From IMG/VR virus record IMGVR_UViG_3300027985_001212: a DNA stretch of 20,000 nt; one strand, given 5' to 3'. The translations under genes were made by a program, and so were the position numbers. The stretch is from an uncultured virus (IMG/VR IMGVR_UViG_3300027985_001212). Taxonomy: Duplodnaviria; Heunggongvirae; Uroviricota; Caudoviricetes. Each line of letters opens with the position of its first letter. Within the stretch, counting starts at the first letter, position 1. Under the pieces are notes generated by a model that searched no databases, was not told where the DNA came from, and was given only the letters and a program-made list of their open reading frames with translations. Shown here in pieces: positions 1 to 20,000 of this stretch.

Positions 1-285
1 GCAAAAACGATCCAGGTAATCCACGTCCGACATATGGCGATAAAGGTCCGACCAGCTTTCCGCCAGCACCGGGTATAACTTGCGCATCTCCATCTCCGTG
101 CGGGCCAGTTGCGCCCCACCGGTTTCGGCAATCGCCTCAATCGCTAAATTAAACGGTGAGGTCGCATCCAGAATATCCTTCGACCCCCCGGACCGTTCAA
201 CCACCTCATTGATGATCATGCGATAGATCGCCTTGGGGTTAAACCGGAACTGATCGATTTTTGACTGAAAATCTTCAATAGCCAC
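1..285 (-). CDS. Virion structural protein, probable baseplate component (phiKZ gp87-like); 5' part only, runs off the window
   Basis: Not in the ORF track; translated by hand. GTG start at 285-283, with AAGGAG overlapping the upstream stop codon. Open frame to base 1: MAIEDFQSKIDQFRFNPKAIYRMIINEVVERSGGSKDILDATSPFNLAIEAIAETGGAQLARTEMEMRKLYPVLAESWSDLYRHMSDVDYLDRFC. The D-x-T-S-P-F and LYP...DLYRHMSDxDY motifs are recalled from this jumbo-phage family. Confidence 0.75.
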   Translation of the reverse strand, partial: MAIEDFQSKIDQFRFNPKAIYRMIINEVVERSGGSKDILDATSPFNLAIEAIAETGGAQLARTEMEMRKLYPVLAESWSDLYRHMSDVDYLDRFC

Positions 286-296
286 AGTGGTGCTCC

Positions 297-1313
297 TTAA
301 CCAAGTAAACGATTATAGTCCGCGATCTTAATCCACCATTCAAATACCATGGTGTCCGGATTGATACGGGGATAGGTCCAGCTATTTAAAAACGGACGGT
401 CTTCACGGGACACCTGAATCATCCATTTCTCACGATAGGCATCGCGCATCTCCGGACAATGTATCTGGGTACAGGTATTAAAGTCCACGATGATCCTTGG
501 GTCTAACGGATGCGCCGTCACGGACCGGAACGGTATCGTAATGATGGAACTTTCAGCTGTCGTGGGATTTTCTCGATCGTAACGAAATTTAGCCCCCAAG
601 TTATCCGCTGTTGGAAAGCTCCACCCCGTGCGCGTCGCGAAGCTCACACACTCCTCGTTCATGTCCAACACAAACCGATAGATCGCCGTATAGTAGTCAA
701 TAAAATACCCAAACATGTTGCTCGGCCATGGGGTCATATACCCTAAGTAAACATTAGAGATATACGTCAACCACAATACAAGCATTAACGTGACCGGGTC
801 ATTATTGGTGTTGTGAAACGTGGCAGTCAAATCAAACGTGCCATTATGCGCATAGATACCGTCAGCCCAACTATGACTCTCTTTGGCAATGCCTTCCGGG
901 GTCGTATAGGTATCGATTTGACCATCTTCCCAGTTATCCAGTTTATCCAGTGCATTGGATAAAATAGGGATAAATGCCTGATCGTGCATAAAGATCGGTG
1001 AAGCGCCCTGTTCACCTTCGATCTTGATGAGATCAGGTGATAGCATATGTTTAATCGCATAATGCAGCGTTTTAGGGTCTTGGGTTAAGAACGGTGACAG
1101 CCGTCTATCTAGTAAAAGGTTATTGTATGATAGATTAAGCCTGGGTCGGGTGAAAAAGACATATCCAAGTGTGTCGGTGTTTGATCGCAATGGATGATGG
1201 GTTGGCATCATGTTGAAGCCATGCAACGCCTCTGTGACTTCCGTCCCCGTAGGGCCCCATCCCTCACTTTGCCGTGCCACTTCGGCCAGTCTATCCAGGA
1301 TATCAGTACTCAT
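297..1313 (-). CDS. Virion structural protein (phiKZ gp88-like), 338 aa
   Basis: Long ORF with GGAG SD (ctcc at 1323-1326). The GYVFFTRPRLNLS motif, DYYTAIYRFVLD and C-terminal YPRINPDT..FEWW resemble the phiKZ-like family. Gene order fits. Confidence 0.75.
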   Translation of the reverse strand: MSTDILDRLAEVARQSEGWGPTGTEVTEALHGFNMMPTHHPLRSNTDTLGYVFFTRPRLNLSYNNLLLDRRLSPFLTQDPKTLHYAIKHMLSPDLIKIEGEQGASPIFMHDQAFIPILSNALDKLDNWEDGQIDTYTTPEGIAKESHSWADGIYAHNGTFDLTATFHNTNNDPVTLMLVLWLTYISNVYLGYMTPWPSNMFGYFIDYYTAIYRFVLDMNEECVSFATRTGWSFPTADNLGAKFRYDRENPTTAESSIITIPFRSVTAHPLDPRIIVDFNTCTQIHCPEMRDAYREKWMIQVSREDRPFLNSWTYPRINPDTMVFEWWIKIADYNRLLG

Positions 1314-1340
1314 GTATTAATTCTCCAAAGGAACGTCACT

Positions 1341-2519
1341 ATGTTTGCAGAAGATTTTGTCACACTTAAAGAGGCGGTCGTAAAGATCTCACAGGTGTTG
1401 GGTGACGCCTCCGCTGAGGATCTTATCTCGTTTACCCGTGTATTACGGGCAGAGCCCCGCACTATCGTCGACACCCGTTTATTCGGTGGCGAGGCGATCA
1501 GTCCGGTGCTTCAGTCCGCCACCACGTTGTTTACGGGCTATTACCTGCAGGCGTTTCAGCTGATGCAGTTGCGGGTTACCCATGCTGAAGTGGCTGGAAT
1601 GTTGAACCAGATCAATCCGAATCGAGACAGTCGTACGGATGCCCGTATCCTCGGTGATGCCCTGGCGTCCTCGATTCAGAGCGAGAATATGGACGTTAAG
1701 GTAAACCTGGCGGTCGAGGGACTCGGCACACTTGCTACATATTCTTCGCTTACGGAAGCGTCAATGCAGGCAATCGACCTGCGTGAGGCCGCGCGTACGG
1801 CGGCGGGTATCAACGGTGCGACGACCCCGGATGGTATGGTAAACTCCACCGATATGTCCCGCATGATGCGCGAGGCAGTCGATCTGTCCGTGGGTAAAGT
1901 GTTTACCGTCACGGTTACCAAAGACAGAAACCGGGCCGAAATCACGTTGACCGTACGACTGAAGGTGGTGCCGGTGGCATCCAATACCATAACCCATATC
2001 CTGACCTCAGGGGTCAACGGTGCGCCGTCCCTGAAGGAACGCTGGGCGCAGGTCACCAACGATGAGATCCGCTTCTTCCAGGATTTCATGTTCAACATCG
2101 ATCTGATGGAAGAACACAAAAAAGCGATTATCGCGGATAAGACGGGGCTTTACTCCGAGATCTTGGATAATCGTCGCAAAAGCAAACTGTGGGGGTATTT
2201 AACCCTACGTCCCTCCGTCGCTGTGGCCTCCAACATCTGGATCATCGACAGCGTGACCCAAAAAGAGGTTGAGCGTGGACTGCACGGCAGTCTGTCTGAC
2301 AACTACCGGCTGCGGCAGAAACTGTTCGCTGGGAGTTACATGCTCCTATTGATCGTTATCGACAGTCGCTGGGATGTGGTCACGTTCTACCACCGGGGGA
2401 TCGAAGACCCTACGGTTTATAAGATCGGTGATCTGAAAGCGGCTAACCGTGCCGGTGCTACCGATGTTACTGAAATACTGAAGGCCTACCAGGCCGGCAG
2501 TGCCCCTTACATGAAATAG
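1341..2519 (+). CDS. Internal head protein (phiKZ gp89-like), 392 aa
   Basis: Start moved from 1194 to ATG 1341: AAGGA SD at 1328-1332, and this removes the overlap with the divergent gene. Motifs RAEPRTIVD, FTGYYLQA, LSVGK, I.FFQDFMFNIDL and V.FYHRG fit the family as recalled. Confidence 0.75.
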   Translation: MFAEDFVTLKEAVVKISQVLGDASAEDLISFTRVLRAEPRTIVDTRLFGGEAISPVLQSATTLFTGYYLQAFQLMQLRVTHAEVAGMLNQINPNRDSRTDARILGDALASSIQSENMDVKVNLAVEGLGTLATYSSLTEASMQAIDLREAARTAAGINGATTPDGMVNSTDMSRMMREAVDLSVGKVFTVTVTKDRNRAEITLTVRLKVVPVASNTITHILTSGVNGAPSLKERWAQVTNDEIRFFQDFMFNIDLMEEHKKAIIADKTGLYSEILDNRRKSKLWGYLTLRPSVAVASNIWIIDSVTQKEVERGLHGSLSDNYRLRQKLFAGSYMLLLIVIDSRWDVVTFYHRGIEDPTVYKIGDLKAANRAGATDVTEILKAYQAGSAPYMK

Positions 2520-2531
2520 GAGCCGTGTGCA

Positions 2532-3437
2532 ATGGATATCATGTCGTTTGTAAAAAGTCTGTTAACCACGGTTAACAAAACCCAGCTGTCTGACGATGTG
2601 GAGACCGCGATCAATCTGATTGATACGGTGACCATGCCGCTGTTGAATAAAGCCACGGCGTCCCTTAAGGGGGCTGACGTATGGGCCCCGGAAAACAAAG
2701 TGATCATCGACTTTCAGAAACGCGCCAAGTTTCTGACCCCCAACGCGCCCAAAACTACCAATATTTTGGAGGACAGTGAAGTCGCTCTGCGCGCCTTCCG
2801 GGTATGGTTGGATTGGGCACGGAAAACCGTTGACGCGATCAAGGGGGAAGAGATTCCCAGCGTCGGCATCTCATATAGCCGAGCTAACCTGATTCGGGTG
2901 ATCGGGTTGACCCGTTTTATGACACGCTATATCACGCAGATTGTGGTCTGGGCATTGCGTGAAGAGAACGCCGCGCGTATGGGGAATACGCGTGTCCTGG
3001 GGCTTACCATTCTGAAACCGGAGATTGAGTACCTCAACAGTCACCTGCGTGATTTCTGCGTGGGCCTGAACATTGGGTTGGGGTCACGCGAAGGGCTGGT
3101 ACGCGAAATGGACCGGTTGACCGATCAGGTGGTCTCAGCTGACAACTTTGAATTGGTGAAACGTGCCGCCGGTCCAGGTGCGGTCAGCTTTACAGGCGGT
3201 GACCGGCTGTCTTATAACTTATGGCCGACCTACCACATCGCGATGTTGATCGCTGAACATAATGCTAAAAATGTGCTGTTGGCGAAAGCTGAGTTAGAGG
3301 AAGCAGAACTGCAGCTGATCGCGTACCGTGAGATTCAAGAGTCCGGTAACACGGATATTGTCTTGCAGCGCCGGATCGAACGGATACAGAACAAGATCAC
3401 CGTGTTGAAAAAACAGATTGCTGATATGGAGGAGTAG
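2532..3437 (+). CDS. Internal head protein (phiKZ gp90-like), 301 aa, with C-terminal coiled coil
   Basis: AGGAG SD. WPTYHI followed by a heptad-rich helix (AKAELEEAELQLIAY...IERIQNKITVLKKQIADMEE). Lies directly after the gp89-like gene. Confidence 0.7.
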   Translation: MDIMSFVKSLLTTVNKTQLSDDVETAINLIDTVTMPLLNKATASLKGADVWAPENKVIIDFQKRAKFLTPNAPKTTNILEDSEVALRAFRVWLDWARKTVDAIKGEEIPSVGISYSRANLIRVIGLTRFMTRYITQIVVWALREENAARMGNTRVLGLTILKPEIEYLNSHLRDFCVGLNIGLGSREGLVREMDRLTDQVVSADNFELVKRAAGPGAVSFTGGDRLSYNLWPTYHIAMLIAEHNAKNVLLAKAELEEAELQLIAYREIQESGNTDIVLQRRIERIQNKITVLKKQIADMEE

Positions 3438-3441
3438 TTCG

Positions 3442-4005
3442 ATGGGAACTGGACCCGTTACAACGAATTGGACTACGATGGCCTCGGGGTATAAGGTGCC
3501 GTTCGACGCCTGGCAGAGCATTGAGAGGATGGACCTGCACCGTTACTTGACCGAGTGGGTCGGTAAACTGCAGTGTCAATCAGCACCCTTTACCCCTGAG
3601 GAGCAGATGGAGATCATCAGTCTGCTGGCGAAGTGTCCGTTGACCAGCGTCACATTCTACCTCGATCAGTTACACCAACCCACCTGTTACGGCCCGGCCC
3701 GTGAACTGATTGTGGATACACTGAGTCTGGTGTGTTACGACCAGTGTCGGCGGCATGACGTACTGTTGTACGGCTCGATCATCAACCCCGATCGTCAGCC
3801 GGATCCGCTCGCGGTGACGCGTGCGTTTAAACACGACCGTAACCAGTTTAACGCTAAAGCATTACAGGCTGAACGTCGCTCGTTTATGGCCCGTTGGTTG
3901 GCGACCCCGGGTGGCTTTAACGATATGTTGTACCTGCTGTATGTGATCGTCAATGGCCCGATCCCGCCGGGGCAGCCCGGATTCTTTCTCAACACACAAT
4001 CCTAA
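3442..4005 (+). CDS. Conserved hypothetical phage protein (position of phiKZ gp91), about 187 aa
   Basis: Start reassigned from 3418 to ATG 3442 (GGAGGAG at 3428-3434). Fills the gap between structural genes. C-terminal ARWLATPGGFNDMLYLL motif. Confidence 0.6.
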   Translation: MGTGPVTTNWTTMASGYKVPFDAWQSIERMDLHRYLTEWVGKLQCQSAPFTPEEQMEIISLLAKCPLTSVTFYLDQLHQPTCYGPARELIVDTLSLVCYDQCRRHDVLLYGSIINPDRQPDPLAVTRAFKHDRNQFNAKALQAERRSFMARWLATPGGFNDMLYLLYVIVNGPIPPGQPGFFLNTQS

Positions 4006-4016
4006 GGGAGGCTCTT

Positions 4017-5153
4017 ATGTCCACGGATGTAACGGACGATTACTATACCGACGTCATCGGTGTCGAAACAGCACTCCAAGCGGTGCAACACACCCAATAT
4101 CAGATGACCTGTTTGCAGGATAGCCTGCAGGTGTTCAGTGCGTTGGAACAGTTTACGGAATCCCTGCAGGCCAAAGGTCAGGTTGATGACACGTTGGTCG
4201 CGGTAAAAACCAGCCTTCAGTCCGCCGCGGGTCTGGGTCCTGAAACCGTTTCACTGCAAGGCTTCGTCGAAACCCTGCGGGCCGCCTGGACAGCCCTCCA
4301 GAAGATGATGGATCGGGTGGCTGAAAGCCTGCGGACGTTATGGGATAAAATCTTTGGTTCGTTACCGACCATGCGTGAGCGGCTGAAGAAACAAGCGGAT
4401 GCAATCAGTACACGCGAAAAAGAGAAAACTACCAACAAGAAAAACAAGCTGAGTGTAACCGGCTACAATGCGTTAGGGGGCGGCGGTCGACTTGATAGTC
4501 AGACCGTCATCAATGGTCTGAAAGCGATGCATGCGGCGCTGAGCACTGCCTATGGGCTGCGCACAGATGTTATGGCGGTCTATCAGTCAATGGCGAGTCA
4601 TTTCACTGACCACACGATCGCCAAACGTACCCCTGAACAGCTAGCGCAAATCACTAGCGAAACGACCGAAGCGTTGTCGAAGAAGTTTATCAGCTATAAA
4701 GCGTTTAACGATATGGACAAGATCACCTTGCCGGGGGACAAACGGGTCGCCGTGGTCCCGAACGAAATGCCGCGGGTGATTAAAGTAGGCGAAGACCATG
4801 ATGACCGGATCGAAGTAAACGCCTGGTCATTGATGGAGTGTCAAAAGGTCAACGATGAAGCCATTAAGGTGGTGGATATTATGTTGGCGAACAAAAACTT
4901 CAAAGATGATCTCGAAAAGGCCCGTAAAACGGCGGTAAGTGCCACTGATAAGATGGTACGGTCGGTCAACCGAGCCGGCGAGGTCGGGGGCACCGGCGGT
5001 AATCTGAGCGCGAAGTCGGTCGATAAACGGATGCGCGTTTTCAGTCGCTTCAATACTGGCGTATTTGATAAACTCAATACCTTTGGGTACAACAGTGCGC
5101 GTACTGCGTACAATGTTGTTAATCTTATGGTGGCAAATAAAGTGGCGGTATAA
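4017..5153 (+). CDS. Internal head / ejection protein paralogue 1 (phiKZ gp93-97-like family), 378 aa, with acidic propeptide
   Basis: GGGAGG SD. Acidic N-terminus, then the amphipathic helix GFVETLRAAW...LWDKIFG, then a basic body. Shares LPGD, AWS and YNSAR motifs with the next two genes. Confidence 0.75.
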   Translation: MSTDVTDDYYTDVIGVETALQAVQHTQYQMTCLQDSLQVFSALEQFTESLQAKGQVDDTLVAVKTSLQSAAGLGPETVSLQGFVETLRAAWTALQKMMDRVAESLRTLWDKIFGSLPTMRERLKKQADAISTREKEKTTNKKNKLSVTGYNALGGGGRLDSQTVINGLKAMHAALSTAYGLRTDVMAVYQSMASHFTDHTIAKRTPEQLAQITSETTEALSKKFISYKAFNDMDKITLPGDKRVAVVPNEMPRVIKVGEDHDDRIEVNAWSLMECQKVNDEAIKVVDIMLANKNFKDDLEKARKTAVSATDKMVRSVNRAGEVGGTGGNLSAKSVDKRMRVFSRFNTGVFDKLNTFGYNSARTAYNVVNLMVANKVAV

Positions 5154-5226
5154 GCCCCACTGGCTGCTGTTACAAAAAAACCACTACCTGCGCAGGGGTG
5201 GAAAACTTACGAATGGAGTAAAGAAC

Positions 5227-6468
5227 ATGTTCGATATGCACGTAAGCCTCCAGGAACTGATGAACGAAGAAGACGTCCCGATGGCGGCCGAGACCGACGA
5301 AGGCTACGACGAATCCGTTGCCGAAGTCGCCATGGCCGAGACCTCCATGCAGGCCGCTGTCTACATGGAAAAACACGCACTGCGCGTGTTCGATGCCCTG
5401 GAATCCATGCAGTCCGTCATCACCGAAGTCGCCGGCGACAAAGGTCTGACGGTGGGTGAAGCTACCCTGATGCGTGAAGCCCTGCAAAACCTGGCCCCGG
5501 AGCTGCAGCTGGGCGCTTCGGTGTCTACCCAGTGCTTCGACGCCAACCTCGACGACGATGGCCGTCGCACTGCCTGGGAAGTATCCGCGCAGGCGATCGG
5601 TGAACGTCTGGCCGCTATCTGGCGCGCCTTCGTCAACGGCGCTCTGCGCGCCATGGCCAGTATCGCCGACTTCTTCTCCAAGGTGTTCTCTTCCGCACCG
5701 AAGCTGAAAGCCAAAATGGTGGCACTGAAAGACGAAGTAGGCAAGGCTAAGTTCGCCGGTGAAGGCAAAGTGAAGGTATCCGGCTACAGCCGCCTGGGGT
5801 TGGGCGGTAAGATGGACCCGGCAACCATCGCCAAGGCACTGGGTAACCTCGACGATTTCATGAAGCGCGTCATCGCCACCAAATCTGAACTCGTCAACTT
5901 CTACAAGGAAACCGGCTCGACTGTCGCCAAAGCGATGAACGAGAAGTCCGAAAGCACCGCGACGGAACTGGCAAAGACTATCGATACCCTGGTGAAAGAC
6001 AGCAATGTGCTGGCTGACGCCGATAAGCTCCCCGGTATCGAGCTGCCGGGTGATCGTAAGTTCGATAACAATTCGCTGGCGCTGCGCAGTAAAACCACTG
6101 CCAATGAAAGCATGGAGATCGACGCCTGGTCATCTGCCGACTGCACCACCGTGCTGGATGCTGCCATCGCCGTGATCGACACGCTGCTGAAAGACACGAA
6201 CTACCCCAAAGAGGCTAACGCGGCCCGCAAAACCGCTATGGAAGAAGTGACCAAGCTGGTCGACAGCTTCGATCGTGGTCGCTTGGCCAAATGGTGGACC
6301 CGTACTGCAGTGGATCAGTACATGAAGGCTGTCCGTAAAAACTTCGTCACGGTCTACAACAGCGGTGGTAACCTGGCGTACTCCTCTGCTCGTGCGGCCC
6401 TGGCTGCCGTTGAGACGATGAAAAGCGCGGCCACCAAAGGCAAGAAAGAAGACGCCCCGGCGGCGTAA
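5227..6468 (+). CDS. Internal head / ejection protein paralogue 2, 413 aa, probably highly expressed
   Basis: Start reassigned from 5065 to ATG 5227 (GGAG at 5215-5218). Very acidic N-terminal 122 aa, then AIGERLAAIW...FFSKVF and an Ala/Lys-rich body. Visibly C/G-ending codon bias and its own terminator. Confidence 0.8.
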   Translation: MFDMHVSLQELMNEEDVPMAAETDEGYDESVAEVAMAETSMQAAVYMEKHALRVFDALESMQSVITEVAGDKGLTVGEATLMREALQNLAPELQLGASVSTQCFDANLDDDGRRTAWEVSAQAIGERLAAIWRAFVNGALRAMASIADFFSKVFSSAPKLKAKMVALKDEVGKAKFAGEGKVKVSGYSRLGLGGKMDPATIAKALGNLDDFMKRVIATKSELVNFYKETGSTVAKAMNEKSESTATELAKTIDTLVKDSNVLADADKLPGIELPGDRKFDNNSLALRSKTTANESMEIDAWSSADCTTVLDAAIAVIDTLLKDTNYPKEANAARKTAMEEVTKLVDSFDRGRLAKWWTRTAVDQYMKAVRKNFVTVYNSGGNLAYSSARAALAAVETMKSAATKGKKEDAPAA

Positions 6469-6484
6469 TTAACTACCGGCACTG

Positions 6485-6511
6485 AGGAGAACCCTTCGGG
6501 GTTCTCCTTTT
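6485..6511 (+). terminator. Intrinsic terminator with cUUCGg loop
   Basis: AGGAGAACCC-TTCG-GGGTTCTCCT (10-bp stem) followed by TTT, starting 17 nt after the stop at 6468. Confidence 0.85.
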
Positions 6512-6586
6512 ATGCCGCCTCATAAACCCCATGATATGCACTGTGCATATATCACTAAACGTTGCAACGTTTTAGGAGTAGACCGT

Positions 6587-7900
6587 ATGGATATTTTAAC
6601 TGAATGTCTTCAGGGGCTGGACGCGACAGTCGTTGAAGTAAAGAAAGCGGCCCCGGCCGCCGTGGTGGATGAACTGCTCGATCCGATCGTGGAAGACGGT
6701 CTGGAAGAGGACCATGACTTCACCAAAGTGGTTGAAGCCGAACTCGACGCACAAGCAAAGCTCGTGGTGTCCGAACAGGCCTATAATCTCTTTGTGGGGC
6801 TGGCCGGCATGTATGACCAGATTAGCGTGTTAGCGGGGGATACGGGACTGACCCAACGCGAAGCCCTGCTTGCACAAGCTAGCCTACAGAACCTGGTACC
6901 GGAACATACGTTCTTAAACGACGTGATGGCCACCCAGGGTTGGGGTACCGCCAGTACGCGTAACGAGGCGACTGAAACCTCATTGCAGGCGATCGGTGAA
7001 CGGCTGAGCCGCGTGTGGCAGATCATGTTGAATGGCATGCAGCGTGCTATCGCCGCGGTGATGAACCTGTGGCATGCCATCTTCGGCTCCCTGCCGCAGC
7101 TGGAGAAAAAACTTGAAAGCACGATGACCGCTGTCGAGGCGATGAAAACCAGCAAACCGAAACTGGCGGAAAAAACCCTTACCTTTACCGGCGCCTCGAC
7201 GCTGGCGTATAAAGGTAAAATGGATCCGACCTCTGTGCGTACCGGTATCAATGAAACCGCTGTCGTGTACAAAGCAGTTGTGGAATCGACGGGTCAGGTA
7301 ACGAGTGAACTGTCTAAGTTAAGCACCACCGTTACGTCGGTGATGGGTTTATCGGAAGAAGAGCTGAAAAGTCGTTTCGGTGATGTATCCGGTAACCTGG
7401 CGGCCGCGATGGGGGCAATTGATGAACCGAAACTCCCCGCCATTAATCGCGAGATGAGCGGCGGTAATATCCTTGTACTCCATGGCACCGGGGAAGGCAA
7501 TAAGACAGCCAAGGTGAAAGTGAGTAAAGTGGAAGGGGGTGCGGGACAGGGTGCTCAGACGGCTGATGCCTGGGGACACGATGATGTACTGCGGGTATTG
7601 AAAGATGCTAAGGCACTTCTGGAGGTAGTGTCGCAGAATCAGGATATTCCCGCGAAAATCAAGAAAGCCAAAGACGCGGCGACCAAAGAAGCCGATAAGC
7701 TGGTAAAAACCTTTGATAAAGGGACACTGGCCAAATGGTGGACCCGTCAGCGCGTTAACAGTATACTGGCAACTATCACCAGCAATCGCTACGCATATAT
7801 CGACAATGTCGGCACCCACTCGTATAACGTGGTGCGTACGGCGGTGAATGCATCGCTGATGTGCACCCGTAACTTCGTGGCGGACGACGCCGGTAAATAA
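6587..7900 (+). CDS. Internal head / ejection protein paralogue 3, 437 aa
   Basis: Start reassigned from 6512 to ATG 6587 (AGGAG at 6574-6578). Shares Q-AIGERL, GKMDP, DAW and LAKWWTR with paralogue 2. Confidence 0.8.
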   Translation: MDILTECLQGLDATVVEVKKAAPAAVVDELLDPIVEDGLEEDHDFTKVVEAELDAQAKLVVSEQAYNLFVGLAGMYDQISVLAGDTGLTQREALLAQASLQNLVPEHTFLNDVMATQGWGTASTRNEATETSLQAIGERLSRVWQIMLNGMQRAIAAVMNLWHAIFGSLPQLEKKLESTMTAVEAMKTSKPKLAEKTLTFTGASTLAYKGKMDPTSVRTGINETAVVYKAVVESTGQVTSELSKLSTTVTSVMGLSEEELKSRFGDVSGNLAAAMGAIDEPKLPAINREMSGGNILVLHGTGEGNKTAKVKVSKVEGGAGQGAQTADAWGHDDVLRVLKDAKALLEVVSQNQDIPAKIKKAKDAATKEADKLVKTFDKGTLAKWWTRQRVNSILATITSNRYAYIDNVGTHSYNVVRTAVNASLMCTRNFVADDAGK

Positions 7901-7904
7901 ACCG

Positions 7905-7937
7905 TAAGAGAGAGGGGGATTATACCCCTCTCTCTTA
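7905..7937 (+). terminator. Hairpin, probable terminator
   Basis: TAAGAGAGAGGGG-GATTATA-CCCCTCTCTCTTA, a 13-bp perfect stem just after the stop at 7900. No long U tract. Confidence 0.7.
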
Positions 7938-7956
7938 TGCCGCCTAGCTTGTATTT

Positions 7957-7975
7957 ATTTTCAACCCCATACTAC
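7957..7975 (+). promoter_or_regulatory. Candidate phiKZ-type early (virion RNAP) promoter
   Basis: ATTTTCA-accc-CATACTAC, 6/8 match to the phiKZ early consensus TATATTAC. Same upstream heptamer and spacing as the motif at 16000-16018. Confidence 0.5.
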
Positions 7976-8015
7976 TCTTACGCAATACCCTACTTCAGTT
8001 TAAAGGAGTTACCTC

Positions 8016-8522
8016 ATGACTAATATTAAACGCCCGATCCTTTCCACTAAACACCGCACGCAGTATCAGCAACGCATGGATGCGCTGTATAAACTGTTGG
8101 AAAAGGAGATCGACACGTATGTCGCACGTGTGTCCCGTGGCGCGCCCGAATCCATCGTGACGGAGCTGAAGGCGTTCTTCGCCCAACGGGATATCATGCT
8201 GATGATGATCAATCAGCTCGATGATGCAGTCGCCGAACTGGCGACTGAAATGGGTTGGGGGAACTTTATTATTCAGTTGAAAAATCGCCCGACTCCGGGT
8301 GAGCTGAAACAGATCTTCGATAAGATCTTCAGCACCGAGGTCATCGGGACCAAGGTGATGTCGATTCTGTTTGAAGTCAATGCGGACGTCCCCCCCGATA
8401 TGTCCGATGAACCTCCGATAAAAGGAGAATGGCCTATGGTAATCCCCCAGGTAGAAGATGGGGCGTTGTATGCAATGGCGGTACGCAACCAGGGTTTCTG
8501 GGCGCGCCGGTTCTGCTTCTAA
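8016..8522 (+). CDS. Hypothetical protein, 168 aa
   Basis: Strong AAGGAG SD, flanked by hairpins on both sides. Helical N-terminal half; no recognised motif. Confidence 0.7.
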   Translation: MTNIKRPILSTKHRTQYQQRMDALYKLLEKEIDTYVARVSRGAPESIVTELKAFFAQRDIMLMMINQLDDAVAELATEMGWGNFIIQLKNRPTPGELKQIFDKIFSTEVIGTKVMSILFEVNADVPPDMSDEPPIKGEWPMVIPQVEDGALYAMAVRNQGFWARRFCF

Positions 8523-8530
8523 CGTGAATA

Positions 8531-8559
8531 CCCCCTCTTCCCTTAATGGGAAGAGGGGG
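8531..8559 (+). terminator. Hairpin, probable terminator or processing signal
   Basis: CCCCCTCTTCCC-TTAAT-GGGAAGAGGGGG, a 12-bp stem just after the stop at 8522. The T-rich tract (8578-8595) is displaced downstream. Confidence 0.65.
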
Positions 8560-8650
8560 GTTACACTATCCATTATGTTTTTCTTTGTTTTTTTGGGCTG
8601 ACCGAGACCTAATCCTATAGTCTCCACTACTGTTAACCGGGAGCAATACC

Positions 8651-10204
8651 ATGCCACGGACACCCTATGCCATCACGGATACGGACCAGACGGTCGTACG
8701 TCCGATCATCTTTGCGGTCACGCGGGACCTGTGCCGTGCCATCGGCATCGGTAATGCGAAAACACTACCGGACATTCAATACAAAGGTGAAACCCTGGCG
8801 CTGCCGACCCGAAACGGGACCATCGATGAAGAGGCGCGGGATATCTATAACCGAGAATCCAATATCACCTTAGAAGCCAATATCGAGCCTGTGTTGGAGG
8901 ATGGTAAAAACCAAGCCCCCGGGCGTAACCAGGAACCCTTTCTCTTCCAAGACAGCGCCCTTGGGGTATTTGTGCGACCTGTCCACACCTCGAAGCAGGT
9001 TATCTTGACCATTGAATACCGCGCTAATACCCCGCGGGAGATGCAGACCTGGCTTAACCAGATGCGTGTGTATGCCCAAGCAGGGCGTGATCAACTGCAC
9101 CATACCGTTAAGTATCACTACAATATCCCCAGCATGATCAAGTTCACCCTCTACAAGTGCTGGGAACTACGGGAAGCCGTAGAAGGGTATGGGGATACCT
9201 TTGCGGACTGGTTTAAAGGGAACATGACCCCGAGCATGACGCAGGTCGCCAATATTTCAGGCGGTGCACCACAGGCCGTTATCAGTGAATCACAGATCGA
9301 TATTCAGGGGACCTTTAACTTTGTGGCGGCACCCGATCGCCCTGAAGTATCGGAACGCAATGGTGCCTCAGTTGCCCGGTTTGAATACACCTTTCGGTTT
9401 GACCATCCGGACATGATGGTCATATCTCACCCTATTCTGATTCATAACCAACTTCTCCCCGCCCCGCTCATCCAACCGCCAGAGTCGTTTGACTTTGCAA
9501 CCTTCGCTAGTCACGGGACGTTGTTTCAAGAAGCGTTCTATTCCTTAGGGGGGCGGATCCTAGCACCTAACGGCGGAAACGGCTTGGTGATCCCGACAGG
9601 GGATGACTGGCTATTACCCTATCGCCCTACGGGGTATTATCCTGTCGTACGGTTTTTGCAACAGATTGACCCCGCCGATCCAACCTTCATTATGAACTTA
9701 CGGGACATCGGCAGCGTCTTTACGTTTAACGATGCGTTATTAGCGTTTTCCGAACGCCAATATGCCGCACTGACTGTGATCCATGATACACCGCTTCTTT
9801 TCCTGCTCTATGATGGTGATGGGTGTTATTTTGCTAGCGCTGTCACGATCGACAGTAATTTAGACCTGCGCGCCGCCGCGCCGTTATCATTACGCGGGGT
9901 GTATCATGTACAGGTCTTCTGTCTCGGCGAAATGAGTCGGTTACCGACGTTTATCCAGGAGGACTTGCGGTGTCACCCGCAAGCACTGCAAGCGATCTAT
10001 GAATTTCTAACCAACACCCCCCTCACCTTACCCGATTTACTAGGGAACGGGTGTTTGACCAAGGATGCGTATAATGACATTATCGCTAGTGTCGACCCCG
10101 TAACCCGCGTCGGCCAACGGCCCATCAATGGGTATACGCCCGGTCGTCCGGCCTGGGTGATGCGGACGGTTAACGTCAGCAGCATTGTAACGCTGCGTAA
10201 ATAG
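8651..10204 (+). CDS. Virion structural protein (phiKZ gp98-like), 517 aa
   Basis: GGAG SD. Motifs VRPII, FLFQDSALGVFVRPV, HTVKYHYNIP, FEYTFRFDHP and PILIHNQL. Gene order matches phiKZ-like structural modules as recalled. Confidence 0.65.
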   Translation: MPRTPYAITDTDQTVVRPIIFAVTRDLCRAIGIGNAKTLPDIQYKGETLALPTRNGTIDEEARDIYNRESNITLEANIEPVLEDGKNQAPGRNQEPFLFQDSALGVFVRPVHTSKQVILTIEYRANTPREMQTWLNQMRVYAQAGRDQLHHTVKYHYNIPSMIKFTLYKCWELREAVEGYGDTFADWFKGNMTPSMTQVANISGGAPQAVISESQIDIQGTFNFVAAPDRPEVSERNGASVARFEYTFRFDHPDMMVISHPILIHNQLLPAPLIQPPESFDFATFASHGTLFQEAFYSLGGRILAPNGGNGLVIPTGDDWLLPYRPTGYYPVVRFLQQIDPADPTFIMNLRDIGSVFTFNDALLAFSERQYAALTVIHDTPLLFLLYDGDGCYFASAVTIDSNLDLRAAAPLSLRGVYHVQVFCLGEMSRLPTFIQEDLRCHPQALQAIYEFLTNTPLTLPDLLGNGCLTKDAYNDIIASVDPVTRVGQRPINGYTPGRPAWVMRTVNVSSIVTLRK

Positions 10205-10218
10205 AGGAGTTTACGACC

Positions 10219-11553
10219 ATGCCCATTATTGAACAGATTGATCCCATCGTCGAACAGCCCGAGATTACCCCTGAAATCCATTCATTGGATTACCGTGATG
10301 CGACTGTGGATAACCGCTTCACCCCTATCGCCACGGTATTGACTCGCATCGACGGTGCCCCGTGGCCGGTGGATTTCTATCGGTGTATCCTAGGGGCGGA
10401 TGAAGTCCCGCGTCCGTATGACGCTACGCAACCCGCCTATTTGCAAAGCTACCATGAGATAAAAGGGCTGGAGCTGCGCGTATCAACCCCCCTGACCCCT
10501 ACCGGGACGGGCGATGCGATTGAAGGGGAAGCGATCGTCTATCCTTTTATCGTCCCTAACCCCTACGATATCTTTATCGCCGACCGAGGGGAGGGCATCG
10601 CGGCGGCCATTGTGGTGAATACGGTTACCCCGCTGACGCTCTACCGTGAAACCTGTCACCGCATCACCTATACGCTGTTCGCCGATGTCGACCAGGCCTT
10701 CCGCACGGCGTTAGCGGCTAAGGTTACGTTACGGTCTACCTTCCGTCATGACTTTATGGCGTTGGGACAGAACCCCGTTATCGATGATGAAGCGTTAACC
10801 CATTACCTGGCACTGGAGTCCGCAGAACATGCGCTGGTGACCCAGCATTTAGGTCAAGCCTTGGATTATCAGCTTCAAACACTGGTCGTACCCTGTGACC
10901 AAGGTACGGTGTATGATCCGTACTACACCGAGGCCATCCGTCAGGCCGTCGATACTACTGAGACGGCTGCGCTGCGCAAAATTCGCGTGTTTGACTGTGG
11001 TGGCAGTGAAGCAGACGATCGTCTCGTGTTATGGGATATGCTGGCCGCACAAGACACCGCGCTGCTGCCCTTGATCGTACCCAAGTTGTTTCTAGTCCCG
11101 CGACGGTATTACCTGGGCGGGATGGTTCGGTCGGGGCTCGCTTTTTCGGAGGTGAAATATGGGCTGTACCCCGCCGATCTCCCGCTGTTTGGAATAGATT
11201 TGAGTCAGATCGGGGTCCCCTTGACAGCCACAGAGCAGGTGGTGACAGAGACCAGCCGCTCAACCGCCTTAAAGGCCTTAGCCGGCCTCACCGATACCGA
11301 TGAACAAAACGATCTGGTATACAACGTTGATGCCGATGCTTACTATGTATTTAGCGAGGCGTTCTATTTCGGTGACCGTCCCAATATGAGTATTTTGGAA
11401 CAACAGGTCTTCAATCTATTGGAGCGTAAGCCGGTGGATCAGGCCTTGATTCTAACGGCAATCAAAAGCCTGGCGTTCTGGCGTCCACTAGAACGGTTCT
11501 ACTACACGCTGGTATTACTGTACCTGGTACGGTATGCCCGCACACGTTATTAA
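10219..11553 (+). CDS. Virion structural protein (phiKZ gp99-like), 444 aa
   Basis: GAGGAG SD. Motifs IDGAPWPVDFY, QSYHEIKGLELRV, PNPYDIFIAD, YYVFSEAFY and LERFYYTLVLLYL. Confidence 0.7.
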   Translation: MPIIEQIDPIVEQPEITPEIHSLDYRDATVDNRFTPIATVLTRIDGAPWPVDFYRCILGADEVPRPYDATQPAYLQSYHEIKGLELRVSTPLTPTGTGDAIEGEAIVYPFIVPNPYDIFIADRGEGIAAAIVVNTVTPLTLYRETCHRITYTLFADVDQAFRTALAAKVTLRSTFRHDFMALGQNPVIDDEALTHYLALESAEHALVTQHLGQALDYQLQTLVVPCDQGTVYDPYYTEAIRQAVDTTETAALRKIRVFDCGGSEADDRLVLWDMLAAQDTALLPLIVPKLFLVPRRYYLGGMVRSGLAFSEVKYGLYPADLPLFGIDLSQIGVPLTATEQVVTETSRSTALKALAGLTDTDEQNDLVYNVDADAYYVFSEAFYFGDRPNMSILEQQVFNLLERKPVDQALILTAIKSLAFWRPLERFYYTLVLLYLVRYARTRY

Positions 11554-11564
11554 GGAGCCTATCC

Positions 11565-12170
11565 ATGGCCAATGCAGATAAAATTATCGAACTTTTCTAT
11601 ACCCCCTACCCCGTGATGGTCACGGAAAAAGCGATGTTAGCCATGCGAGGGGATGATGGCAATGGTCGAGTGACCTCAGGGTCCGTCGAAGACGATTTGG
11701 CCGTATTGGACGTGAGCTGTAAACGTATGTTACCGATCTGTCCGCGGGATGATAAACCGGCCTCGATCTTATTAGCCATGGAGCAAGGCATAGGCCCGAT
11801 CCGGTTATGTAATCCCGACCAGATCATTACGATCTACGAAGATGTAGAAGCACACGTCAATGCCTGGTTGTATGGGGATGAGGCGTTCTGGCGCGCCCAT
11901 AAACCGATGGACGACCTGATCCGTATGGCAGCCTTTTTGGACGCGATTCAAGTACAATACCAACGTAAGAAAGGTAATTTCAGTATCAGCCCCAACCTCG
12001 CGTTCAGTGCCGTGGGGACCGGGAATGGGCTGGACAGTATCGAGAAGGCCATTTTGGAACGTCAGTACACCATGAACCGTACGGATGCCGCCAAGAAAGA
12101 AGCGGTGCCCGATAAGGCGCCGACGCGTTTACTGGATGACCTGTTGAAGACTGTGTTTTCAGAAGGGTAG
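11565..12170 (+). CDS. Conserved hypothetical or virion-associated protein (position of phiKZ gp100), 201 aa
   Basis: AAGGAG SD and tight operon spacing. IYEDVEAHVNAW...PMDDL motif. Confidence 0.6.
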   Translation: MANADKIIELFYTPYPVMVTEKAMLAMRGDDGNGRVTSGSVEDDLAVLDVSCKRMLPICPRDDKPASILLAMEQGIGPIRLCNPDQIITIYEDVEAHVNAWLYGDEAFWRAHKPMDDLIRMAAFLDAIQVQYQRKKGNFSISPNLAFSAVGTGNGLDSIEKAILERQYTMNRTDAAKKEAVPDKAPTRLLDDLLKTVFSEG

Positions 12171-12175
12171 GGATT

Positions 12176-13531
12176 ATGGACTTTCAGCAATCATTGATCT
12201 TTAATGAGTTCAAGGCGATTGCCGCCGCAGGGGACACGGGGGCCCGGTGGGGTTACAGTGTGGCCTTATATGCCAGTGGTGTAAAGGTGAATCTTTTCGG
12301 GATTCAACAGATTGTAACCGAAGCCGATTACACCCGGGCCTTTCGTGATAAGATGAAGATCGACGTCGTCCTGTCCGAAGGCGAGTATCTGTATACCCTA
12401 CTCCCCAACCGCCGCCAGTTAACGCTCACCTTGGTACGCACGGCCTTGACCGAACAAGGAACGGCCCTGCGTGTCGATGGTGAAACACAGATGTTACCCT
12501 TTAACGCCTACCTTAACGACGCAGGCGGCCCAGAAGACCCCAACGTGCTCTTTGGCGGCGAGTTTCATCGTACCGCTAAGGAAGCTGACCTCAACGGTGT
12601 CCGCCGCGTACGGCTCGAATTGGTAGATCCTATCGCGATGGCGATTCAAGGCTGGTCGATGGGGGTTAATTTCCGCAAGAGCACGTTATTAAAGGCGCTC
12701 CGGGGATTGGTTCATCATTTTGGGGGACTCGCGGCCCAATCCGTCGGGTACAATCTCATCGGCGCACAGATTGATCCCCCTAAAAATACGGCTACCTATA
12801 ATCACATCCTCTTTCCCCACGGTACGTTGTTGATCGATGCTCTTGATTTGCTCCACCGTGATAAGGGGGTTTACAGCAGTGGTTTTTCGCACTACTATCA
12901 CCAACAATACTGGTATGTATTCCCCCTGTACGATGTGACCCGGTACAGTACCCACCAACGCACCTTGACCATTTACAATATCCCGCCCAATAAACTGCCC
13001 CATATTGAGCGAACGTTTCGTCGGATTGGCAAAGCTGTCTCGGTGCTATCGACCGGACTCGTGTCACCGGTCGACGATACGGAGTTTGCGCAACTTAACG
13101 GCGGAAACGGTGTGCGGTACGCCGATGCGGGTCGGTTGATGGACACGTATGTCACGGGGTCCAATGGCCGGGCTCAGATCGATGCCTCTCAAAACATTAA
13201 CGAGTTTATTACCGATCCTCGGGCAGATGGGTTTGAACAGGTACGCTCCCCGCAGCGGCTGACCGCCAATCAGTTTTATCAGACCAGTAAGCTGGCCGCC
13301 ACGATGGTTCAGACCTATCGGGTGGTTTGGGAGAATTCAGACCCATCCGTACTCTATCCGGGGATGCCGGTGCGGGTGATTCAAATGCGCGATGGGGAGC
13401 AGGAAGTATTCGAAGGGATCTTGGCAGGCGCGCAGCATATTACGAAAAGTGATGGGCTTTTCTCACACAGTCAGATCTTTACCTCCAACTCAGAACTCCA
13501 CTGTTATTTGAGTAAAACACCCCAAGCATAA
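12176..13531 (+). CDS. Virion structural protein (phiKZ gp101-like), possibly a baseplate or tail-hub protein, 451 aa
   Basis: Motifs GVYSSGFSHYY, WYVFPLYD, LTIYNIP...IERT, GNGVRYADA and WENSDPSVLYPGMPV. The hub role is an inference from the beta-rich pattern. Confidence 0.65.
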   Translation: MDFQQSLIFNEFKAIAAAGDTGARWGYSVALYASGVKVNLFGIQQIVTEADYTRAFRDKMKIDVVLSEGEYLYTLLPNRRQLTLTLVRTALTEQGTALRVDGETQMLPFNAYLNDAGGPEDPNVLFGGEFHRTAKEADLNGVRRVRLELVDPIAMAIQGWSMGVNFRKSTLLKALRGLVHHFGGLAAQSVGYNLIGAQIDPPKNTATYNHILFPHGTLLIDALDLLHRDKGVYSSGFSHYYHQQYWYVFPLYDVTRYSTHQRTLTIYNIPPNKLPHIERTFRRIGKAVSVLSTGLVSPVDDTEFAQLNGGNGVRYADAGRLMDTYVTGSNGRAQIDASQNINEFITDPRADGFEQVRSPQRLTANQFYQTSKLAATMVQTYRVVWENSDPSVLYPGMPVRVIQMRDGEQEVFEGILAGAQHITKSDGLFSHSQIFTSNSELHCYLSKTPQA

Positions 13532-13533
13532 CC

Positions 13534-13567
13534 GCATGCCTTCCTGCTGAAGTGCAGGAAGGTGTGT
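13534..13567 (+). terminator. Hairpin ending the structural operon
   Basis: CCTTCCTGC-TGAAGT-GCAGGAAGG (13539-13562), extendable by 5 bp with G-U pairs. Directly after the stop at 13531; no U tract. Confidence 0.55.
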
Positions 13568-13632
13568 ATCAACGTAAAGTAACACGTGTTCAAAATATGC
13601 TGTAGCACATACGGACTATTGAATAAGGAGTA

Positions 13633-14268
13633 ATGCGGATGGCCTTTTTCTTTAACGTCGAAGGGATCGATGGGAGCGGTAAGACCAGTGTTCTCGAAGC
13701 GATCATGGCCTGGTATCGTCAACAGGATGAACCGCTTCAATTATCACTCGAACCTGGCGGCCCACCCATTGCGCAAGCGATCCGTGAAGTGATCCTCGCC
13801 GATTACCCGACCGATGACTTTAGTGGCATTACAGAAGCCCTGCTGTACAGTGCTTCACGCCACCAGAATTTCAAGAACATCATCCTGCCGGCACTGGATG
13901 CCGGAGTCGACGTCTTGACGTCACGTTTTGCGGATTCGACACGAGCCTATCAAGGCTATGGGCGTGGGGTCAGTCTGGACATTATCGATCAGCTAGAAGC
14001 GATCGCCAGTCTGCGGCTTAAACCCACGCTAACGTTTGTACTGGATGTCGAGCCGTCCGTCGGGTTGGCCCGTGTCTATAATGCCCGGAACATCGATCGT
14101 TTAGAGTCAAGTCCCCTGGATTTTTTTGTGCGTTGCCGTAACGGATTCCTGGAGACAGCGCGCACTAACCCCGCCCGTTATCATATCGTCGATGCCGGTC
14201 AGCCGCTGGAGACTGTGACGGCTGAAGTTATCGGTCACATCGCGGCGTTAAAAGGTAAAACCCCATGA
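13633..14268 (+). CDS. tmk: Thymidylate (dTMP) kinase
   Basis: P-loop EGIDGSGKTS, EPGG, EALLYSASRHQ, RFADSTRAYQGYGRG, PTLTFVLDV and DRLE. The true start may be ATG 13639, given the AAGGAG at 13625-13630. Confidence 0.95.
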   Translation: MRMAFFFNVEGIDGSGKTSVLEAIMAWYRQQDEPLQLSLEPGGPPIAQAIREVILADYPTDDFSGITEALLYSASRHQNFKNIILPALDAGVDVLTSRFADSTRAYQGYGRGVSLDIIDQLEAIASLRLKPTLTFVLDVEPSVGLARVYNARNIDRLESSPLDFFVRCRNGFLETARTNPARYHIVDAGQPLETVTAEVIGHIAALKGKTP

Positions 14269-15995
14269 ATGACTACCCGGTTGAACATGAACCGCAAGAT
14301 ACGCATGAAGAGTACGATGAGTATACCTACAAAGCCGCCTTGCCGGTCACGTTAGACGTTGGGCTTTGTATTCGGGAATTATCGAATGTCCTGGCGCAGA
14401 TGTCGGTTGACCCGATCCCGCTTATCGCGATCCACGAGCCAGAAGGGACCGAGTGTGAGGCTAGAATCAGCGCGAAAGGTATTACGCAATATCGGTTTTA
14501 CGACCGTCTGTCCGGCACGTGGATCAGTAGCGCTATCCCGGATGCACTGGAACAGCAATGGCGCCACGCGATCCACCGTGAAACACTGGACGCCGTTATC
14601 ATCAGTGGTATCGAAACCCGTAATGGGGAAGTCGTGATCATGAAGGCGATCCCGGACGACAAACGTCTGTTTAATCGCCGGTTTTCCGCTACCCTCGCCC
14701 ACTTGAAGGACTGTGGGTTTAGTGTAAGTCACTGGTGTTTTATCAAAAAACTTGACCCCCCGAATATCTTTACCTCTATGTCTGGCGGTTACCGTATTTT
14801 TCCAGATGACTATACCGTGGCGCTACAGGCGTTGCTGCGGGCGATCGGTAAAGCGGGGGTCGACGGGATCCGGGTAGCGCTGGGCCACACGCCTCCCACA
14901 GGCGCTGTTCGGGTCGTCTCTGCTATCGTCGCCCAGACTGAAGCCGACGGCATTATACGGCCATACGGGGTTGTTCAACCCATGGTCCTTAATCAGCACT
15001 ATATTGACCGCGTGCCGCTGGGTGACTGGCGCTTAGCCAATCATTTACTGCGCACACAAAGTCGTTTCATGGTATCTGAGGACCATCAAACGATTCAGCT
15101 GATGGGATCTGAAACCCCCGACCCCGATATCCCGCCGCTTGCAGGGCACCTTAAAGTGCCGGACGAAATACGCCCGCGCCAATGTCCACGGTGTCACCAA
15201 CCTACCCGGTGGGGCACGCCCACACTTGCCCCTTGGGGGGAAACAGTAAGCGCCGCCACTGACCTCAACGTCTACTGTACGAATTCTCACTGTGCCGCTA
15301 CGCTGGTAAAACAAGTGCAGCGGTTATTATCCCCCATTGGGTTGGGGTGTTCTCGCGTAACGCGGCGTGAAATTGAACTCCTGGTCGACGCCGGCCTTAT
15401 CGTACACCCGACCGATATTCTGTTCCTCGACTACGCCGAAGCGACCGGTATATTGAGTGACGTGGTTACCCACGTACGCGGTAAGATGACTGGAAAACGG
15501 ACCCTCACGGCTGGCCGGGCGTTATACGCCCTCTCAATACCCGGGGTGACCCCAGGCATCGCGGCGTTAATCGACACTCTCCCGTCACTGGAGACATTAG
15601 ACCTCACCGACCCGGTCATTAAGCGCCACCAGAAGGTATTACGCGTTGCTGGTGACCTGTTAGAAAACGAAACCTTCATTCAGCAGTATAGTAATATCTT
15701 CGAAACGCTACAACTGGATATTATCGAAGATACTGAACACCGCGGAAAAGGTATGCGGCCGTTGATGGGTAAAACCATTGGCATCCTAGGACCCTTTAGT
15801 CGTCTATCGGTCAGTGAGATCGAAGACGAACTTAAACTCCAGGGCGCGGTTGTGTACACGTATCTGGACCCTGCATGTGACTACTATTACAGTGAACGTC
15901 TGGTAGAAGCGCACGAGATGCCCCAGGACATCCCCAAACACTCACTCGAAGAACTGTATCAAACCGTGGATCGTATCCTCCCTCCCTGGGATTGA
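14265..15995 (+). CDS. Degenerate NAD-dependent DNA ligase (LigA)-like protein, probably catalytically inactive, 576 aa
   Basis: LigA domain order: motif-IV-like DGI, OB-fold-like segment (DGIIRPYGVVQPMVL), Cys4 Zn finger (CPRC...YCTNSHC), HhH repeats (LVDAGLIVHPTDILFL; LYALSIPGV) and BRCT (LMGKTIGILG...ELKLQGA). No KxDG. ATGA overlap with tmk. Confidence 0.75.
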   Translation: MNDYPVEHEPQDTHEEYDEYTYKAALPVTLDVGLCIRELSNVLAQMSVDPIPLIAIHEPEGTECEARISAKGITQYRFYDRLSGTWISSAIPDALEQQWRHAIHRETLDAVIISGIETRNGEVVIMKAIPDDKRLFNRRFSATLAHLKDCGFSVSHWCFIKKLDPPNIFTSMSGGYRIFPDDYTVALQALLRAIGKAGVDGIRVALGHTPPTGAVRVVSAIVAQTEADGIIRPYGVVQPMVLNQHYIDRVPLGDWRLANHLLRTQSRFMVSEDHQTIQLMGSETPDPDIPPLAGHLKVPDEIRPRQCPRCHQPTRWGTPTLAPWGETVSAATDLNVYCTNSHCAATLVKQVQRLLSPIGLGCSRVTRREIELLVDAGLIVHPTDILFLDYAEATGILSDVVTHVRGKMTGKRTLTAGRALYALSIPGVTPGIAALIDTLPSLETLDLTDPVIKRHQKVLRVAGDLLENETFIQQYSNIFETLQLDIIEDTEHRGKGMRPLMGKTIGILGPFSRLSVSEIEDELKLQGAVVYTYLDPACDYYYSERLVEAHEMPQDIPKHSLEELYQTVDRILPPWD

Positions 15996-15999
15996 ATAG

Positions 16000-16018
16000 A
16001 TTTTCAGTCCTGTATTAC
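16000..16018 (+). promoter_or_regulatory. Candidate phiKZ-type early promoter
   Basis: ATTTTCA-gtcc-TGTATTAC, 7/8 match to TATATTAC. Intergenic, upstream of the ORF at 16139. Confidence 0.55.
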
Positions 16019-16044
16019 CTGTCTGGTACAAGACCGGACAGGTA
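16016..16044 (+). other. Hairpin overlapping the candidate promoter
   Basis: TACCTGTCTGGT-ACAAG-ACCGGACAGGTA, a 12-bp stem with one G-U pair. Confidence 0.6.
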
Positions 16045-16138
16045 TACTTACCCTCTCTTTTATCCGTTTACGACCTACCGTACAACGGTGACGGTAACTC
16101 CCTTAAATCACTTCTATCAACCGTAAGGAATTACGCTA

Positions 16139-16606
16139 ATGAGCAAGCAATTTACTATCAACGTGAAAAGTCGCCAGATCGGTAACCTGTGGAAAATACT
16201 GCACGATGTGCGGATGACCAACACCTTTTACCGTATCGGCTCCGCACCTTTAACCGCACGCCCTAAGGGCTCCGTCGTCGCCCATCTGTGGTATCCGTTC
16301 AGCCAAACGGCTGACCTGACGGGTATGGTGAGCTCGCTTAATGACCTCACCTTGGACGATACGACCGTCTCGGTAACGGTCGATAAGCCCGCGGCGCTGA
16401 AACAACTCAAACGTGAAGTCAACGCCGCTATCCGCGGCATTCTCGCCAGTCTCATCGGTGGTGCGCAGTCAGCGGACTATAGTTACCAGCTAAAAGCGCT
16501 GGAGCCGACCCCGACCCATGCGGCCACTATTGCCTTCTATGTCCGCATTAACAGCGTCCCGAGCAGCGCCTGGACACTGTACATCATCGATTTTGATGTA
16601 CAGTGA
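16139..16606 (+). CDS. Hypothetical protein, 155 aa
   Basis: TAAGGA SD, clean ORF, no recognised motif. Confidence 0.7.
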   Translation: MSKQFTINVKSRQIGNLWKILHDVRMTNTFYRIGSAPLTARPKGSVVAHLWYPFSQTADLTGMVSSLNDLTLDDTTVSVTVDKPAALKQLKREVNAAIRGILASLIGGAQSADYSYQLKALEPTPTHAATIAFYVRINSVPSSAWTLYIIDFDVQ

Positions 16607-16648
16607 GATTAGTGTAGTACCAATGGATGACCAAAACGAGGAACGTTC

Positions 16649-17752
16649 ATGAAAGAATACGTTGACTACATCCGCGATATCTACGAAAACGGACATACTG
16701 ATGATAACCGCACTAATAATCCGGCGCGTAAAGTGTTTGGTCGGATGATGCGGTTCGATCTAACCGAATGCAAATTCCCGCTGGTACAGGCGAAGTTTAC
16801 TCCGATCAAAAACATCGCACGTGAACTGCTCTGGTTTATTTCGGGCGATACCAACAATGAAACACTGGCGGAGCAAGGGTGTCATATCTGGGATAACTGG
16901 GCTGTTGAAGACGGTGATCTGGGCCCGATCTACGGTAAGCAATGGCGTGACTTTGGGGTCCCTGGTTCACTGATCAGTGTCGACCAAATTAACGAACTAA
17001 TCGAAGGGCTTCGTGAGAAACCGTTATCTCGACGACACATCGTCAATGCCTGGAACCCAACGGTCTTGCCGAATGAGAAATACAGTCCCCAGGAAAATGT
17101 AAAGATGGGGCTGCAATCGCTGGCGCCTTGCCACGCGCTTTTTCAATGCCATGTGCGTACTCTGAAACTTGCTGACCATAATCGTTACATTACTGGGCGA
17201 ATGCGAGAACTGGGTATTGAGTTTAACCCGCTGGAAGATACGGTTGCTAACATGCAGCCGGAAACAGAAACGATTCTACGGGAGACCATTTTCAAAGACA
17301 ATATCGATTACTTTGATCAATGGCTAAACTATTGCCGTAAAGAATATCCTAAGTCTCGGCTCCGGTCTGTAATCTTCCACCAACTGTCTAACATGGGACA
17401 AATCCCACAATACGGCCTGAGCTTGCAGCTATATCAAAGATCATGCGACAGCCCCGCCGGCGTGCCCTTCAACATTGCTTCCTACGCCATGCTGAATATC
17501 ATGCTGGCACGCCTCGTAGGTATGGCCCCGCTGGAGTTTATTTGGATGGGCGGTGATTGTCATATCTATGAAAACCAGATTGAAGCGGTTGAAGAGATGT
17601 TGGCTCGACCACTGGTGGAAACCACGCCGTATTTGATCCTGCCGGAACATACTCGCAACTATACGCATTTGGAAGATTTCAAGTTGGATGATATTACGTG
17701 CGTAACGAATTATCATCCACATCCCAAAATCGAGGTTGCGATTTCAATCTAA
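16649..17752 (+). CDS. thyA: Thymidylate synthase (ThyA) with a large internal insertion, 367 aa
   Basis: ELLWFISG, IWDNWA, DLGPIYGKQWR, SRRHIVNAWN, catalytic LAPCH, LYQRSCD..GVPFNIASY and GDCHIYENQ. GAGGA SD. Confidence 0.97.
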   Translation: MKEYVDYIRDIYENGHTDDNRTNNPARKVFGRMMRFDLTECKFPLVQAKFTPIKNIARELLWFISGDTNNETLAEQGCHIWDNWAVEDGDLGPIYGKQWRDFGVPGSLISVDQINELIEGLREKPLSRRHIVNAWNPTVLPNEKYSPQENVKMGLQSLAPCHALFQCHVRTLKLADHNRYITGRMRELGIEFNPLEDTVANMQPETETILRETIFKDNIDYFDQWLNYCRKEYPKSRLRSVIFHQLSNMGQIPQYGLSLQLYQRSCDSPAGVPFNIASYAMLNIMLARLVGMAPLEFIWMGGDCHIYENQIEAVEEMLARPLVETTPYLILPEHTRNYTHLEDFKLDDITCVTNYHPHPKIEVAISI

Positions 17753-17762
17753 TGGCATAATA

Positions 17763-17797
17763 AGAAGAGTATCCCGCAATGGGATACTCTTCTATTT
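17763..17797 (+). terminator. Intrinsic terminator-like hairpin, possibly bidirectional
   Basis: AGAAGAGTATCCC-GCAAT-GGGATACTCTTCT (13-bp stem) followed by ATTT. Lies after the thyA stop. Confidence 0.75.
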
Positions 17798-17826
17798 AAG
17801 TCAAAAAAGCAAATAGGTAAACAGCG

Positions 17827-18279
17827 ATGGAATACATAGGAACGTTAGAGGATTTTAAAACGATAGGAGCTATCTTTAACATGCTCACTGAGCGCTGCGA
17901 GATGTTTAAACAGCAAAGTGTCCATTTCCCTATAAATAAAGCGGGTAATCTGTATCTGGAACTTGCTTGTAAGAGTGAAGGGATGGGGGACTATGACCCT
18001 AATGTGGTTAACGATACGCCTGAACAGACCGTTAAGTTGATGGTAGATAATTTTTACCTTTCTCTGAAACAGATACCGCAGCTGGCAGAAGAAGATTATC
18101 CTGAAAAATCAGTCATCAAAAAATACCTACAAGAATACCATGACTGGGTAATGACATACAATCACTTGGGGCGTGAAGTCCGCAATACACACATTTACCA
18201 TATATCAACACCGGATAAGTGCGCTTTCTTCCAGTGTACCTTGACGATATTGCTGAACTTTATGAAAAACAATAGCTAA
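17827..18279 (+). CDS. Hypothetical protein, 150 aa (putative accessory paralogue A)
   Basis: AGGT SD, AT-rich ORF. Resembles 18945..19379. Confidence 0.7.
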   Translation: MEYIGTLEDFKTIGAIFNMLTERCEMFKQQSVHFPINKAGNLYLELACKSEGMGDYDPNVVNDTPEQTVKLMVDNFYLSLKQIPQLAEEDYPEKSVIKKYLQEYHDWVMTYNHLGREVRNTHIYHISTPDKCAFFQCTLTILLNFMKNNS

Positions 18280-18442
18280 GGTTATCGAGTTTTTTTAATC
18301 TGCTATAATGGCATTAGTTCATGAAATCCATGCATCGTTAATAAATGTCAGGACCGCCCGCAGCTCATCCCAGCAGCAATACATGAAGAGCGCATACGCG
18401 TTCTTAAACGGTTTATTAAACAAACCCTAGAGGTTATAAACC

Positions 18443-18919
18443 ATGAACAATGATATCTACATCAACGGTAATTTAGTCAATCTGCCAAAGTATCTTAATA
18501 CGCTACGTGAGCGGGCATTGGAAAACCCCATGGCGTCGTCCTGTATGGTCATCGATCCAATGGAGGCCTGTGACCTTACAATAACGGTAATCTATATCGG
18601 GGATAAATATAAAATACCTGACCCCGAAACAGTGGATACCCCGGCGGTCAATGCAGTTAAGTTCACTTCGCTTATGCATCATCAGATAGTTGAAATTAAC
18701 GATACCGAACAACTCAATATCGTTCTATCTAAATTCGATGAAAAAATATTCTACGTTGCGATAACGGCGATGAAGTGGGTGGAGCAATTCAAACACTCAA
18801 ATGTTGTTGACGTTGACGGAAATAAAGCCATCCTTTTCATGCATAATGAAGGCACATTTCTGTTATCATTGGAAATCGTTTCTAGCACAGCTGAAAGCCA
18901 AGAGGCGGTGCTTAACTAA
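18443..18919 (+). CDS. Hypothetical protein, 158 aa (putative accessory paralogue B)
   Basis: GAGGT SD. Similar size and hydrophobic pattern to its neighbours. Confidence 0.7.
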   Translation: MNNDIYINGNLVNLPKYLNTLRERALENPMASSCMVIDPMEACDLTITVIYIGDKYKIPDPETVDTPAVNAVKFTSLMHHQIVEINDTEQLNIVLSKFDEKIFYVAITAMKWVEQFKHSNVVDVDGNKAILFMHNEGTFLLSLEIVSSTAESQEAVLN

Positions 18920-18944
18920 CTGGATTACTGGTAAGGTTTACAAA

Positions 18945-19379
18945 ATGCAGACTATGCACGATATGTTTAATCATTTATTTCATACAGCTGAACCTGGAAA
19001 AGATAGTTCTCTTAAGTGGCCGGTTGATGAAGGTAACTTGTTCTATATAGAGTTGGCTGTACTTAATCGCGGGCCCGGGATTATTATTAAATCCGAAATT
19101 GATGAAGCTGAATGTAGAGAAGTTACCATTAAACGACTGCAAGAGGGTATAAGCGGTTCGCTCGCCGGAAAAACAGTCGAGTTAGTTAACCCCGATGACT
19201 GGAAAACAGTTGCAGCGCAATACGCGAATGAATTTATTGATCACGTTTTCTCATTTAAAGAGAAAGCAGTAGATGAATCGAAAGAGTGTTTTGCAGTTAA
19301 ATACGATGATGAGGTGTATGTGGTCATGATAAGTGTAGTTCCTTATACGGAAGTTCATAGTGTCATGACCATTAATTAA
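18945..19379 (+). CDS. Hypothetical protein, 144 aa (putative accessory paralogue C)
   Basis: Start reassigned from 18801 to ATG 18945 (TAAGGT SD), which removes the overlap with the upstream gene. Confidence 0.7.
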   Translation: MQTMHDMFNHLFHTAEPGKDSSLKWPVDEGNLFYIELAVLNRGPGIIIKSEIDEAECREVTIKRLQEGISGSLAGKTVELVNPDDWKTVAAQYANEFIDHVFSFKEKAVDESKECFAVKYDDEVYVVMISVVPYTEVHSVMTIN

Positions 19380-19407
19380 ACCTGAAGCAGTACAGAGGTA
19401 GATAAGT

Positions 19408-19737
19408 ATGTCTTTTCTTGCTTTAGTTAAGAAATGGGTTTTACCTAAGCGAAAGTTTGATATAGATACCCGCGCAAAAATTATTGGGTCGGAACTTAAA
19501 CGTCTAGGTGCCGCTTTACATAATCCTAATTTTTCAACCACTGCCGTCCTATTATTTCTTACGGCAGAACTCGATCAAGATGGTGAAAGAAAAGCATTAG
19601 CAGAGCAGATCTACCGCGGCCCAGATAATGAAGTCATTACCAACCTCCATCGTTTTTTAATTAAAGGTGATCTGTTGAATCGTAGAAACGTAACGTATTT
19701 TCAAATTCCAGGAATCGATCTGAAACTACTCGATTGA
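19408..19737 (+). CDS. Hypothetical protein, 109 aa
   Basis: GAGGT SD and operon-like spacing. Confidence 0.65.
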   Translation: MSFLALVKKWVLPKRKFDIDTRAKIIGSELKRLGAALHNPNFSTTAVLLFLTAELDQDGERKALAEQIYRGPDNEVITNLHRFLIKGDLLNRRNVTYFQIPGIDLKLLD

Positions 19738-19746
19738 GGTGATATC

Positions 19747-20000
19747 ATGGTTGATCAGATTTCGCTTAGAGAGGCGTTCTATCGCCATATGCAACAGCGA
19801 TTGAAGAAATGGTATTTTTGCCAGGTCAACTATAGCGTCCAATATACGTACCCTGGGAATATGATGGATTTTCCCTACCGGGTAATCCTTAAGTTGGATC
19901 ATTGGTTAAGATTCCATCAGAAGTACACGGTTATACCCGATATTGTTGCCCCGCAATATGAAAGTAAACTGATTGAAGCCGTGCTTGATGTCGAAGAAGG
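19747..20000 (+). CDS. Hypothetical protein, 3' end outside the window
   Basis: Not in the ORF track. GAGGTGA SD overlaps the upstream stop. ATG 19747 opens a frame that runs to the window end: MVDQISLREAFYRHMQQRLKKWYFCQVNYSVQYTYPGNMMDFPYRVILKLDHWLRFHQKY... Confidence 0.7.
   Translation, partial: MVDQISLREAFYRHMQQRLKKWYFCQVNYSVQYTYPGNMMDFPYRVILKLDHWLRFHQKYTVIPDIVAPQYESKLIEAVLDVEE

Follow-up and report, generated by a model that had tools for sequence, protein, structure and literature searches.

The prohead protease of a divergent phiKZ-like jumbo phage probably cleaves its substrates after glutamine, a reading to which I give a probability of about 0.6. The phage is known from a 20,000-nucleotide stretch of uncultured viral DNA (the window), which is a head-gene module with genes for three paralogous internal head (ejection) proteins, IP1 to IP3. 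Gln in these proteins, in place of the Glu of their relatives, suggests by sequence comparison that the protease has changed the amino acid it recognizes. The substrate side of this reading is strongly supported by the alignments and motif counts given below.

The head-gene module

Genes in the window run in the order tube / gp89-like / gp90-like / gp91-like / internal head proteins / gp98-101-like, the same as in phiKZ, RTH11 and SPN3US. The internal head proteins are encoded in tandem, with the gp89-, gp90- and gp91-like genes on their upstream side and the gp98-101-like genes on their downstream side, the context characteristic of Pfam family PF12699 (phiKZ_IP, 'paralog family A'). IP1, an internal head protein of phiKZ type (4017..5153, + strand, 378 aa), IP2 (5227..6468, +, 413 aa) and IP3 (6587..7900, +, 437 aa) score 57.9, 95.4 and 58.4 bits against that family, all above its gathering cut-off of 27 bits, and PHROG 2497, 'internal head protein', matches them as well. 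Their propeptides are about 81, 122 and 134 aa long. Shine-Dalgarno-like sequences lie upstream of the starts taken: AAGGGAGG upstream of IP1, and AGGAG before 6587 for IP3, with none comparable before 6512; the start taken for IP2 is the ATG at 5227. The protease gene had been predicted to lie outside the window, and neither a scan of 20 open reading frames nor a six-frame scan of the window with a custom-made S80 profile found a match to an S80 protease.

Glutamine at columns homologous to mapped cleavage sites

For SPN3US, Table 2 and the Fig. 3 legend of PMC10052503 report cleavage mapped by mass spectrometry at AQE-95 and AQE-125 of gp53 and at AQE-124 and ARE-137 of gp54. The family alignment was built from the best 150 of 940 matches, with the 7162-aa P0021 left out. 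In it, gp53 E95 aligns to column 87, gp54 E124 to column 102, and gp53 E125 and gp54 E137 to column 122, the putative maturation site.

All three columns hold Gln in the window proteins and in P0005, which is their sole close relative among the best 150 of the 940 family matches and shares S/A/T-x-Q at each of the columns. Column 87, the counterpart of gp53 AQE-95, is occupied by Q68 of IP1 (TSLQ/SAAG, 4218..4220, +), Q87 of IP2 (EALQ/NL, 5485..5487, +) and Q101 of IP3 (ASLQ/NL, 6887..6889, +), and reads [A/T/S]-L-Q in 4/4 proteins. At column 102, the counterpart of gp54 AQE-124, the family consensus is S/A-L/M-E followed by S-F-G. IP1 has no such segment, and the other three read [S/A]-x-Q, with Q102 in IP2 (VSTQ/CF, 5530..5532, +) and Q117 in IP3 (MATQ/GW, 6935..6937, +). 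Column 122 reads S-x-Q in 4/4: Q81 of IP1 (VSLQ/GFVETLRAAW, 4257..4259, +), Q122 of IP2 (VSAQ/AIGERLAAIW, 5590..5592, +) and Q134 of IP3 (TSLQ/AIGERLSRVW, 6986..6988, +).

The same columns are dominated by Glu in the rest of the family. Among the best 150 of 940 matches, column 122 is filled in 145 rows other than the phage's own, 135 of them with Glu, 3 with Gln and 7 with other residues; column 102 has Glu in 127 of 138 rows, Gln in 8 and other residues in 3. In RTH11, the closest named relative among the matches listed, four internal head proteins were aligned; three of them have Glu at these columns, and the fourth has it at column 102 only. Apart from P1, the Gln sites have the subsites usual for the family, namely a small P3, an aliphatic or small P2, and G, A or S at P1'. 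The family has S at P3 of the maturation site in 103 members, A in 18 and T in 17. Wherever a window protein contains the segment in question, its residue at column 85, 100 or 120 is likewise one of S, A and T, as in S80 substrates. The Glu that S80 substrates have at P1 is absent from the window proteins at columns 87, 102 and 122.

The Gln motifs recur along the propeptides. That of IP1 contains SLQ four times, ALQ, AVQ and CLQ; that of IP2 contains SLQ, SMQ twice, ALQ, STQ and SAQ; and that of IP3 contains CLQ, SLQ, ATQ and SLQ. The original prediction had given just these lists, had placed the three last sites at exactly the codons found here, and had claimed Gln in all three paralogues where relatives have Glu, which the homologous columns bear out. 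In a comparison with 20,000 composition-keeping shuffles of each propeptide, [SA]xQ was enriched in IP1 (observed 6, shuffle mean 1.87, P=0.003), IP2 (6, mean 1.43, P=0.0002), IP3 (4, mean 1.46, P=0.038) and P0005 (5, mean 1.09, P=0.0008). The motif [SAG]xE was at the level of chance in IP2 (P=0.55), IP3 (P=0.83) and P0005 (P=0.80) and slightly up in IP1 (3, mean 0.87, P=0.03). Propeptides of 145 relatives average 8.0 instances of [SAG]xE and 1.46 of [SAG]xQ; the corresponding counts are 3 and 6 in IP1, 4 and 6 in IP2, and 2 and 4 in IP3.

Gln is also the most conserved class of residue in these propeptides. Three of 7 Gln positions are invariant, against 11 of 115 positions of other residues (Fisher P=0.03), and only 1 of 15 Glu positions is. 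This conservation spans paralogues that are only 24-30% identical, and P0005 keeps 6/6 of the motif Gln of IP2, the single non-motif Gln being lost. IP1-3 and P0005 group together in a single clade (SH-aLRT 96 in a quick tree of the mature parts, 73 rows), so a single ancestral replacement of Glu by Gln may account for each column, in place of three or four independent ones. A recoding artefact was considered and rejected, because the Gln sites use both CAA and CAG and because the window reads as expected in columns where its relatives have Q or E (the GYYLQ of the gp89-like protein, for instance, is invariant).

Comparison with known systems

The substrates of the prohead proteases of phiKZ (gp175), SPN3US (gp245) and 201phi2-1 (MEROPS/Pfam Peptidase_S80, PF20034) belong to the same family PF12699 and lie in the same gene order as in the window. 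They resemble the window proteins in their long acidic propeptides, which measure about 80-135 aa and contain several motifs, and, for the sites described in PMC10052503 and PMC5694885, in having S/A/T at P3, L/M/A/T at P2 and G/A/S at P1' in the same site columns. The window proteins differ from them in having Gln, not Glu, at P1 in all three homologous columns and in that [SAG]xE is not enriched in three of four propeptides.

T4 gp21 (Peptidase_S77; 5JBL) belongs to the same superfamily as the S80 protease and plays the same role, taking N-terminal targeting propeptides off internal proteins (as described in PMC5694885). It cuts after Glu in I/L-x-E, and the T4 system differs in its short propeptides (10-20 aa), hydrophobic P3 and P1 Glu; the literature found describes no Gln sites for it. 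The AlphaFold2 model of the S80 protease of another phage, G001 (below), has 5JBL as its best match (Foldseek probability 1.00, target-normalised TM 0.57). Picornavirus 3C and coronavirus 3CL proteases do cut after Gln, with a small residue at P1', and SLQ/A and SLQ/G resemble their sites. These are cysteine proteases of an unrelated, chymotrypsin-like fold that process polyproteins, and the likeness to the window extends to the motif only.

Gln in other lineages

Gln-type S80 systems seem to exist, because both the self-cleavage sites of the protease and the capsid maturation site have Gln in G001, a 213-kb IMG/VR record of an uncultured jumbo phage (it carries loci L006, L008, L094 and L131 and is the same phage as L125). 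Its S80 protease reads SPQLQ/S and QTMQ/SGG at the two self-cleavage columns, both of which are Glu in 185/185 other distinct S80 proteases. Its major capsid protein reads TQQ/SFD at the column of the capsid maturation sites given for phiKZ (GLE163/N) and SPN3US (ATE130/Y) in PMC11297242 and PMC5694885. The internal head proteins and gp89-like protein of G001 carry T/S-x-Q. Like the window, then, G001 has Gln at the homologous maturation columns of the internal head proteins and in the gp89-like linker, but its P3 is mostly Thr (T-x-Q), where the window has Ser or Ala. T-L/V-E persists in G001 both in the portal, at the column of SPN3US ATE-161, and at column 102 of the internal head proteins, and because such T-x-E sites are kept, strict and relaxed Gln specificity are indistinguishable in G001.

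G001 also holds a relative, 56% identical, of P0035, one of the three rows outside the window's own that have Gln at column 122. The others are P0022, its sister, and P0147. All three have Gln at column 102 as well, and no row has it at column 122 alone. The co-occurrence (3 rows with both, 5 with column 102 only, 0 with column 122 only, 130 with neither) gives a Fisher P of 1.3e-4 with kinship ignored. Of the five rows with Gln at column 102 only, four keep Glu at column 122 and P0152 has Leu.

Retained glutamates and the gp89-like protein

Then there are the Glu motifs that have stayed. IP2 keeps an A-x-E four residues upstream of Q122, at E118 (TAWE/VSAQ, 5578..5580, +), which would be the rival cleavage site. 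Column 118 is Glu in every window paralogue that has it, in P0005 and in 23/145 relatives; the motif A-[W/T]-E at columns 116-118 (GPE in IP1), 4-5 residues ahead of the last Gln, is conserved in the lineage. At columns 57-59, [A/S]-L-E is kept in three of the four lineage proteins, and the family has Glu there in 110 rows. The original prediction had been a switch of P1 from Glu to Gln. Its substrate side stands, on the columns homologous to SPN3US sites, the enrichment and the conservation; a complete switch would go beyond this evidence, given the conserved [SAG]xE and the single clade formed by the Gln proteins. The window phage may instead have a protease with specificity relaxed to both Glu and Gln, or a Glu site that has moved.

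The gp89-like head protein (1341..2519, +, 392 aa), identified by phrog_3239, alignment and synteny with phiKZ gp89 and SPN3US gp50, is a possible further substrate. In its linker, Q113 (SSIQ/SENM, 1677..1679, +) falls at most 2 residues from the family's [SA]xE/xY column, the residue-level alignment being ambiguous here, and G001 has FTLQ/HDMSALP at this position. Its last motif ahead of the conserved C-terminal domain, Q143 (EASMQ/AIDL, 1767..1769, +), corresponds by position to gp50 ATE-127 of SPN3US, as listed in Table 2 of PMC10052503; G001 has SAQ/IDR. Between them, at the conserved x-L-E column, E126 (LAVE/GLG, 1716..1718, +) is retained, as is GVE in G001, and this Glu counts against a strict switch.

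Alternative explanations

Might the enzyme be a conventional Glu-specific S80 protease after all? Maturation would then have moved to the kept A-[T/W]-E (GPE in IP1), 4-5 residues upstream, and to [A/S]-L-E, leaving S-x-Q as relics or as structural elements at the new mature N-terminus. The Glu of column 118, present in P0005 and in all the window paralogues that have the position, is what one would expect, and A-T-E stands beside S-L-E in 23/145 Glu-type relatives, a double site that could allow neutral loss of the second Glu. The gp89-like protein retains A-V-E, and the column 102 site looks dispensable, because Gln stands there in four rows whose column 122 is still Glu, as well as in P0152. 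It is nonetheless an unlikely account, for it leaves unexplained why Gln specifically has been kept at columns 42, 87, 102 and 122 in paralogues so divergent (24-30% identity). The enrichment of [SA]xQ is equally unexplained, including the four SLQ in an 81-residue IP1 propeptide that has only 4 Glu, while [SAG]xE in IP2, IP3 and P0005 is no commoner than chance predicts. With GPE, P2 would be Pro in place of the family's L/M/V/I, and Glu is missing from column 118 in the Gln lineages P0022, P0147 and G001. A quite improbable alternative is that nothing has switched, S80 proteases generally tolerating P1 Gln, isosteric with Glu, so that sites drift between the two while the enzyme is unchanged. 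G001 does mix T-x-Q with T-x-E at homologous sites, in the window S-x-Q occurs together with conserved [SA]xE, and five rows have Gln at column 102 without Gln at column 122. Free drift, however, should scatter Gln. Instead, both self-cleavage columns are Glu in 185/185 S80 proteases other than that of G001, and the maturation column is Glu in 135/145 rows and Gln only where column 102 is Gln too. Also telling against drift, the preprint PMC12991175 describes a CBASS sensor in which changing all four loop Glu to Gln abolished the response to T4 gp21, an enzyme of a different family (S77).

It is less credible again that S-x-Q has been conserved for a reason apart from the prohead protease, as a targeting or assembly motif or as the site of another protease, in proteins that are unprocessed there. 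What speaks for this is the AlphaFold2 model of IP2 (pLDDT 87.6), which places several motifs within predicted helices: helix 29-69 contains Q42 and Q62, and the long helix 110-174 contains Q122. As that predicted helix starts at residue 110, Q122 is within it, which differs from the original description of a last site just before the first amphipathic helix. But the motifs are exact positional homologs of three proven cleavage columns, with unchanged preferences at P3, P2 and P1', and in G001 the sites at which the protease processes itself show this change too. As for chance, the propeptide of IP1 is indeed rich in Gln (11 in 81 residues, along with its 4 Glu), but a purely compositional effect is hardly believable, being rejected by the composition-keeping shuffles and at odds with motifs that are conserved by column and found in P0005.

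A proposed model for Gln-directed maturation

Cleavage after Gln by the phage's own protease is therefore the reading I prefer. I propose that an S80-family prohead protease would remove and chop the N-terminal propeptides of IP1-3 at S/A/T-x-Gln sites, where all studied relatives use S/A/G-x-Glu. Since the other subsites are unchanged, the change would be located in P1 recognition, that is, in the S1 pocket, and the substrates would have followed. The model predicts that the last cut produces the mature N-termini GFVETLR..., AIGERLA... and AIGERLS....

A wider version of the model is doubtful but can be put as follows. P1 of S80 proteases may have been re-targeted from Glu to Gln on separate occasions, in two or three lineages of jumbo phages (the window with P0005; G001 with P0022 and P0035; and P0147), and the sites in internal proteins, capsid and protease alike would have co-evolved throughout the head proteome. 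What drove this may be evasion of sensors or decoys of host immunity that Glu-specific prohead proteases set off, the activation loops of CBASS CD-NTases being one example. A tree of gp101-like proteins gives no resolution of the relation between G001 and the window. The two are distant, with conserved proteins 28-34% identical, and the tube protein of the window is 34% identical to that of G001 versus 40% to that of RTH11.

Gln in place of Glu at the columns of known cleavage sites

As far as is known, Glu occupies P1 for all T4- and phiKZ-type prohead proteases studied to date. This rule serves the prediction of mature virion proteins, both in the annotation of jumbo phages and in cryo-EM model building. 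Glu at P1 is stated in PMC5694885, PMC10052503, PMC11297242, and PMC12991175, and the literature searched here yielded no prohead or maturation protease that cleaves after Gln.

The window encodes three internal head proteins (PF12699, 'phiKZ_IP') on the plus strand: IP1 (4017-5153), IP2 (5227-6468), and IP3 (6587-7900), the last with a Shine-Dalgarno-like sequence before its start. The longest open reading frame for IP3 begins at 6512, which is too early and lacks a ribosome-binding site. The original prediction placed S/A-X-Q where S/A/G-X-E is the rule, ending at Q81, Q122, and Q134, respectively, and all of its coordinates and motifs proved correct when the three proteins were translated anew. 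Codon reassignment or a sequencing artefact as the source of the Gln motifs was ruled out. Pairwise identity among the three is 24-30%. Their single close relative among 5.8 billion proteins, P0005, comes from a 1.5-kb contig, is 50% identical to IP2, and has the same S-x-Q motifs.

A profile made from IP1-3 and P0005 gathered 940 relatives from 1.84 billion representatives. The alignment consists of the best 150 of the 940, minus one protein of 7162 amino acids, P0021 in the representative library, a giant in which internal-head-protein domains are fused or repeated and 16 stretches match the IP profile. At the column of IP2 Q122 (column 122, the putative maturation site), the family reads A-T-x-V-S-[L/M]-E↓[G/S/A]-I-K-E-T-L-K-K-I-W (↓, site of cleavage). 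Own sequences aside, 145 rows among the best 150 of 940 are filled there: 135 carry Glu, 3 carry Gln, and 7 carry some other residue. The family motif around Q102 is S-[L/M]-E↓S-F-G; of 138 rows drawn from the same best 150 of 940, 127 have Glu and 8 have Gln.

These columns are tied to sites proven by mass spectrometry. Table 2 of PMC10052503 gives AQE-95 and AQE-125 for SPN3US gp53 and AQE-124 and ARE-137 for gp54; (E)GWKETLK... and (E)SLWDDIK are the semi-tryptic peptides named in the legend to its Fig. 3. Placed in the IP profile alignment, gp53 E125 and gp54 E137 both fall on column 122, gp54 E124 on column 102, and gp53 E95 on column 87. By alignment, S-x-E falls at column 122 in phiKZ gp92-95 and gp97. 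Three of the four aligned internal head proteins of Xanthomonas phage RTH11 have Glu at both columns 102 and 122, and the fourth has it at column 102 only. In the window lineage, every sequence that has the segment shows [A/T/S]-L-Q, [S/A]-x-Q, and S-x-Q at columns 87, 102, and 122.

The motif [SA]xQ is enriched in all four propeptides when judged by composition-preserving shuffles (P=0.003, 0.0002, 0.038, and 0.0008), and by the same measure [SAG]xE is at chance level in three of them and mildly elevated in IP1. Counts of [SAG]xE against [SAG]xQ are 3/6, 4/6, and 2/4 in the window's proteins; the relatives' propeptides average 8.0 versus 1.46. Conservation within the propeptides is highest for Gln, invariant at 3 of 7 positions; the figure for the remaining residues together is 11 of 115 (Glu, 1 of 15).

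How often did Glu give way to Gln?

In a tree built by maximum likelihood from the mature portions of the family's proteins (73 rows, quick search), IP1-3 and P0005 form one clade (SH-aLRT 96), so the change from Glu to Gln may have happened just once per column, before the paralogues split. The end branches within this clade measure 0.4-1.8 changes per site. What carries the argument is that Gln has been kept along long branches; repeated change among the window's own proteins does not enter into it.

Three proteins from other contigs, placed away from the window clade, also have Gln at columns 102 and 122. P0022 and P0035 are sisters (support 98) nested amid Glu-type rows, and P0147 is long-branched. 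The motifs in these proteins are TLQ↓SFG with TQQ↓G or TAQ↓K, and NMQ↓SF with CMQ↓SV. Among the best 150 of 940 relatives, Gln at column 122 is always accompanied by Gln at 102, and five rows have Gln at 102 without Gln at 122.

A prohead protease with Gln at its self-cleavage columns

A relative of P0035, 56% identical to it, is encoded by an uncultured jumbo phage known from a 213-kb IMG/VR record (G001, with loci L006, L008/L014, L094, and L131; L125 is the same phage on a JGI metagenome contig), which also carries an S80 protease. The C-terminal region of the protease reads SPQLQ↓S ... QTMQ↓SGG ... LTAQ↓QL, and the matching region of the RTH11 protease reads SPSLE↓S ... VSME↓SNGG ... VSME↓SL. 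At both conserved self-cleavage columns, Glu is found in 185 of 185 other distinct S80 proteases and Gln in G001 only. That set comprises the best 120 of 524 matches to the RTH11 protease among 5.8 billion proteins, plus 77 from a survey of IMG/VR, de-duplicated and with loci L048 and L090 left out. The 80 S80 loci surveyed in IMG/VR include 78 of Glu type and one of Gln type (G001); the remaining one, L090, has a scrambled C-terminus, and the L048 protease is of Glu type on inspection. A degenerate DNA pattern (DYVxEPG...PxLQ) meant to find more Gln-type proteases gave one match in the JGI metagenomes, which was the G001 phage again; its four matches in genome_contigs, to bacterial genomes, are chance matches without similarity to S80.

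Putative substrates of this protease can be seen in the same record. The column that has G-L-E163↓N in phiKZ and A-T-E130↓Y in SPN3US, capsid sites given in PMC11297242 and PMC5694885, has D-Y-T-Q-Q↓S-F-D in the G001 capsid protein, whose propeptide holds TLQ, TVQ, and TLQ. T/S-x-Q is present as well in the internal head proteins and the gp89-like protein of G001. Glu is kept in T-V-E (column 102 of an internal head protein), in G-V-E (gp89-like protein), and in the portal, F-T-L-E↓S at the column of SPN3US ATE-161. The enzyme may thus favour Gln and still accept Glu.

When the G001 protease is modelled with AlphaFold2 (pLDDT 84.2), its best match is T4 gp21 (5JBL). The positions at which G001 leaves a consensus of 85% or more are clustered downstream of the catalytic Ser137, beside which S-[I/V]-R-S-[L/M]-T-x-D has become S-G-R-Y-Y-S-N-P. 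The G001-specific substitutions, N26D, E132C, C135A, S140Y, T142S, D144P, G149N, N165T, and A172S, are listed from the sequence alignment. No substrate complex was found for this protease fold, and the changes near the catalytic Ser are candidates for specificity in the S1 pocket.

The window phage and G001 are not closely related. A quick tree of gp101-like proteins (35 rows) groups the long branches of the window, G001, and phiKZ at weak support, and an independent origin of the Gln-type sites in the window and in G001 is therefore likely. G001 indicates that the mechanism exists, not that it is present in the window phage.

A re-tuned protease in the window phage?

I propose, as the most economical reading, an S80 protease in the window phage that would cut after Gln, as G001's would, with substrates that bear the matching sites. 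I put the probability that a re-tuned S80 prohead protease cleaves after Gln at about 0.6, which does not imply a strict choice at P1. The original prediction was of a switch in P1 specificity from Glu to Gln. Its observation holds and its interpretation is supported in part; four features count against a clean switch. In the window lineage, [A/S]-L-E is conserved at columns 57-59, as is A-[W/T]-E (GPE in IP1) 4-5 residues upstream of the last Gln. The window's gp89-like protein retains A-V-E at a conserved column; SIQ and SMQ also occur in its linker, the region of the cut in SPN3US gp50 (ATE-127 by the numbering of PMC10052503). Finally, AlphaFold2 sets IP2 Q122 inside a predicted helix, 110-174, and not ahead of it. 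A Glu-specific enzyme might instead cut the internal head proteins at the upstream A-x-E, but it would give no explanation for S-x-Q motifs that are both conserved and enriched. Cleavage after Gln can be put to experiment, with G001 as the source of the enzyme.

If this reading is true, a lineage that uses Gln would break the prediction rule based on Glu. It would also offer a natural pair of Glu-type and Gln-type enzymes with which to locate the still unmapped S1 pocket of the fold, and a clear case of a protease co-evolving with dozens of its own sites. Why should a phage alter its P1 specificity? A preprint (PMC12991175) reports that T4 gp21, by cleaving after Glu, trips loops of CBASS CD-NTase, and that the response is lost once Gln replaces all four Glu residues of the loop. 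This suggests a possible selective reason for the change and, if the reading holds, a testable idea: phages would change specificity to evade bacterial immune sensors of prohead-protease activity.

Gene content of the window

The 20 kb of the window, part of a contig of 76,946 bp according to the protein index, cover the conserved head genes of a phiKZ-like jumbo phage. First comes the gene for the tail tube (297-1313, minus strand, PF23971), followed on the plus strand by gp89-like, gp90-like, and gp91-like (PF25618) genes, the internal head protein genes, gp98- to gp101-like genes, thymidylate kinase, a ligase-like gene, and thymidylate synthase. This order is matched in phiKZ, RTH11, and SPN3US. 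The likely start of the gp89-like gene is 1341, preceded by a Shine-Dalgarno-like sequence; the longest open reading frame starts at 1194, too early, and overlaps the tail-tube gene. The phage is far from all named phages: GenBank phages gave no megablast match to the window, the sole tblastn match to IP2 was a weak one in PhiPA3, and the highest tail-tube identity is 40% (RTH11). Close relatives were absent from IMG/VR with the IP alignment and the gp101-like protein as queries, and viral_contigs, metagenome_contigs, and genome_contigs gave no exact match over 54 bases.

Between IP3 and the gp98-like gene lies a candidate open reading frame (8016-8522, 168 aa) without a family match, with another (7995-8663, 222 aa) on the opposite strand. 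From 17800 to 20000, G+C is 0.40, down from about 0.52-0.55; the frames at 17827-18279, 18443-18919, 18801-19379, and 19408-19737 match no PHROG or Pfam family. The product of 14265-15995 (576 aa) has no Pfam match; over residues 303-538 it weakly matches the PHROG for NAD-dependent DNA ligase (E 1.5e-12). Thymidylate synthase (16649-17752, 367 aa) matches Pfam in two stretches, its conserved halves separated by an insertion of about 80 residues (roughly 175-255).
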